Below are positions 1 to 64,000 of a stretch of DNA of 64,000 bases, one piece after another. The translations under genes were made by a program, and so were the position numbers. Each line of letters opens with the position of its first letter. Within the stretch, counting starts at the first letter, position 1. This DNA comes from Longimicrobiales bacterium (GTDB taxonomy: Bacteria; Gemmatimonadota; Gemmatimonadetes; Longimicrobiales; Gaopeijiaceae): the NCBI GenBank assembly GCA_965218295.1, contig CBDCKN010000013.1:553032-617031 (forward strand), given 5' to 3'. The notes under the pieces were generated by a model. The model had not been told where the DNA came from. It saw nothing but the letters and a program-made list of their open reading frames with translations, and ran no database searches.

Positions 1-137
1 TGGGCCACTGATTGGACGCAAACGGAGGCGCAGACGCAGGGCCGAAAAAGGGAGTAAGGCAAATTGCTGACAGGGATGCCTAACTCCAGCTCGAACGGAC
101 GGGCCGGAAGTGTGGTGCCACATTTCCTGTCCGTTAT

Positions 138-1515
138 GAGCTAGGATCAAAGGGTGTGTAAAAAGAGAGGCGACGTACCTTTCCGCTGAGTAATAACCAG
201 CGAACTCCGGGTGACAGCCCGGGGGAAAGGAACGACGCCTCGTGAGGAAGAATACGGTGGGACCCGAGGGTGAGTCCAGGACGCCCGTGTGGGAAGTTCT
301 GGAAGAAGTGGTTCGGGAGAAGGCGCAGGAGTTCATTCAACAGATCTTGGAGGAGGAAGTCACGGAGTTGCTAGGGCGAGAGAAGTCAGAGCGCAGGAGG
401 GTGGTGGACGCGACCGAGGGCTACCGCAACGGATACGGCAAGCCGAGGCGGCTGGCGATGAGCTCGGGCACGATCACACTCCGACGCCCTCGAGTTCGAG
501 GCCTTGAGGAGCGGTTCGAGAGCCGCGTGCTGCCGTTGTTCGCGAGGCGGACGAAGGAGCTGGGCGCTCTGCTTCCGGAGCTGTATCTGCACGGACTGGC
601 GGAGGGAGACTTCGAGTTGGCGATGCGGGGCCTGCTGGGCGAGGGGGCACCGCTGTCGAAGTCTTCGATTCGGCGGCTGCGGGCGGGATGGACGGCGGAG
701 TTCGAGGAATGGAGCCAGCGTCGCCTGGAGGGTCGTGAGGTCGTCTACGTGTGGGCGGACGGGATCTATGTGAAGGCAGGGCTGGAGCGGGACAAAGCGG
801 CGCTGCTGGTGGTGCTGGGTGCCATGCGAGACGGGACGAAAGAGGTGTTGGCCCTGAGAGCGGGCTACCGAGAGTCGGTCGAGTCCTGGTCCGAGGTGTT
901 GCGGGACCTGAAGGCACGCGGCATCGAGGCGCCCCGGCTTCTGATGGCGGACGGTAACGCTGCGATCTGGGGCGCAGTACGGCAGGTATGGCCTGAGGCG
1001 GGTGAGCAACGGTGCTGGAACCACAAGATGAGGAACGTGCTGGACCGACTACCTCAGCGGGAGCAGGGCGAGGCGAAGGATCTTCTCCGGGCCGTGGTCT
1101 ACGCACCGAGCCGGGCCGAGGCCCTGAAGGCCCGCGAGGTGTTCGCCCGACGCTATAGGCCGTGGTATCCGAAAGCAGTGGACGTACTCGAGGACGACTG
1201 GGAGCGGATGGTAGCGTTCTACGACTTCCCCGAGGACCACTGGAAGCATCTACGCACGACGAACGTGGTCGAGAGCCCGTTCGCCGCGGTACGGCTCAGG
1301 ACGACAGCAGCGAAGCGGTTCAAGCGGGTCGAGAGCGCTACGGCGCTAATCTGGAAGTTGCTCTTGGTGGCTGAGAAGCGGTTCCGAAGGCTCGACGCTC
1401 CTCACCTCCTCAAGGACGTATTTGAAGGAAGAAAGTTCGAAGACGGAAAGCCCGTCTCACACCAACAGCGGAAGAACGCCGCCTAATACGTTTACACACC
1501 TATTGACCCAACCTC
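138..1515 (+). mobile_element. IS256-family insertion sequence
   Basis: 25-bp imperfect terminal inverted repeats (138-162 and 1491-1515, 20/25 match); 8-bp target duplication TCCGTTAT at 130-137 and 1516-1523. Confidence 0.95.
242..1486 (+). CDS. IS256-family (mutator-type) DDE transposase
   Basis: GYRNGY, VWADGIY, LMADG, QRCWNHK and LRTTNVVES motifs. Confidence 0.95.
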   Translation: MRKNTVGPEGESRTPVWEVLEEVVREKAQEFIQQILEEEVTELLGREKSERRRVVDATEGYRNGYGKPRRLAMSSGTITLRRPRVRGLEERFESRVLPLFARRTKELGALLPELYLHGLAEGDFELAMRGLLGEGAPLSKSSIRRLRAGWTAEFEEWSQRRLEGREVVYVWADGIYVKAGLERDKAALLVVLGAMRDGTKEVLALRAGYRESVESWSEVLRDLKARGIEAPRLLMADGNAAIWGAVRQVWPEAGEQRCWNHKMRNVLDRLPQREQGEAKDLLRAVVYAPSRAEALKAREVFARRYRPWYPKAVDVLEDDWERMVAFYDFPEDHWKHLRTTNVVESPFAAVRLRTTAAKRFKRVESATALIWKLLLVAEKRFRRLDAPHLLKDVFEGRKFEDGKPVSHQQRKNAA

Positions 1516-1630
1516 TCCGTTATAGCCCGTCGCTCACCAAGACCTTAGGCGTAGAGAGGAATTGTTCGGTGGCTTCGCGGGGCATGGTGACCCGAGTCGC
1601 GAGCCACACGTGCCAGCAGCAGGCGTTCGT

Positions 1631-2266
1631 TTAGAAATCGCCACGAGTCGCCCTTAGGCGTTCCTCTACTTCCTGCACTCGGGCGGACGCCTCGGCCTCA
1701 GTGAAGCCTCCCTCGAGGAGTTTCTGACGGAGGGTAACAAGCAGCTCGCGGTTCCGCTGAGGAACCGCCTTCCTCTCGGACTCCTCAAGCTGAAGAAATG
1801 CCTTCCTCTCGGACTCCTCGAGCTCTCTGAAACCAGACTCCGGATTGGCGTGCTCGTTACACCAAGCAACCCAGAAGTCGTAGTCGCAGAACTTCTGGTC
1901 AGTCCCAAGCAACTTGTATTTCCGACCAGGGTGTTGGGCCTCATGCCTGACGTGACGAAGAAACTCCTCAGGAAGACGAACCGCGTGCTCGAGCACGTAG
2001 TGTGCCAGACCTTCAGGCCAAAGCCACAGACCATCAGAGAAGTCCGAGTCCCCCATCTGGGCGTCGTCAACTCCGCAACGAAACCGGCACCAGGAGTAGC
2101 CCAGGCAGCTGTCGGCCCGCTTCGCGGAGCGGAGGTGGTGGGCGACGAGACGGCGCTCTGCGAGGTCCCATTCGGAGTCCACGAACGCAATGGGATGGCG
2201 AAAGCGGTGATCAGGAATGTCCGGTTCTTGCCAAAACCCTATAGCCCACGGAATCCTCTCCTGCAT
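1631..2266 (-). CDS. Hypothetical protein, cassette-like
   Basis: 211-aa ORF with GYSWCRFRC...WPEGLAHYVLEH motif; flanked by attC-like half sites; internal LEESERKA repeat. Confidence 0.7.
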   Translation of the reverse strand: MQERIPWAIGFWQEPDIPDHRFRHPIAFVDSEWDLAERRLVAHHLRSAKRADSCLGYSWCRFRCGVDDAQMGDSDFSDGLWLWPEGLAHYVLEHAVRLPEEFLRHVRHEAQHPGRKYKLLGTDQKFCDYDFWVAWCNEHANPESGFRELEESERKAFLQLEESERKAVPQRNRELLVTLRQKLLEGGFTEAEASARVQEVEERLRATRGDF

Positions 2267-2435
2267 TTGCCGCTCCCGTTCTGGTGTGCTGGTTCCGGTC
2301 AGAAAGTCTCACAGTCCTGCAAGCGCGATTCCTAACGTCTCTGCGGTTCTGGTGCACGATCAACATGCGAACCGTGAGTGAAGCGATCGAGCTCGACATG
2401 CACGTCGTGGGTCGGGGCTACGCCCTACCCGTTCC

Positions 2436-2510
2436 TCACCGAATCACATCCATCAGGATGTCGTGGATGATGCCCGTGGCCACCTCCACGAGCAGAACGT
2501 CCAGCCCCAC
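2436..2510 (-). pseudogene. 3' stump of an RcnB-like small protein gene cut by IS3
   Basis: Reads VGLDVLLVEVATGIIHDILMDVIR-stop and begins exactly at the IS boundary. Confidence 0.45.
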
Positions 2511-2583
2511 CCCTCTCTGCCAACTTACGTGAGACACGGAGCAGCTAAGGAATTAGAGTAGGGCGAAGGCAGAGAAACCGAGG

Positions 2584-3033
2584 ATGCTGAGACACCGAGA
2601 GAGAATGAAAGAGAATGGAATAGCCCCACCAACCTGGGACGGTAAGCGAAGCGCGGCAGCTCCTGCGGACTCGGAGGTGGTAGATAGGCCGCTGCGCCGG
2701 CGGTTCGCTCCGTCGTACAAGCTGCGGATCGTCGAAGAAGCGGACCGGTGCACGGAGCCCGGAGAGGTTGGCCGACTCCTACGGCGGGAGGGCTTGTACT
2801 CGTCGCACCTGACGACATGGCGCAAGGCGGCGCATAGCGGGTCCCTGAAAGCGCTGTCGAAGAAACGAGGCCGTAAGCGCGAGCGCAATCCGCTGGAGGA
2901 GAAGGTGCGCAAGCTGGAGCGCGAGAACACTCGCCTCGAGAAGGAGCTCCAGAAGGCGCACTTGATCATCGACGTCCAGGGAAAAGTTGCAGGGCTGCTG
3001 GGATTGAGCCTCGAGGACGGGACGAACTCATGA
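2584..3033 (+). CDS. IS3 transposase OrfA (HTH)
   Basis: RRRFAPSYKLRIV...LLRREGLYSSHL..WR plus coiled coil; ATGA overlap with OrfB; start may be 2605. Confidence 0.9.
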   Translation: MLRHRERMKENGIAPPTWDGKRSAAAPADSEVVDRPLRRRFAPSYKLRIVEEADRCTEPGEVGRLLRREGLYSSHLTTWRKAAHSGSLKALSKKRGRKRERNPLEEKVRKLERENTRLEKELQKAHLIIDVQGKVAGLLGLSLEDGTNS

Positions 3034-4037
3034 AGGCGACCCAGGAGCTAGCCAAGCACGTAGGGGTGAAGCCCGCGTGCGATGCGCTCAGGGTGCCGCG
3101 AGCCACGTTCTACCGTCGTCGGAGTGCATCGACCGGGCATCAGCAGCCCCGCCCGACCCCCGCCCGGGCCTTAAGCGAGAAGGAACGAGACAAGGTCTTC
3201 GACACGCTGTGTTCGGAGCGGTTCGTGGACCGGTCCCCAGCCGAGGTGGTGGCGACGCTGCTCGACGAGGACGTCTACCTGTGCAGCGAGCGTACGATGT
3301 ATCGCGTTCTGGCTTCCCAGGTGCCGGTTCAGGAGCGTCGAGCGCAGCGGAGTCATCCCAAATACCAGAAGCCCGAGTTGATGGCGAGGGGCCCGAACCA
3401 GGTCTGGTCCTGGGATATCACCCGGCTGCTGGGGCCGAAGAAGTGGAGTTACTTCTACCTCTACGTGATCCTGGACATCTTCAGCCGCTACGTCGTGGGA
3501 TGGATGGTGGCGGATCGGGAGAACTCTGCCCTGGCCAGCCGGCTGATCCAGCAGAGTTGCTTGAAGCATGGCGTCCAGCCCCACCTCCTGACCCTGCATT
3601 CCGATCGAGGGGCTCCGATGACGAGCCAATGCACGGCTCAACTACTCGCCGATCTCGGCGTGACCCGCTCGTTGGGCCGACCCCAGGTCTCGGATGACAA
3701 TCCGTTCTCCGAGGCTCAGTTCAAGACCTTGAAGTACCATCCCTCGTTTCCCGGCCGGTTCGGGGATCAGGGGCAAGCCAAGACCTTCTGTCGCTCGTTC
3801 TTCCGTTGGTATAATGCCGAGCACCGCCATGGCGGCATCTCGATGCTGACCCCCGAACAGGTCCACTTCGGTCACGCCGATCGGATCATCGCCTGCAGGA
3901 AGGCCGTGCTCCGTGAGGCATGGGCCGCTCATCCCGAGCGCTTCGTCTCCGGTGAGCCGAAGCCTAAACCACTCCCGGAGGCCGTCTGGATCAATCCTCC
4001 CACCCCATCCCTCACTACACAGGAGATTGCTCTCTAA
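3030..4037 (+). CDS. IS3 transposase OrfB (rve DDE integrase core)
   Basis: PNQVWSWDIT, LDIFSRYVVGW, LHSDRG and DNPFSEAQFKTLK motifs. Confidence 0.95.
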   Translation: MKATQELAKHVGVKPACDALRVPRATFYRRRSASTGHQQPRPTPARALSEKERDKVFDTLCSERFVDRSPAEVVATLLDEDVYLCSERTMYRVLASQVPVQERRAQRSHPKYQKPELMARGPNQVWSWDITRLLGPKKWSYFYLYVILDIFSRYVVGWMVADRENSALASRLIQQSCLKHGVQPHLLTLHSDRGAPMTSQCTAQLLADLGVTRSLGRPQVSDDNPFSEAQFKTLKYHPSFPGRFGDQGQAKTFCRSFFRWYNAEHRHGGISMLTPEQVHFGHADRIIACRKAVLREAWAAHPERFVSGEPKPKPLPEAVWINPPTPSLTTQEIAL

Positions 4038-4214
4038 TTGATTTCCAAGAGTGTCTCACTGGCGTTGACAGGTTCCGCTTCGTCTCCGGTGAGCCGAAGC
4101 CTAAACCACTCCCGGAGGCCGTCTGGATCAATCCTCCCACCCCATCCCTCACTACACAGGAGATTGCTCTCTAATTGATTTCCAAGAGTGTCTCACTGGC
4201 GTTGACAGGTTCCG
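3941..4214 (+). repeat. 137-bp tandem duplication of the IS3 right end
   Basis: 3941-4077 is repeated at 4078-4214, including the orfB stop and the right inverted repeat. Confidence 0.95.
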
Positions 4215-4314
4215 TCCAGTCGTAGAGGAAGAAGTCCCTTTTCCAAGTCGCGCACACAAATAGATAGAGGCCGACGATGAGCCCCAGCAGGCCGAACCAC
4301 TGCTCTTCGTTCAC
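4215..4314 (-). pseudogene. 5' stump of a small membrane protein gene cut by IS3
   Basis: AAGGAG Shine-Dalgarno then GTG; MNEEQWFGLLGLIVGLYLFVCATWKRDFFLYDW runs into the IS end. Confidence 0.55.
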
Positions 4315-4349
4315 TCGGCGTCTCCTTCGGGAACGTCAGTAGAAGGCTA

Positions 4350-5039
4350 TCAACCCGTTTTGGCTCGAGACTTCTTGGACTTCTTCTCCCGGAATCCGAT
4401 CCGGTGGTAGGGATTCACTACGCTGGTCGCCACGTTCTTGAGGTGCGCGCTGACGCGCTTCAGATAGCGCAGGTAGAGTGCCACCGTGACCGCATGCCCC
4501 GCCCGTCCCGACAACGCCTCACCCGAGCACAGGGCACGCACTTGTTTGTCTACCTTGGATGCGATTGTGGTGTGGGATTTTATGATGCCCCTGGCCCGAA
4601 CCACGTCGGATTCCTCGAGGGCGGGCACGATGTCGTCGAACATCCGAGCCATGGTCTTCTCGATCCCAACCACCTTGTCGTGTAGCTCGAGCCCATCGAA
4701 GGGCCCCGGCACCGCGGACGCCAACTCCACGATGTTCTTGGTGTAGTCGCCGATCCGCTCGATGTCGATGACGATCGCGGTGAGCACCAGTCCCAGGTTG
4801 ATGTCAGGCTTGGAAGACACGGACATGTGCGTGACGATCTTTCGACGAACGCGCCGTTCGTACTTGTTGATCTGCTGATCGCGCTTGTAGATGTCGGTCT
4901 TTGGCGTGCCCTCCGCGTGGAGCGCCGTGACTGCGTGGTCGAACATGTCGTGGGAGGCCCGAAGCATCAGGATCGCCTCGTCATATGCCTCCTGCAGTGG
5001 GCCTCCGGACCTGAAGAGCGCGAGGATTTGTTTCCACAT
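4350..5039 (-). CDS. PhoU-domain protein
   Basis: DQQINKYERRVRR, DIERIGDYTKNI and RYLKRVSAHLKNVA PhoU repeats; next to Na/Pi cotransporter. Confidence 0.85.
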   Translation of the reverse strand: MWKQILALFRSGGPLQEAYDEAILMLRASHDMFDHAVTALHAEGTPKTDIYKRDQQINKYERRVRRKIVTHMSVSSKPDINLGLVLTAIVIDIERIGDYTKNIVELASAVPGPFDGLELHDKVVGIEKTMARMFDDIVPALEESDVVRARGIIKSHTTIASKVDKQVRALCSGEALSGRAGHAVTVALYLRYLKRVSAHLKNVATSVVNPYHRIGFREKKSKKSRAKTG

Positions 5040-5044
5040 GGCTT

Positions 5045-5972
5045 GTTACCTTCGCCGGGCTTGCGGTCGAAAATGAGGCGAGAATCGCGGTGATGGTGGT
5101 TCCGATATTCGCCCCAATCGTGTACGGGAAGATCTGACGGAGGGTGAGGACCCCGGTGCCCGCCAAGGGCACGATCAAAGACGTCGTCGCCGAGCTGCTC
5201 TGCACGGACGCCGTCGCAACGACGCCCAGAGTGAAGCTCGCGGCGTCGTTACGGAAGAGGACCCTGTCGAAGAGCCCTTCCAGGCGCTGTAGGACGACGC
5301 CCCGCATGAACGTCAGCATCCCCCGCAGGGCCATGAAGAGCAGAGCGAGAGCCAGAATGACGAGTGGGATCGTGTAGGGGATCAGCTCCGAGAGGAATTC
5401 GGCGGGTGGACCCACGACCAACTTGAGAGGGCTGGCCAGACTCATGCCACCCGCACCGGCGAACACGCGCTGCAGAAAGACCGCCGATTTCTCGACCGGG
5501 TGAAAAAGGATCTCCACCGGCAGGAGCGCGTGAACGCCGCGAACACGTTGAAGAAGTCGTGCACCGTGGAAGCCGCGAAGGCCCGCTCGAACTCCGCCGG
5601 ACGGGTCACGTGCCCCATCGACACGATTGTGTTCGTCGTTGTCGTTCCGATGTTCGCACCCATGATGATGGGCACGGCGAGCTGAATGGTGAGCGCGCCG
5701 GACGCCACGAGTCCCACCACGATGGTGGTGGTGGTCGAGGAGCTCTGGATCATACTCGTGGCCAGGAATCCGATGAGCAGCCCGGCGACTGGGTCCGACG
5801 CCGTGTTCAGGAGCTGATCTGCGAGCCCTGCGCCGCTCATCTTGAACGCGGTGCTCATCAGCTCGATGCTGGAGAAGAACAGGTAGAGCAGGGCGAGGAA
5901 GTAGACGACGCGGCCGATCACCACGATCGGGCTGGCCTCGCGTTGGATTTGCGACGGGATGGGGTTGGGCAC
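5045..5972 (-). pseudogene. Na+/phosphate cotransporter (NptA-like), frameshifted near 5530 and C-terminally truncated
   Basis: Two QSSS and two GANIGTT motifs split over two frames; homology stops after ILASFSTASPA. Confidence 0.8.
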
Positions 5973-6240
5973 CGGGCGCAGGTCCTGTTGTGATGGCAGC
6001 GATGAGCCGCACAGAAACTACAGACTCGCCGCCCCTGGGGAAAACCCGCTCACCGAGTCAGACCGTTCGCCTACCGCTTGCGCCTCCCGGCCACGGTGCG
6101 GCCGATCGTTCCTCTCCTTGGTAAGATCAGGCGACTGCGGCTGGCGCGGTAGGCATCGTAGTCGCACACTGCGTGTGTTAACGCAGGTCAATCACAAATC
6201 CATTACGTGCCCGCCACACGGCTGGGGAGGAGAAAAAAAG

Positions 6241-6456
6241 ATGGCTGAGAGTGTGTACAAAGTGATCGAGCTGGTAGGAACCTCTACTGAGTCGTGGGAG
6301 AAGGCTGCGGCAGCAGCCGTCCAACGTGCATCCCAGTCGCTGCGGGACCTGCGTGTGGCTGAGGTCTCAGAGCTGGACCTGCAGCTCAGGGACGGTGCCG
6401 TTCAGAGCTACCGCGCGAAAGTCAAGGTCTCCTTCAGGTACGAAGCCGGCGACTAG
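6241..6456 (+). CDS. Dodecin-family protein
   Basis: MAESVYKVIELVGTSTESWEKAA...YRAKVKVSF; GGAG Shine-Dalgarno. Confidence 0.92.
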   Translation: MAESVYKVIELVGTSTESWEKAAAAAVQRASQSLRDLRVAEVSELDLQLRDGAVQSYRAKVKVSFRYEAGD

Positions 6457-6539
6457 GAACACCGCGCCACCAACACGACCTTATGCAGGACCGCAGCCTT
6501 CGTACGTATACTCACCATGTAAAGATACGTATACGACGA

Positions 6540-6805
6540 ACTTCTTCGATGAGGTGAAGCAGCGGGCGGATGGTCGCCCCCGGTACGGCGGAGCGTTCAT
6601 GTGGGTGAACGGCGACGGTATCTGGCCGGTGCCGGAGAGCGCCTACGCGATGCGAGGGGCGGGGGGGCAGAGTGCCACCATGATCCCGACGCATCAACTC
6701 GTGGTGGTGAGGCAGGGCAAGTACACGGGCGCGGGAGCCGGTGGCCGGGCGCTGAACCGAGCGTTCGAGTTATTAATGGAGGCCGTGCCGCCAGTCGGCC
6801 AGTAG
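6540..6805 (+). pseudogene. C-terminal remnant of a serine hydrolase (beta-lactamase class C-like)
   Basis: YGGAFMWVNG...YAMRGAGGQ...IPTHQLVVVRQG without an N-terminal SxxK region. Confidence 0.6.
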
Positions 6806-6879
6806 CCGGACCTTACCTGGCTTCCCGGGCTGCCGTTGGTGTTGCTGTAGGGGTCGCACGTCCGCATGTTGTTTGCACC

Positions 6880-7521
6880 TGTTCGCTTCTGCACCGAGAC
6901 GAGGGCAGTCTCCATGGCCTCGAAGGCGGGATTTTCGACCTTGCTCTCGACGTTGTAGGTGCAGACCACCAGCACAGAGGAGTCGTCGAGATGACGGGTG
7001 GCGAAATGGAGCAGGTCGAGGCCGGAAGGGTCACTCCAGTGAACGTCGTCCAGGACGACGAGGACGGGCTTCCTTTCGCCCAGCCGGCGAAGGAACTCGG
7101 TGAAGTTCCAGTGGATCCGCGTCTGGAGCTCTCCTGGCTCCCCCTCACCCGCCCCCGAGGCCTGATCGGCTCCGCTCCCGAGGGCGGGCACGACCCGGGC
7201 CAGCTCCCCTTCACCACCCCGGGTGAGCACCGAGAGGGCGGAGGCGTCCATCTCCCGGAGGACGGGCAGAAAGGCGTTGGACCAGAGCCCGTAGGGGATG
7301 CCCGTCTCGACTTTGTACGCCTGCCCCCGCACGGCGAGAAAACCGAGCCGATTCGCCTCTTCGGCCGCTGCGACCGCGAGGCGAGACTTGCCAATGCCCG
7401 TGGTGCCCCTCAGGAAGACGGCTCCACCGGTGCCGGAACCAGCATTGGCGAGGGCGTTCCCGAGAAAACCGAGCTCCTCGGTCCGTCCGACGAGGGGAAG
7501 GTCGGGCAGGATGTTTGCCAT
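6880..7521 (-). pseudogene. Truncated STAND-type AAA ATPase (N-terminal part only)
   Basis: PLVGRTEEL, Walker A GTTGIGKS, Walker B LVVLDDVHWSD; ends after about 210 aa. Confidence 0.75.
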
Positions 7522-7850
7522 GACGGATCCCACTTGAATGAATTGACCCATACTCCCCCATCCAGCGCGCGCGCACAAGTATCCCGGATCCGGCGCTCTG
7601 GTCGGGCAACCCGACGGCCCCCGGACGCGACTAATCAAGAGCCGCGAAGTCGCCCTCTAGAAGTGTGGAGACAGGCTCCGGGCGGTTTCTACGAAACGGC
7701 GCTGGACAAGCCCTCGGGCGCCTCTTAGACTCTTCGCGGCTCGGCAAGACAACAGGGCTGGAAGGCCGCGTGGCCTTGCTCTGTAGCCGACTCGGCCCTC
7801 TGTTGGCCACGTGTGGCCGAGACACTTCTGGGACACCACACATAGGAGGC

Positions 7851-8921
7851 ATGGTAGGGATGATCGCCGTTGAAGGGGTGACGAAGCGATTTGGTGATCT
7901 CGTCGCGGTTCGGGATCTCGACTTCGAGATCGACCGGGGTGAAGTCGTGGGCTTTCTGGGGCCAAACGGAGCCGGGAAGACCACGACTATGAGGATGCTC
8001 ACGGGCACGCTGGAGCCCGATGAGGGCCGGGTGCTGTTCGACGGGGTGCCCATCGGCCAGGACCTGACCGGCGCGAAGAAGCGTGTGGGCTACCTGCCCG
8101 AGGCCAATCCGCTCTATGAGGAGATGTTGGTGGCGGAATATCTGGAGTACGCAGCCCGCCTGAGGATGCTGGAGGGGGCCTCGGCCCGCTCAGCCATAGC
8201 CGACGCCGTCGACGAGACGGGCAGCGGCGACGTGTTCTTCCGGCCCGTCTCGGAGCTCTCCAAGGGATACCGCCAGCGCGTCGGCCTCGCCGCCGCCATC
8301 CTGCACCATCCCGAGATCCTCGTCTTCGACGAGCCCACCGAGGGCCTCGACCCCAACCAGCGTGTGGAAATACGAAACCTCGTCAGCACCCTGGGCCGCG
8401 AGCGTACGGTCCTCCTGAGCACACACGTTATGCAGGAGGTCGAGGCGACCTGCACGAGGCTCATCATCATCAGCCGCGGCAAGCTGGTGGCGGACGGAGC
8501 GGTCACCGACCTGCTGGCCGCGGCCGGCGGCCTCTCCCAGTACATCGTGGAGGCCGCCGGCCAGGGGGTCGCCGAGGCCCTGAGCCGCCTTCCCGGAGTC
8601 GACTCGTACACCTCGGAGGATCTGGAAGACCGCACGCGCGTGCGCCTGTCGGTGGCCGGCGACGCGGAGCTTCGGCCCGAGATCTTCCGCATGGCCACGG
8701 AGAAGCAGTGGGTGCTGTGGGAGCTGCACCGCGAGCCGGCCACGCTGGAGCAGATCTTCCGCGACCTGACCGCCGACACCGGGGACGGCGACGGGGCGAC
8801 GACGGAGGAGCCGACCGCCAGCGCCCTCGACGATCCGGCCCCGGGAGATCCTCCGACCCTGGAGGCGGCTCCCGAGCTCGGCACGCCGCCCACCGACGAT
8901 GACGGGGAGGTGCGGTCATGA
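7851..8921 (+). CDS. ABC transporter ATP-binding protein (GldA-like)
   Basis: GPNGAGKTT, LSKGYRQR, DEPTEGLDP; AGGAGG Shine-Dalgarno. Confidence 0.93.
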   Translation: MVGMIAVEGVTKRFGDLVAVRDLDFEIDRGEVVGFLGPNGAGKTTTMRMLTGTLEPDEGRVLFDGVPIGQDLTGAKKRVGYLPEANPLYEEMLVAEYLEYAARLRMLEGASARSAIADAVDETGSGDVFFRPVSELSKGYRQRVGLAAAILHHPEILVFDEPTEGLDPNQRVEIRNLVSTLGRERTVLLSTHVMQEVEATCTRLIIISRGKLVADGAVTDLLAAAGGLSQYIVEAAGQGVAEALSRLPGVDSYTSEDLEDRTRVRLSVAGDAELRPEIFRMATEKQWVLWELHREPATLEQIFRDLTADTGDGDGATTEEPTASALDDPAPGDPPTLEAAPELGTPPTDDDGEVRS

Positions 8922-11179
8922 AGCGGGCTTGGAATGTGGCTCGACGAGAGATCGGGACCTTTTTCGACCATCCCACCGCCTACATCCTGGTGGTGGCGTT
9001 CCTGAGCCTGGGGCTCTTCCTGACCTTCCGCACGCTGTACGCGGCGGGGATCGCCACCATGCGCCCCTTCTTCGACATGCTGCCCTGGCTCTTCGCCATC
9101 TTCATCCCGGCCATGACCATGCGCTCGCTGGCCGAGGAGCGGCGGAGCGGCACCCTGGAGTGGCTCCTGGCCCACCCCCTCGGTGAGGCCGAAGTCATCG
9201 CGGGCAAGTTCATCGGAAACTGGATCTTCGCGCTCATCGCGCTGGCGGGCAGCGTGCCCACGGCGGCCGGACTGCTCATGGTATCCGAGGCCGACGCCGG
9301 CATGATGGCGGCCCAGTACATCGGCGCCGGTCTGCTGGCGGCGCTGGGCGTAGCGGTGGGCCTTTGGGCCTCCAGTCTCACCCGGAACCAGATCACCGCG
9401 TTCATGGTGGCGGCGTCGGTGTCGTTCTTCCTGGTGCTGATCGGCACTCCGGTCGTTCTCATCGGCCTGCCACCCGCGTTGGGAGCCGCCGTCTCCCGCC
9501 TGTCCGTCATCGGGCACTTCACCAACGTGGCCCGGGGCGTGGTCGACCTGCGGGACATCATCTACTTCCTGTCCACCACGGCCCTGTTCCTGGTCTTGGC
9601 CACCGGTCTCTTGAGCCGAGAGCGTCTGGCGCTCGGCCGTGGGGCATACCGTCGCCTCCGGATCGGGACCGCGGCCCTGGCGGCCGTGGTCGTCGTGGTG
9701 AACCTCTTGGGCGGCAACATCCGGGGACGCCTGGATCTGACGAGTGGTGGCCTCTACACCCTCTCCGACGGAACCCGGGAGATCCTGGGCGAGCTGGACG
9801 ACATCGTCACGCTCAAGCTGGTCGTCTCCGACGAGCTGCCCACCGAGCTGGTTCCCTCGCTACGGGACGTGCGAGACCTGGTGTCCGATCTGCGTCGGGC
9901 CGCGAGGGGACAGCTCATAGTAGAGAACCTGAACCCGGACGACGATGAAGACGTGGCCGCCGAGGCCCGAGCCCTCGGCGTCACACAAAACGAGTTCAAC
10001 ATCCTCCGGGACGACGAGTTCGAGGTCCGGCGCGGCTGGTTCGGCCTCGCCCTCCTGTACGCCGACGAGCGCGAGGTCATCCCCTACATCGCTCGGACCG
10101 ACGACCTCGAGTTCCGCATCCTCTCGAGCATCTCTTCCATGACCACGGAGGTGAAGCCCAGGGTGACCTTCCTCACGGGCTTTGGGGCCGAGAGCGCGAC
10201 CACGTATCCGTCACTCCGGCAAGGCCTGGTGGACCGGTACGAGATCGGGCGGGCCGACCTATCCGGCGACACGATCCCGGAGCTGGATCCTGACACGCTG
10301 GATATCATCGTCCTGGCCGGGCCGGACCAGACCATGTCCGACGAGTCGATCCAGCGCGTGCGCTCGTACGTCGAGGGGGGCGGAGCCGCCCTCCTCCTCC
10401 TGGACAACAACCAGGTCTCGCCCCAGTCACCCATCACGAGCCCGGTCAGCACAGGGCTGGAGGGCTTCCTGGAGGAGAACGGGATCCGGATGGATGCCGG
10501 GATGGCCATGGACTACAGCTCCAACTCGACCATCTCCATGGGCAGGCAAGGCATCTTCAACCTGGTGCGCCCCTACCCTCTCTGGCCCATCGCTTTCAAG
10601 GGAGATGACCACCCGACGACCCGGGATCTGAGCAACTTGACCGTGGGTTGGGCCACGGCCATCACGGTCACCGACAGCGCGACCGTCCGAAGGCTCTGGG
10701 TCACCTCGGAGGCGGGGTACGTCCAGCCGTCGGGTGGAATGATCATGCCCGAGGCCCTGCCGGAGCCCGATCCCGACGACCTGCGGACCGTGACGCTCGC
10801 CGTGGCCCTGGACGCGCGTGTGGCGGAAGACGGTGGAGCGGAAGACGGTGAAGCGGAAGACGGTGAAGCGGCCAAGATCGGCCGCATGATCGTGGTGGGG
10901 GACGTGGACTTCCTGCAGGAGCAGTTCATCCGCTCCAACCCGCAGAACCTGATCTTCGCCGCCAACGCCATCGACTGGCTCGCCCAGGACGAGGCGCTCA
11001 TCGGCATCCGCTCCAAGACGCGGACGCCGCCAGCCATGTCGTTCACGTCCGACTTCCAGAAGACGGCCCTGAAGTGGGGGAATCTGGTGGGCGTGCCGAT
11101 GCTTTTCGTCCTGGCAGGCACGGTCCGTGTCACCGGTCGGCGACGCAGAGCCGAGGCACGCTGGGAGGAGATGACCTGA
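8918..11179 (+). CDS. ABC permease GldF-GldG fusion
   Basis: ABC-2 transmembrane domain (AEERRSGTLEWLL) followed by RLDLT..LYTLS and GDVDFL..N..F..NAIDWL. Confidence 0.88.
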   Translation: MKRAWNVARREIGTFFDHPTAYILVVAFLSLGLFLTFRTLYAAGIATMRPFFDMLPWLFAIFIPAMTMRSLAEERRSGTLEWLLAHPLGEAEVIAGKFIGNWIFALIALAGSVPTAAGLLMVSEADAGMMAAQYIGAGLLAALGVAVGLWASSLTRNQITAFMVAASVSFFLVLIGTPVVLIGLPPALGAAVSRLSVIGHFTNVARGVVDLRDIIYFLSTTALFLVLATGLLSRERLALGRGAYRRLRIGTAALAAVVVVVNLLGGNIRGRLDLTSGGLYTLSDGTREILGELDDIVTLKLVVSDELPTELVPSLRDVRDLVSDLRRAARGQLIVENLNPDDDEDVAAEARALGVTQNEFNILRDDEFEVRRGWFGLALLYADEREVIPYIARTDDLEFRILSSISSMTTEVKPRVTFLTGFGAESATTYPSLRQGLVDRYEIGRADLSGDTIPELDPDTLDIIVLAGPDQTMSDESIQRVRSYVEGGGAALLLLDNNQVSPQSPITSPVSTGLEGFLEENGIRMDAGMAMDYSSNSTISMGRQGIFNLVRPYPLWPIAFKGDDHPTTRDLSNLTVGWATAITVTDSATVRRLWVTSEAGYVQPSGGMIMPEALPEPDPDDLRTVTLAVALDARVAEDGGAEDGEAEDGEAAKIGRMIVVGDVDFLQEQFIRSNPQNLIFAANAIDWLAQDEALIGIRSKTRTPPAMSFTSDFQKTALKWGNLVGVPMLFVLAGTVRVTGRRRRAEARWEEMT

Positions 11180-12102
11180 TGAGTGAGCAAACCCTGAAGA
11201 GGATCCTGGTCACCCTCGGAGTGCTGGTGGTGCTCTGGGGCATCTCGTCCCTGTTGTCCGGCCGGGGTGGCGGGGGCACCTCTCGGGCAGACGACGGGGT
11301 GGCGGCGGCGCTGGAGGGCCTGGACGGCACCAACGTGGAGTCCGTGCACATCGACGGCCCCCTTGCCACGCTGATCCTGGAGCGGAGCGCCGGCGCGTGG
11401 ACCGTCAACGGCTACCCGGCGGACTCTTCCGCCGTCGACCGGCTCTGGGACGCCCTCGAGGGCTCGGAGGTGGGAGGCGTGGTGGCGACGAACCCGGCCA
11501 ACCACGAGCGCATGGGGGTGTCGCCGGACAACGCCTGGACGGTGGAGCTGACGCGAGCCGGCGGTGGGACTTCGTCCGTACTCATCGGAAAGAACGGGCC
11601 CACGTACCCCAGCACGTATGCGCGCCTTCCAGACCAGGACGTCGTCGTGGTGGTCTCCGGTGACCTCAGGTCGGCGGTGGCCCGAGGGCTCGTGGCCTGG
11701 CGAGACAAGACGGTCTTGCGCACGGACACGGCTGCCGTGGCCCGCGTTGTCATCGAGGCGGAAGGAGGCTCCCACACCCTGGAGCGCCCCGACAGCGTGT
11801 GGATGGTGAACGGTGAGGTCGCCGCCGCCATCGCCGTGGGCAACCTCATGCGAGAGCTCAACCTCCTTGTGGCTACCGGCTTCCTTGAGGACGGTGCGGC
11901 CACGGAGGAGAGTCCCATGCGGGTGACCGCCCTGAACGCGGCCGGCGATACCTTGAGCACGGTCCTCCTCACCGGTGAAGAAAGCACACGCTACGCCCGG
12001 GTACCGGGCAACGAGGTCGTGTTCGAGATTCCGAGCTGGCGAGTCGAGCGAATCGTCCCCGATCTGGAGCAGCTCCTACCGGAGGAGGGCGGGGGCCGCT
12101 GA
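11179..12102 (+). CDS. DUF4340-domain protein
   Basis: N-terminal membrane anchor, two repeats (W.VNG..A), typical position after GldG. Confidence 0.75.
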   Translation: MSEQTLKRILVTLGVLVVLWGISSLLSGRGGGGTSRADDGVAAALEGLDGTNVESVHIDGPLATLILERSAGAWTVNGYPADSSAVDRLWDALEGSEVGGVVATNPANHERMGVSPDNAWTVELTRAGGGTSSVLIGKNGPTYPSTYARLPDQDVVVVVSGDLRSAVARGLVAWRDKTVLRTDTAAVARVVIEAEGGSHTLERPDSVWMVNGEVAAAIAVGNLMRELNLLVATGFLEDGAATEESPMRVTALNAAGDTLSTVLLTGEESTRYARVPGNEVVFEIPSWRVERIVPDLEQLLPEEGGGR

Positions 12103-12166
12103 TCCGCGGGATCTGCTCCGGCGGGTCCGTGTATTCCGAGATACATCCCCGGGCAGGCCGCCAACG

Positions 12167-14086
12167 ATGCTCGGGAACCCGTTACTCAGGAGAACGTCGG
12201 TGCTACGCTTCGCCACCCCACCCGGGGCACTGGTCCTATCCGCCGTACTGGTGGGACTCGTTCCCGCGACCCCGTCCGGCTTGTCCGGCCAAGATGCGAA
12301 TCCGGATTCCCTCAAGCTCCTGGCCAAGGCCAAGGAGGCCCAGGCCCGCTTCGAGCGATTCCGGGAGCAGCGGATCCCCCCCGAGCTGGCCGGATACGGA
12401 GGTGGCTGCGACGATCTCATCGGCCGTTTCTGCCTCCGCTTCGGGGACGGTGAGGACGAGGACGAGTGGCAGGTTCCGGAAGAGCCGGTGGAGTTCGGAA
12501 TGGCCCGGATACGGGTCCTGGATGAGCTCGCCGAAGTCGGACAGGAGATCCCGGGTGATTCGTGGGTCCTGGGCCAGCGTGTCTACTACATGGGTGAGGT
12601 GGGCAGCTGGCGGCAGGCCGAAGCGCTGATCCGGCGCTGCAGCGGCGAGCAGTGGTGGTGCACCGCGCTCTTCGGGTACGTGACGCACGCCCAGGGCGAC
12701 TGGGTCTTCGCCGCGGAGATCTTCGAGCGCGCCCTCGAGCAGATGCCCCCAGAGGAAGCGGTGCGCTTCCGCACGCCCACCTACCTCCTGGACCCCGGGG
12801 CCATGGAGGTCTACGAGGCGTCCGACGACAGGGACGCCATCGAGGATCGGCTCTGGCTCCTCTCCGACCCCCTCTACATGGTCGAAGGCAACGATCGCAG
12901 GACCGAGCAGTACGCTCGGCAGGTCCTCATCCGCATGCGAGGAGAGGCGGAGAACGCCTACGGGGTGGCGTGGGGGGACGACATCGAGCAGCTCACCCTC
13001 CGCTACGGGGCCGAGAAGGCGTGGGAGCGCGTACGAGCCCTCGTGGGACAAGGCCTTCAGGACACGCGCAGGATCGTGGGCCGGCATCATCCCAAGAGCC
13101 AGGAGTTCCTTCCCCCAAAGGAAGGCCTGGAGGATCCGGCAGAAGTGGCGCCGGGGGATTGGACGGTCGGAAAGATCCGCCCGTGGACCGGGTACGCTCC
13201 TCCGTACGCGCCGGACCTCGATCCACTCGAGACCCAGGTGGCGCGCTTCCGCCGGGGGGACTCGCTCCTGGTGGTAGGGGCCTTCGCGCCCGAGGTCGAG
13301 AACAAGCCCGAGGTCGACAGCCGCTGGAGAGCCCGGAATCCGCGGGGCGTCAACATGCGGGACCGACGTGCCGAGACGCGGGGCGATCGGCAGGCCAGGC
13401 TGAATCCCTTCGGACGGCGGGTGGAGGAGCCGCAGCCGTTCATGCCCGAGGAGCCCGAGGTGGAAGGACCCGTCCAGTCGGGCCTCTTCCTCATCGACAC
13501 CGACACCGGCGAGCGCCACGAGGTCCTGGGTGAAGGCCCCGAGGGCGCGTTCCAGCTCCAGGTGGACAACGGTCGCTACATCGTCGGCGTGGAGGCGTTC
13601 AGTGCGGACGCCAAACAGGCGTGGCGGGACCGCCACGGGCTCTGGCAGGACGACATCGTACCGGGCCTGGCGGCCGTCTCGGACCTGTTGATCCTGAAGG
13701 GCGGCGGTGAGCTCCCTGAGTCGCTGGACGAGGCCCTCCCCACGGCCATGCCGGCCATCCGCATCCGCGCCGGTGAGGCGTTCAAGGTAGCGTGGGAGCT
13801 GTACGGGCTCCGCATCGGCGAGTCCGCCACCGTGCGCATCGGGGTGGACCAGGGCGGAGAAGGATTCCTACGGGCCCTGGGGCAGTTCCTGCGCGTCCTG
13901 GAGCCCGACGCTCCGGTTGTCATGGCGTTCGAGGACGCGGGCCCCGACGTGCTCGGCACGGTCTTCCGCGCGGTCCAGCTGAACTTGCCAGACCTGGAGC
14001 CCGGAGAGTATGCCCTCACGGTAGAGATCGAGCTCTCCGGACGCGAGCCCATGGTCGTGGCACGGCCGATCATCATCGTCCCATGA
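12167..14086 (+). CDS. Exported hypothetical protein (TPR-like N-terminus, GWxTD-like middle)
   Basis: Signal peptide; W.LSDPLY..GNDRRTE segment; 639-aa ORF with normal codon bias. Confidence 0.65.
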   Translation: MLGNPLLRRTSVLRFATPPGALVLSAVLVGLVPATPSGLSGQDANPDSLKLLAKAKEAQARFERFREQRIPPELAGYGGGCDDLIGRFCLRFGDGEDEDEWQVPEEPVEFGMARIRVLDELAEVGQEIPGDSWVLGQRVYYMGEVGSWRQAEALIRRCSGEQWWCTALFGYVTHAQGDWVFAAEIFERALEQMPPEEAVRFRTPTYLLDPGAMEVYEASDDRDAIEDRLWLLSDPLYMVEGNDRRTEQYARQVLIRMRGEAENAYGVAWGDDIEQLTLRYGAEKAWERVRALVGQGLQDTRRIVGRHHPKSQEFLPPKEGLEDPAEVAPGDWTVGKIRPWTGYAPPYAPDLDPLETQVARFRRGDSLLVVGAFAPEVENKPEVDSRWRARNPRGVNMRDRRAETRGDRQARLNPFGRRVEEPQPFMPEEPEVEGPVQSGLFLIDTDTGERHEVLGEGPEGAFQLQVDNGRYIVGVEAFSADAKQAWRDRHGLWQDDIVPGLAAVSDLLILKGGGELPESLDEALPTAMPAIRIRAGEAFKVAWELYGLRIGESATVRIGVDQGGEGFLRALGQFLRVLEPDAPVVMAFEDAGPDVLGTVFRAVQLNLPDLEPGEYALTVEIELSGREPMVVARPIIIVP

Positions 14087-14392
14087 CTTCATCACGCCCA
14101 TGACGTAGGCCGTACCCTCACCGCACCCCGCCTTCCAAGCCGGCCGAGACCGCTCGATCACGAACCCCTCAGCCTCGTAGACGGCCTGGGCCCGCTCGTT
14201 GAAGTCGTAGACGTCGAGCCATAGGTGACTGGCCCCCAGATCTCCGAACGCCGCCTCCTTCACGAGGCGCATGGCGTCCTTGCCGTAGCCGCGCCCCTTG
14301 TCGGAGATGGCGATGCCCCGATGCCCGGAAAGGCCGACGCGAAGAGAAGGAGTGAGACGGCGAGGGGAACAATGACCTTGAACTGCCCTCAT
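14083..14392 (-). pseudogene. GNAT acetyltransferase (RimJ/RimL-like) fragment
   Basis: KGRGYGKDAM...LWLDVYDFNERAQAVYEAEGF; N-terminus degraded. Confidence 0.6.
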
Positions 14393-14433
14393 GGCCGCTC
14401 CCCACCACCCTCCACGTCCCCGATCCGCCCGCC

Positions 14434-14544
14434 CCGATTGTATCGGTACATTATCCGGCTCCGATTGTCTCGATTGTCACAGTTCGATGACGATAAATGT
14501 TGACAAACGGTCTGTCAATACATACGATTGTCCCTATGACAATC
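14434..14544 (+). promoter_or_regulatory. Sigma70 promoter and probable MocR operator repeats
   Basis: TTGACA (14500-14505), 17 bp, TACGAT (14523-14528); several GATTGT repeats; palindrome GATTGTC-N5-GACAATC (14526-14544). Confidence 0.7.
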
Positions 14545-15933
14545 TGGAGACCACGGATCGAAGACGACGACGGGCCGCGCTACCTGGCTATCGCCAACGC
14601 CATCGCTACTGACCTGGAATCCGGGGTCCTCACACCGGGCTCCCGCCTTCCCACCCACCGCAACCTGGCCGACTTCCTGGGGGTGACGGTAGGGACGGTG
14701 ACGCGAGGCTATTCGGAAGCCGAGCGGAGGGGCCTGACAGTGGGTGAGGTGGGGCGAGGCACCTTCGTCCGCAGCCGCGAGGTCGAGGAGTACGGCTGGG
14801 CGGCGGCCCAGCCGGGCGAGGCCGGCCGGGTCATCGACCTGAGCCTCGCCTGCCCGTGGACCGCTCCGGGCGAAGGAGAGCTCCTGGCCGAGACACTACG
14901 GCAGATCACCCGTGAGGCCGACATGGTCGAGCTCCTCCAGTACCACCCCGACAGCGCCACGTTGCGGCATCGAGCGGCAGCCGCGTCGTGGATCGAGCGT
15001 ACTGGGATGGAGGCTCCGCCCGAGCGGATCATCGTCACCGCCGGCGCTCAGCACGCCATGACCGTACTCTTCTCCGCCCTGCTGCGCCCAGGCGATATCA
15101 TCCTCACCGGCCAGCTCACCTACCCCGGGATGAAGGCCCTCGCCCAGATGCTCGGGCTCCGCATCCGTGGCGTGGCGCTGGACGAGGAGGGCATTCGCCC
15201 CGACGCCCTGGAAGAGGCCTGCCACGACGGCTCACCCGCCGCCCTCTACTGTGTCCCCACCCTCCAGAACCCGACGTGCGGGGTCATGTCCGAGGAGCGG
15301 CGGCGGCAGCTCGCGAAAGTAGCCAAGCGGCATGACCTGGTGGTGGTGGAGGACCACGTCCACGCTCATATGGTGGACGACGAACCCCCTCCCCTCAGCG
15401 TCTTCGCCCCTGAGCGGACGATCCACCTGAGTACGATCTCCAAGTCGGTGACTTTCGGACTCCGCACAGGCTTCGTTCTCGCTCCCGACCATCTGGTCGA
15501 GCGGATCCGCGCCGGAGTGCGCTCCACCATCTGGATGCCGCCCCCCCTCATGGCCGAGGTGACCACGCGCTGGCTGTCCGACGGCACCGCAGACCGCATC
15601 GCGGCCATGAAGCGAGAGGAGCTCCAGGCTCGCACCGCCATCGTCCGTGAGGTCCTCGGCGACCGCTACGACCTGAGAGGCACGGACTCATCCATCCACT
15701 TCTGGCTCCAGCTTCCCGAGCCGTGGCGGAGTGACGAGTGCGTGGCGCAAGCACGCCAGCGGGGCGTCCTGGTGGCCGGCGCAGAGGCGTTCGCGGTGGG
15801 ACGGCGGGACGTGCCCCACGCGGTGCGGGTATGCATCGCAAGTGTCCCCCGCCGAGAGGATCTGAGGCGCGGGCTCGAGATCCTAGGCGAGGTGCTTGAG
15901 GGCTGCTCCGACCCCTGCGTCGACATCCTGTGA
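14536..15933 (+). CDS. MocR/GabR-type PLP-dependent GntR regulator
   Basis: wHTH (RLPTHRNLA..LGVTVGTV.RGY) fused to an aminotransferase domain (QNPT, STISK, LRTG). Confidence 0.93.
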   Translation: MTIWRPRIEDDDGPRYLAIANAIATDLESGVLTPGSRLPTHRNLADFLGVTVGTVTRGYSEAERRGLTVGEVGRGTFVRSREVEEYGWAAAQPGEAGRVIDLSLACPWTAPGEGELLAETLRQITREADMVELLQYHPDSATLRHRAAAASWIERTGMEAPPERIIVTAGAQHAMTVLFSALLRPGDIILTGQLTYPGMKALAQMLGLRIRGVALDEEGIRPDALEEACHDGSPAALYCVPTLQNPTCGVMSEERRRQLAKVAKRHDLVVVEDHVHAHMVDDEPPPLSVFAPERTIHLSTISKSVTFGLRTGFVLAPDHLVERIRAGVRSTIWMPPPLMAEVTTRWLSDGTADRIAAMKREELQARTAIVREVLGDRYDLRGTDSSIHFWLQLPEPWRSDECVAQARQRGVLVAGAEAFAVGRRDVPHAVRVCIASVPRREDLRRGLEILGEVLEGCSDPCVDIL

Positions 15934-15988
15934 TGCCGCGTCCTGCGATGTCGCATCCTGCCCTGGCCCGCGCCCCCAGGAAGTAGTG

Positions 15989-16495
15989 ATGGAGATTCAA
16001 GACATCGACGAGTTCCTGGGATACCTGGAAAGGGTACGCCAGCGCACAGAGAGCGTGGTGCTCTGTATCACCGAGGCGAGCCTCGAGTGGAGCCCCGGAA
16101 TGGGGTCCTTCACCCCGGGCGATTTCGTGCGGCACATTGCGGGGACCGAGCGCTGGATCTGGGCCGAGAACGTCATGGGGCGAGCGAGCCGGTACCCGGG
16201 CCACGGCCCGGAGCTGGCCACGGGGCTCGACGCTGTCATCCAGTACTTGAACAGCCTGCACGCCGAGGCGGTCGAGATCTTCCGCACGCTCACGCCGGGG
16301 CAGCTTCAGGCCAAGTGCCCAACCGTAGGGGGCATCGAGCTCAGGACCTGGAAGTGGCTCCGAGCCATGGTGGAGCACGAGATCCACCATCGCGGGCAGC
16401 TCTATACCACCCTCAGGCTCGCCGAAGTGGAGACACCCTCGCTCTATGGCCTGACCGAGCCGCAGGTGCTGGAGCGCAGCCGGCCGGCCGAGTGA
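15989..16495 (+). CDS. DinB-family protein
   Basis: VRHIAGTERW...EHEIHHRGQ. Confidence 0.9.
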   Translation: MEIQDIDEFLGYLERVRQRTESVVLCITEASLEWSPGMGSFTPGDFVRHIAGTERWIWAENVMGRASRYPGHGPELATGLDAVIQYLNSLHAEAVEIFRTLTPGQLQAKCPTVGGIELRTWKWLRAMVEHEIHHRGQLYTTLRLAEVETPSLYGLTEPQVLERSRPAE

Positions 16496-16522
16496 CATTG
16501 GATGACAACGAACGAGTGATCA

Positions 16523-16669
16523 GTGGAGGTGGATGATGCGGTGGTTCACCCCAGGCTCAAGCAGCCCATGAGCATGGCCGACCTGTTCTTCTTCATCGCT
16601 GAGCACGACGACCATCACCTGGCTCGCATCCGAGAAGTCGGCAGCCTCCAGCGGGAGGTGGGCGCATGA
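16523..16669 (+). pseudogene. C-terminal remnant of a second DinB-family gene
   Basis: Reads ...HPRLKQPMSMADLFFFIAEHDDHHLARIRE...; stop overlaps the next ATG. Confidence 0.65.
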
Positions 16670-17355
16670 GCATCGGAGCGCACAGGGAAAGCTGGATCCG
16701 ACCCGTCATCGTGGAAGGGGAGCTCGTGCGCCTGGTCCCGCTCCGAGCCGAGCACGCGGCGGAGCTCTGGAAGGTGGGCCAGGACCCGGACATCTGGCGC
16801 TGGATGCCCTGGACCATGGAGGCGGAGTCGGACTTCGAGAGGCAGGTCGCCGGCTTACTCGAGTGGGCGGAGACCAACTTCGGACAGAGCTACGTCATCG
16901 AGGTTCTTGACGGCAGTGGCATCGTGGGAAGCACCTCGTACCTCAACGCCGACCGGGCCAACCGCAGGGTAGAGATCGGAGCGACCTGGATCACTCCGGC
17001 GTGGCAGCGCACCCGCGTCAACACCGCGTGCAAGCTGCTCCTCTTGCGGCATGCCTTCGAGGAGTTACAGGCGAATCGGGTCGAGTTCAAGACCGACTCC
17101 ATGAACGTGCGCTCGCGTGCGGCCATCGCCAGGATCGGGGCCCGCGAGGAGGGTACTCTGCGGAATCACATGGTGCGGCCCGACGGATCCGTGCGACACA
17201 GCACCTACTTCGGTGTCACCGTCGAGGAGTGGCCCAGAATTCAGGAGCACCTGCGCCGACTGCTGACGGCGTACGACAGTCCCCTCCCGGCCTGCGGTAC
17301 TACCAGGCCTGGACGATGGCACGAATCCAGTCGGAGAGCACCACCAGATCCCTGA
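16666..17355 (+). CDS. GNAT N-acetyltransferase (RimJ/RimL family)
   Basis: VEIGATW...RVEFKTD..N.RSRAAI.RIGA..EG.LR.H. Confidence 0.9.
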   Translation: MSIGAHRESWIRPVIVEGELVRLVPLRAEHAAELWKVGQDPDIWRWMPWTMEAESDFERQVAGLLEWAETNFGQSYVIEVLDGSGIVGSTSYLNADRANRRVEIGATWITPAWQRTRVNTACKLLLLRHAFEELQANRVEFKTDSMNVRSRAAIARIGAREEGTLRNHMVRPDGSVRHSTYFGVTVEEWPRIQEHLRRLLTAYDSPLPACGTTRPGRWHESSRRAPPDP

Positions 17356-18415
17356 GGTCGATGACCTCCACAGGAGAGTGCGAGTAGCGGAGCGGCCAGC
17401 CTAACGGAATGTCCACGACGCCCCAAGGGGCCCACGCCGAGCCGTCGTTCCCCCCGTTGGTGGTGCCGACCTGGAGCGGCAGGCCGCGGGCCCGGCCCAC
17501 CGCCAGGAGCGAATCGAGGACCCCCGGCGGAGTAACTGACGAATTATCTACGGCCCGGGCCACCGGCCCCTTGCCGATGGGCGCCACGGCGAAGTTCTGG
17601 GGATCGATGGGCGTGTCCGCTGAGACGAAGGTGTCCACGGGATAGACACGATGGGCTTCGAAGCCGAGAGTGCGGGCGGCGTAGGCGCTTCCCACGAGGC
17701 CGATCTCCTCCTCCACCACCCACAGGAACACGAACTCGTGTTGGGCGGTGGCTGGATCCAACTCTTGGAGCGCCAGGATCTGGGCCGTCGAGCCCACCCG
17801 ATCGTCGAAGGAGCGGCCCGTCACCCGGGTTCCGGCGAGGCGCACGAACTCCTTGGGGTTGGTGACCGTCTGGCCGACCTCGATGCCCAGGGCTTCCGCT
17901 TCGGCCCGGGATCGGGCGCCTACGTCCACCCTGGTCGGACCGGGGGGGATGGTGCGCCGGGGCTCGCTGGTGAATTCCCGAGGGACGAATACGCCGTTGA
18001 TGGGGTCGTCTTCCCTGTGGACGATGGCTGGAGTGCCCTCCCAGAGCCACGGAAGGAATCCGCCCCTTTCCCTCACCGTGAGCAAGCCGTCTTCACCGAT
18101 CTCCGTGACCTGGAATCCGGTCTCGTCCATGTGGGCCACGAACACCGACACTGGCTCGCCGTGACCCACCCGAACCCAGACATTACCAGCAGAATCCACC
18201 TCGGGATCGGCCCAGTCGGGTAGGTTGTCGAGGACGGCCTTTCGGACCTCACCTTCGTCGCCCGAGACGCCGTACGTCTCGACGAGCTCTTCCAGGAGTC
18301 GAGCCGCCTTCTCGATGCGCTCCGGGGTCACCTGACCATGGAGCGGCCCGGCCAAAAGGGCGAGAATGAGTGGGGGGGCCCCCACCGCCCATCGTCCCAT
18401 GGACCCGCCCGTCAT
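17300..18415 (-). CDS. M42-family metalloaminopeptidase, exported, catalytic residues intact
   Basis: VAHMDE, SFDDRVG, VEEEIG, VDT and YSHSP motifs; signal peptide. Confidence 0.88.
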   Translation of the reverse strand: MTGGSMGRWAVGAPPLILALLAGPLHGQVTPERIEKAARLLEELVETYGVSGDEGEVRKAVLDNLPDWADPEVDSAGNVWVRVGHGEPVSVFVAHMDETGFQVTEIGEDGLLTVRERGGFLPWLWEGTPAIVHREDDPINGVFVPREFTSEPRRTIPPGPTRVDVGARSRAEAEALGIEVGQTVTNPKEFVRLAGTRVTGRSFDDRVGSTAQILALQELDPATAQHEFVFLWVVEEEIGLVGSAYAARTLGFEAHRVYPVDTFVSADTPIDPQNFAVAPIGKGPVARAVDNSSVTPPGVLDSLLAVGRARGLPLQVGTTNGGNDGSAWAPWGVVDIPLGWPLRYSHSPVEVIDLRDLVVLSDWIRAIVQAW

Positions 18416-19350
18416 CCGCCACCTCGGATCCATCTTTCGAGGCTCCGGGTCAACGCCCTCACCTCACGCAGGTCGATGGTCTCGGTGGGCCATCCTTCGT
18501 ATCGGGTCTCCAGGCCGCGCTCCTCCACGGATCCGAATATCTCGGAAAGGCTCTCTGGCGCCGGGTAGTCGAGCAGAAGGGTCTGGTCAAAGGGGCCGTG
18601 GGCGTTCGCCACCGTCATCAGGCCCCGGTGACGGATGTGACTCTCCACCACGAAGGCCGCCACCACCGTGCCACGCGCATTAGGGCGGTTCATGACCGCC
18701 CGGGCGAGAGCCGCGCACGACCCGCGTTGGCCAGATTCGGGGCCTGCCAACAAGCTGTCTCCGTACTCGACGGTGGTCTTGAGCATAGCGACCGGATTCA
18801 CCATGTCGATCCCCAATCCCCGGACCTCGTCCCGTGACGCCGCTCCCACGTCGACGTACGCATCGTCCACCGTAAACGCGTCTGTGGCGAAGGAGCGTCC
18901 ACGCGCCAGGTGTGTGGACCATACCGCCATGACCCCGGCGATGGGTCCCCGGTCACCCCACACCGTGACGCGGTGCCCCTCGTGGGACTGATCGAACGTC
19001 CAGGGGGCGCCGTCTCCAACCCTCCTGAGGGTGAGCCATCCGTCCTCTCGGATCCCGCCCACAACGTACCCCCACTCGTCCATGGGGCAGGCGACAAGGC
19101 GGCGCGGACTCCCAGATCCGAGCACGGACACCACACTGCCGGCCCGATCGCGCTGCGCCCCGGGCACCAGGTCCTCGAGGACAAGGGCGAAGGTGGCCTC
19201 GTACCCGCTCACGGCGGTGAGGCCCGCGAACCACCCGGCGAGATCCGGTCCTTCACGGGCCGTTTGGGCCCCCACCGGGTTGGCCCAGAGCAGAACGGCA
19301 GCCACACAGGCCGCCGCTCCCAGCGGCGAGGATGTACGGCGCCCCTTCAT
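18412..19350 (-). CDS. M42-like protein, exported, probably catalytically inactive
   Basis: VSGYE, ACPMDE and YVDVGA motifs; metal ligands replaced; signal peptide. Confidence 0.75.
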   Translation of the reverse strand: MKGRRTSSPLGAAACVAAVLLWANPVGAQTAREGPDLAGWFAGLTAVSGYEATFALVLEDLVPGAQRDRAGSVVSVLGSGSPRRLVACPMDEWGYVVGGIREDGWLTLRRVGDGAPWTFDQSHEGHRVTVWGDRGPIAGVMAVWSTHLARGRSFATDAFTVDDAYVDVGAASRDEVRGLGIDMVNPVAMLKTTVEYGDSLLAGPESGQRGSCAALARAVMNRPNARGTVVAAFVVESHIRHRGLMTVANAHGPFDQTLLLDYPAPESLSEIFGSVEERGLETRYEGWPTETIDLREVRALTRSLERWIRGGG

Positions 19351-19357
19351 TCTCTCT

Positions 19358-19453
19358 CTAGTGTCCCGTTGCCAAAGTGTCTCGGCCAGTCGAGGGCACG
19401 GGTGCGTCCCGGCCCTCTTGGGTGGCTCGCGAATTTCGGCAACGGAACACTAG
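19358..19453. mobile_element. MITE-like element bounded by CTAG
   Basis: Terminal inverted repeats CTAGTGTYCCGTTGCCRAA; partial second copy at 58907-58950. Confidence 0.7.
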
Positions 19454-20593
19454 ACCCAGCCCCTGGACCGGAACGAACGCAGCGTGTCGGCCCAGCGCTC
19501 CATGTCCTCGGGCAGGCCGAAGGAGATCCGGTTGTAGCCCAGCATGGGCGGAAAAGTCCGACCGACATCGATGCCCTCCATGTGGAACCGCTCGATGTAG
19601 GTCTCCAGATCACCGCCGATCTCATGCATGAGGAAGTTCGTGTGGCTAGGCAGGGACCCCAGCCCCAGCTCGCCCAACGCTCCCTGGGTGATCTGGCGAG
19701 ACCGCTTGTTCATCGCCAGCGTCCGCTCGACGTGACCGTCATCCGCGAGGCTCGCGAGACCCGCCTGGATGCCCATCATGTTCCGGGCTGTTCTGGGCGA
19801 CGAACGCCTGGATGCGCCGTACGGTGTCGGCGTGGGCGAGGCCGTAGCCGAGGCGGAGGCCCGCCATCCCGTAGATCTTCGAGAAGGTCCGCGAGACCAG
19901 AACGTTCGGCCGCTCGTCGATCCACTTGACGGCAGACTAGTACCCGGGCTCGTCCATGAGCTCGTAGTAGGCCTCGTCGACGATGAAGAAGACGGACTCG
20001 GGCGCGTCCTGGATCCACGCATCGACCTCGGAGCTGGGGGTCAGCGTGGCAGTCGGGTTGTTCGGGTTACAGATGTAGACGACCGAAGGCCGCCGGGCCC
20101 GCTCCGTCTCGTCCCGCATGCGTCCCAGATCGTGGGCGTAACGGAAGTCGAGGGGCACCTGGATCAGCCGGTACGGATGGTTCCCCGCATAGTCGACGGG
20201 GTCCTCCCACGTCGGCGTGGCTATGATCAGCGGCATGTTGGGAGACGCCAGCGCCTGGATTGTCGCCTGGATGATCTCGCTCGAGCCGGACCCGGTGAAC
20301 ACGTTCTCGGCCCGCACGCCCACCTTGGCCGCGATGGCCGGGATGAGATCCTGCTCCCAATTGTCCGGGTAGCGATTGGCCAACGAGATGGCCTCGATGA
20401 CCGCCTCGCGAGCCGCCTTGGACAGGCCCATGGGGTTCTCGTTGTAATTCAGGCGAAGCGAGCCGTCCGGAGCCAGGTGGGGCCGGGATGAAAGGAACGC
20501 AGCCAGGCGGTTGGTCTGGGCGGCGGCGGGGGCTCCCGCAGCGGTGGCAACCGAAGCCAGCGTGCTGGCCCTCAGGAACCCTCTGCGATCCAT
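19450..20593 (-). CDS. Tat-signal PLP aminotransferase (HisC-like), frameshift near 19940
   Basis: MDRRGFL, LNYNENP, CNPNNPT, VDEAYYE; C-terminal half lies in a different frame. Confidence 0.8.
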
Positions 20594-20873
20594 GGTACAT
20601 CTCCTCTGCAGGCGGCAACTGGCGGTGTGTCGAGAATGGATAATTAGGCGATGGAGGGCGGGTTTGCCAGTCCATTGCGCCCAAGCCGCGACCAGCGGGT
20701 CAACGCGTGCATCATGGAGGGGGCCCCAGTCTGCCACGGTCGCCCGTCTCCTCGTAGAGCCTCGCCAGCCGGTCCAGCACCAGAGGCATCAAGGGGACGA
20801 CGAGATGGCGTCGGGCTGTGTGCCTAGAAGCGGCCGGTAAGATCGGCCCAGCGAACCGTCTTCTAGCCTGGCT

Positions 20874-21302
20874 CTACCGCGCCGGTCGCTCGAGCTCCCT
20901 CGCGTGTAGCTCGTCGTAGAAGTCGAACATCTCGCGGTTGTACTTTGGATCGCGGGCCTGCTCGAAGGGCTCGATGATCTGGAAGAGGATCCTGAGTCGC
21001 TGCGGCATGGTCAGGTGCTCGCGGAGGTCCTCGGCCTCCAGGAACCCCTGGGCACGGAGCTGCTGGGTCTTTCGGAAATACGACTTGATGAGCCGGCGGG
21101 CGGCGTTGGTCTCCCGGACGACCCGCTGCTCCTCTGCAGCGCGATCTTCCATCGCGTCCAGGGTGGCGAACAGCTCGGCGGCCCAGTCCTCCCCCCGCTC
21201 CTTCACCCACCGACGCACGTGCCCGACGGCCCAGTAGTAGTCGTCCGACCAGAACTGGTCGTGGAGGTGGGAGATCAGCAGGCCGCGTTTCTCACCTTTC
21301 AT
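20874..21302 (-). CDS. Hypothetical protein
   Basis: 142-aa ORF co-oriented directly after the ThDP enzyme gene. Confidence 0.7.
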   Translation of the reverse strand: MKGEKRGLLISHLHDQFWSDDYYWAVGHVRRWVKERGEDWAAELFATLDAMEDRAAEEQRVVRETNAARRLIKSYFRKTQQLRAQGFLEAEDLREHLTMPQRLRILFQIIEPFEQARDPKYNREMFDFYDELHARELERPAR

Positions 21303-21308
21303 GGCTTC

Positions 21309-23058
21309 TCAGCGCCGGATAAATCTCCGACCGACGGCACGAGTGAGGAAGCGCACCCGATCGCGCAGCGGAAGCCGGTGAAGGTTCGTCTTCACGATGC
21401 CACGGGTGAAATGGGTCCTTTCCGTGTAGTCTATAGCCACGTCGACGATGACGGTCCGGCCGGCCGCCGCCTTCTCACGGGCGTCGCCCACGGCGCCCTT
21501 CACACCCTGGTCGTCGGAGAGGGCGATGAAGTCCACGCCCATCCCGTGAGCCAGCCCTTCCAGGTCGTAGTCGGGCAGCTCGCTCGCGACCTTGCGGTTC
21601 ATGGCGGTGGACTGGAACTGGGCGATCTGGGCCAGCTCACGGTCGCGGAGCACGAAAGCCATCACGCCCAGCTCCAGCTGGGCAGCGCTCATGAGCTCAA
21701 GACCGGTCATGAGAAAGGCCCCGTCCCCGCCAGAGCCACGACGGGGCAGTCGGGCCGTGCCAGCTTCGCCCCCACGGCGGCCGGCACCGAGTAGCCCATA
21801 CAGGAATAGTCCACCGGGGCCAGGAATTTCCCCGGGCCTTTGAGGCGGAGGGCTTCCATGGCGAGAAACGTCCCCGTTGCCGCTGTCCGTGGTGAAGATC
21901 GTTTCCGGACCCAGCACGCTTTGCAGCGTGGTGAGGAGGTTCTGGGGGGTGACCCGCTCACCGCCGATTCGCGCCTGCCATCGCCGCCGGATCTCCCCGT
22001 GGCCCCTCGGCGATGCGAGCTCGGAGCTCGGGTTCCTGAGGGCGCCGGACACCCTTGAGTCCGGCCAGAATCGCCTCCAGATAGACAAGGGCGTCGGACA
22101 CGATCGCCAGTTCCGCCGGGAAGTTCCGCCCCGGCACCTGGGGGTCTATGTCCACATGGATCAGCGGGCCGGGGATGCGCAGGCCGTAGCTCCCCGTGCC
22201 GACTTCGCTGAACCGGCACCCCACCGCGATCATCAGGTCGCACGCCGCCGCAACTTCCTGAACGAACGCCGGAGCAGTGTCCCCGAAGCCCGGCCACAGG
22301 AATAGCGGATGGTCTTCGGGGAACACTCCCTTCCCCTGGATCGTGGTGGCCACAGGGGCTTCGAGGGCCTCCGTCAACCTCAGCACATCGTCGACGGCAC
22401 CGGCCGCTCCGGCACCCACATAGATCAGAGGGCACTTCGAGCCGCGGATCAGCTCGAGCGATCGCGTAACCGCCTCCGCTGTGGGATGGGGCGGAGACTC
22501 CAAAGACGGCGCCGTCCAGCGCTCGGGAGCTCCGGCATCGCTCACGTCCTGCTTGAGCAGGTACAGGTTGGCCGGCACCTCCACGAAGACGGGGCCCGGC
22601 ACCCCCGACCGGGCGAGGCGACACGCCTCCCGGATCGTAGGATAGATCTCGTCGCCCGACATGGGGCGGAACACACCCTTGGTCACCGCGGAGACCATCG
22701 CCGCCTGGTCCACGTCGTGGAGCTGGTACGCCTTCCCCAGATCCCGGCGGATGCCGCAGCCCAGCACGAGCAAAGGAACGTTGTCCAGATACGCCTCGGC
22801 GATCCCCGACATGGCATGGGTCAGCCCGGCACCGGGCACGACGTTGACACAGGCCATCCGGCCCGATGCCCGCCACGCCCCATCCGCCATGAACGAGGCA
22901 CTCTGCTCGTCGGTGACCAGGATGGGCCGGACGATGTCCGAGGACCCCAGGACGTCGTACAGCTCGATGTTGTGGGTCCCGGGGATGCCAAAGGCGAGCT
23001 CGATCTGCTCGTCCTCGAGGGCTCGCACCACCAAGAATGCGCCGGTTCGCTTGCTCAT
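21309..23058 (-). CDS. ThDP-binding enzyme (acetolactate synthase-like), several frameshifts
   Basis: FGIPGTHN, DEQSASFMADG, YSCMGYSVPAAVGAK and GDGAFLMTGLEL split over frames. Confidence 0.8.
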
Positions 23059-24556
23059 GCGATTCTCCGGTCTCGCAGAATCCCCTCGGCCACACGGTCG
23101 GCCAGAGCCATCACCGTCAGGTGCGGATTGATCTCCACCGAGTCCGGAAAGAGACTGGAATCCGCTACGCGGAGCCAGGGCAGGCCGTGCACGCGTCCCC
23201 ACGCGTCGGTCACCGAGTCCGACGCATCCCGCCCCATCCCGCACCCTCCCATCAGGTGCGCAGCCGCTACCGACATCTTTCCGGGGAGAAAGTAGCGAGA
23301 GTGGATGCGGTCATCGAGTCGGTCGGCGTCGGGCGCTCCCAAAAGGGGCGGATCGGCCGGAGGCGCGTGCACACGGACGGCTCCCGCACCGAAGAAGATC
23401 CTCGCCGCCGCCCGAGTGGCGCGCGTCATCGCCTCGACCACCGAATCGGTGAAGGTGTAGTGGACGACCGCCTTACCACCGGCGTCCGCCGTGATTCGGT
23501 TCTGTTCCGTGGCCTTGTCGGCCGCCAGGACCAGGATCATCTGGAGCCTCGGAAACGCACGCATCAGAGCCGAGTGGTCGGCTCCGAAACCGGTGAGGTT
23601 CTTGGCGGTGACGAACGGAAAGTACATGCACGTCTCCAGGACCCACCCTTCCTCCCGAGCTCGGTCCACGTAGTAGCTCTTGGGGGTGACCCACGTCGTT
23701 CGTGATGTCCCGCGAGTGCTCACCGACGAGAATGAAGGCCGGATGGCACGTGAACCCGTGACCCAGTCGGGGGAGCTCCGACCCGAAGCCCGACCTGAGC
23801 AAGAGTGCGCTCGAGCCGATGGACCCTCCGGCGACGACAATAAGGTCCGCCTCCAGGCGATACTCCCCAGGCGCCCACTCGGAGGCCGTTCCCTTGGCTC
23901 CGGATGGCTTCTCCGAGACCCGGACCACCACCGCGCGCTCCTCGATCCTGAGCGCCTCGGCACGGGTGACGACCTCCACCCCTCCTCGCTCGGCCGCGGG
24001 AAGCTGGACCCGGTCCGTCCCTTGCTTGGCGGCGTTCGGGCAGCCCAGGTTGCAGAGGCTCGATCCCAGGCAGCCCTTCACGTTCACCGGGAACTGGAGC
24101 GCCTCGTATCCTGCCGCTTCACAGCCTTCCACGAACAGGCGGTTGTTCTCGTTGATCTCCTCCGCGGGCAACAGATGAACGTTGTTCTCCTCCATGTACC
24201 TCTGCGAGCGTCTCACCAGGTCGCCATGATCCAAACCCGGCACCGACCATTCCCGGAGGACGCGCTCTGGCGCGGTCAGCGACGTTCCCGTGTAGACCAC
24301 CGTCGAGCCCCCCATAGAGGCGGCCGAAGGCGAGGCTCATGGTTCCGTCCGCGGTCAGGAAGCCCCCACCGTCCTCGTAGAGAGCCGGCGACATGTCGAG
24401 CTCGTTACCCGTAAACTCATGGTCCTCGAGGCGGGGTCCCTGCTCCAGCACGATGACACGACGATCCTGCTCCACGAGAGGAACGAGGGCCTGAGCCACC
24501 GTTCCACCGCCGGCCCCGGAGCCGATCACGACTACGTCGTAGCGGTGCTCGCTCAC
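23055..24556 (-). CDS. GMC-family flavoprotein oxidoreductase, two frameshifts
   Basis: VIGSGAGGG, GGST, CNLGCP, AHLMGGC.MG and NPHLTVMALA; frameshifts in a G6 run (about 24310) and a C5 run (about 23685). Confidence 0.85.
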
Positions 24557-24992
24557 GGTGGCGGGTCCCCATCGGCCTCTCCCTCACGCCCCGAGCGCCC
24601 GCCCAACCCGCCGCCGAAGCCCTGTAACCCAGCTCCTTCCGCACACGATCCTGGCCGTAATAGCCCATGAACACGAGGGTTCGGAGCCCCCAGAAGCCCC
24701 GCCTGATCAAGAGCAAGGGGGCATTCTCGAGCCTGGTGAGGTGAGCCCTGCGTGCGGCAGGCCCCAAGCGAGTGAAGGGCCGTCCGTACGGGAGCAGGGC
24801 CAGCCAGTTGGCGAGACGAATGAAAAGAAGCAGCTGGCGGACCATGGCCTCGGGTCGCATGGCGAGCGCTCCCGAGACGATGCCTTCGGCTTCTTGCCAG
24901 CCGGCTTCGTCGAGTGTGGCCGCCTCCGGAACGATGGATGCGGCCAGCGCCCGGAACGGGCCTCGAACAGGTGCGAGGAGTGAAGGCGTCAC
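24553..24992 (-). CDS. Gluconate 2-dehydrogenase subunit 3-like partner protein
   Basis: PFTRL...LIRRGFWGLRTLVFMGYYG...LGY; probable frameshift near the C-terminus; coupled to the GMC start. Confidence 0.65.
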
Positions 24993-25098
24993 GATCGGCC
25001 CCCAGTTGGGGAGTGCTCGAAGCATGCGTGGGCGATAACGTGTCTGCCGGGTCACGACCCCGGCAAGTGCCTCCGCCGAGGTCGATGACACCCGTGCC

Positions 25099-26103
25099 AT
25101 GAAACCTGGAGGGGAGTGCGTGTATAGGCGAGTCTGCTCGGCCCTGGTCCTGGCAGCCGTTACCGCGTGCGGCAGTGAGCCACCCGCCCTGATTGTCGGC
25201 GATGTCGCCTTCGCCGAAAGCGAGCTTCTCGGCCTCGACGAGGCACGTCGGCTCGAGCTCGCCACGCTCACCGCTTTCGGCCTGTCCACGGCCCGCGGAG
25301 AGACGCTGGTCGTACTCGCGCCCCTCCTCGAACGCTCCAGAAAAGAGGCGCTGCTCACGCATGTCGCAGCCGAGCTCATGCTGAAGAACGGAGAGGTTGA
25401 CGACGAACAGCTCAGTGCACACTACCTGACCAATCCCGCCATGGAGCTCACCGTTCGGCACGTTCTCTTCTTCTCGGAGCGCTGGCGGCCCCAATCACAC
25501 CGCGCTGAAGCCCGACGCAAGGCTGAGGCCGCCCTCCAGCGCCTCCGAGAGGGGGACCCCTTCCCCGAGGTCGCCGCAGAGCTCTCCGAGGAGCCCGGAG
25601 CGGAAGGACGCCAGGGCCTGCTCCAGCCCGGTCGCGAGGGATCGTGGGTGTCAGAGTTCTGGAACGCGGCTCTGGCTCGGGAGGTTGGAGAGATCAGCCC
25701 CGTGGTCGAGACCCAGTACGGATTCCACGTCCTCCGTCTCGAGCAGAGGGAGATCGTACCCTTCGAGGAAGCCCGACCGACCGTGGTCCTGGAGGTGGCG
25801 AGCCTCTTGGGATCACTGGACCAGGCCCGGGAGCGGGCGTCCCTAGAGCAGGCCCAGGAGCTCGACGTCTCGATCCCAGAAGCGGAGCTGGTTGCGATCA
25901 ACCGCGAGTGGGGCGATCGAGCTCTCCGCTGGAGCACCGCCTTCGGCTTTGCGCCGGATCTCACTCCCTCCCAGGTGAAGGAGGCCGCCCGGGCGGCTCT
26001 GGGCTCGACGGCCCAGAGCGTCGCCATCGCTCGCAACGAGCTAGCCGAACTGAGGTCGCTGTTCGAGTCCGCCTACCCCATCGAACTGGCACCCGGCTCG
26101 TAG
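25099..26103 (+). CDS. PpiC-type peptidyl-prolyl isomerase lipoprotein
   Basis: Lipobox VTAC; VRHVL, FPEVAAELSEEP and ISPVVETQYGFHVL. Confidence 0.88.
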   Translation: MKPGGECVYRRVCSALVLAAVTACGSEPPALIVGDVAFAESELLGLDEARRLELATLTAFGLSTARGETLVVLAPLLERSRKEALLTHVAAELMLKNGEVDDEQLSAHYLTNPAMELTVRHVLFFSERWRPQSHRAEARRKAEAALQRLREGDPFPEVAAELSEEPGAEGRQGLLQPGREGSWVSEFWNAALAREVGEISPVVETQYGFHVLRLEQREIVPFEEARPTVVLEVASLLGSLDQARERASLEQAQELDVSIPEAELVAINREWGDRALRWSTAFGFAPDLTPSQVKEAARAALGSTAQSVAIARNELAELRSLFESAYPIELAPGS

Positions 26104-26145
26104 GCGAGCGAAACACTGGAGGGGTCGGGACCGTAGAAGGAACAC

Positions 26146-26818
26146 ATGAAGGCTCAGACCAAGCGCAAGCTCGTGTTCCTCGGTGGCTTTGCTGCGTACT
26201 TCAGTGCGCTCTGGTTCCTGTGGGACACCTCCGCCGTATATCCGTTGAAGGTCTTCGTAGTCCTGCTCCACGAGATCAGCCACGCCATCGTGGCCGTGGC
26301 GACGGGTGGGACCATCGAGCGGATCGTCCTCGACCCCAATCAGGGCGGTGCTTGTTACTGCCCAGGCGGGAATGCATTTGCGACCCTCACAGCCGGGTAT
26401 CTCGGCAGCCTGGCCTGGGGTGGCCTCCTCGTCACCGCGGGACAGGCCAAGCGCCTCAACAGCCGCTGGGTGACGGGAGCTGCCGGCATCCTGGTTATCG
26501 CCCTTACCCTCGCCTACGTCCGAAGCATGTTCGGGTTCGGGTTCGGGTTGGCCTTCGGCCTGGCCCTCGTCATCGGGGCAGCCAAGCTGTCGGCGGCCGT
26601 CAATCAAGGGATCCTTCTCACGCTCGGGCTGACGAGCTGCCTCTACGCCATCCTCGACATCAAGAGCGACATCCTGGACCGGCCCGAGCTCCAGTCCGAC
26701 GCCGCCATGCTCGGCGACCTGACGGGCATACATACGGTGGTCTGGGGGAGCCTTTGGATCACCGTCGCCGTACTGGCCAGCGCCCTGGCTATTCCACCGT
26801 TCGTACCGCAATGCCTGA
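26146..26818 (+). CDS. M50B-like membrane metallopeptidase
   Basis: HEISH, AGYLGS and SDA..L motifs; an extra C near 26785 probably masks the true end ...WLFHRSYRNA-stop at 26818. Confidence 0.85.
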
Positions 26819-27041
26819 CGGATACCGTATGTAGGATACCGTATGTAGTGGTGTCACGGCGTACTACACGCCGTGTTTGATTTCCTCTTGATCTCATCGG
26901 GTCGGCCCCGTAGGTTGGCGTTGACCTATGGACGGTCTGGGCCGCCCCGGCCCCCCAGTGAGGGGGAAAGGACGCGGACCGCGGGTCCCCGAGCCCGCCG
27001 GCGATACGCCCACAGTCGAACCGAAATAAGGAGGTGATCAA

Positions 27042-27104
27042 TTGTCTAGTCCAAGTAGCCTGTCTGGCCTGGCAAGGGCAAGCGATCGCCGCTTCGGTCT
27101 GTAG
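27042..27104 (+). CDS. Putative 20-aa small ORF MSSPSSLSGLARASDRRFGL
   Basis: Perfect Shine-Dalgarno TAAGGAGGTGATC at 27027-27039, TTG start, terminator downstream. Confidence 0.4.
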   Translation: MSSPSSLSGLARASDRRFGL

Positions 27105-27167
27105 GAGCCGAATCGGCTTCAGCTGTTCGCGCCATAAGCGGCCATCGCGCCGGGTTGCGACAGAAGA

Positions 27168-27210
27168 AACGCGCCGTCGGGCCGGCTGCCCCGACGGCGC
27201 GTTGTTTTTT
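27168..27210 (+). terminator. Rho-independent terminator
   Basis: 14-bp stem AACGCGCCGTCGGG/CCCGACGGCGCGTT followed by GTTTTTT. Confidence 0.85.
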
Positions 27211-27248
27211 GCGGGTGGGCCTCCCGCGGGATGGCCCAGGCGTATGTT

Positions 27249-27827
27249 TCAGCCGAAGTAGTCCGGCGCGTTTCCCGGCTTCCATTTTATGTTGCAGCCG
27301 ACGCTGGACCGATGCTCGCCCGCGATGGGCCTTCCTTCCAGCAGAGCATCGGTGGCCTCCCTCAAGTCATCCCCGGTCACGGGCACGCCGTTGCCCGGCC
27401 GGCTGTCGTCGAACTGCCCTCGATAGACCAGGCGGCGCTCTCCATCGAAGAGAAAGAAGTCAGGCGTGCAGGCGGCCGCATAGGCCTTCGCCACCGACTG
27501 ATCCTCGTCGAACAGGTACGGGAAGGTGTACCCCACCTCCTCCACCTCACGAGCCATCATCTCGGGACTGTCCTCCGGATAGGTCTCGACGTCGTTGGAG
27601 TTGATGCCCACCACGGCGAGCCCCTTCTCCTGGTACACCCGAGCGAAGTCTGCGAGCTCGGCACGCAGGTGCTTCACGAACGGGCAATGGTTGCAGAGGA
27701 AGACCACGAGCAGACCGGGTGCGTCTGTGAAGTCGTCGAGTGAGACGGTTCCACCGTCGGTGTCAGGAAGCGCGAACCCTGGAGCCTCCGTACCGATGGG
27801 GGCCATCGTCGATGCGGTCTTGACCAC
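27249..27827 (-). CDS. Thioredoxin-like AhpC/TSA family protein
   Basis: FLCNHCPFV, AACTPDFFLFD, YRGQFDDSRP, GCNIKW; GGAGGA Shine-Dalgarno. Confidence 0.92.
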   Translation of the reverse strand: MVKTASTMAPIGTEAPGFALPDTDGGTVSLDDFTDAPGLLVVFLCNHCPFVKHLRAELADFARVYQEKGLAVVGINSNDVETYPEDSPEMMAREVEEVGYTFPYLFDEDQSVAKAYAAACTPDFFLFDGERRLVYRGQFDDSRPGNGVPVTGDDLREATDALLEGRPIAGEHRSSVGCNIKWKPGNAPDYFG

Positions 27828-28022
27828 GGATCCTCCTCCGTATCGGTGGTGGAACGGCGAGGTGCCGGTCCCAGACCCGGTACCCAGGAGCCCCTGGCGT
27901 GGATCCATGGTCGTGCCTCCTCGCCCCTTCGGTGCTCGAGCTCGCCGAGCCATTCGCTCCGCCAGTCCCGCCGGACGGACGGGGGGACGAAAAGACCCGC
28001 GCGTCCGCAAATAACCTGCTCG

Positions 28023-28511
28023 TCAGCTTCCGTCACCACCCTTGAGCTGCTCGGGCAACGTGACAAGGTCGAGCACCTTGAAGCGCCGCTCGCCCATCGG
28101 TAGCTCGATGGTCACCTCCTCGGCCCGACGTGCTCCCATGAGCCCACGACCGATGGGTGAGGCCATGGAGACCTGTCCCCCGTCCAGATCCATGAAGTCA
28201 CCGGCCACGATGGTCAGCTCCGTCACCTCGTCCAGGGCCAGGTCGTGGAGCTCGACCTTCGACCCGAAGCCCACTCGATCGGCGGGCATGGCATCGACGT
28301 CGATCTTCGAGAGCTCGGACATGCGGCTGGCGAGGTGGCCGATGCGAGCCTGGACGAACTGCTGTCGCTCGAGGGAGGACTTGTACTCGGCGTTCTCGCG
28401 CAGGTCACCCAGCTCAACGGCCTTTTGAATGCGTTCGGGGAGAAGGACGTTGAGCTCGTGTGTCAGCAGCTCGATCTCCGCTTCGATTTTCTCGCGAATC
28501 TCATCCAACAT
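28023..28511 (-). CDS. greA: Transcription elongation factor GreA
   Basis: GDLRENAEY, VGFGSKV and SMASPIGRGL. Confidence 0.92.
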   Translation of the reverse strand: MLDEIREKIEAEIELLTHELNVLLPERIQKAVELGDLRENAEYKSSLERQQFVQARIGHLASRMSELSKIDVDAMPADRVGFGSKVELHDLALDEVTELTIVAGDFMDLDGGQVSMASPIGRGLMGARRAEEVTIELPMGERRFKVLDLVTLPEQLKGGDGS

Positions 28512-28703
28512 GAGGCAACGGTCCTGAAGGCAATGCTGAAACAGATGGGCCTGGGTGGCCCCCGGCGAAGAAAGCAGCCCACTCCGGTCCGGTCCCGAGG
28601 AGCGGCCCGAGCGCTCAAGTTAGCGCCTCGCCCAGTTGGAACGAAAGAGCATCCGCGGCCGACACGGCCTAACTGCTCCCGGCGGACCGTAGGGTCGCAG
28701 GTG

Positions 28704-29204
28704 CTACCCTTCCCGGGGATCCCCCTCGTCCAGCACCTTCTGGGTGCGCTCGGCACGGTAGCGCCGAACGGCCTCCCGTATCTCCGGGAACTTGTTGCCC
28801 AGCATCTCGCCGGCCAGAAGCGCGGCGTTGGTCGCCCCCGGCTTGCCGATGGCCAGCGTCCCCACCGGGATGCCTGCCGGCATCTGAACGATGGACAGGA
28901 GGGAGTCCAGTCCGTCCAGGGCCCATCCCTTGATGGGGACGCCCAGGACCGGGACGACGGTCTTGGCCGCCATCATCCCTGCCAGGTGGGCCGCCCCGCC
29001 GGCGCCGGTGATGATGACCTCGAGTCCTCGCTCTTCCGCAGTCGATGCGTATTCGATGCAGAGGTCCGGAGTGCGGTGACCGGAGATAACCCGGACCTCG
29101 TGAGGGATCCCGAGGCTCTCCAGTGCTTCTACGGCCCGACTCATGGTCTCCCAGTCGGACCGGGAGCCCATGACCACGCCCACGAGTGGCTTGGAGTTAT
29201 TCAT
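28704..29204 (-). CDS. purE: N5-carboxyaminoimidazole ribonucleotide mutase
   Basis: VMGSRSDW, HRTPD, GAGGAAHL and SIVQMPAGIPV. Confidence 0.96.
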   Translation of the reverse strand: MNNSKPLVGVVMGSRSDWETMSRAVEALESLGIPHEVRVISGHRTPDLCIEYASTAEERGLEVIITGAGGAAHLAGMMAAKTVVPVLGVPIKGWALDGLDSLLSIVQMPAGIPVGTLAIGKPGATNAALLAGEMLGNKFPEIREAVRRYRAERTQKVLDEGDPREG

Positions 29205-29296
29205 GGGAGGGAGCTTGGGTTGGGCGTGGACGCGGGTCAATAGGGCACGGCAGCGTCTCGACAATGACGGCCTCGTCGTCTACACTCGCGGGCACC

Positions 29297-31636
29297 ATGA
29301 CCGACATGACTCGGCCTCCCGAAGGCCCCCCCGTCTGGCCGTCCCACCGGCTGGATCTGCTGGCATTCCTGCCCATGATCCAGGTGGCCTGGAGCGACGG
29401 CGTTCTGACCCCCGACGAGCTGCTGGCCCTGTGCGAGGGGCTGGAGGATCAGGAATGGCTAGATCCTGAGGGCCTGGCGATCCTGAGGAGCTGGCTCCGT
29501 CCAGACTACCCACCGACCCCAACGGCCGTCGTAGAGCTGCGCGAGATCGTCCGGAGCTGGTGGCCCGAAGACCGGCGCGTGCCCGATTCGCTCGCGGGCC
29601 TGGGGCTCGAGCTGATCCGCGGGGCGGGGTTGACGGCGGGCCCCTGGACTGAGGATCGCGCGCCGGAGGCCCTCGCCCGGGCCGAGGAGCGCCTTGGGAT
29701 ACCTGGGCCGGAAGCCGTTCGAGAGCTGCTGGGCATCTCCGGCCCCCCCCGCAGCGAGCGCCACCGGCACGCTCCCTTTTGGATTGAGTCTCTCGGCTCG
29801 TACCTGGACGACACGCACGTCGACATACGGACCCGCGTCCTCGAGCTCATGAAATCCCCCGAGCTGGCCCTGCCGTTGGGGCTGCCTCGAGGCGAGTACC
29901 GGGAGCGGGTGCTCGAGGCGCTCCAGATACTGGCGCGGGAGGGCCTAGGCAGCCTCGAGTACCCGGAGGCCTACGGCGGCCGAGACGACCCGAGCGCGGC
30001 CATCGCGGTCTTCGAGACTCTGGCCTACGGAGACCTGAGTGTGCTGGTCAAGTTCGGGGTACAGTTTGGGCTCTGGGGTGGAAGCATCCTCCAGCTCGGC
30101 ACCGCGTACCATCACGAGGCCTACCTCGCCAGGATAGCCTCCCTGGAGCTTCCGGGCTGTTACGGGATGACAGAAACGGGGCACGGCTCCAACGTTCGGG
30201 ATCTCGAGACGGTCGCCCGCTACGACGCGGAACCCGGAGAGTTCGTCGTTCATACCCCCTCGCCGGACGCAAGAAAGGACTGGATCGGAAACGCGGCCCT
30301 CCACGGCCGCATGGCCACGGTCTTCGCCCAGTTGGAAGTGGGCGGCACGCGCCACGGAGTCCACGCGTTCGTGGTCCCCATCCGGGACGATGACGGCCAA
30401 CCTCTTCCCGGAGTGACCATCACCGATCGGGGCGACAAGGTGGGCCTGAACGGGGTCGACAACGGGACCCTGTCCTTCCACGACGTTCGGATCCCCAGGG
30501 GGAACCTCCTCAACCGCTTCGGCGAGGTGACCCCCGAAGGCGTCTACTCGAGCCCGATCCCGAGCTCCGGTCGCCGCTTCTTCACCATGCTGGGCACGCT
30601 CGTGGCCGGCCGGGTGAGCGTGGCGGCCGCGTCCGTGAGCGCCGCCAAGACCGCCCTAACTGTGGCGATACGTTACGGCGATGGACGCCGGCAGTTCGGG
30701 CCGTTCGGCTCGGAGGAGGCCCCAGTCCTCGACTACCGGGTCCACCAACGCCTCCTGTTGCCCCGGCTCGCCACCACGTACGGACTACACTTCGCGGTCC
30801 GGGACCTCATCAGGCGTTACACGGGAGCGCCCGACGGGGCGGTGGAGGTCGACGCCGCCGGTCTCAAGGCCTACGCATCCACCTCCGCGGTGGCGACGAT
30901 CCAGGCCTGCAGGGAGGCCTGTGGCGGCCAAGGGTATCTGGCGGCCAATCGCCTGGGTATCCTGCGGAACGATGTCGACGCCTTCACCACGTTCGAGGGC
31001 GCCAACCCCGTGCTGCTTCAACTTGTCGCGAAGGGGCTGTTGTCGGGTTATGGGGACGAGTTGGGAGACCTGAGACTCTGGGGGATGCTTCGACACGTAG
31101 CCGAGCGGGCAGGAGTGCGTTTGACCGAGATGAACCCCGTCGTCACTCGGAGAACCGACGAGGATCACCTCCGGGACCCCGAATTCCACGTGGCGGCCTT
31201 CCGATACAGGGAGGATCGCCTATTGGCCTCCGCGGCCAGGCGTCTCAGGGATCTCCTGGAAGACGGTGTGAACTCCTTCGACGCCATGAACCGCACGCAG
31301 GATCACCTCGTTACCCTGGCCCGCTCCCACGTCGAGCGCCTCGTCCTGGAACGCTTCCGGCACGCTGTCGTGCGTGCTCCGACTCCCGGGCTCTCGGAGG
31401 CCTTGGATGGTCTGGCCACGCTCTATGCCCTGGCCACCATGGAGACGAACCGGGCCTGGTACCTCGAGAGCGGCTATATGGAGCCGGCCAAGACACGTGC
31501 CATCCGATGGCTCGTGAACGAGCTCTGCTCCGAGATCAGGGAGCAAGCCGTGTTCCTCGTGGACGGATTCGGGATTCCGGACGAGGTGCTACGAGCGCCC
31601 ATCGCGCCCGAAAGCGGGGACTCCACACGAGTCTGA
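29297..31636 (+). CDS. Acyl-CoA oxidase/dehydrogenase with N-terminal TerB-like domain
   Basis: MTETGHGSNV, KDWIGN, GLNGVDNG, CREACGGQGY and TFEGAN; N-terminal VAWSDGVLTPDE. Confidence 0.88.
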   Translation: MTDMTRPPEGPPVWPSHRLDLLAFLPMIQVAWSDGVLTPDELLALCEGLEDQEWLDPEGLAILRSWLRPDYPPTPTAVVELREIVRSWWPEDRRVPDSLAGLGLELIRGAGLTAGPWTEDRAPEALARAEERLGIPGPEAVRELLGISGPPRSERHRHAPFWIESLGSYLDDTHVDIRTRVLELMKSPELALPLGLPRGEYRERVLEALQILAREGLGSLEYPEAYGGRDDPSAAIAVFETLAYGDLSVLVKFGVQFGLWGGSILQLGTAYHHEAYLARIASLELPGCYGMTETGHGSNVRDLETVARYDAEPGEFVVHTPSPDARKDWIGNAALHGRMATVFAQLEVGGTRHGVHAFVVPIRDDDGQPLPGVTITDRGDKVGLNGVDNGTLSFHDVRIPRGNLLNRFGEVTPEGVYSSPIPSSGRRFFTMLGTLVAGRVSVAAASVSAAKTALTVAIRYGDGRRQFGPFGSEEAPVLDYRVHQRLLLPRLATTYGLHFAVRDLIRRYTGAPDGAVEVDAAGLKAYASTSAVATIQACREACGGQGYLAANRLGILRNDVDAFTTFEGANPVLLQLVAKGLLSGYGDELGDLRLWGMLRHVAERAGVRLTEMNPVVTRRTDEDHLRDPEFHVAAFRYREDRLLASAARRLRDLLEDGVNSFDAMNRTQDHLVTLARSHVERLVLERFRHAVVRAPTPGLSEALDGLATLYALATMETNRAWYLESGYMEPAKTRAIRWLVNELCSEIREQAVFLVDGFGIPDEVLRAPIAPESGDSTRV

Positions 31637-31776
31637 GGGCCCCAGAAGCACTGATTGCACAGCGTTTTCGACCCCGGTACCTCGACGCCCCAGGGAAGGA
31701 AACACTTGTTTCCTGAAAACCGGCCCCGCATCTTACAAGGGTTCAAGACATCTAGACTCCCCCGAGGAAGGGACAT

Positions 31777-32795
31777 ATGGCTCGCAAGATCGTGTCCGCC
31801 TGCGCGGTAGTGGCTAGCCTGTTGGCGGTGACTCCCGCTCTGGCCCAGACGCCGGTGTGGTCGGCAGACCGCCCGGACGCGCACGCCCCGGTTGGGGTCA
31901 TGGCCGACTACACCCTGGAGAAGGGCGACGTCTATATCGGCTATCGGTATTACCGAGAGGACTTCGAGGGGACGCTCGTCGGCACGACGCCGTTCTTCTC
32001 GGACGATGTCCTGGACTTCTTCTCCGTGGCTCCCCTGTCCCTCGACAGCGAGAGGCATGAGTTGGAGCTGCGCTGGGGACTCTCCGACAACTTCACGGTC
32101 TCCGTGTCGATGCCGTTCGTAATCAACAACATGTTGAGCCTCACGGAAGACGACGAGTTCTTCCAGACCACGGCGAACAACATCGGTGACCTGAGCGTCC
32201 GCTTTCTCATCGACCTGTTCGAGATCGACCAGTACAGGATGCACGTCCTGTTGGGGGCCACCGCTCCCACCGGTGAGAATCTGTCCGGGACCAGACGCCC
32301 TCCTCGGGGACCGGCGAGGACGTGCTGCCCTTCCCCATGCAGACCGGCACCGGCCACCCGGACATCCTGGGAGGCCTGACGTTCATTACCCAGAACGAGG
32401 TGGCCAGCGTCGGTGCACAGGCCAACATCGCCATCCGCGCCGTCGACAATGACCGCGACTACCGCCTCGGCGACCGGTTCGAGTTCACGGCTTGGGGTGC
32501 ATACAACTTCAATGATTGGCTGAGCCTATCGGCCCGGGTCCTCTACGAGACCGTTGGAGAGACCGAGGGCGTCGAGCCGCTCACCGACGGGGTCGAGGAT
32601 CCGAGTGCGAACCCGTTCGCCCAGGGAGGCGAGCGCGTGTACATCCCGTTCGGCGTCAACCTCTACTTCCGCGATGGCTTGGTGAAGGGCCACCGGATCG
32701 CCTTCGAGTGGTATTACCCGGTCCATGAGGATCTGAACGGACCTCAGCTGTCGGCCGATCAGACATTAGTCACTTCCTGGCAGATCGTGTTCTAG
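31777..32795 (+). CDS. Putative outer-membrane beta-barrel transporter, frameshift near 32285
   Basis: Signal peptide, RPDAHAPVGVM, LPFPMQTGTG, NGPQL and C-terminal Phe. Confidence 0.7.
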
Positions 32796-34066
32796 ACCAC
32801 GCGTACCATGTGGTAGGCCTTCTTCCCTTTCCTCAGAACCAGAAAGCGGCCCTCCACCGCGTCTTCGAGCCGGACTTTGGCTTCCACGTCCTGAACCCGG
32901 ACGTTGTTCACATAGATACCGCCTCCCTCGATGGAGCGACGAGCATCACCCCGTGAGCTCGCCACCCCGGCCGACGCCAGCAGGTCGAGGATCCCTTTCC
33001 CCTCCCCTTCCAACTCCGCCCGCGGTATCTCGCTGGAGGGTACCTCGGCGAATATGTCGGCAATCTCGTCTGCCCCCAGGCCCGAGAGCTCGCCCCCGAA
33101 GAGGACGGCCGTCGCCGCTCGGGCGCCGGCCAGGCCCGTCTCGCCGTGGACACTCCTCGTGACCTCCTCCGCCAGCCTCCGATGGGCCGCCCTCTCGTGC
33201 GGGCGCTCGGCCAACTCCGCCTCTTCGACCGCTATCTCGTTGGCGTCCCGCAGCGTGAAGTACTTGAGGTATCGGACGACGTCGCCGTCAGCGACGTTCA
33301 TCCAGAACTGGTAGAACCGATAGGGAGAGGTGAGCGTGGGGTCGAGCCAGACGGACCCCGCCTCGGTCTTGCCGAACTTGCGGCCCCCGGCCCCGGTCAC
33401 CAGCGGGTAGGTGAGGCCGTGGGCCTTCTCGCCCCTCATCCTCCTGACCAGGTCGATTCCCGCCGTGATGTTCCCCCACTGGTCCCTGCCGCCCATCTGG
33501 AAGGTGCACCCATAGTGTTCGTTGAGTGCCACGAAGTCGTAGGCTTGCAAGAGCGCGTAGCTGAACTCCGTGTAGGAGATCCCCACGTCCTCGTCCTCCA
33601 GCCGACGCCGTACCGACTCCTTCTTCAAGAGAGCGTTCACCGAGAAGTGCTTTCCCACGTCCCGAAGGAAGTCGACCATTGCGATGTCGCCAAGCCACTC
33701 CAGGTTGTCCACCGTGCGGGCCGGGTTGATGGCGCACTCGAAGTCGAGAAAGTGCTCGAGCTGAACCTGCATGGACGCCAAGTTCTCGGCGGCCTCTTCC
33801 TTGGTGAGAAGCTGCCGCTCTTCGATCTTCCCGGACGGATCCCCGATGAGCCCGGTGCCCCCACCCACGAGCACGATGGGGTGGTGCCCCATACGCTGGA
33901 GGTGTACGAGACCCATGATGGGCATGAGGGAGCCCACGTGGAGACTCGGCGCCGTGGGATCGAAGCCGATGTATCCGGTCACGGACCCCTCTTGAAGGGC
34001 CGCGCCGGCCCCTTCGGTGGCGTCCTGCAACATCCCGCGCCAGCGGTATTCTTCCAGTAGGTTCAT
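32792..34066 (-). CDS. tyrS: Tyrosine--tRNA ligase
   Basis: GFDPTAPSLHVGS, LQAYDF, DQWGNI, KFGKT and C-terminal S4 domain. Confidence 0.97.
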   Translation of the reverse strand: MNLLEEYRWRGMLQDATEGAGAALQEGSVTGYIGFDPTAPSLHVGSLMPIMGLVHLQRMGHHPIVLVGGGTGLIGDPSGKIEERQLLTKEEAAENLASMQVQLEHFLDFECAINPARTVDNLEWLGDIAMVDFLRDVGKHFSVNALLKKESVRRRLEDEDVGISYTEFSYALLQAYDFVALNEHYGCTFQMGGRDQWGNITAGIDLVRRMRGEKAHGLTYPLVTGAGGRKFGKTEAGSVWLDPTLTSPYRFYQFWMNVADGDVVRYLKYFTLRDANEIAVEEAELAERPHERAAHRRLAEEVTRSVHGETGLAGARAATAVLFGGELSGLGADEIADIFAEVPSSEIPRAELEGEGKGILDLLASAGVASSRGDARRSIEGGGIYVNNVRVQDVEAKVRLEDAVEGRFLVLRKGKKAYHMVRVV

Positions 34067-34166
34067 TTCGCTCGGCTCAGTTTCGTCGTCCTGATTCGGA
34101 AGCCGAAAGATAGTCGCGGTCCGATCGGACGCGAGGCAAATTTCAGCCACCGGTGAGCCAGGCGAC

Positions 34167-35573
34167 TTAGAGAGGGCCGATTCCGACCAGACGGGCCCGT
34201 ACCTCCGCCCGGTCAATCTTGCCGTTGGCGTTCCTGGGAAGCTCTTCGGCGACGGCGAGCCGTCTGGGCACCTCGGCACCTGAGACCCGCTCCCGCACGG
34301 CGGACTCCAGCGCTTCTATGTCCAGCACCCCGGATTCAGGGACGACTAGGGCCCCCACCACCTCACCCCAGGTGTCGTCGGAAATACCGACCACGGCGAC
34401 GGCGGCTACACCCGGAAAGTCCAGAATCACCTCCTCGACCGACTTGGGATCGATGTTGACCCCGCCGGATATGATGCGTTCGTCCATGCGTCCGGTGATC
34501 CACAGGTGTCCTTCCTCATCGAGGGTGCCGAAGTCTCCGGTGGCCAGCCATCCGTCTTCGTCGACGACGGACGGAGCCACTGTCGGCCCACGTATCCAGA
34601 TCTCTCCGCTCTCCAGCAACCGGAGCTCGACCCCGTCGATGGGAGAGCCGACCGTGCCCGGCTTTTCCGCCACGAGCTCGGGAGGCGCGGTGGCGACCTG
34701 CGAGCAGGCCTCGGTCAGACCGTATGAAAGGGCCAGGGGGTATCCCCGGCCGAGAGCCTCCTCCACCAACCGCTCTCCGGCTGCCGCTCCACCGATGAGC
34801 AGGCAGCGAAGGCTGGATGGAACGGGCGCGCCGCCACGAGCATCGAGGAGCTGGTGGAGCATGGTCGGAACGAGTGACGCGTGCGTGACCTCTCCGAAGT
34901 CGATGAGCTCCGCCAGGGTCCTCGGGGAGTACGGCCCCCGAACGAGGAGGCACGATCCCGAGTGAGCCACCCTGTGGACCAGGGCCAGCCCGCCGATATG
35001 GGCCAGAGAGAGCGACGCATACCAGCGATCATCCGGTCCCAGGTCCAGACGGGCCGACACTGCCCGCGCGCTGGCGTCCAGGGCATCCATGGTCACCGGC
35101 ACGACTTCGGGCTCGCCGGACGTTCCGGATGTCCAGAGGAGGGCGAAGGGCCGGGGTGCCCCCGCCTCTTCCCCCACACCGCCGTGGCCCGGGGGCGGCT
35201 TGGGCAGGTCGTCCACGGTCGTGAACCAGTCCGGGTCCAGTCCCAGCCCGCGCACGTCAGCATCAGTGCTCAACAAGAGGTCGGGCCCGACCGCATCCAG
35301 GACCCGCTCCATCGCCTCCGATCCCAGTCGGGGGTTCACAACGGCCAGCGTGGCTCCGGTGCGAGGAACCGCGAAAAGGGCCTGGACCGAGAGGGCGCTC
35401 TGGTGAGAGACCAGGGCCACGGTGGCTCCGGAGCCCGAGCCGAAGGGCGCCAGGCGGCGGGCCATCCGCGCCACGGCGGCATCGAGCTGGGCGTAAGTCC
35501 AGACCTGAGCCCCGTCATCCAGGGCCGGAGCGTCGGGCCGGCTCCCGGCGGCAGCGTGGACAGGATCGCTCAT
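34167..35573 (-). CDS. menE: o-Succinylbenzoate--CoA ligase
   Basis: WTSGTSG, SYGLTEACSQV, TGDFG and ANGKIDR; men cluster context. Confidence 0.85.
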   Translation of the reverse strand: MSDPVHAAAGSRPDAPALDDGAQVWTYAQLDAAVARMARRLAPFGSGSGATVALVSHQSALSVQALFAVPRTGATLAVVNPRLGSEAMERVLDAVGPDLLLSTDADVRGLGLDPDWFTTVDDLPKPPPGHGGVGEEAGAPRPFALLWTSGTSGEPEVVPVTMDALDASARAVSARLDLGPDDRWYASLSLAHIGGLALVHRVAHSGSCLLVRGPYSPRTLAELIDFGEVTHASLVPTMLHQLLDARGGAPVPSSLRCLLIGGAAAGERLVEEALGRGYPLALSYGLTEACSQVATAPPELVAEKPGTVGSPIDGVELRLLESGEIWIRGPTVAPSVVDEDGWLATGDFGTLDEEGHLWITGRMDERIISGGVNIDPKSVEEVILDFPGVAAVAVVGISDDTWGEVVGALVVPESGVLDIEALESAVRERVSGAEVPRRLAVAEELPRNANGKIDRAEVRARLVGIGPL

Positions 35574-36463
35574 CCGAAGGCCAAGCCCACGCTGAGCAGC
35601 ACGCCGTAGAGCGCCACCACCCGCGCAGTTCCCGGTAATGCAGGGACCAACTCCCGGGCGTCGTCCTTCGTCATGACTAGGGTCACCGGAGTGATCGATG
35701 CAATGCCGGCGCCGAGGGCGACGAGGGCAGTCCCGGGCCACCCGTAAAGCGCCACGCCCAGAACCGGCACCGCGAATCCCACGCCCATCAGCAGGACGTA
35801 TTCGATCCTGCTACCGAGCCGGCCGAGGCGGACCGCGAGGGTGCGCTTCCCGGCCGCCGCGTCGGTGTCGAGGTCCCTCACGTTGTTGGCCACCAATATG
35901 GCCGTGTTCAGGGCGCCTATCCCAACGCCGGCCACGAGTGCGTCTCCCGGAAGCGCCAGAGCCTGGACCCAGTACGTCCCACCCACCGCCACCAGGCCGA
36001 AGAAGACGAACACGAAGGGATCGCCGAGCCCATGGTAGGCCAGTGGGTAGGGACCTCCCGTGTAGGTCACGGCACAGAAAAGCGAAGCCAACCCGATCCA
36101 CACGATGGGCCATCCGCCCACCGAGACGAGATAGACTCCTACGAGAAGCGCCACGAAAAGCGTGATGACCATTCTCCACCACACCTGCTTGGGTGGGATC
36201 AGGCCGGCCTGGGTCACCCTGAGGGGACCCACGCGGTCGTCCGTGTCACCCCCCCGGAGGAAGTCGTAGTAGTCATTGGCGAGATTCGTCCCGATCTGGA
36301 TGAGGAGCGCGCCCACGAGGGCCGCCGCCGCCGGCGCGGCGCGGTAAGTGCTGTGGGCGCCCGCGAGGCCCGCCCCTACGAGCACCGGAGCCGCCGCGGC
36401 CGACAAAGTCTTCGGGCGTGCGGCCAGAATCCAGGCGCGGGTGCGGGAGATGGGTTCTACCAC
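35570..36463 (-). CDS. menA: DHNA polyprenyltransferase
   Basis: [15 protein letters not shown] and [18 protein letters not shown]. Confidence 0.93.
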
Positions 36464-37296
36464 GGCAGCCACGGAAACTGCCGGAAGTTCGCCTTGCGTT
36501 TCTCGAGGAACGCGCTCTTCGCCTCCTTCGCCTCTTCCGTCATGTAGTAGAGGAGGGTGGCGTTCCCGGCGAGCTCCTGGATTCCCGCCTGGCCATCGAC
36601 ATCCGCGTTGAATGAGGACTTGAGAAGCCTGATGGCCAGGGGGCTCTTGTCGAGAATCTCCTGGGCCCAGCGCCAGCCCTCCATCTCCAACTCCTGGACG
36701 GGCACAACCTTGTTCACCATGCCCATCTCGAGCGCCTCCTGTGCGCTGTACTGGCGGCACAGATACCAGATCTCCCGAGCCTTCTTCTGACCCACCATCC
36801 GGGCAAGGAACGACGCCCCGAAGCCGCCGTCGAAGCTTCCGACCTTGGGGCCGGTCTGACCGAATACGGCGTTGTCGGCCGCGAGCGTGAGATCACATAC
36901 GATGTGGAGCACGTGGCCGCCGCCGAGGGCGTATCCTGCCACGAGGCAGATCACAGGCTTCGGCATGCTGCGGATATAGCGCTGCAGCTCGAGAACGTTG
37001 AGCCGGGGCACCCCGTCTTCTCCCACGTAGCCCGCGTCCCCTCGGACCTTCTGATCTCCCCCCGAGCAGAAGGCGTAGACCCCGTCCTCCGCCGGGCCTT
37101 CTCCGGTTAAGAGCACCACACCGATGCGTGTGTCCTCGCCCGCGTTCTTGAAGGCTTCCTGCAGCTCCAAAATGGTCCCGGGCCGGAAGGCGTTACGGAT
37201 GTGGGGTCGGTTGATGGCGATGCGGGCCACCCCGTCGGCCTTCTTGTAGGTGATGTCTTCGTACTCCTTGACCACCTCCCACTGCGGCTCACTCAT
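36457..37296 (-). CDS. menB: 1,4-dihydroxy-2-naphthoyl-CoA synthase
   Basis: [25 protein letters not shown] and KAREIWYLC. Confidence 0.97.
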
Positions 37297-37353
37297 CTAC
37301 GGGCATCCTAGGTCTCGAGTCATTGCCGTCGTCATGTGTCGATCGAGCGCAGG

Positions 37354-39165
37354 TCACGCCACCTCGATCTCGCGTCGGACCGCCTCGACCACCGCCTCGA
37401 TCACCTCCCGATGCCGACACTGATTCTCGTCGCGGTCCGTTCGAATCTCCAGAATCTGGGGTCCCGGCTCAAGCAGGGCCTCACGAAGAGCCTCCGAGGT
37501 GCGGGTCGGGTCGTCCAGGCGACGGTACGAAATCCCGTACAGATCCGCGGCGTGGCGAAAGTCGAGCCCATGCGGCGTCGCAAAATAGCGAGTGAACTCG
37601 GGCTCGTGCTCCCGGATGGGGAGCATGTGGAAGATGCCTCCCCCGTCGTTGTTGATCACCACGAAGAGCACGTTCAGCCGATTCTCTCTGACCGCGAACA
37701 GTCCATTCATGTCGTGGTAGAAGGCCAGATCTCCGAGCACAGCCACCATGGGCGGCTCATTCCGGTCTGACGAATCTCCGACTCGTGAAGAAGTGGCTGC
37801 CGCGACTCCCGCCACCGTGGAGACGATTCCGTCGATCCCGCTGGCACCTCGATTCCCGAAAATGCGAAGACGCTTCGGCCCTGCCCCTCCGAACGCGTCC
37901 AGATCCCTCACCGGCATGGAGTTGGAGACGAAGAGGGTACCCCCCTCCGGGAGGGTCTCCACCACGGCCGAGAGGACGTCTCCCTCGAAGAAGTCGCCAC
38001 CAACCCTCTGCACCGCCTCGCGAGCGGCTCGGTCGAGGCGCTTCCACACCCCGCTCCATCCGGCCGGCGCGACGGTTTGGGACACGCCGGTCGCCACCTC
38101 GGCGAGTAGCGCCACCACGTCGGCCTGTACGTAGCGGGACCCGGGAGACAAGGAGTCCTTTTGCGGGTGCCCTGCCCCGATCACGATCGAGGGCACGCTT
38201 CCACACTCCTCCAGGAAGGTGAGGACCCCGGCCGACGTGGGAGGCCGCCCGACTCGGAGGATGAGGTCGGGCCGAAGCCGGCCCCGCGCCGCGGGGTCCC
38301 GGAGGAAGAGGTCCGATGTCACGATCGCAGGTGACCCACAGTCGTGTCCGAAGCGTGCCCCGGAGAGAGGGTCCGCGAGAAGGGGGAAGCCGGTGGCTGC
38401 GGAAAGACGGATCAGGGCAGGCCCAACGCGGTCGGGATCGGCAACGGGGCCGGCCACGATGAGCCCCCTCTCGCCGCCTCGAAGAAAGCTGACGAGCGCC
38501 TCCACCTCCCCGGCCCGGAGAGTGCCGTCGGAGCTCGGGAGGGCCTCCATGGGAGCCCCGTCGGGTCGGCCGTCTAAGCCCCATGGATCCGCCTCCCGTA
38601 GGCTTCCCACTCTCGCCGGATCCATCTCGACGGGCTCCAACGGCTTGTCGAACGGGAGGTTCACGTGGACCGGCCCAGGATCGGGCCCCAGGGTCCGGGC
38701 CACGGCCTTGCAGGCCAGAGCCCTCGTTTCCCGCAGGTTATCGAGGGCCGGGTCACCGGCGTCGAGGCTCTCCCTCGGATACGACCCGTAGATGCCCTCC
38801 TGATCGATGGTCTGGTTGGCGTCGGAGCCACGAAGGCGGAGGGGTCGATCCGCCGTAAGGACCAACAGAGGCACGCCACTCCGGGACGCCTCGATGACGG
38901 CTGGAAAGAGGTTGGCCGTGGCGGTACCCGACGTGGTGATCACGGCTGCGGGGTTGCGCGTGGCCTTCCCGATGCCGAGCGCGAAGAAGCCCGCCGATCG
39001 CTCGTCCAGGTGGACCCAGGTGGTGAAGCGGGCGTCCATGGCGCACGCCATCACCAGTGGCGTGGGGCGGGAGCCCGGAGCCACGCACACGTGCTCGAGG
39101 CCGACCCGAGCCAGCTCATCCATGAAAGCTCTTGCCCAGGCGGTCGTGACCGCCGGATCGCTCAT
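37354..39165 (-). CDS. menD: SEPHCHC synthase
   Basis: DERSAGFFALG, TADRP, NRGASGIDG and GDLAFYHD..NNDGGGIF. Confidence 0.95.
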   Translation of the reverse strand: MSDPAVTTAWARAFMDELARVGLEHVCVAPGSRPTPLVMACAMDARFTTWVHLDERSAGFFALGIGKATRNPAAVITTSGTATANLFPAVIEASRSGVPLLVLTADRPLRLRGSDANQTIDQEGIYGSYPRESLDAGDPALDNLRETRALACKAVARTLGPDPGPVHVNLPFDKPLEPVEMDPARVGSLREADPWGLDGRPDGAPMEALPSSDGTLRAGEVEALVSFLRGGERGLIVAGPVADPDRVGPALIRLSAATGFPLLADPLSGARFGHDCGSPAIVTSDLFLRDPAARGRLRPDLILRVGRPPTSAGVLTFLEECGSVPSIVIGAGHPQKDSLSPGSRYVQADVVALLAEVATGVSQTVAPAGWSGVWKRLDRAAREAVQRVGGDFFEGDVLSAVVETLPEGGTLFVSNSMPVRDLDAFGGAGPKRLRIFGNRGASGIDGIVSTVAGVAAATSSRVGDSSDRNEPPMVAVLGDLAFYHDMNGLFAVRENRLNVLFVVINNDGGGIFHMLPIREHEPEFTRYFATPHGLDFRHAADLYGISYRRLDDPTRTSEALREALLEPGPQILEIRTDRDENQCRHREVIEAVVEAVRREIEVA

Positions 39166-40538
39166 TGCGCCCCGCTTGCCGCCAGGGCTCGGAGAACCGA
39201 CTCGAACTTGATGCTGGTCTCCTCCCATTCGAGGCCGGAGTCCGAGCCGGCTACGATGCCAGCTCCGGCGAACAGCCGCCACTGATGGTCGTGGGCCACT
39301 GCGCAGCGGAGCGCCGGAGCGAAGACCCCGTTGCCTTCCAGGTCGAACCAGCCCACAGGCCCCGCATACCAGCCACGCTCGAACGGTTCCTCGCGACTCA
39401 GAAACGCGAGGGCATCGTCCCGGGGAAGCCCACAGACGGCTGGCGTGGGATGAAGAGCCTCGAGCACCGTCAACACCGACGTGCCTTCCGGCACGCTCGC
39501 CCGGATTTCAGTCTCGAGATGTTGTATCCGCGCCAGCGTGAGGACGTGGGGCTCGGGCTGCGCGTGCACCTCGTGGGCCAGCGGCCCCAAGCGGGCCACC
39601 ATGTCGTCGAGGGCGATACGATGCTCGACTCCGTTCTTCTCACTCGCCAGCAGGCGCACCGCCAGGGCTTCTTGCTCCTCGAGCGTTTCGCCGCGGGCAA
39701 CCGTTCCGGCAACGGCCGTGGCGTGGAATGCACCCCGGGACATGGTCGCCACAGTCTCCGGCGCCGCTCCCACGAGCGGACACCCGTCGGCCGGCTCGAA
39801 GAGGAAGACATGGCTTCCGTGGTTCTCCTCCCAGAGGTGCTGCACTACTTCGACGGGATCCACGCGTTCTTGGGTGACGACGTCCAGGGTGCGCGCCAGC
39901 ACCACCTTGGACACCTCCCCTCCGGCGATGGCCGCCAATGCGTCGGTGACGGCGGAGTCCCACGCGCTGCGCTCCGATTCGGTTCGAGTCGTCGGGATGG
40001 TGGGAGGTGGCCCGTTCTCACTGCGCGAAACCCCTCGGAGCCTCTCGCAAATCCGTCCGGCCCGCTTCGACAGCAGGCTCAGCGCGGTATCCACCTCGCC
40101 CTCGTCGGGACCGACCACGGTCCGGACCGTCAGCCGCGGTGGTCGGCAGCCCCTACCCTCCAACTCGAACGCAGGTAGGTGGAAGAGCGCGGGGGTGAAC
40201 CCGGCCCAGAGATCGACGGTGGAGTGGTCGGAGCGGAAGGAGAAGCCGCCGTAGAACCGGCTCAAAGTTGTCCGTTCACTGCCCGTGACAGGAGCAAAGT
40301 CGAACAGAGCGCGTGCCTCGGCCTCGATGGCGGAAAAGCGGTCCGTCGAGGCATGGCCGTCTACCGAAAGCGTGGCAACGGCGCCGGAGTGGGCCACCCA
40401 GCGATCGGCCCTGGCCCAGAACCCGCGAGGCCCACCCTTCGCCTGCCGAAGGAAGAGCATGGGATCGGCACCCATGGCTTGTGCAGTCACGGTGACGAGG
40501 CGTGCCGGTGCGGCCACGACGGTATCTGCCGGGTTCAT
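39162..40538 (-). CDS. menF: Isochorismate synthase
   Basis: KVVLAR, AVAGT, LHPTPAVCG, RGWYAGPVG and AGAGIV. Confidence 0.92.
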   Translation of the reverse strand: MNPADTVVAAPARLVTVTAQAMGADPMLFLRQAKGGPRGFWARADRWVAHSGAVATLSVDGHASTDRFSAIEAEARALFDFAPVTGSERTTLSRFYGGFSFRSDHSTVDLWAGFTPALFHLPAFELEGRGCRPPRLTVRTVVGPDEGEVDTALSLLSKRAGRICERLRGVSRSENGPPPTIPTTRTESERSAWDSAVTDALAAIAGGEVSKVVLARTLDVVTQERVDPVEVVQHLWEENHGSHVFLFEPADGCPLVGAAPETVATMSRGAFHATAVAGTVARGETLEEQEALAVRLLASEKNGVEHRIALDDMVARLGPLAHEVHAQPEPHVLTLARIQHLETEIRASVPEGTSVLTVLEALHPTPAVCGLPRDDALAFLSREEPFERGWYAGPVGWFDLEGNGVFAPALRCAVAHDHQWRLFAGAGIVAGSDSGLEWEETSIKFESVLRALAASGAQ

Positions 40539-40714
40539 GGCTCCGTGGTTCGAGCGTACGTGTACCTCACGGTCCAGCAGCGGACCGTGGGGCTCAATAG
40601 TCCGGGCAGATGGCAATATACGAGAAAGGTCCGTCATACCAAGACGAACGACCTTTCTGCGGCCCACGTGCCACCGCCTCGCGTCGGCGCGGTTGGACAG
40701 GCATGTTGTGTTCC

Positions 40715-41509
40715 ATGGTCCATCCCACGCCACAATCCGATAACCCCCGGCCCAGGGTCGCGCTCTTTGTCACGTGCATGGTGGACGCCATGTATCCGCG
40801 CGTCGGCATGGCGTCCGTCGAGCTTCTGGGGCGGCACGGCGCCGAGGTCGTCTTTCCCGAAAACCAGACGTGCTGCGGCCAGCCGGCCTTCACCGCGGGA
40901 TATTGGAAGGAGGCACGTAAGCTTGCCCTGAACTTTCTCGACGTGTTCGGTCCCCTGGTCGAAGGCGGCGAGGTCGATGCCATCGTTGCTCCGTCCGGAA
41001 GCTGCGTGGCCAACGTGAAGCACTCCTTCCGGATTCTCCTGGAAGGGGGGGCGCCCGAGGAGACTCGTGAGCGGGCCCGGCTGGTAGGCGACCGCACCCA
41101 CGAGCTCACCGAGTATCTCGTGGACGTTCTGGGAGTGGAAACCACGGGAACGAAATCGACCCGGTCCATCACGTATCACCCGTGCTGCCACCTGCTGAGG
41201 GAGCTCAGGGTCGACCGCCAACCGCGCACGCTTCTCGAGAGCCTCGAGGGTGGGGAGCTCGTCGATCTAGAGGAGTCCGAGGAGTGCTGTGGCTTCGGCG
41301 GCGCCTTTGCGGTCTGGAACTCGGAGATCAGCACCGAGATGGGTCGCCGCAAGGCCCGGCACCTGGACGCCTCGGGGGCTCAGGTCGTGGCAGTGGGCGA
41401 CGTGGGTTGCATGACCCACATGAACGGAATCCTCGTGCGAGGCGGCCATCGATGCCGCGCCGTTCACATCGCGGAGCTCCTGGCAGGCGACGACGGGGGC
41501 CGCGCGTGA
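40715..41509 (+). CDS. lutA: L-lactate utilization Fe-S protein LutA/LldE
   Basis: LFVTC, QTCCGQP, SGSC, YHPCCH and CCGFGG. Confidence 0.9.
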   Translation: MVHPTPQSDNPRPRVALFVTCMVDAMYPRVGMASVELLGRHGAEVVFPENQTCCGQPAFTAGYWKEARKLALNFLDVFGPLVEGGEVDAIVAPSGSCVANVKHSFRILLEGGAPEETRERARLVGDRTHELTEYLVDVLGVETTGTKSTRSITYHPCCHLLRELRVDRQPRTLLESLEGGELVDLEESEECCGFGGAFAVWNSEISTEMGRRKARHLDASGAQVVAVGDVGCMTHMNGILVRGGHRCRAVHIAELLAGDDGGRA

Positions 41510-42993
41510 AGATCGACATCGACGCGCCCTACCGGACCCGGGTCAGGCAAGCCCTGGCGGACACCGACCTCAAGACCGCCCTGGACCGGGCCACCGGGCA
41601 ACTCGCGCAGAGACGCCTGACCGCGCTGGCCGCGGTGAACGCCGAAGTGATGCGGGCCGAGAGCCGAACCGTCCGTGAAAGGGCCATCCGGCGTCTCCCA
41701 GAGCTTCTGGAGGAGCTGGAGGGCAACCTCGCTCGAAACGGATGTACGGTGCATTGGGCTCGAGATGCCGCCGAGGCGAACCGCGCAGTAGTGGAGATCG
41801 CCCGGCGCGGGGGAGTGGAGAGTGCGGTCAAATCCAAGTCCATGGTCACCGAGGAGATCGGGCTCAACCACGCTCTGGAGGAGGCCGGGATCGACATCGT
41901 CGAGACGGACCTCGGGGAGTACATCATCCAGCTCGACGACGAGCCGCCCAGCCACATCGTCGCTCCCGTCATTCACAAGCGCGCCGAGGACGTGGCAAGA
42001 GTCTTCGAACGGGAGCTGGGGATGGAGCCGACCCTGGACGCGGCGGTCATGTGTGCCACGGCACGAGGGGAGCTGCGACGGCGATTCCTCGGGGCGCAGA
42101 TGGGGATCAGCGGCTGCAACTTCGCCGTGACCGAGAGCGGCACCATCTGCTTGATCACGAACGAGGGGAACGGCCGCATGGTGACCAGCCTCCCCCGGAT
42201 ATATGTCGTCGTGGTCGGGATCGAGAAGGTCGTGGAGACGCTGGAGGACGCGGTGCTTCTCTGGCAGGCCACGACGAGAAACGCGACGGGCCAGGACGTC
42301 TCGGTCTACTTCTCATTGACTAGCAGCCCACGTCCTGCGGGTCACGCCGACGGGGCCCAGGAAATGCACGTCGTCCTCGTCGACAACGGGCGCTCGGGCG
42401 TGCTCATGCGCGGATACGCCGACGCACTCCTCTGCATCCGCTGTGGAGCGTGTCTGGACGTATGTCCCGTCTACCGGGAGATCGGTGGGCACGCCTACGG
42501 TCGGACCCCCTATTCCGGGCCCATTGGGTCGATCCTCACCCCATTGCTGGCCGAGGCCAGGGGGGACGACTCGAACGCGGGCAAGGAGCTCCCGTTCGCC
42601 AGCTCGCTCTGCGGAGCGTGTAAGGACGCCTGCCCCGTGAAGATCGATCTCCCCCGGCTGCTCCTCGAGCTCCGAGGTGATCTGACGGCACGGGGTGAAT
42701 CGAGCCTGGCGGCACGAGCTTCCGTGAAAGCGCTCACGCTGCCCTTGCATGGCCCGCGCCGATACCGCTTCGCCACACGGGTGGGACGCTTCTTCGGCCG
42801 GCTTCTGGGGGGACGCGTAGGACACATATCCGCCTTGCCCCCGCCCTTCGGCGCATGGACCCGAACCCGGGTGTTCCCCGTTCCACCGAAGAGGACGTTC
42901 AGGGAGCTGTGGAAGGCCGGGAGGGCGAGGCGGAGCGGCGGGGTGGATGGGGTGGAGGCCGACGGGCACGACCAGGGCACGGAGGCGGGATGA
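41506..42993 (+). CDS. lutB: L-lactate utilization Fe-S protein LutB/LldF
   Basis: KSKSMVTEEI, ETDLGE, NEGNGR and CIRCGACLDVCP. Confidence 0.93.
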   Translation: MKIDIDAPYRTRVRQALADTDLKTALDRATGQLAQRRLTALAAVNAEVMRAESRTVRERAIRRLPELLEELEGNLARNGCTVHWARDAAEANRAVVEIARRGGVESAVKSKSMVTEEIGLNHALEEAGIDIVETDLGEYIIQLDDEPPSHIVAPVIHKRAEDVARVFERELGMEPTLDAAVMCATARGELRRRFLGAQMGISGCNFAVTESGTICLITNEGNGRMVTSLPRIYVVVVGIEKVVETLEDAVLLWQATTRNATGQDVSVYFSLTSSPRPAGHADGAQEMHVVLVDNGRSGVLMRGYADALLCIRCGACLDVCPVYREIGGHAYGRTPYSGPIGSILTPLLAEARGDDSNAGKELPFASSLCGACKDACPVKIDLPRLLLELRGDLTARGESSLAARASVKALTLPLHGPRRYRFATRVGRFFGRLLGGRVGHISALPPPFGAWTRTRVFPVPPKRTFRELWKAGRARRSGGVDGVEADGHDQGTEAG

Positions 42994-43799
42994 GCGACTC
43001 TGCGCAGGCGAAAGGCGGGGCGTCGGCCCAGGCACGAGCGTGGATTCTCGGGCGGCTTCGAGAAGGTCTCGCCGATCCCTCGGCCGCGTTCAAGGTACCC
43101 GGGTCCGGGGAGCCCCTCCCCGGACCACCCACGCCTATCACACATGCCGGCGGCGATTCCCGGGCTTTGGCCGAACGGTTCGGAGCCAGCCTGGACGCCG
43201 TGCTGGGGAGCCACGAGATCGTCGAAGGTGCGGACGCCGTCGTGGATCGGGTCCTGGCGCGCATCGCCGCGCTACGCGAAGCCGGCTCGGCGGACGGCCT
43301 TTCCTTCGCAAGGGCTCTGGCCTGGGCTGCGGACGCCCTGGGAGTCCACGATCTCACGGAGCGCTTGGGCCGGGCGGGCATCTCGGTGATCGTGCCCGAC
43401 GACCTCCATGATCCGAGGCAGCGAAGGGACGCCGCGAGCGCAGCAGTCGGTGTCACTGCGGTCGATGCCGCTCTGGCGAGCACCGGCACTGTGGTGGTGG
43501 GTGCGGGCCCCGGCCGGAGTCGAGTGGCCAGCCTGTTGCCGTTACATCACATCGTCTTGGTCCCCACGAGCCGAATCCACGGTAGCGCGGAAGCGTGGAT
43601 CGCGTCTCTCAGGGAAGACGGACGGTTGGACGACACCCTGCGCGACGGTTCTCAGCTCACCTTGATCACGGGACCCAGCAAGTCGGCGGACATCGAGCTG
43701 ACGCTGACCCTGGGCGTTCACGGCCCCCGAACGGTTCACGCCATCATCTTCCACGATCAGGGCCTGACGGAGACCCTCCGCTCCACGAACACCGTGTAG
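42990..43799 (+). CDS. lutC: LutC/LldG (LUD domain)
   Basis: ITGPSKSADIELTLTLGVHGP. Confidence 0.9.
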   Translation: MSDSAQAKGGASAQARAWILGRLREGLADPSAAFKVPGSGEPLPGPPTPITHAGGDSRALAERFGASLDAVLGSHEIVEGADAVVDRVLARIAALREAGSADGLSFARALAWAADALGVHDLTERLGRAGISVIVPDDLHDPRQRRDAASAAVGVTAVDAALASTGTVVVGAGPGRSRVASLLPLHHIVLVPTSRIHGSAEAWIASLREDGRLDDTLRDGSQLTLITGPSKSADIELTLTLGVHGPRTVHAIIFHDQGLTETLRSTNTV

Positions 43800-43815
43800 C
43801 CACCGGGGGGTGCCG

Positions 43816-44301
43816 CTATTGCTGCTCCCGACGCCACTCGTATACGAAGCCGTCGCAGCACGGATCGGAGAGAACCAGGTCCCCGGCCTCGGTGATCTGC
43901 ACCCACTGTTCGTCGAAGCCGGTGAGGGGTTGGGCGTAGAGCAGCTGCGCGGAGCGTACCGCCGAGCCGGCGGCCATCAGGGGGACGAACTCGAAGGTGG
44001 TCGTCACTTCCGGAACCCCGTCCCGGGCCATCTCCACCTGGTTCGGGGGGGCGAAGGTGAGGGTCTGCGTGTATCCCTCGCTCTCGGGTGTTCGGGTGGT
44101 GCCGGCGATCCCACCTGTGGCCCGGATCCACGACCAGGTCCCGAAGAGAGCTTGGAGCAGCTCATCCTCCCCCGGGGCGGTGGGATCGGAGCTGCATGCG
44201 GCAGGCACGAGCAAGACCAGAAGGGTGAGGGGCACGACGAGTGCCCGGGCTCGGCCACCCTTCCCTTTCTCTGCAACACGGTTCCTCTGGCGACCCATCA
44301 C
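43816..44301 (-). CDS. Hypothetical lipoprotein
   Basis: Lipobox PAAC; GTWSWIRATGGIAG...DPCCDG. Confidence 0.75.
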   Translation of the reverse strand: MMGRQRNRVAEKGKGGRARALVVPLTLLVLLVPAACSSDPTAPGEDELLQALFGTWSWIRATGGIAGTTRTPESEGYTQTLTFAPPNQVEMARDGVPEVTTTFEFVPLMAAGSAVRSAQLLYAQPLTGFDEQWVQITEAGDLVLSDPCCDGFVYEWRREQQ

Positions 44302-44611
44302 ACCTCAACTCCCGCCGGCCTCGGCCGGCTCATCTATGTGATTCACGACTTCACTCGGTTCACCACGTCACGGTCCCTCTGACGACACACAAATACACGG
44401 CCCGAGGATGGAGGTTCGGGACTCGGAAGAGGGGCTCCCGGCCCTTCCGAGCGATTCCCGACGTACCTTCTAAACGAATGACCGCACCCCTTTGTGACGG
44501 CTCGGGCTCCTGTTCATGGTGGCGCGACCTACGTCCATATGGTGACTCGGCTAGATCGCATGCACGCCACATACTCGTGCGGGGCTTGCGCCACGGACCG
44601 CCAGGCCCTTA

Positions 44612-45631
44612 ATGGAGAACTCTCCACCAGATCTCCCACAACCGGATCCCATGATGGAAAGGTCTCCAAGAGTGTCACCCCAGAGGGCGACCCCTTGGCC
44701 AACGCCCGCCTCGAAGGTCAGCGCCGTCGGCACCGTGTCGGTCTTCGTGACGCTGACCCTTTTGGCCGGACCCGTCATGGCCCAGGAGGCCCCACCCCAG
44801 CCGGACATCTACGTGGCAGACCTCTCGGTTTTCGACGAGCTCTACTATCTCGGAGACTTTCAAAACGTCACCAACCGGCCCGAGGCCTACGACAACCAGC
44901 CCCTGTTCACGCCGGATAGCCGGTCGATCCTCTACACGGCGGCGTACGACGACGGAGACGACGGGCAGACCGAGATCCATCGCTACTATCTGTCCTCGGG
45001 GCGTACCACGCGCATTACGAGAACCGCCGAGAGCGAGTATTCGCCCACGCCCATTCCCGGCGATCGGGCCTTTTCGGCGATCCAGGTCGAGGCCGATTCG
45101 ACGCAGCGACTCTGGCGCTTCACGATGGAGGGCATGGACGCCGAAGTCGTCCTGCGTGACGTGGCCCCCGTGGGGTATCACGCCTGGGGTAACGAACAGA
45201 GCCTCCTGCTCTTCGTCCTTGGAGGACCGCCGACGCTGCAGGTGGCCGACGCCACCACCGGCCTTTCCGAGGTCGTGACCGACAGCGTGGGCCGATCGTT
45301 GCACAAGATCCCCAATCGGAACGCCTGGAGCTTCGTCGAACGGGTCTCGGACGAGGAGTCATGGATCAGCGAGCTGAACATCGGGACCCATGAAATAGTG
45401 CGTCTGATCCGGACCCGGGATGGTGGCGACTTCCACGCCTGGACGCCGGAGGGAGTCCTCCTCATGGCCTCCGGAGGCCAGATCCTCCGGTGGGATCCGG
45501 AAGTGGACGCCGACTGGCGCGTCATGGCGAACCTCAGGCACATGAACCTGATCTTCAGCCGCATCGCCGTGAGCCCCGACGGCACGAAGATCGCCATCGT
45601 CGGTATGCGGAACCCGGTGGACGAGCCGTAG
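44612..45631 (+). CDS. Exported TolB-like beta-propeller protein
   Basis: YDNQP.FTPD, ESEYSPT and IAVSPDG repeats; start uncertain. Confidence 0.8.
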   Translation: MENSPPDLPQPDPMMERSPRVSPQRATPWPTPASKVSAVGTVSVFVTLTLLAGPVMAQEAPPQPDIYVADLSVFDELYYLGDFQNVTNRPEAYDNQPLFTPDSRSILYTAAYDDGDDGQTEIHRYYLSSGRTTRITRTAESEYSPTPIPGDRAFSAIQVEADSTQRLWRFTMEGMDAEVVLRDVAPVGYHAWGNEQSLLLFVLGGPPTLQVADATTGLSEVVTDSVGRSLHKIPNRNAWSFVERVSDEESWISELNIGTHEIVRLIRTRDGGDFHAWTPEGVLLMASGGQILRWDPEVDADWRVMANLRHMNLIFSRIAVSPDGTKIAIVGMRNPVDEP

Positions 45632-45729
45632 GAGCCGGCTCCCCGGCCTCGGAGGAATTTCTTTGTCGGTGGCGAGCCGCGTCGGTAGATTGGAGCTACC
45701 GACGTGGGCCATTCGATCCGGGAGCAGCG

Positions 45730-46540
45730 ATGCGGCTGCGAGTCCAATACGTCTTTTCTATGGTGACCTTGGTTGCCCTGTCGGGGTGCGGCGAGACGGC
45801 AACGGAGCCGATCGAGCCCACGGGAGCTCTAGACGAGCTTGCCGCGCAGGCGGCAGCAACCGCCGTAGTCGAGGCGACGGACGCCAGGCTTCCCCACCTC
45901 CCCTCCCTGGTCCACGAGGCCCTCGAGGTTGTCAGGTCCGACGACGCCCAGGTCGAAGCCGCCACCGCCTTCCGACGTGCGCGCCGAGCCCGGATGGCGG
46001 CCCGGGAAGCCTACGAAGCTGGTGACGAAAGGCGAAGCCCTTCGCCTCCTGCGTCGGGCCCGCCGGTTCACCCTCGAGGGGGTCATCGCGGCGTTGGGTC
46101 CGGGCGTCGTCACGGAAGCCATTGCCGGTGTCGAGGCCGCCATCGCCCACTGGGACGAGCGAGTGTCCGATCGCGACGTGCCCGAGCGCTTCCTGCGAGC
46201 CCTCGAGCACGCCCGGAGGCAGGCGGCGGCGGCCCGGAACGCCGATTCCCCCGTGGCCGCCCTCTCCCACGCGCTCATCGCCGCGGAGATCATCCGGGCC
46301 CTATCGCCCGCTCACCTCGCCATCCGGGCATTGCGCCACGCGGCTCATGCATTCCGTGGGGCCACAGAGGCGGTGGGTGATGCCCCCACGGACGACGAGA
46401 GGGCAATTCTGGCCGAGGCTCGCCGGGTTCTCTCGAGGGCCGAAGAGGCCTTCTAAAACCACGAGTGGCGAGCCGCCCTGCGTGCCGCCCTGGCTTCGGC
46501 GGAGCTCTCACTCAAGGTCCTCGACGGCCGATCCCCGTAG
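45730..46540 (+). pseudogene. Helical lipoprotein with frameshift (about 46030) and in-frame TAA (46454-46456)
   Basis: Lipobox LSGC; coding-like frame continues NHEWRAALRAAL after the TAA. Confidence 0.6.
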
Positions 46541-46589
46541 CGGGCGTATCCCATCGCGCCGCATCGCGGGCACCAGGCGGTCCTCGGCA

Positions 46590-46745
46590 CCCGTTGACGA
46601 GCCAGCTGTACCAGGCGGAGCCCACCGACCCCATGATCCTGGGGAGCGTGGTTCTGGTGCTCTGGCCGTGGGCCTCGTCGCCAGCTACCTGCCCGGAAGA
46701 AGGGCGAGCCGCCTCGATCCTGTGGAAGCGTTGCGGGCGGAGTAG
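46590..46745 (+). pseudogene. C-terminal stump of a MacB/FtsX (ADOP-type) permease
   Basis: LYQAEPTDP...ASYLPGRRASRLDPVEALRAE split over two frames. Confidence 0.7.
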
Positions 46746-46748
46746 TCC

Positions 46749-47174
46749 TCAGAGGCACTTGCGCAGGACCGGGGTTTGACCGCGCCGGAGCTGGTAGGGA
46801 CCCGCCGTCAGATCTCTCGGGATGATGTCCACTTCCAGGCTCATAGACGCTCCGCCGATCCGCCCGCGGAAGAGGGCCTCGAGCTCGTCCGGGGGATCTT
46901 CGTTGCTGACCGGTCCACCCTCGGGCACCCAGATCCCCGAGACCTCGAACGATCCATCCTACTCGTCGAAGGAGAGCCCTCCGGGAACCGAGGCGTGGGC
47001 ACAGTCGAACTCGAAGCTGGCGGAGCCGGTCTCGATCACAGCCGCCACGCCCTCCCCGCCCCATTCGCCCAGCGAGTCGGAGACCTGGAAGGGGTCCGAG
47101 CAGGCAAGCAGAGAAAGGATTCCCGCAAACCACAGCGCCAGAGCGGATCTACGGTTATTCGTGCTGGATAGCAT
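46749..47174 (-). pseudogene. Lipoprotein with in-frame TAG (46959-46961)
   Basis: Lipobox LLAC; frame continues DGSFEVSG..EGGPV...LRKCL after the TAG. Confidence 0.65.
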
Positions 47175-47313
47175 GTTGTGTTCCGTTACCTCCATAGATA
47201 AACGATCGACTGGCGCTCTTGTGACAGTCGGGTCCATTCGGCCTCCCGAGGGTATCGTTTCTTCGCCGGACCCCACTCCCCGGACGCAACATGATCGAAT
47301 GGGCCAGAGTGTG

Positions 47314-48108
47314 ATGACGAACAGACCTCCGCGCCAGGAGAACCTGGACCGCTTCGAGGCCAAGTACGCCCGTGCTCGGTCGAACGTCGCTCGCCAGATC
47401 GGGAAAGAAGCGTGTGGGCACGACTACAGCCTGAGCGGATATACCACGGTCGCTGAGGCCCGAGAACTGGTACGACACCTAGGCCTGCACCAAGACTCCA
47501 GTGTTCTCGATCTCGGAAGTGGCCGGGGGTGGCCCGCCATCCACTTCACGAAGGAGGCTCGCTGCAGGGTGGTCGCTACGGACGTTCCCCTTCAGGGACT
47601 TCAGGAAGCCGGGGAGCACCTACGGTTTCGGGCGGGGGCCGACGCGAGGGCGCTCCCGTTCCGGTCGAGCTCCTTCGATGCCGTCACTCACTCCGATGTG
47701 TTCTGCTGAATTCCGAACAAGCTCTCCGTGCTGAGAGAATGTCGGCGGGTGCTGCGGCCCGGCGGACACGTGGGAGGGTGGGTGATCCACACGGCCGAGG
47801 GCCTGACCGAGTCCGAAGAGCTTCGTGCCGCCGAGCTGGGCCCACCGGCGGTGCTATCCTCAGTGCCGTATTCGGATCTCATTCGTGAAGCCGGTCTCGA
47901 CCCTAGCCAGCTCACCGACGTAACGGCGGGGTTTCTGAAGACGGTCCAGACCATCCTGAGCTCGCGAGAGAAATACCGGCGAGCTCTCCTGGAGACGTGT
48001 GGCCCCGACGCGCATGAGGAAGAGCAGGAGATGCTCGAGAAGCTGCAGGAAGGGATCCAGACCGGCGTGCTACGGCGCTCACTGTTCGTGGCGGCCCAGC
48101 CTCACTGA
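47314..48108 (+). CDS. Class I SAM methyltransferase, candidate selenoprotein (in-frame UGA 47707-47709)
   Basis: VLDLGSGRGW, LPF..SFDAVTHSDVFC-UGA-IPNKLSVLRECRRVLRPGG in one frame; SECIS-like hairpin follows. Confidence 0.75.
47710..47740 (+). promoter_or_regulatory. Putative bacterial SECIS element
   Basis: Stem CTCTC/GAGAG starts 12 nt after UGA; loop CGTGCT has G at position 2; ATT/AAT lower pairing. Confidence 0.55.
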
Positions 48109-49280
48109 TCCGTCCCACCTCCGGCGACGCTCTTCTTCAACGCCCGGGCGGCCTCCGCGTATCCTCCCCCTGCCGCATCGACGAAGTGGAAGTGAGCACT
48201 CTGGCGGTGCTCGATCAAACAGGTCATGAGTGCCGAGTGGGCGATGTGGACCCCGAACGAGACCTCGCCCCGCCGCCGTAGCCCGCTCAGGTATTCCTCG
48301 AGCTCCTCCCGCTGCTCGGCGCCCCCTGCAAGGACCAACCGCAAGGACCCGTCGAACTTGCGGAAGTCGGTATTGGAGACCAGGTCACCCATGTACATGC
48401 CCCAGTCGACATCCCGGGTCCGTACCCCGAACCGGAGCAGGAACCAGCCGAGAATCACCTGGGCGCGCAGGAGCAGCCCGTGAGCCATGCGCACCAGCAG
48501 GCCGTCCCGCCACCCCTTCAGTCGAGACTCGTTGCCCAGAATCGCCCCCGACAGGGTGACGCGAAGGCCGCCCTCGGTGACGGGCCGGCACCGATCGGCG
48601 TTCCCGTAGATCGCCCGGATCCGATCCATGATCGGTCCGTACGCTTCCAGCGTCCGGCCCGCTTCGGTCGTGGCGTCGATGATCACGGCCACCGTTTCGC
48701 CAAACGGGCTGGGGATCTCCCCCCACCTGCACTCGAGGCCGCTGTAGTCGGCTTCGGCCGACGGGTCCGGTTTGATCAGGAATTGGGCGGGGAGCTCCCC
48801 TCGCTTCAGGCTCCTCTCGGCGAACTCCGCCCCTCCACCATGAAGGGCACATTGAAAGTAGTGTGGAGAAACCCGATGGCGTGCCACGCGAACCTCATGC
48901 CCAAGCCTTCTGAGGTAAGCCACCGGAACGACGGCCGCCCTCAGCTCCAGGCCGAAGCTCTCCTTCGCAATGGCGGTGGTGGCGGACATGGCCCGGGCGA
49001 CGGCCGGGGCGGCACGACAGGGAATGCACATCCGCGCCCCGTCCCCGCCGAAGATGTAGGGGATCTCTACAGGCCTGAGCACGTTTACGGTGGCGGCGAT
49101 GACGGAAACACCGACGGTGTTCACCGCTTTGTAGTTCCCTGCCTCTATGGCGCCAGTGGAATCCGCGATATCCGCCACCACTACGGACCAGTCCTCTGGG
49201 AGTAGCACGTAGCTCTCGGAGCGGACGAGGGCCTCGAAGTCGTCGACCGGTTCGATACCGCTATAGAACGAATCTGACAT
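48102..49280 (-). CDS. DUF3095-family protein (adenylate cyclase-like fold)
   Basis: ADIADSTGAI..G.YK.VN, FGGDG, GLECRW, DFRKFDG and HFHFVDAAGGGY. Confidence 0.85.
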   Translation of the reverse strand: MSDSFYSGIEPVDDFEALVRSESYVLLPEDWSVVVADIADSTGAIEAGNYKAVNTVGVSVIAATVNVLRPVEIPYIFGGDGARMCIPCRAAPAVARAMSATTAIAKESFGLELRAAVVPVAYLRRLGHEVRVARHRVSPHYFQCALHGGGAEFAERSLKRGELPAQFLIKPDPSAEADYSGLECRWGEIPSPFGETVAVIIDATTEAGRTLEAYGPIMDRIRAIYGNADRCRPVTEGGLRVTLSGAILGNESRLKGWRDGLLVRMAHGLLLRAQVILGWFLLRFGVRTRDVDWGMYMGDLVSNTDFRKFDGSLRLVLAGGAEQREELEEYLSGLRRRGEVSFGVHIAHSALMTCLIEHRQSAHFHFVDAAGGGYAEAARALKKSVAGGGTDQ

Positions 49281-49509
49281 GGCCTTGTTGCCCCACACGG
49301 TGCCATCCCCTAGGCTGCAAATCCTCCATGATAGTAACGAAATTCCGGAGATTTCATGTTCTCGACTTCCACAGCGCCAAGGCTCCTACTCGGTGGCATA
49401 CTCGTGGCCACTCTGGCCGTTCTCACGGGGTGTGACGCCGGATCGGGCGACGCTGCCGACCTCGTGCTGCGCAACGGGGGTGGGAAGGTCATGTACAGGG
49501 GCGGGATGA

Positions 49510-49995
49510 ACTGACCTCGAGCGGTGGGCCGACGATCACCTGGATCCCAAGATCCACCACAACAACCTGATCCAGTCGATCCTCGCGAAGATCGAAGCCA
49601 ATCACGCCGGAGCCGACCATGCCCTGATGCTCGACAGGAGCGGCTTCATCGCCGAGGCCCACGGCACCCACGTGTTCTTCGTGAGGCGCGACAAGGTGTT
49701 CACCGGCACCACCGAAGCATGGCCGAAGGGGATCACGCGGCAGACGGTGCTGGACCTCTGTGCGGCCAACGGGATCGAGCACGAGGTTGGGAGGGTCTCT
49801 CTCACTGAAGCCTACGCCGTAGACGAGATGTTCTGTACAGGAACCATGGGAGGGCTGGTGGCGGTTACGACGTTGGACGGGCGGACCATTGGCAGCGGGG
49901 CGATCGGACCCATGACGAAGCTGCTCTCGGAACTGTATGCCCAGGAGACTGCCTCGAGCGGGTATCAGATTCTCACCCCGCAACCCCAGGGCTAG
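49510..49995 (+). pseudogene. Class IV aminotransferase, N-terminally truncated
   Basis: LDPKIHHNNLIQSILAKIEAN, GITRQTV and DEMFCTGT; in-frame stop at 49507 upstream. Confidence 0.75.
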
Positions 49996-50002
49996 CGCGA
50001 CG

Positions 50003-50464
50003 ATGGGAGCGCCTGAAGCCCCCCGCCGAGTCTACCCCCCGGTGTACTTCCTGGCGGCACTCATGGCGATCGCCGGCCTGCACTTTCTTCTGCCCGAGCT
50101 TCGCTGGCTCGAGCGTCCGGCCACATACGCCGGCGGGCTCTTCGTCCTCGTCGGCCTCATTCTCGCTCTCGTCTCCTCGGAGCTCTTCCGGCGGAGTGGG
50201 ACGACCATAAAGCCCTTCGAGCCGTCGACGGCCCTGGTCACCAGCGGTCCGTTTCGCCTGTCGCGAAACCCCATGTACCTGGGAATGGTCCTCGTGCTCT
50301 TCGGGTGCGCCATACTCCTGGGCACGGTATGGCCCCTCCCCGTCATCCCGCTTTTCATCTGGCTGATCACGAGCCGGTTCATCGTCCACGAAGAGCAGAT
50401 GATGGAGCAGGTGTTCGGCGACGACTACCGAGAGTACCGACAGCGGACGCGTCGCTGGATTTGA
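50003..50464 (+). CDS. Isoprenylcysteine carboxylmethyltransferase/PEMT-family membrane protein
   Basis: LVTSGPFRLSRNPMYLG...EE...FG.DY..Y...RRWI. Confidence 0.9.
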   Translation: MGAPEAPRRVYPPVYFLAALMAIAGLHFLLPELRWLERPATYAGGLFVLVGLILALVSSELFRRSGTTIKPFEPSTALVTSGPFRLSRNPMYLGMVLVLFGCAILLGTVWPLPVIPLFIWLITSRFIVHEEQMMEQVFGDDYREYRQRTRRWI

Positions 50465-50687
50465 GGCAAATGATCAACGCCGGTCTCGTAGCCATTGCGT
50501 CGCCTTCGTCACGTCCTGGCTGGGCTGCATCGCCGGGGCGTTCGGCCGCCGGATCGATACAGATCGGATCGTGCTGTGGCCGCACCACCCTAGGGCTTCC
50601 TTGCCATCACCCTGACGCACTCACACCTTGCCTACGAATCCAGCGGGAGGTGCGGAAGCGTCCATCCAGCTCCAGGAGGTCACCACC

Positions 50688-51248
50688 ATGGTCCCCTTGA
50701 TGTCGCTCTGGATCCCCATCGTGCTCTCGGCCGTGATCGTGTTCGTCGCCAGCTCGGCCATCCACATGTTCCTGACGTACCACAAGGGTGACTTCGGTCA
50801 GGTCCCGTCGGAGGACGGGGTTCGGGAGGCGCTCCGGGGTGCCAACATCCCTCCCGGGGACTACGTCATCCCCTACGCCGGCAGCGCAAAGGCGATGGGC
50901 AAGCCCGAGTTCCTCGAGAAAGCGACCGAGGGTACCAATGCCTTCCTGACCGTCATCCCCAACGGCGTCCCCAAGATGGGGGCGAGCCTGGCGCAGTGGT
51001 TCGTCTACTGCATCGTCGTTGGGATCTTCGCCGCCTACGTGGCAGGCCACGCCGTCGAGCCGGGGGCCGAATATCTGCCCGTGTTCCGGTACGTGGGGAC
51101 CACCGCATTCGTGGGTTATGCGCTGGCACTGCCCCAGAACTCGATCTGGTACCACCGAAACTGGGGCGCGACCCTCAAGTCGATGTTCGACGGGCTGGTG
51201 TACGCACTCCTGACTGCCGGAACGTTCGGATGGCTATGGCCCTCCTGA
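50688..51248 (+). CDS. Conserved membrane protein
   Basis: AGGAGG Shine-Dalgarno; hydrophobic segments; C-terminal FGWLWP. Confidence 0.8.
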   Translation: MVPLMSLWIPIVLSAVIVFVASSAIHMFLTYHKGDFGQVPSEDGVREALRGANIPPGDYVIPYAGSAKAMGKPEFLEKATEGTNAFLTVIPNGVPKMGASLAQWFVYCIVVGIFAAYVAGHAVEPGAEYLPVFRYVGTTAFVGYALALPQNSIWYHRNWGATLKSMFDGLVYALLTAGTFGWLWPS

Positions 51249-51385
51249 GGGCTCGAAGGCCAGATAGATTCTCGAGACCGAGGCGCTGCTGACCATGGTG
51301 GGGGGCGAGATCTTGTTCGCGAGAGAGCCCTATGCCTCCACGTCGGAGGGCGAATCCGAGCCGGCCCGCCGAGCGGGACTCCGGA

Positions 51386-52225
51386 TCACGCCGGGCGCTC
51401 TCCCTCGATGGTGACGCGGTATCCGGATCGGGTCTGGGGCCAGTAGTCCCAGATAGCCAGGTGCTGAGTCCAGCGGTTGTCCCAGAAGGCGATGGAGTGG
51501 GGCTCCCACCGAAAGCGGCACTGGAACTCTCCCCGTTGGACGTGCCGGAAGAGGAATTCGAGGATCGCGTCGCTCTCGGCTTTGGGCAGGTCAACGAGGT
51601 GCGTGGTGAAGAGCTCGTTGACGAATAGGGCCTTCCTCCCGGTCACGGGATGGGATCGGACTACAGGGTGCTCGGCCTTGGAGTACTCGCGCCCTCCTTC
51701 GTCACGACCGATGATCGCGTTCACCTCCCGATAGTACGGTCCGCCGTCGTGAATCGCCGTCAACCCCTGCAAGAGGCTCTTCATGGGTCCGGAGAGGGCG
51801 TCGTACGCCGCGTACATGCTGGCGAAGAGCGTGTCGCCCCCCGAGTCCGGCACCGTGAATAGGCGGAGGATCGAGCCCAGAGGTGGCTCTTCAGTACAGG
51901 ACACATCGGAGTGCCAGCGCTCCCCCGTCACTCGTTTGGACGACTCGTCGGAGTGGATGATCATGACCTCGGGATGTCCGTCGAGCCCGGGGTCGTTGGG
52001 ATGCACGACCAGCTCTCCGAACCACTTTCCCAGCATCTTCTGGTGCTCCACCGTGATTTCCTGGTCCCGGAAAAAGATCACCTGATGAGCCGTGAGCGCG
52101 TCCTGAATCTCCTGGACGGTGACCTCGTCCAGCGGCTCGTCGAGGTGCACGCCTTCGATCTCGGCCCCGATGACCGGTGTGACGGGACGGACCGAGATGC
52201 GTTCGTAAGTGGTCCCTTCGCTCAT
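51386..52225 (-). CDS. TauD/TfdA-family 2-oxoglutarate dioxygenase
   Basis: WHSDVS, GGDTLFASM, HPVVR.HP.TGRK and WDNR..QH. Confidence 0.93.
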   Translation of the reverse strand: MSEGTTYERISVRPVTPVIGAEIEGVHLDEPLDEVTVQEIQDALTAHQVIFFRDQEITVEHQKMLGKWFGELVVHPNDPGLDGHPEVMIIHSDESSKRVTGERWHSDVSCTEEPPLGSILRLFTVPDSGGDTLFASMYAAYDALSGPMKSLLQGLTAIHDGGPYYREVNAIIGRDEGGREYSKAEHPVVRSHPVTGRKALFVNELFTTHLVDLPKAESDAILEFLFRHVQRGEFQCRFRWEPHSIAFWDNRWTQHLAIWDYWPQTRSGYRVTIEGERPA

Positions 52226-52470
52226 GGCTCCGAGCCCTCGGCAACCCTGCCTGTGTGGCGATCATAGACCGGCCTGCCGTCGGCGTCGGCGAGGCTCCAG
52301 CTCGTCCGGTGAACCAGTCGCACGATAGTCTCCGTCTTGCCGTACTCGATCCGATCGGGTGTGAGGACCGTGCCGTTAACTAAGAGATCGATGCGTCCGT
52401 CGTGATCGAAAAAAAGCGCATGCGTCGTAACGGGCGTCGATGTCGAGCCCAAGCCGGGCCAAGCGTCACG

Positions 52471-53319
52471 CTAGTTGCCCTTCGCGCTCACGACCCGGTT
52501 CCTGAGCACGCCCACTCCCTCGATCTCCACTTCCACGACGTCCCCGTCCTCCAGGGCACGAGTCGTCTGGGGCGTGCCCGTGAAAATGAGGTCGCCGGGC
52601 TCCAAGGTGATGTAGCGGCTGATGTAGCTCACGATGGCCGAGGCGTCGAAAATGAGGTCGCTGGATCGCTCCGACTGGCGTACCTCGCCATTGACACGGG
52701 TCTGGACCAGCAGGTCGTCCGGATTGAGCCCGACGGTGACCGCCGGCCCAACCGGCCCGAACGTGTCGGACGCTTTGGCGCGGAACCACTGGAGGTCGGC
52801 GCCCTGCCAGTCCCTCTCACTGACGTCGTTTCCTCCGGTGACGCCGAAGACGTAGTCGAGGGCCTCGCTCTCGGACACGTTCTTCGCGCGCTTGCCGATC
52901 ACCAGGACCAGCTCACCCTCGTAGTGGAGGTTGCTGGCTCCCTCGGGCCGGACGATGTCGGCTTCGTGCCCCACGAGAGAGGTGGGATACTTGGCGAAGA
53001 GTCCCGGATACGCGGCCGGCTGGCGATCCCCGATATGGCTGCGGTAGTTCAGCCCCACGGCGATGACCTTCTGAGGCTCGGAGGGGGGCAACAGCTTCAC
53101 GGCCGACAGATCCACCATGGTCTCCGTGAGGGTGTGCTCGCCGTAGAGATTGCCCTCGAGCCTCTGAATGCGGTCACCGTCCAGCACCCCGTAGGAAATG
53201 CGGCCCTGATACTCGTAGCGGACGAAGGAGACGGGGCCGTCGTGGTCCTGGGCGTCAGTTCCTGGCCGGCCGGATACTGCGGCGAGGGTGACGGCGATAA
53301 GCGGGGTGACCGTGCGCAT
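52471..53319 (-). CDS. Fumarylacetoacetate hydrolase-family protein with signal-like N-terminus
   Basis: AVGLNY, HYEGEL, NDVSER, KASDTFGP and DLIFTGTP. Confidence 0.9.
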   Translation of the reverse strand: MRTVTPLIAVTLAAVSGRPGTDAQDHDGPVSFVRYEYQGRISYGVLDGDRIQRLEGNLYGEHTLTETMVDLSAVKLLPPSEPQKVIAVGLNYRSHIGDRQPAAYPGLFAKYPTSLVGHEADIVRPEGASNLHYEGELVLVIGKRAKNVSESEALDYVFGVTGGNDVSERDWQGADLQWFRAKASDTFGPVGPAVTVGLNPDDLLVQTRVNGEVRQSERSSDLIFDASAIVSYISRYITLEPGDLIFTGTPQTTRALEDGDVVEVEIEGVGVLRNRVVSAKGN

Positions 53320-53428
53320 GGGATCCCTCCTTATTGAGGCACTCAGTGATGCTGGGACCGAAGAGGGAGCGGGGCAAGGCCACTGCGAGTCCCCCCGGCC
53401 CGTGGAACTCGCCGGGGTATGCACACGT

Positions 53429-54358
53429 ATGCGCTCCCCTCATGCCGACCCGGCCCTGTGGAAGCTGACGCTGGCCTTCGCCTCGGTCTACTTCATATGG
53501 GGCTCCACCTATCTCGCCATCCGCTTTGCCATCGAGACCCTCCCGCCGTTTTCCATGGCGGCGGTTCGGTTTCTCGTGGCCGGCGCGATCCTCTACGCTT
53601 TCGCTCGGCGACGGGCCGAGCGTCCCGATGGGCGCCACTGGCTCTCGGCGGCCGTCGTGGGCGCGCTCCTGCTTGGGGGCGGAAACGGGGGAGTAGTGTG
53701 GGCCGAGCAATGGGTGCCTTCCGGACTGGCTGCCCTGATCATTGCCACCGTGCCCCTTTGGATGGTGCTCATCGATTGGCTTTCTGGAGGGGGCCCCCGC
53801 CCCTCCAGCGCGTTGATGGCGGGGCTCCTGTGGGGTCTCCTGGGTGTGGGCCTCCTGGTCACCTCGGACCACGTGGGGGCCCAGAGTCGGGAAGGGCTCG
53901 TGGGCGGCATAGCGCTGCTCGGGGCCGCCCTGGCATGGGCTTCGGGCTCCATCTATGCGCGCCGGGCTCGGCTCCCGGCCTCCCCCTGGCTGACCACGGC
54001 CATGCAGATGCTCACCGGAGGGGCCGTCCTCGCCGTCATGGCGGTCATGGCCGGCGAGGGTGGACAGCTCGATCCCTCCAGCTTCTCCATGAAGTCCGTC
54101 CTCGCCCTTGCATACCTGATCCTCTTCGGTGCCCTGATCGGCTTCTCGGCATACATCTGGTTGCTGGGGGTGACCACACCCGCCCGGGCCACCACCTATG
54201 CGTACGTGAACCCAGCGGTGGCCGTGCTCCTGGGATGGCTGCTGGCCGGCGAGCAGCTCGATCTGAGGGCCGGGGTGGCCATGGCCATGATCCTCTCCGC
54301 CGTCGTCGTGGTCTCATTGAAGGGCGGCCGAACGAGAGCCTCTTCCCGAGTACGGTAG
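53429..54358 (+). CDS. EamA/DMT transporter (YedA-like)
   Basis: VYFIWGSTYLAIR...TYAYVNPAVAV. Confidence 0.92.
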   Translation: MRSPHADPALWKLTLAFASVYFIWGSTYLAIRFAIETLPPFSMAAVRFLVAGAILYAFARRRAERPDGRHWLSAAVVGALLLGGGNGGVVWAEQWVPSGLAALIIATVPLWMVLIDWLSGGGPRPSSALMAGLLWGLLGVGLLVTSDHVGAQSREGLVGGIALLGAALAWASGSIYARRARLPASPWLTTAMQMLTGGAVLAVMAVMAGEGGQLDPSSFSMKSVLALAYLILFGALIGFSAYIWLLGVTTPARATTYAYVNPAVAVLLGWLLAGEQLDLRAGVAMAMILSAVVVVSLKGGRTRASSRVR

Positions 54359-54460
54359 CGTCCGGAGGAGCCAACCCACCTCGCTTGCGGCCACCCGCGC
54401 TGTCGCACAGGATACCTGCGCGTCGCTGGCTTACGTCCAGCGAGCCGGAGGGACAGCGCC

Positions 54461-55168
54461 GTGAGGGACCCAGAGGCCTTCGACTTCGAAGGTGACTACG
54501 GTGAGGGCTACAGCTTCATCGCCGAGACCGTCATTCCAGGCTACGACCAGGTCTTCGAAGCGGTGCGCGCCCTTCTCCACACCCACCTCGACTCCGAGGG
54601 GCACGTCCTCGTGGTCGGCTGCGGCACAGGCAAGGAGATCGAGCATCTGACCCCGCCTCGGTCTGGGTGGCGCTTCACCGCCGTCGACCCCAGCACCAAG
54701 ATGATCGAGGCCACCCGGAGCGTGGTTGCGCAGTTGGGCGTCGAGGAGCGCGTCCGTCTCCACCACGGCCACGTTTACGATCTCCCCATGAGGCCCGAGT
54801 TCGACGCCGCGACGGTCATCAACGTCATGCACTTCCTCCCGGACGACGGTGCCAAACAAGAGCTGCTTACGAGCGTGGCCGAGCGCGTGCGGCCGGAAGG
54901 TCCGGTGGTGCTCTTCGATCTTCACGGTGACCCTGACTCGGCGGCCTTCGCGACGCTGTGGTCGGCGTGGCTCGAGTTCATGGAGCACCGTGGGCTCATG
55001 GGCCATGCGAAGAAGCGCTTCGTGGAACGCCTGGAGCAAGGGATCGCCTTCGTCCCCGAGGCTCGGATCCTCGAGCTGTGCCGGAGCGCCGGGCTCGGCC
55101 TGGTGGCGCGATTCTTCGGTGGCTTTCTGTACGGGGGATGGTTGCTGAAGCGAGAGATCACGGAGTGA
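54461..55168 (+). CDS. Class I SAM methyltransferase
   Basis: IPGYD, VLVVGCGTG.E and VDPS..M. Confidence 0.88.
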   Translation: MRDPEAFDFEGDYGEGYSFIAETVIPGYDQVFEAVRALLHTHLDSEGHVLVVGCGTGKEIEHLTPPRSGWRFTAVDPSTKMIEATRSVVAQLGVEERVRLHHGHVYDLPMRPEFDAATVINVMHFLPDDGAKQELLTSVAERVRPEGPVVLFDLHGDPDSAAFATLWSAWLEFMEHRGLMGHAKKRFVERLEQGIAFVPEARILELCRSAGLGLVARFFGGFLYGGWLLKREITE

Positions 55169-55218
55169 AGCCCCGTAGCCGACCTTGGCGCGACGGTCGG
55201 TCCCGCTGGAGGCGACGT

Positions 55219-56052
55219 CTAGCCAGCGACGGCCTCTCCGAACTTGGAGTAGGTACCGAAGACCCGCGTCTCCTCCGTGGTGCCCTCGAGCACCCGGAGG
55301 CACTCGGTCAGATCCTCGGGCCGGTCCGCACGCACTTCCATGTAGAATCGATACTGCCAGGGAGCGCCCCTGATGGGACGGGCGACGATCTGGGTCATGT
55401 CGACGCCGTGGCCGGCGAACACTCCAAGCACCTCATGGAGGCCCCCCGGCTCGTTTCGGACCACCACGGCGACCGCGGCGGAGTCCCCGCTCGTCGCCGT
55501 CTCGGCGGCCGATGCGGTCAACTCGAAGAAGCGGGTGTAGTTCCTGTGGTCGTCCTCTACACCGCCCTTCAGCACCTCCGCGCCGTAGAGCTCTGCTGCG
55601 AGGGGCGATCCGATGGCGGCGTCGTAGTCGGCGTTGCCGAGCATGAGGTCTCTGACGCTGCCCGCCGTGTCGTAGACCACCACGCTCTCCATGAGGGGGT
55701 TCGCGTCGAAAAGCCCACAGCACTGCTTGAGGGCCACCGGATGCGAAGCGACCGACCGCACGTCCTCCAGACGGACGCCGGGAGGAGCCGAAAGGCACAG
55801 GCGAATCCGGACGCGCGTCTCGCCCACGACCTCGAGGCCCGTGGACCACAAGAGATCCAGGGACTCGACGACGGGGCCCGCCAAGGCGTTCTCCACCGGG
55901 ATCACGGCCCGGTCAACGTCGTGGCTCAGGACGGACTCGAACGCCTCGTCGAAGGTCCTGCAGGGATGAAGCTCGATATCCGGACCGAGCAGCTGCTGGG
56001 CCGCTGCATGGCTGAACGCCCCAGCCTCTCCCTGGATGGAGACGCGGGTCAT
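55219..56052 (-). CDS. pheA: Prephenate dehydratase with ACT domain
   Basis: QGEAGAFS, PVENALAG, SHPVALKQC, NYTRF and YRFYME. Confidence 0.92.
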   Translation of the reverse strand: MTRVSIQGEAGAFSHAAAQQLLGPDIELHPCRTFDEAFESVLSHDVDRAVIPVENALAGPVVESLDLLWSTGLEVVGETRVRIRLCLSAPPGVRLEDVRSVASHPVALKQCCGLFDANPLMESVVVYDTAGSVRDLMLGNADYDAAIGSPLAAELYGAEVLKGGVEDDHRNYTRFFELTASAAETATSGDSAAVAVVVRNEPGGLHEVLGVFAGHGVDMTQIVARPIRGAPWQYRFYMEVRADRPEDLTECLRVLEGTTEETRVFGTYSKFGEAVAG

Positions 56053-56351
56053 CTCGCGCCCACTCCCGGGTCCCTCGAATGGGCCCACTTCGACAGGGCG
56101 ATGAGGCGCCAGAACACGTCCCGGATGATCTCGGGGTCCAACTCCAGCTCCCTGGCTATCTCGGCCACCTGCCGGACCACGGCCGCCTCGCGGGCAGGAT
56201 CCTCGTACCTCAGTTCCCCTTGGTCCTTCAGGAGCCTTGCCTCCCGGGCCAAATCGAGTCGGGCCGCCATGAGCCCCACCAGGGATCGATCGACGGCGTC
56301 GATCTCACCTCTCACCATGTGGAGCTCCCTAACTGCTTCCATCGTCGTCAT
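56049..56351 (-). CDS. Chorismate mutase (AroQ type)
   Basis: RGEIDAVD..LV.L..AR...K...DPARE; ATGA-coupled to prephenate dehydratase. Confidence 0.88.
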   Translation of the reverse strand: MTTMEAVRELHMVRGEIDAVDRSLVGLMAARLDLAREARLLKDQGELRYEDPAREAAVVRQVAEIARELELDPEIIRDVFWRLIALSKWAHSRDPGVGAR

Positions 56352-56368
56352 TGCAAAATCCTTTGAAC

Positions 56369-56402
56369 AAAAAAAGACGCCCCGGCGATCTGCCAGGACG
56401 TC
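56369..56402 (-). terminator. Attenuator terminator upstream of chorismate mutase
   Basis: GACGTCCTGGC-AGATC-GCCGGGGCGTC followed by T7 on the minus strand. Confidence 0.8.
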
Positions 56403-56428
56403 GATCCACCCATGGGTTGGCTCTGGTA

Positions 56429-56518
56429 CTACAACGCACGCACCTCCGGCCACACGCCTGGCAACGGTTTACCCGGCGAGCCCATAAATCGATCGCTCTG
56501 CGAGAAAATGATGTTCAT
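56429..56518 (-). CDS. Putative leader peptide MNIIFSQSDRFMGSPGKPLPGVWPEVRAL
   Basis: Lies between TTGACA (56549-56554) and the terminator; contains the antiterminator arm. Confidence 0.55.
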   Translation of the reverse strand: MNIIFSQSDRFMGSPGKPLPGVWPEVRAL

Positions 56519-56601
56519 GGGCCGATAGTTACCCGAAGCCTTGGGATGTGTCAAGAGCCTTTAAGTCTCGTCGTTGCGTCGGCCAGGGCCCGGACGCTCC
56601 G

Positions 56602-57027
56602 TCAACTCTGGATGTACTGCTTGAGATACGCGTTCTCGTCCTCGGCAACGCGCCGGAACGCGTTCACGACATCACCGATCGTGACGATCCCGGCCAACCT
56701 ACCTTCCTCGATGACGGGGAGGTGTCGAATCCGGTTCTCCGTCATGACCTCCATGACGTGAGCCAGGTCGTCGTCGGGCGCCAACTTGATCACGTCGCGC
56801 GTCATCACCTGACCGACTTCCAGGGCCTGGAGCTCGTCCGGCTTTCTCGCGACGAGACGGAGGATGTCCCGTTCCGTGAGAATCCCGATGACCTCGCCGC
56901 CATCCACCACCACCACGCCACCTATGTTGTGGTCCACGAGAACGCGCACGACTTGGAGGACGCTATCGTCGGTGGACGCGGTGACGACGTCGTGCCCTTT
57001 GTGGCGGAGGATATCCCTGATCTTCAT
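56602..57027 (-). CDS. CBS-domain protein
   Basis: GILTERDI, VMTRDV, RIRHLPV and IVTIGDVV. Confidence 0.93.
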   Translation of the reverse strand: MKIRDILRHKGHDVVTASTDDSVLQVVRVLVDHNIGGVVVVDGGEVIGILTERDILRLVARKPDELQALEVGQVMTRDVIKLAPDDDLAHVMEVMTENRIRHLPVIEEGRLAGIVTIGDVVNAFRRVAEDENAYLKQYIQS

Positions 57028-57061
57028 ACCTGCCTCCTGCGGAATACCTGCCTCCTGCGGA
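57026..57061 (-). repeat. 18-bp tandem duplication of the CBS gene ribosome-binding site
   Basis: TCCGCAGGAGGCAGGTAT twice, immediately before the ATG. Confidence 0.85.
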
Positions 57062-57275
57062 CGGGTGCGGGGGGAATCCCTACCCAATCTCGGGGTTGGC
57101 ACGCTCCTGCGCCATTGCCTTCTTGCCCTACTCCCCGACCCCGACGGCGCCTCGCCCGGAAAACAGCGAGATTAATGTCCAGCAGTAGCGGAGATTCTCG
57201 GGATGACCTGTGGGGTCGGTGTCCCTCGAGGATCGGAGTCACCGGATACGCCCCCCTCGGGAGGGGAAGGCGACC

Positions 57276-58370
57276 ATGCTCGACCTTCGCCAGTTGACGG
57301 AGCTGCACCGCCGGCTCAAGGACACACCCCTGCTCAGCGTCTATCTCGATGGGGATGAGACCGATCCTTCGGAGCGGACCGCCTGGCGCCGAAGACTTCA
57401 AAGAGAGACCCGCCGTCTCGGCAACGAACTGGTGGACCACTCGCCGACCGATCTCGCGGCCTTCGGCCAGGCCCTCGAGGTTCTCGAGAGCCATCTCGGA
57501 CGGCACCACGGCTTCCTTCCCTCGCCCGGGTGGGCGGGCTTCTTCACCGAAGGTGCGATCCACCACTCCGAGTCACTGCCGGTTCGGGTTCCCACCGTAG
57601 TGGTCTGGCAGAGGGGCGCCCTGCTTACGCCCTATCTGCGAGTGCTGAACCTGGCTCACGCCGTGGCCGTCGTCCTGTGCGACCACTGGCGATCACGACT
57701 GTTGAGACAACAGGGTGGTCGGTTGACCGAGGCCAAGGAGCTGGAGGTCGACCGCTCCCTCGAGGATTTCTCGGACGTAGGGATGATGAAGTCCGCCCGC
57801 GTCGCCACCGGGGTGAGGGGTGCCACGGCTCGCGATGCGGCCCAGAGATCCCTCGTGGCGGAAAGCCAGCAACTGGTCCGGGATACGACCCAGGCCATAG
57901 TCGATTTGATCGGTCACGAAGGCTCGGTGATCATCGGGGGCCCACCCGACGTTGCGTCGGCACTCCGCTCCGGCCTTCCCGACGCCCTCATAGCTCGCAC
58001 CACCATTGCGTCCGGTCTCGAGCTCGAGATGCCGGCGTCGGAGCTGTCCCGCGAGATCGCTCCATTCCTCGATGACATCCGCGATCACGAGCACGGCAAA
58101 GTTCTCCGGGCCATCATCGACTCCGCCCATCCAGGCGGCAAGGGCACACTCGGGCTCAAGAACACCCGATTGGCCCTGGATCAGGGGGCGGTGGATATGC
58201 TGCTGATATCCAGAAGACTCGCCGATGAGGAGCGATCCGACGTCGAGCCTCTGGTGAGCGCCGCACTGCTTCACGGTGGAGGTGTTGCGGAGCTGAGCGG
58301 AGGCTCCGGGAATCTCCTCGACGCGGAGGGTGGAGGATTGGGAGCCCGGCTGCGCTTCTCCGTACTCTGA
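57276..58370 (+). CDS. Bacterial aeRF1-like (baeRF) protein
   Basis: LLSVYLD N-domain; IIGGPP; eRF1 domain-3-like G....ALDQGAVDMLLI...GGLGARLRF. Confidence 0.8.
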   Translation: MLDLRQLTELHRRLKDTPLLSVYLDGDETDPSERTAWRRRLQRETRRLGNELVDHSPTDLAAFGQALEVLESHLGRHHGFLPSPGWAGFFTEGAIHHSESLPVRVPTVVVWQRGALLTPYLRVLNLAHAVAVVLCDHWRSRLLRQQGGRLTEAKELEVDRSLEDFSDVGMMKSARVATGVRGATARDAAQRSLVAESQQLVRDTTQAIVDLIGHEGSVIIGGPPDVASALRSGLPDALIARTTIASGLELEMPASELSREIAPFLDDIRDHEHGKVLRAIIDSAHPGGKGTLGLKNTRLALDQGAVDMLLISRRLADEERSDVEPLVSAALLHGGGVAELSGGSGNLLDAEGGGLGARLRFSVL

Positions 58371-58479
58371 TCCACGGTTTCACCCACCGTTCCCGCGGCA
58401 GTTGACGAGAAGCGTCGTTTACGTGAGCTTACAGCGATCAAAGAAATATTGAAGGTAGGCTAGAAGCAGCAGTATCGAT

Positions 58480-58510
58480 GCGGGGGCCTCCAGAGGCTGC
58501 CCGCTTTTTT
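58480..58510 (+). terminator. Rho-independent terminator-like hairpin
   Basis: GCGGG-GGCCTC-CA-GAGGCTG-CCCGC followed by T6. Confidence 0.65.
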
Positions 58511-58520
58511 CGTGGCAGGT

Positions 58521-58615
58521 GCCACGACCCAGCGCGGGGGATACGACCGCGAGAGTCAGGAAGTCGGAAGGTGCGGATCATCCGGACTCCGACCATGACC
58601 AACCAGATGGAGTAG
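58521..58615 (+). promoter_or_regulatory. Structured csp 5'-UTR motif, copy 1
   Basis: Shared with 62166-62259; GTCA..GTCGGA/TCCGAC..TGAC stem. Confidence 0.65.
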
Positions 58616-58825
58616 ATGATGCGTACCAAAGGCACTGTGAAGTGGTTCAACGACCAAAAGGGCTTCGGCTTTATCACCCCGGAGGATGGCAGCAGAGACC
58701 TGTTCGTCCATCATTCCGCGATTCAGGCCGAGGGCTTCAAGTCTCTGGCCGAAGGCGAGAGCGTCGAGTTCGACGTGGTGGAGGGCCAGAAGGGCCCCGC
58801 CGCGGAGAACGTCCAGAAGGTCTAG
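58616..58825 (+). CDS. Cold-shock protein (CspA family)
   Basis: GTVKWFN..KGFGFI and LFVHHSAI. Confidence 0.97.
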
Positions 58826-58906
58826 AGCCATTTGGGCCGAGTGGCCCATTAGCAGGTGGCGGGCCGCCCCCGAGCATTCGGGGTGGCCCGCTTGTCTTTT
58901 CCCCCA

Positions 58907-58950
58907 CCGGCCCTCTTGGTGGCTCGCGAACTTCGGAGACGGAACACTAG
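58907..58950. repeat. Right half of the CTAG-bounded MITE-like element
   Basis: Near-identical to 19409-19453. Confidence 0.7.
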
Positions 58951-59028
58951 AGACGCTTGCCGCCCCATCCCGTCCCCAACACGTTGTTGTCGAGCCCCTG
59001 AGCGACCCTTGGCTGACCCGGAATCGAA

Positions 59029-60009
59029 GTGACGACCCCCACCGAGAACCCCCTCCTCCCCTTCGTGCGACTCCAGGGCAGGATCGTGCTTGACGGTGGC
59101 TTGGCCACGGCCTTGGAGGCGCGTGGCCATGACCTGAACGACGATCTCTGGTCCGCTAAGGTGTTGCTGGAAGACCCCAACGCCATCCGGGACGTACACC
59201 GCGACTTCCTGAGGGCGGGCGCCGACTGCATCACGACGGCAACCTATCAGGCCACTTTCCCAGGATTTTCGGCGAGCGGCCAGAGCGACGAGGGCGCCGT
59301 CCGGCTCCTGGTGCGATCCATCGATCTGGCCGTCGAGACTCGCGACTCCTTCTGGGCCGATTCCGAAAACCGGGACCGTCGCCTGCGGCCCCTCGTGGCG
59401 GCGAGTATCGGGCCCTACGGGGCGTTCCTCGCCGACGGATCGGAGTATACGGGCGACTACGGGATCGACGCCGGCGAGCTGCACGCCTTCCACGAGAGAC
59501 GCTGGCATATCCTGGCCGAGAGCCAGGCGGATCTTTTGGCGTGCGAGACCATCCCATCGCGACTCGAGGCCGAGGTGCTCCTCCGCCTTCTACGCGACAC
59601 CCCACACCGGTGGGCGTGGATGAGCTTCAGGTGCCGTGACGGAGCCCATGTCAGCGATGGCAGCCGCCTCGAGCACGTGGCCGAGCTGTGCGCGGCCGAG
59701 CCGCAGGTCGCCGCGGTGGGCATTAATTGCACCGCTCCCGAGCACATCTCCTCGCTGATCGGAGAGATGCGGAAGGCCAAGCCGAAGCCCATCATCGTCT
59801 ATCCTAACTCGGGAGAGGGTTACGACGCCGTGGACAAGAAGTGGACGCCGGCTCCGCGCCCCGTCGACTGGGCGATCCTCATCGACGAGTGGGCAGAGCT
59901 GGGAGCTTCGGGCATCGGCGGGTGCTGCCGCGTTCAGCCGGGCCATATCGCCGAGATGAGGAGCAGGCTCTTCCCACTGGGGACGGGCGGCGGGCCAGGA
60001 TCGCCGTGA
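59029..60009 (+). CDS. mmuM: Homocysteine S-methyltransferase
   Basis: LDGGLATALE, SIGPYGA.LADGSEY, GINC, VYPNSGE and GGCCR. Confidence 0.93.
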   Translation: MTTPTENPLLPFVRLQGRIVLDGGLATALEARGHDLNDDLWSAKVLLEDPNAIRDVHRDFLRAGADCITTATYQATFPGFSASGQSDEGAVRLLVRSIDLAVETRDSFWADSENRDRRLRPLVAASIGPYGAFLADGSEYTGDYGIDAGELHAFHERRWHILAESQADLLACETIPSRLEAEVLLRLLRDTPHRWAWMSFRCRDGAHVSDGSRLEHVAELCAAEPQVAAVGINCTAPEHISSLIGEMRKAKPKPIIVYPNSGEGYDAVDKKWTPAPRPVDWAILIDEWAELGASGIGGCCRVQPGHIAEMRSRLFPLGTGGGPGSP

Positions 60010-60470
60010 ACGAGCACCTACCCGGGATCTTCGTGGATGCCGACGCCTGCCCGGTGAAGGAGGAGGTCTACCGGGTGGCCCAGCGGTACGGGATCAAAGT
60101 TACGCTGGTGTCCAACGCGTGGCTGCGCGCTCCTAAGGAGGAGTGGCTCGAGTTGGTCATCGTGGACGGGGAGCTCGACGCCGCAGACTCCTGGATCATC
60201 GAGCACATCGCGAAGAACGACATCGTCGTCTCGGCGGACATCCCCCTTGCCTCGGAGTGCCTGAAGAAGGGAGTTCGGGTGCTCGATCCCCGGGGACGCC
60301 CCTTCACGGAGGATTCCATCGGTGCCGCCCTGGCTACCCGGGAGCTCATGTCCCACCTCCGGGACATGGGCGAGATGACGGGAGGGCCTCCTCCCTTCCA
60401 GAAGCGAGACCGCTCCCAGTTCCTTCAGGCCCTCGACCGGATGATTCAAGCTATTCGCCGGGGGAAGTAG
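60006..60470 (+). CDS. YaiI/YqxD-family (UPF0178) protein
   Basis: IFVDADACPVK, DAAD.WI and ADIPLA. Confidence 0.93.
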   Translation: MNEHLPGIFVDADACPVKEEVYRVAQRYGIKVTLVSNAWLRAPKEEWLELVIVDGELDAADSWIIEHIAKNDIVVSADIPLASECLKKGVRVLDPRGRPFTEDSIGAALATRELMSHLRDMGEMTGGPPPFQKRDRSQFLQALDRMIQAIRRGK

Positions 60471-60521
60471 GAGGTTCACCGAGGCGGGCCGCTCACCGGG
60501 ACAACCACGCGGAGGCCGGCC

Positions 60522-61328
60522 TCACGACGGGAACAGCTCGCCGAAGGAGGCACGCCACTTCTGCTCCAGGGCGCCCACATCCTCCTCGTCCACCCCAAAG
60601 GTGGAGAGCCACACCGTGGCGGCGTCTTCACAGAGCTCCACGCGGAAGAGTCCGTCGCTCCATCCGTCCACGGTGCCCGTGAACTGCCAGGGCGGCTGCC
60701 AGAAGGCCACGTCGCCTTCCAGCGTCTCGCTCGTAGTGGTCTGGAACGCGTACCGACTTCCACTGGTCAGATCCGAAATTCCGCTCGATCCGAACCAGCC
60801 CCCTGCTTCGGTCAGTCTCGCCCAGACTTCCACGTCACTACAGGTGTAGGCTGCGTTCGCGGAGGCCACGATCCGTCGCTGGCCCGGGTGGCGCTCCAGA
60901 TAGTGGCGGAGGCCGTTCAGCTCGAAGTCCCAGCCCCGGCCCCACGCCTCGTACATGTAGTCCCATTCCTCCCCCTTGCCGAAACCCGAGCTGACCACGC
61001 GCAGGACTGTGCTGCCCCCCCGCCCCTCGAGGTAGAAGTCGGTGGCAATCTGGAGGGCTGCTCCCAAGACGGCTCCCGTTCTGAGATGCCGTTCCGGCTC
61101 CCACACCTCGATGGGTGCTCCCTCGCCCTCGGTGTCCGTCCAGCTCATCCACACCGAGCCGCCGACGCCAGGGGTCACCCCCGCATTCAAGGGGAACCAC
61201 CTTGTGAGCTCCTCGGCATCGGTGAGGGCCTTCCATACGGCAGCCAGCGGTGCGTCTATCTCGATCTCTCGCTCGACCGCACGGGTCTCCTGGTCCTGCG
61301 GACCTTCGAACGCTTCCTGCGTGCTCAT
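60522..61328 (-). CDS. SRPBCC/Aha1-domain protein
   Basis: EIEIDAP...VWKALTD.EEL.RWF; tandem domain. Confidence 0.85.
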   Translation of the reverse strand: MSTQEAFEGPQDQETRAVEREIEIDAPLAAVWKALTDAEELTRWFPLNAGVTPGVGGSVWMSWTDTEGEGAPIEVWEPERHLRTGAVLGAALQIATDFYLEGRGGSTVLRVVSSGFGKGEEWDYMYEAWGRGWDFELNGLRHYLERHPGQRRIVASANAAYTCSDVEVWARLTEAGGWFGSSGISDLTSGSRYAFQTTTSETLEGDVAFWQPPWQFTGTVDGWSDGLFRVELCEDAATVWLSTFGVDEEDVGALEQKWRASFGELFPS

Positions 61329-61951
61329 GAATCCTCCTCCCGGGGATCGCACCCGGTCGCATCTTCCTGCGGTGCCAGGTAGGCGCCGGCCATGACACGG
61401 AAACGCCGACCGTCGGGTTCATCTTCGTCGTGGTACTTGGCAATGAGCCGCGCCACCTCCTGCGAGAGCTCGGTGGCGAAGGCGTGCTGCTTCTCGGATG
61501 AGGCGAAGCGGACGTCCGCCTGGAGGGTCAAAGTCGGTAGACGTTTTCCGGCGTGGTGAGCGCGGTCGCGCTGTTCAGCGACCTCCCGGATCACCTGGGC
61601 CGCCACGGCCACGAGGTACGCGCTTGATGCCTGGTCACGGATCGACGTGGGGTCCACGGCCAGGTCGCCCAGGGTAGTGGGACTGATCAGAAAGGATCGG
61701 GCCACCGCACGGACCAATCGCTCCGTGCAGTTCCTCACCTTGCGCTCCCCCACGGACTCCACCAGCCCCTGCTCCTCAAGCTGACGGACGTGGTAGTTGA
61801 GCTTCTGCCGCGGCAATCCGAGGCGCCGTGCCAGCCCGGCTGCCGAGTCCGGCTCGCCCAACTCCGCCAGGATCTTGAGGCGCAACGGATGAAGAGCCAA
61901 GGCCGCACGATCTCCATCCCTGATCACATATACAGCTGCTGATGCCAGCAT
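61325..61951 (-). CDS. ArsR-like winged-helix regulator
   Basis: HPLRLKIL..L.EPDSAAGLARRLGLPRQKLNYHV. Confidence 0.88.
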   Translation of the reverse strand: MLASAAVYVIRDGDRAALALHPLRLKILAELGEPDSAAGLARRLGLPRQKLNYHVRQLEEQGLVESVGERKVRNCTERLVRAVARSFLISPTTLGDLAVDPTSIRDQASSAYLVAVAAQVIREVAEQRDRAHHAGKRLPTLTLQADVRFASSEKQHAFATELSQEVARLIAKYHDEDEPDGRRFRVMAGAYLAPQEDATGCDPREEDS

Positions 61952-61981
61952 GTCGTCACTCCTGAAGGTGGAGACAAAGCG

Positions 61982-62010
61982 AGATTAATATTGACGAATA
62001 TATTTGTCAA
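61982..62010 (-). promoter_or_regulatory. Sigma70 promoter with overlapping palindromic operator
   Basis: TTGACA-17 bp-TAATCT on the minus strand; palindrome TTGAC-N10-GTCAA (61991-62010). Confidence 0.7.
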
Positions 62011-62165
62011 GTATAATTAAATTGTCTAGTTGTGTAGGGGCACCGCTCGGAGGGGCGAGAGGTGGGGGGGGGGGCTCCGCACAAAAACCTTGACCGGGGG
62101 CACGGAGGCACGCACCGTTCGATCACCCTCGACCGACCGTTGAGGACTTTCTCCGTGTCGCTACC

Positions 62166-62259
62166 CGTCACGGCCCAGCGTGGGGGAGTTGCCGCGCAAG
62201 TCATGTAGTCGGAAGGTGCGGTTCATCCGGACTCCGACAGTGACCACCAAAGGAGCAGG
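62166..62259 (+). promoter_or_regulatory. Structured csp 5'-UTR motif, copy 2
   Basis: Shared with 58521-58615. Confidence 0.65.
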
Positions 62260-62472
62260 ATGATGCGTACCAGAGGGACAGTGAAGTGGTTCAACGATCA
62301 GAAGGGCTTCGGCTTTATCACGCCCGAGGACAACAGCAAAGACTGCTTTGTCCACCATTCCGCCATTCAGGCCGAGGGCTTCAAAACCCTCAACGAGGGC
62401 GACATCGTCGAATTCGAGGTCGTTGAGGGGCAGAAGGGACCAGCCGCGGAGAATGTCGTACGAGTCACCTAG
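62260..62472 (+). CDS. Cold-shock protein (CspA family), paralog
   Basis: GTVKWFN..KGFGFI and FVHHSAI. Confidence 0.97.
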
Positions 62473-62498
62473 CCGTATCTGAGCTCATATCGGCTTCA

Positions 62499-62556
62499 GG
62501 GGCCGCTCCGATTCATGGGGCGGCCGCTCCGATTCATGGGGCGGCCCCTTCTTTCT
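62499..62556 (+). terminator. Terminator with 21-bp tandem-duplicated hairpin
   Basis: GGCCGCTCCGATTCATGGGGC twice (62501-62542), then GGCCCC and TTCTTTCT. Confidence 0.75.
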
Positions 62557-62723
62557 GGCCGCTGACGCGGGGCCCTTATCGAAGGGGTGCGCGTGGCTGC
62601 GGGCAGCCGTGTAAGGAGGGGTGGCGACGAAGAAGCACCGGTGGTAACGTTGAAGAGCAGCTCCCCCACCGAAAATCGACCCGTCTTTGTGCCCGTTCCC
62701 CCCCAGGAGTGTCAGCCTTGGCC

Positions 62724-63167
62724 ATGGAACTGGTTCTCCTCATCGAGGACAACCATGAACACGCCACGCTGATCCAGGCCCTTCTGGATTATCGCGGCCT
62801 CGACAGTCCCGTGTTCGTCACGGCCAGCGTGGCTGAGGCGCGTGCCTACCTGAACGGCGAATGGCCCTTCGACGATAAAAGACGGCACCCCCTACCGGGT
62901 CTCATCGTCCTCGATCACTGGCTCCTCGACGGCACCGGTCTGGAGATCCTCGAGTGGCTCCAGGATCACGAAGAGCTCTCGTCGATTCCCGTCGTGGTCT
63001 TCACGGCGTGCCTGGAAAAGAACGTGGAGAAGCGGGCCCGCGAGCTCGGCGTCCGAGACTACCTTGTGAAGCCCGACGGCTACGAGGATCTGGCCGTGGC
63101 CATCGAAGGGGTTCTACGCCCGCCTCCCGAAAAGGAGGCCGAGGCGGAGGGATCCAAGGCCGGCTGA
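62724..63167 (+). CDS. Single-domain response regulator
   Basis: LLIEDN, LIVLD, PVVVFT and YLVKP. Confidence 0.9.
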   Translation: MELVLLIEDNHEHATLIQALLDYRGLDSPVFVTASVAEARAYLNGEWPFDDKRRHPLPGLIVLDHWLLDGTGLEILEWLQDHEELSSIPVVVFTACLEKNVEKRARELGVRDYLVKPDGYEDLAVAIEGVLRPPPEKEAEAEGSKAG

Positions 63168-63252
63168 GCCTTCGACCTGTGCATGTTGGCACGCCTCATG
63201 CGTCAGAGAGAAGTGAGGTCTCTACTTCTCGCCACTGAACGCGGAGGGCATC

Positions 63253-63620
63253 ATGCGTCGTTCCTCAATCCTCCCACAGCTGCTCATCGGCCTGGCCGCC
63301 ACGTTGTCGCTCATGATGAGCGCCCCGTTCGTCCATGCCCAGATCTCAGACATGGGGCTCCACACGTACCTCATCCGGGTTCAGGGTGAAGACGCGCCGT
63401 TCGAGGTTCGGGCCGAGCGGGTGTCCAGACACACGAACGGGATGGTGACCCTCGAGTCCAACGGCCAGACCGTGGCCGTCTTCAACGGGTACCAGCTGCT
63501 CTACATGGTTCAGGACCTGGACCGGGCTGAAACCGAGTTCGAGGTGAAGACCCATGACGGTGAGGTCCGGCGATTCAAGGCCGATCGCATGCGCGTGGAT
63601 GCCCAAGGACTCGTGGAGTT
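63253..63620 (+). pseudogene. Exported hypothetical protein interrupted by IS3 copy 2
   Basis: GGAGG Shine-Dalgarno and signal peptide; the ORF runs into the IS left end at 63621. Confidence 0.7.
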
Positions 63621-64000
63621 CCCTCTCTGCCAACTTACGTGAGACACGGAGCAGCTAAGGAATTAGAGTAGGGCGAAGGCAGAGAAACCGAGGATGCTGA
63701 GACACCGAGAGAGAATGAAAGAGAATGGAATAGCCCCACCAACCTGGGACGGTAAGCGAAGCGCGGCAGCTCCTGCAGACTCGGAGGTGGTAGATAGGCC
63801 GCTGCGCCGCGGTTCGCTCCGTCGTACAAGCTGCGGATCGTCGAAGAAGCGGACCGGTGCACGGAGCCCGGAGAGGTTGGCCGACTCCTACGGCGGGAGG
63901 GCTTGTACTCGTCGCACCTGACGACATGGCGCAAGGCGGCGCATAGCGGGTCCCTGAAAGCGCTGTCGAAGAAACGAGGCCGTAAGCGCGAGCGCAATCC
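63621..64000 (+). mobile_element. IS3-family element, copy 2 (left part, runs off the window)
   Basis: Near-identical to sequence from 2511; one substitution and a 1-bp deletion near 63810 frameshift orfA. Confidence 0.95.

Follow-up and report, generated by a model that had tools for sequence, protein, structure and literature searches.

A predicted Cys-Sec SAM-dependent methyltransferase family with selenocysteine codons at one or both positions of a vicinal pair

A methyltransferase gene interrupted by one in-frame TGA

The window (the whole stretch of 64,000 nucleotides of a Longimicrobiales contig that was analyzed) carries on its forward strand a methyltransferase gene whose reading frame is broken by a TGA codon. 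The features of the locus are listed below.

47314..48108, + strand: class I SAM-dependent methyltransferase gene, RebM/MitM/phosphoethanolamine N-methyltransferase-like fold, 264 aa with the TGA read through
47509..47535, + strand: SAM-binding motif I, D-x-G-x-G-x-G-W-P, residues 66-74, from the family alignment
47620..47640 (approximate), + strand: lineage-specific in-frame loss of about 8-9 codons; D90 to P115 is 25 aa long, against 33
47689..47706, + strand: H126-x-D128-x-x-C131, where beta-4 ends and the active-site loop lies; C131 opens the vicinal pair and would be Sec in TGA-Cys and TGA-TGA relatives
47707..47709, + strand: in-frame TGA, predicted selenocysteine 132, aligned with His141 of RebM (3bus)
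47719..47737, + strand: predicted bacterial SECIS core within the K-L-S-V-L-R codons, from hairpin comparison and bSECIS criteria
47230..47983, no strand: 754-nt stretch holding the 5' part of the gene with its TGA and SECIS, missing from the congener G001 and from a variant found in two runs

The TGA at codon 132 is the sole internal stop in the frame from 47314 to 48108, and translation of the 264 codons bears out the original prediction of a single frame broken at this one place. A TGC cysteine codon directly precedes it, giving the translated context ...THSDVFC-U-IPNKLSVLREC..., and the terminal codon of the gene is TGA as well. For the read-through protein, Pfam PF08241 and PF13649 score above cut-off, and the Methyltransf_11 match covers residues 65-153, across the TGA. 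Sequencing run X1, possibly the source of the window, spans the gene without change; a contig from a second study (run X2) shows 0 differences over 47200-48013, and one from a third study (run X4) covers the gene with 6 substitutions, none of them in the TGA, and no gap. As contigs of other studies agree with it, the TGA is not an assembly slip. The RNA run X19 holds a 207-nt contig identical to 47271-47477 at a depth of 2.7, which ends before the TGA and to which DNA may contribute.

The further expectation that read-through restores a complete fold stands in part: the methyltransferase domain does continue across the TGA, but about 8 residues are missing, and strand beta-3 is absent from the model of this copy. 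The segment from D90 to P115 is 25 aa long in this copy and 33 aa long in 70 of 83 family members, and the same in-frame loss is present in the contigs of runs X2 and X4. The AlphaFold model of this copy has six strands, with beta-3 unresolved at pLDDT 54-68, while that of the relative L019 has seven, beta-3 included. The congener G001, which keeps a CU paralog (Cys followed by predicted Sec) elsewhere in its genome at 39-41% identity, has the 754-nt deletion, as do variant contigs from runs X2 and X4. In a quick tree the branch of this copy has a length of 1.25 against a median of 0.41; the copy departs from the family at 7 of 60 well-conserved columns (median 4, family range up to 14), and against a close strain it shows 4 non-synonymous and 2 synonymous differences.

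The genes around it are partly broken. A TAG at 46959-46961 interrupts a lipoprotein-like gene (46776-47174, minus strand); it stems from a 3-nt insertion that neither G001 nor the X2 and X4 contigs have. Of a class IV aminotransferase (~49520-49995) only the C-terminal part is present, covering positions 140-221 of the 223 in the Pfam profile. It had been cautioned that two neighboring genes also carry in-frame stops; these proved unrelated to recoding, being the TAG insertion and the aminotransferase fragment. The same patch of decayed genes, from 45700 to 50000, contains a frameshifted gene (~45730-46456), a permease-like C-terminal fragment (~46590-46745) and a short N-terminal fragment (~49350-49480). 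The neighbors within the window (DUF3095, a PEMT-family protein, TauD and hypothetical lipoproteins) gave no functional lead. Further upstream, in the region 39481-43799 on the plus strand, a three-gene cluster (40610-43799) that we take to be a LutABC-type lactate-utilization Fe-S operon lies beside minus-strand genes that are presumably menaquinone-synthesis-like.

The missing residues, the gene fragments around the gene and the deletion in relatives indicate that this copy may be decaying, and we give some weight, short of preference, to the possibility that Sec decoding is real for the family while the TGA and hairpin of this copy persist through recent descent. The long branch and the excess of non-synonymous strain differences point the same way. 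Against it, the 264 codons contain neither a frameshift nor a second stop although the closest full-length homologues are only 36-47% identical, all invariant residues and SECIS nucleotides are kept, the same intact frame recurs in three studies, and the 7 deviating columns lie within the family range. This copy keeps all of its recoding signals, with an activity that is perhaps reduced or absent.

The Cys/TGA pair, its hairpin and the selenocysteine machinery

The 13 top full-length protein matches (35-42% identity) all read D-V-x-C-C where this gene reads D-V-F-C-TGA, so that every one of them has Cys at the TGA column. Sixty relatives were searched, and 8 had a match at E ≤ 1e-15; in six of these the family gene is present, each time with its TGA at the corresponding codon, and the two weaker matches, one of them in the unpublished genome G056, have His at the column and do not belong to the family. 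Among 185,579 species genomes scanned, 313 relatives were confirmed, and in the best 80 of these the codon pair is Cys-TGA in 46 (CU), Cys-Cys in 25 (CC), TGA-TGA in 5 (UU) and TGA-Cys in 4 (UC), with no other combination; TGA thus stands in the column of codon 132 in 51 of the 80. Across 87 loci, only TGC, TGT or TGA occurs at either position. The 80 loci come from six phyla (Gemmatimonadota, Actinomycetota, Chloroflexota, Acidobacteriota, Dormiibacterota and Pseudomonadota), and the quick tree contains 8 changes among the four forms; it is rooted at its midpoint and no ancestral form is claimed. Forms that open with TGA mostly have Thr as residue 129 (H-T-D-T-L in 61 of 120 UU loci; the UC and UU loci compared were L028, L032, L049, L055, L064, L097 and L101-L220), while CU and CC forms mostly have Val there. 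Viral contigs yielded no protein relative, 13 pattern matches of which none was confirmed, and 0 matches to the TGA-plus-hairpin pattern.

A library of 1.84 billion proteins returned 271 clusters at E ≤ 1e-30. Among the best 150 of them, 86 have CC, 2 have CW and 1 has another pair; 19 stop immediately behind the first Cys and 2 immediately ahead of it, and 40 were left unclassified by pattern. Since database proteins end at the first Cys, gene callers evidently split the family gene routinely, an outcome anticipated for annotation pipelines and also seen in the window, where the two halves appear under table 11 as separate ORFs.

The hairpin that follows the TGA has a 5-bp stem (47722-47726 with 47733-47737) and a 6-nt loop (47727-47732) opening C-G-U, which places GU at loop positions 2-3. 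It begins 12 nt after the UGA and has G at the second loop position, details of the original prediction that the coordinates confirm; the loop lies 17 nt from the UGA and 20 nt from the first codon of the pair. The bSECIS model, in the accessible text of PMC13188914, allows a loop of 3-9 nt, a stem of 4-16 bp and 16-37 nt from UGA to loop, places G and then G/U in the first two loop positions, and sets a free energy of at most -7.5 kcal/mol. The hairpin of this gene lies within the limits for loop, stem, G position and spacing given there, and its fold energy is -12.8 kcal/mol over the 41 nt after the UGA and -5.7 kcal/mol for the conserved core alone.

We rejected hairpin stability as stand-alone evidence, because it is at chance level by both measures used: the folding z is -1.1 to -1.2 in two short segments and +0.2 and +0.85 in two longer ones, and a comparable hairpin follows 3,679 of 88,096 genomic TGAs (4.2%). 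The hairpin draws its significance from the comparison of forms. All 5 stem pairs are intact in 60 of 60 TGA-bearing genes (55 from the best 80 loci, together with L008 and L011-L014) against 1 of 25 Cys-Cys genes; the latter count, like the selA count below, includes L060 from the unpublished genome G103. The codons within the hairpin are frozen only in the TGA genes (L137 as CTC in 60/60, S138 as TCC in 59/60 and R141 as AGA in 54/60, AGA being used for only 122 of 1,666 Arg codons in these genes), and there the codons flanking them vary freely. RNAalifold, run on 57 of the 60 TGA genes with three near-duplicates left out, recovers the same 5 pairs with none broken and 6 one-sided changes, all from U-A to U-G. 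Covariation did not materialize: none of the 5 pairs shows a two-sided compensatory change among these 57 genes, so the conservation of the hairpin could partly reflect sequence rather than structure. In the host genome the hairpins after the UGA in selD and in a fragmentary ArsM-like gene differ in sequence from this one, and no host-wide SECIS consensus emerged from them; for formate dehydrogenase, also sought there for comparison, no match exceeded the cut-off. The SECIS-bearing 40 nt (window 47700-47741) attract a pile-up of contigs from other organisms in all four runs, the RNA run included, because this stretch is so conserved; a probe for the family could be built on it.

That the TGA is a true stop in a pseudogene or split gene, or stands for Trp under a variant genetic code, is very improbable. 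The chance-level stability of the hairpin taken alone, the other broken genes in the region and the two database proteins with C-W at the site would fit such a reading, though the C-W proteins are most likely products of gene-caller read-through. It conflicts, however, with the occurrence of TGA only where homologues have Cys, in six phyla, with the position of the codon, where termination would separate beta-4 from beta-5 within the domain, and with a hairpin that tracks the TGA forms. As for Trp, the terminal codon of the gene is itself TGA, and UGA therefore still acts as a stop.

The selenocysteine machinery sought in the host genome (3.57 Mb, 90.7% complete) was found in full: selA, selB and selD score above curated cut-offs, selD itself having an in-frame TGA, and selC is present as a tRNA-Sec with a TCA anticodon. 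Across the family, selA is present in 48 of 55 TGA genomes and in 9 of 25 Cys-Cys genomes, counts that come from draft genomes and include kin that are not independent; the 7 of 55 TGA genomes that lack a selA match are drafts. The five TGA-TGA genomes have selA in 5/5, selB in 4/5 and tRNA-Sec in 4/5. Two tRNA-Sec genes occur in G129 (loci L221 and L225), and two full selA genes in G092.

The forms with two adjacent TGA codons carry the hairpin at the same place as the CU and UC genes. A metagenome scan with an exact pattern, TGA-TGA followed by the hairpin, yielded 120 loci of an estimated 130 or so, and all 120 match the family profile with at least 81.6 bits; clustering gives 76 groups at 90% identity and 42 at 70%. 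As the pattern itself included the hairpin, these loci test read-through and not the hairpin. Past the double TGA, 116 of 120 loci have no further stop for at least 110 aa or up to the end of the contig, and the frame mostly closes 126-137 aa beyond the two codons, like that of the gene described here. From the 96 of these loci that have 90 codons on either side, 18 disjoint pairs were formed, and their median dN/dS is 0.175 before and 0.20 after the double TGA; the stretch after the double TGA is under purifying selection. The shared, fixed hairpin and this selection suggest that one bacterial SECIS is likely to serve two adjacent UGAs. Two consecutive Sec residues have been described in the algal protein PDI_e, with the motif GUGUU, called there the first such selenoprotein (accessible text of PMC7539508); for bacteria, a literature search partly swamped by irrelevant matches found no report of consecutive Sec.

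Taken together, the interchange of Cys and TGA in all four combinations (CC, CU, UC and UU), a hairpin whose nucleotides are fixed in TGA forms alone, the Sec machinery of the host and purifying selection make it highly probable, on sequence grounds, that the UGA is decoded as Sec and that the gene belongs to a family of Cys-Sec SAM methyltransferases. Decoding would proceed through the hairpin 12 nt downstream, whose GU-containing apical loop SelB would bind, and would place a Cys-Sec pair where related enzymes have a catalytic histidine. One hairpin would serve a UGA lying either 17 or 20 nt before the loop, so that both codons would be decoded in the UU genes.

Active site, gene neighborhood and candidate substrates

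In the family the motif I residues D66, G68, G70, G72, W73 and P74 are conserved at 100%, and D90, the acidic residue ending beta-2, is invariant. The TGA had been placed after a Cys at the end of beta-4, and both the sequence and the AlphaFold models agree, with the C-U pair just after this strand in this copy (pLDDT 87) and in L019 (pLDDT 93). The closest solved relatives by profile are MitM, RebM, AtmM, TleD and the phosphoethanolamine N-methyltransferases, the top six having E values of 1e-27 to 1e-21; sarcosine dimethylglycine methyltransferase is also among the best matches by sequence and by fold. Fold comparison with the solved relatives gives query TM scores of 0.62-0.79 at 12-25% identity.

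Profile alignment sets the CC or CU pair on H140-H141 of RebM, which we take to be its catalytic histidines, and on the L-H of R-D-T-I-L-H in AtPMT2 (5wp5). The His that RebM and the PMTs have at D+4 is absent from all 87 loci, which have Cys or predicted Sec there, while Y18 (96%) and D128 (100%) are conserved. RebM (3bus), AtmM, MitM, TleD and the PMTs (5wp5, 3ujc) share by alignment the same Y...D-x-x-x-H layout, but their His-His or Leu-His is replaced by Cys/Sec pairs, and their substrates are not transferable to the family. In PfPMT the catalytic dyad is Tyr19-His132 (accessible text of PMC6661969). From the alignment with the His of RebM and the PMTs and the retention of Y18 and D128, we infer that the predicted Sec132 occupies the catalytic position. 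The models would place the pair at the end of beta-4, beside SAM.

The neighbors of relatives bear on the acceptor. In the 80 loci these include an ArsM-like methyltransferase in 12 (one of which, at L036, is a weaker, generic methyltransferase match), an ArsR-rhodanese in 9, an MBL-fold/rhodanese protein in 8, an MFS transporter in 7 and DUF4395 in 3; at least one recurrent neighbor is present in 18 of 80 loci and none in 62. Sulfur-handling and ArsM-like selenoprotein genes recur beside loci of Actinomycetota, Chloroflexota and Dormiibacterota; none of the recurrent neighbors occurs in the Gemmatimonadota clade to which this window belongs. At L067 and L072 the recurrent neighbors form one gene run ending in the family methyltransferase; that of L067 (1231-6819) comprises an ArsR-rhodanese regulator, DUF4395, an MFS transporter, an MBL-fold/rhodanese protein, an ArsM-like selenoprotein and the methyltransferase, and clusters of this type also occur at L072, L055, L094, L050, L074 and L038. 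The ArsM-like partner in these clusters reads S-N-G-V at what is presumably the site of the ArsM motif Cys. A TGA-bearing ArsM-like gene lies upstream on the same strand in 16 of the 37 UU loci that have at least 1.5 kb of upstream sequence, several of the 16 being near-copies, and other UU loci adjoin purine-synthesis-like genes. The host genome (G000) itself has, on contig C3 (31265-31585, minus strand), an ArsM-like selenoprotein gene reading W-T-N-U-I-A-G, of which it seems to retain just the C-terminal part; a strong hairpin follows the UGA of this gene.

The ArsM-like selenoprotein and rhodanese neighbors suggest a sulfur, selenium or arsenic substrate, and lend indirect support to the metalloid or thiol substrate of the original prediction. 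The vicinal thiol/selenol pair would grip a soft, thiophilic acceptor (sulfide or persulfide, selenide, or As(III)) for methylation, in a detoxifying route that in many genomes would be shared with the adjoining ArsM-like selenoprotein. This is the reading of the substrate that we place first, tentatively and at somewhat less than even odds.

Ranked below it, and rather unlikely, is an ordinary small-molecule N- or O-methyltransferase in which the pair acts as a redox switch (selenenylsulfide or diselenide) or as a metal ligand that gates activity. Such an enzyme would be in keeping with the best matches, MitM, RebM, AtmM, TleD, PMT and sarcosine dimethylglycine methyltransferase, since the closest solved structures use small organic N/O acceptors and not metalloids, and with the many loci, most of those examined, that lack sulfur or arsenic neighbors; yet the His of those enzymes is replaced in the family, and sulfur-handling and ArsM-like selenoprotein neighbors recur in three phyla. 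Last in the ranking, and unlikelier still, Sec132 would be a transient methyl carrier, its selenolate being methylated by SAM and passing the methyl on in a ping-pong reaction, with the adjacent Cys or Sec as the resolving residue. Selenolates are strong nucleophiles and poor general bases, and Cys serves as a methyl carrier in radical-SAM RNA methyltransferases and O6-alkylguanine transferases. A Sec form of O6-alkylguanine transferase is inventoried in the accessible text of PMC13188914. The predicted replacement of the catalytic His by a selenolate beside SAM, from alignment and model, would suit a carrier, but the free interchange of CU, UC, UU and CC fits a two-ligand site better than a single, geometrically fixed nucleophile.

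Relation to known selenoproteins and significance

No NCBIfam model reaches its cut-off for the read-through protein, and the models of known selenoprotein methyltransferases score 22-39 bits against cut-offs of 263-575. The nearest known kind is the Sec arsenite methyltransferase type, NF008823 (UxxG), with its fusions NF041536, NF041537 and NF047649 (accessible text of PMC13188914), which shares with the family a class I SAM methyltransferase domain, UGA-encoded Sec and an intragenic SECIS. NF008823 is also the type of the commonest neighbor of the family. These four models give 38.6 bits against 510, 24.6 against 575, 32.2 against 460 and 27.5 against 263. They place Sec in W-x-x-U-I-A-G after beta-5, whereas the family has a vicinal C/U-C/U pair right after beta-4, and the UxxG motif is absent from the read-through protein. 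MduS (NF045649, CxxU, 2 Sec) likewise combines a methyltransferase domain with Sec but differs in motif and length, at 21.7 bits against a cut-off of 380.

Vicinal Cys-Sec in place of Cys-Cys, with annotation truncated at the UGA, is also described for SaoL, SaoB, SaoC and HgcA, for which a role in metal(loid)-organic chemistry has been proposed (Haft and Gwadz, bioRxiv 10.1101/2022.07.06.499078); as far as the accessible text goes, these proteins have unrelated folds, with no class I methyltransferase and no UU form among them. The UU forms have a further counterpart in two consecutive Sec residues outside bacteria. Eukaryotic SECIS elements lie in the 3' UTR. In the UU forms, a bacterial, intragenic SECIS at a fixed distance would have to serve both codons, unlike in algal PDI_e, which also has two consecutive Sec but is eukaryotic and thioredoxin-like (accessible text of PMC7539508).

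The family is absent from Table 1 of the 2026 inventory of 119 families in the accessible text of PMC13188914, and the accessible parts of deep-Sep, BSepDB, SelCysML and the Haft-Gwadz preprint do not describe it. Other methyltransferase selenoproteins, one of them algal, appear in PMC2375036 and PMC1976440, whose accessible text does not show this motif. A literature search turned up no account of the family. We conclude that this is a new selenoprotein family within a known kind of system, with high confidence that the gene is a genuine selenoprotein gene; Haft and Tolstoy 2025 and Deng et al. 2026 may bear on its novelty.

A broader picture, put forward tentatively and at somewhat less than even odds, is that of CU, UC and UU selenoenzymes of several phyla under one SECIS. 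In soils, sediments and the sea, these would form a two-selenoenzyme module with the ArsM-like protein, together with rhodanese and persulfide enzymes, for the methylation of sulfur, selenium or arsenic species. The finding adds a selenoprotein family of at least six phyla that annotation pipelines cut in two, with Sec at what would be the catalytic position of a fold for which no selenium chemistry is known there. The CU, UC, UU and CC forms under one fixed hairpin constitute a natural series for the strictness of UGA-SECIS spacing in bacteria, and the same series bears on whether a single SelB-binding hairpin can insert two Sec residues, and thereby on the engineering of proteins with multiple Sec. 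Should the enzyme act on sulfur, selenium or arsenic species, the family would represent an overlooked route of environmental methylation.
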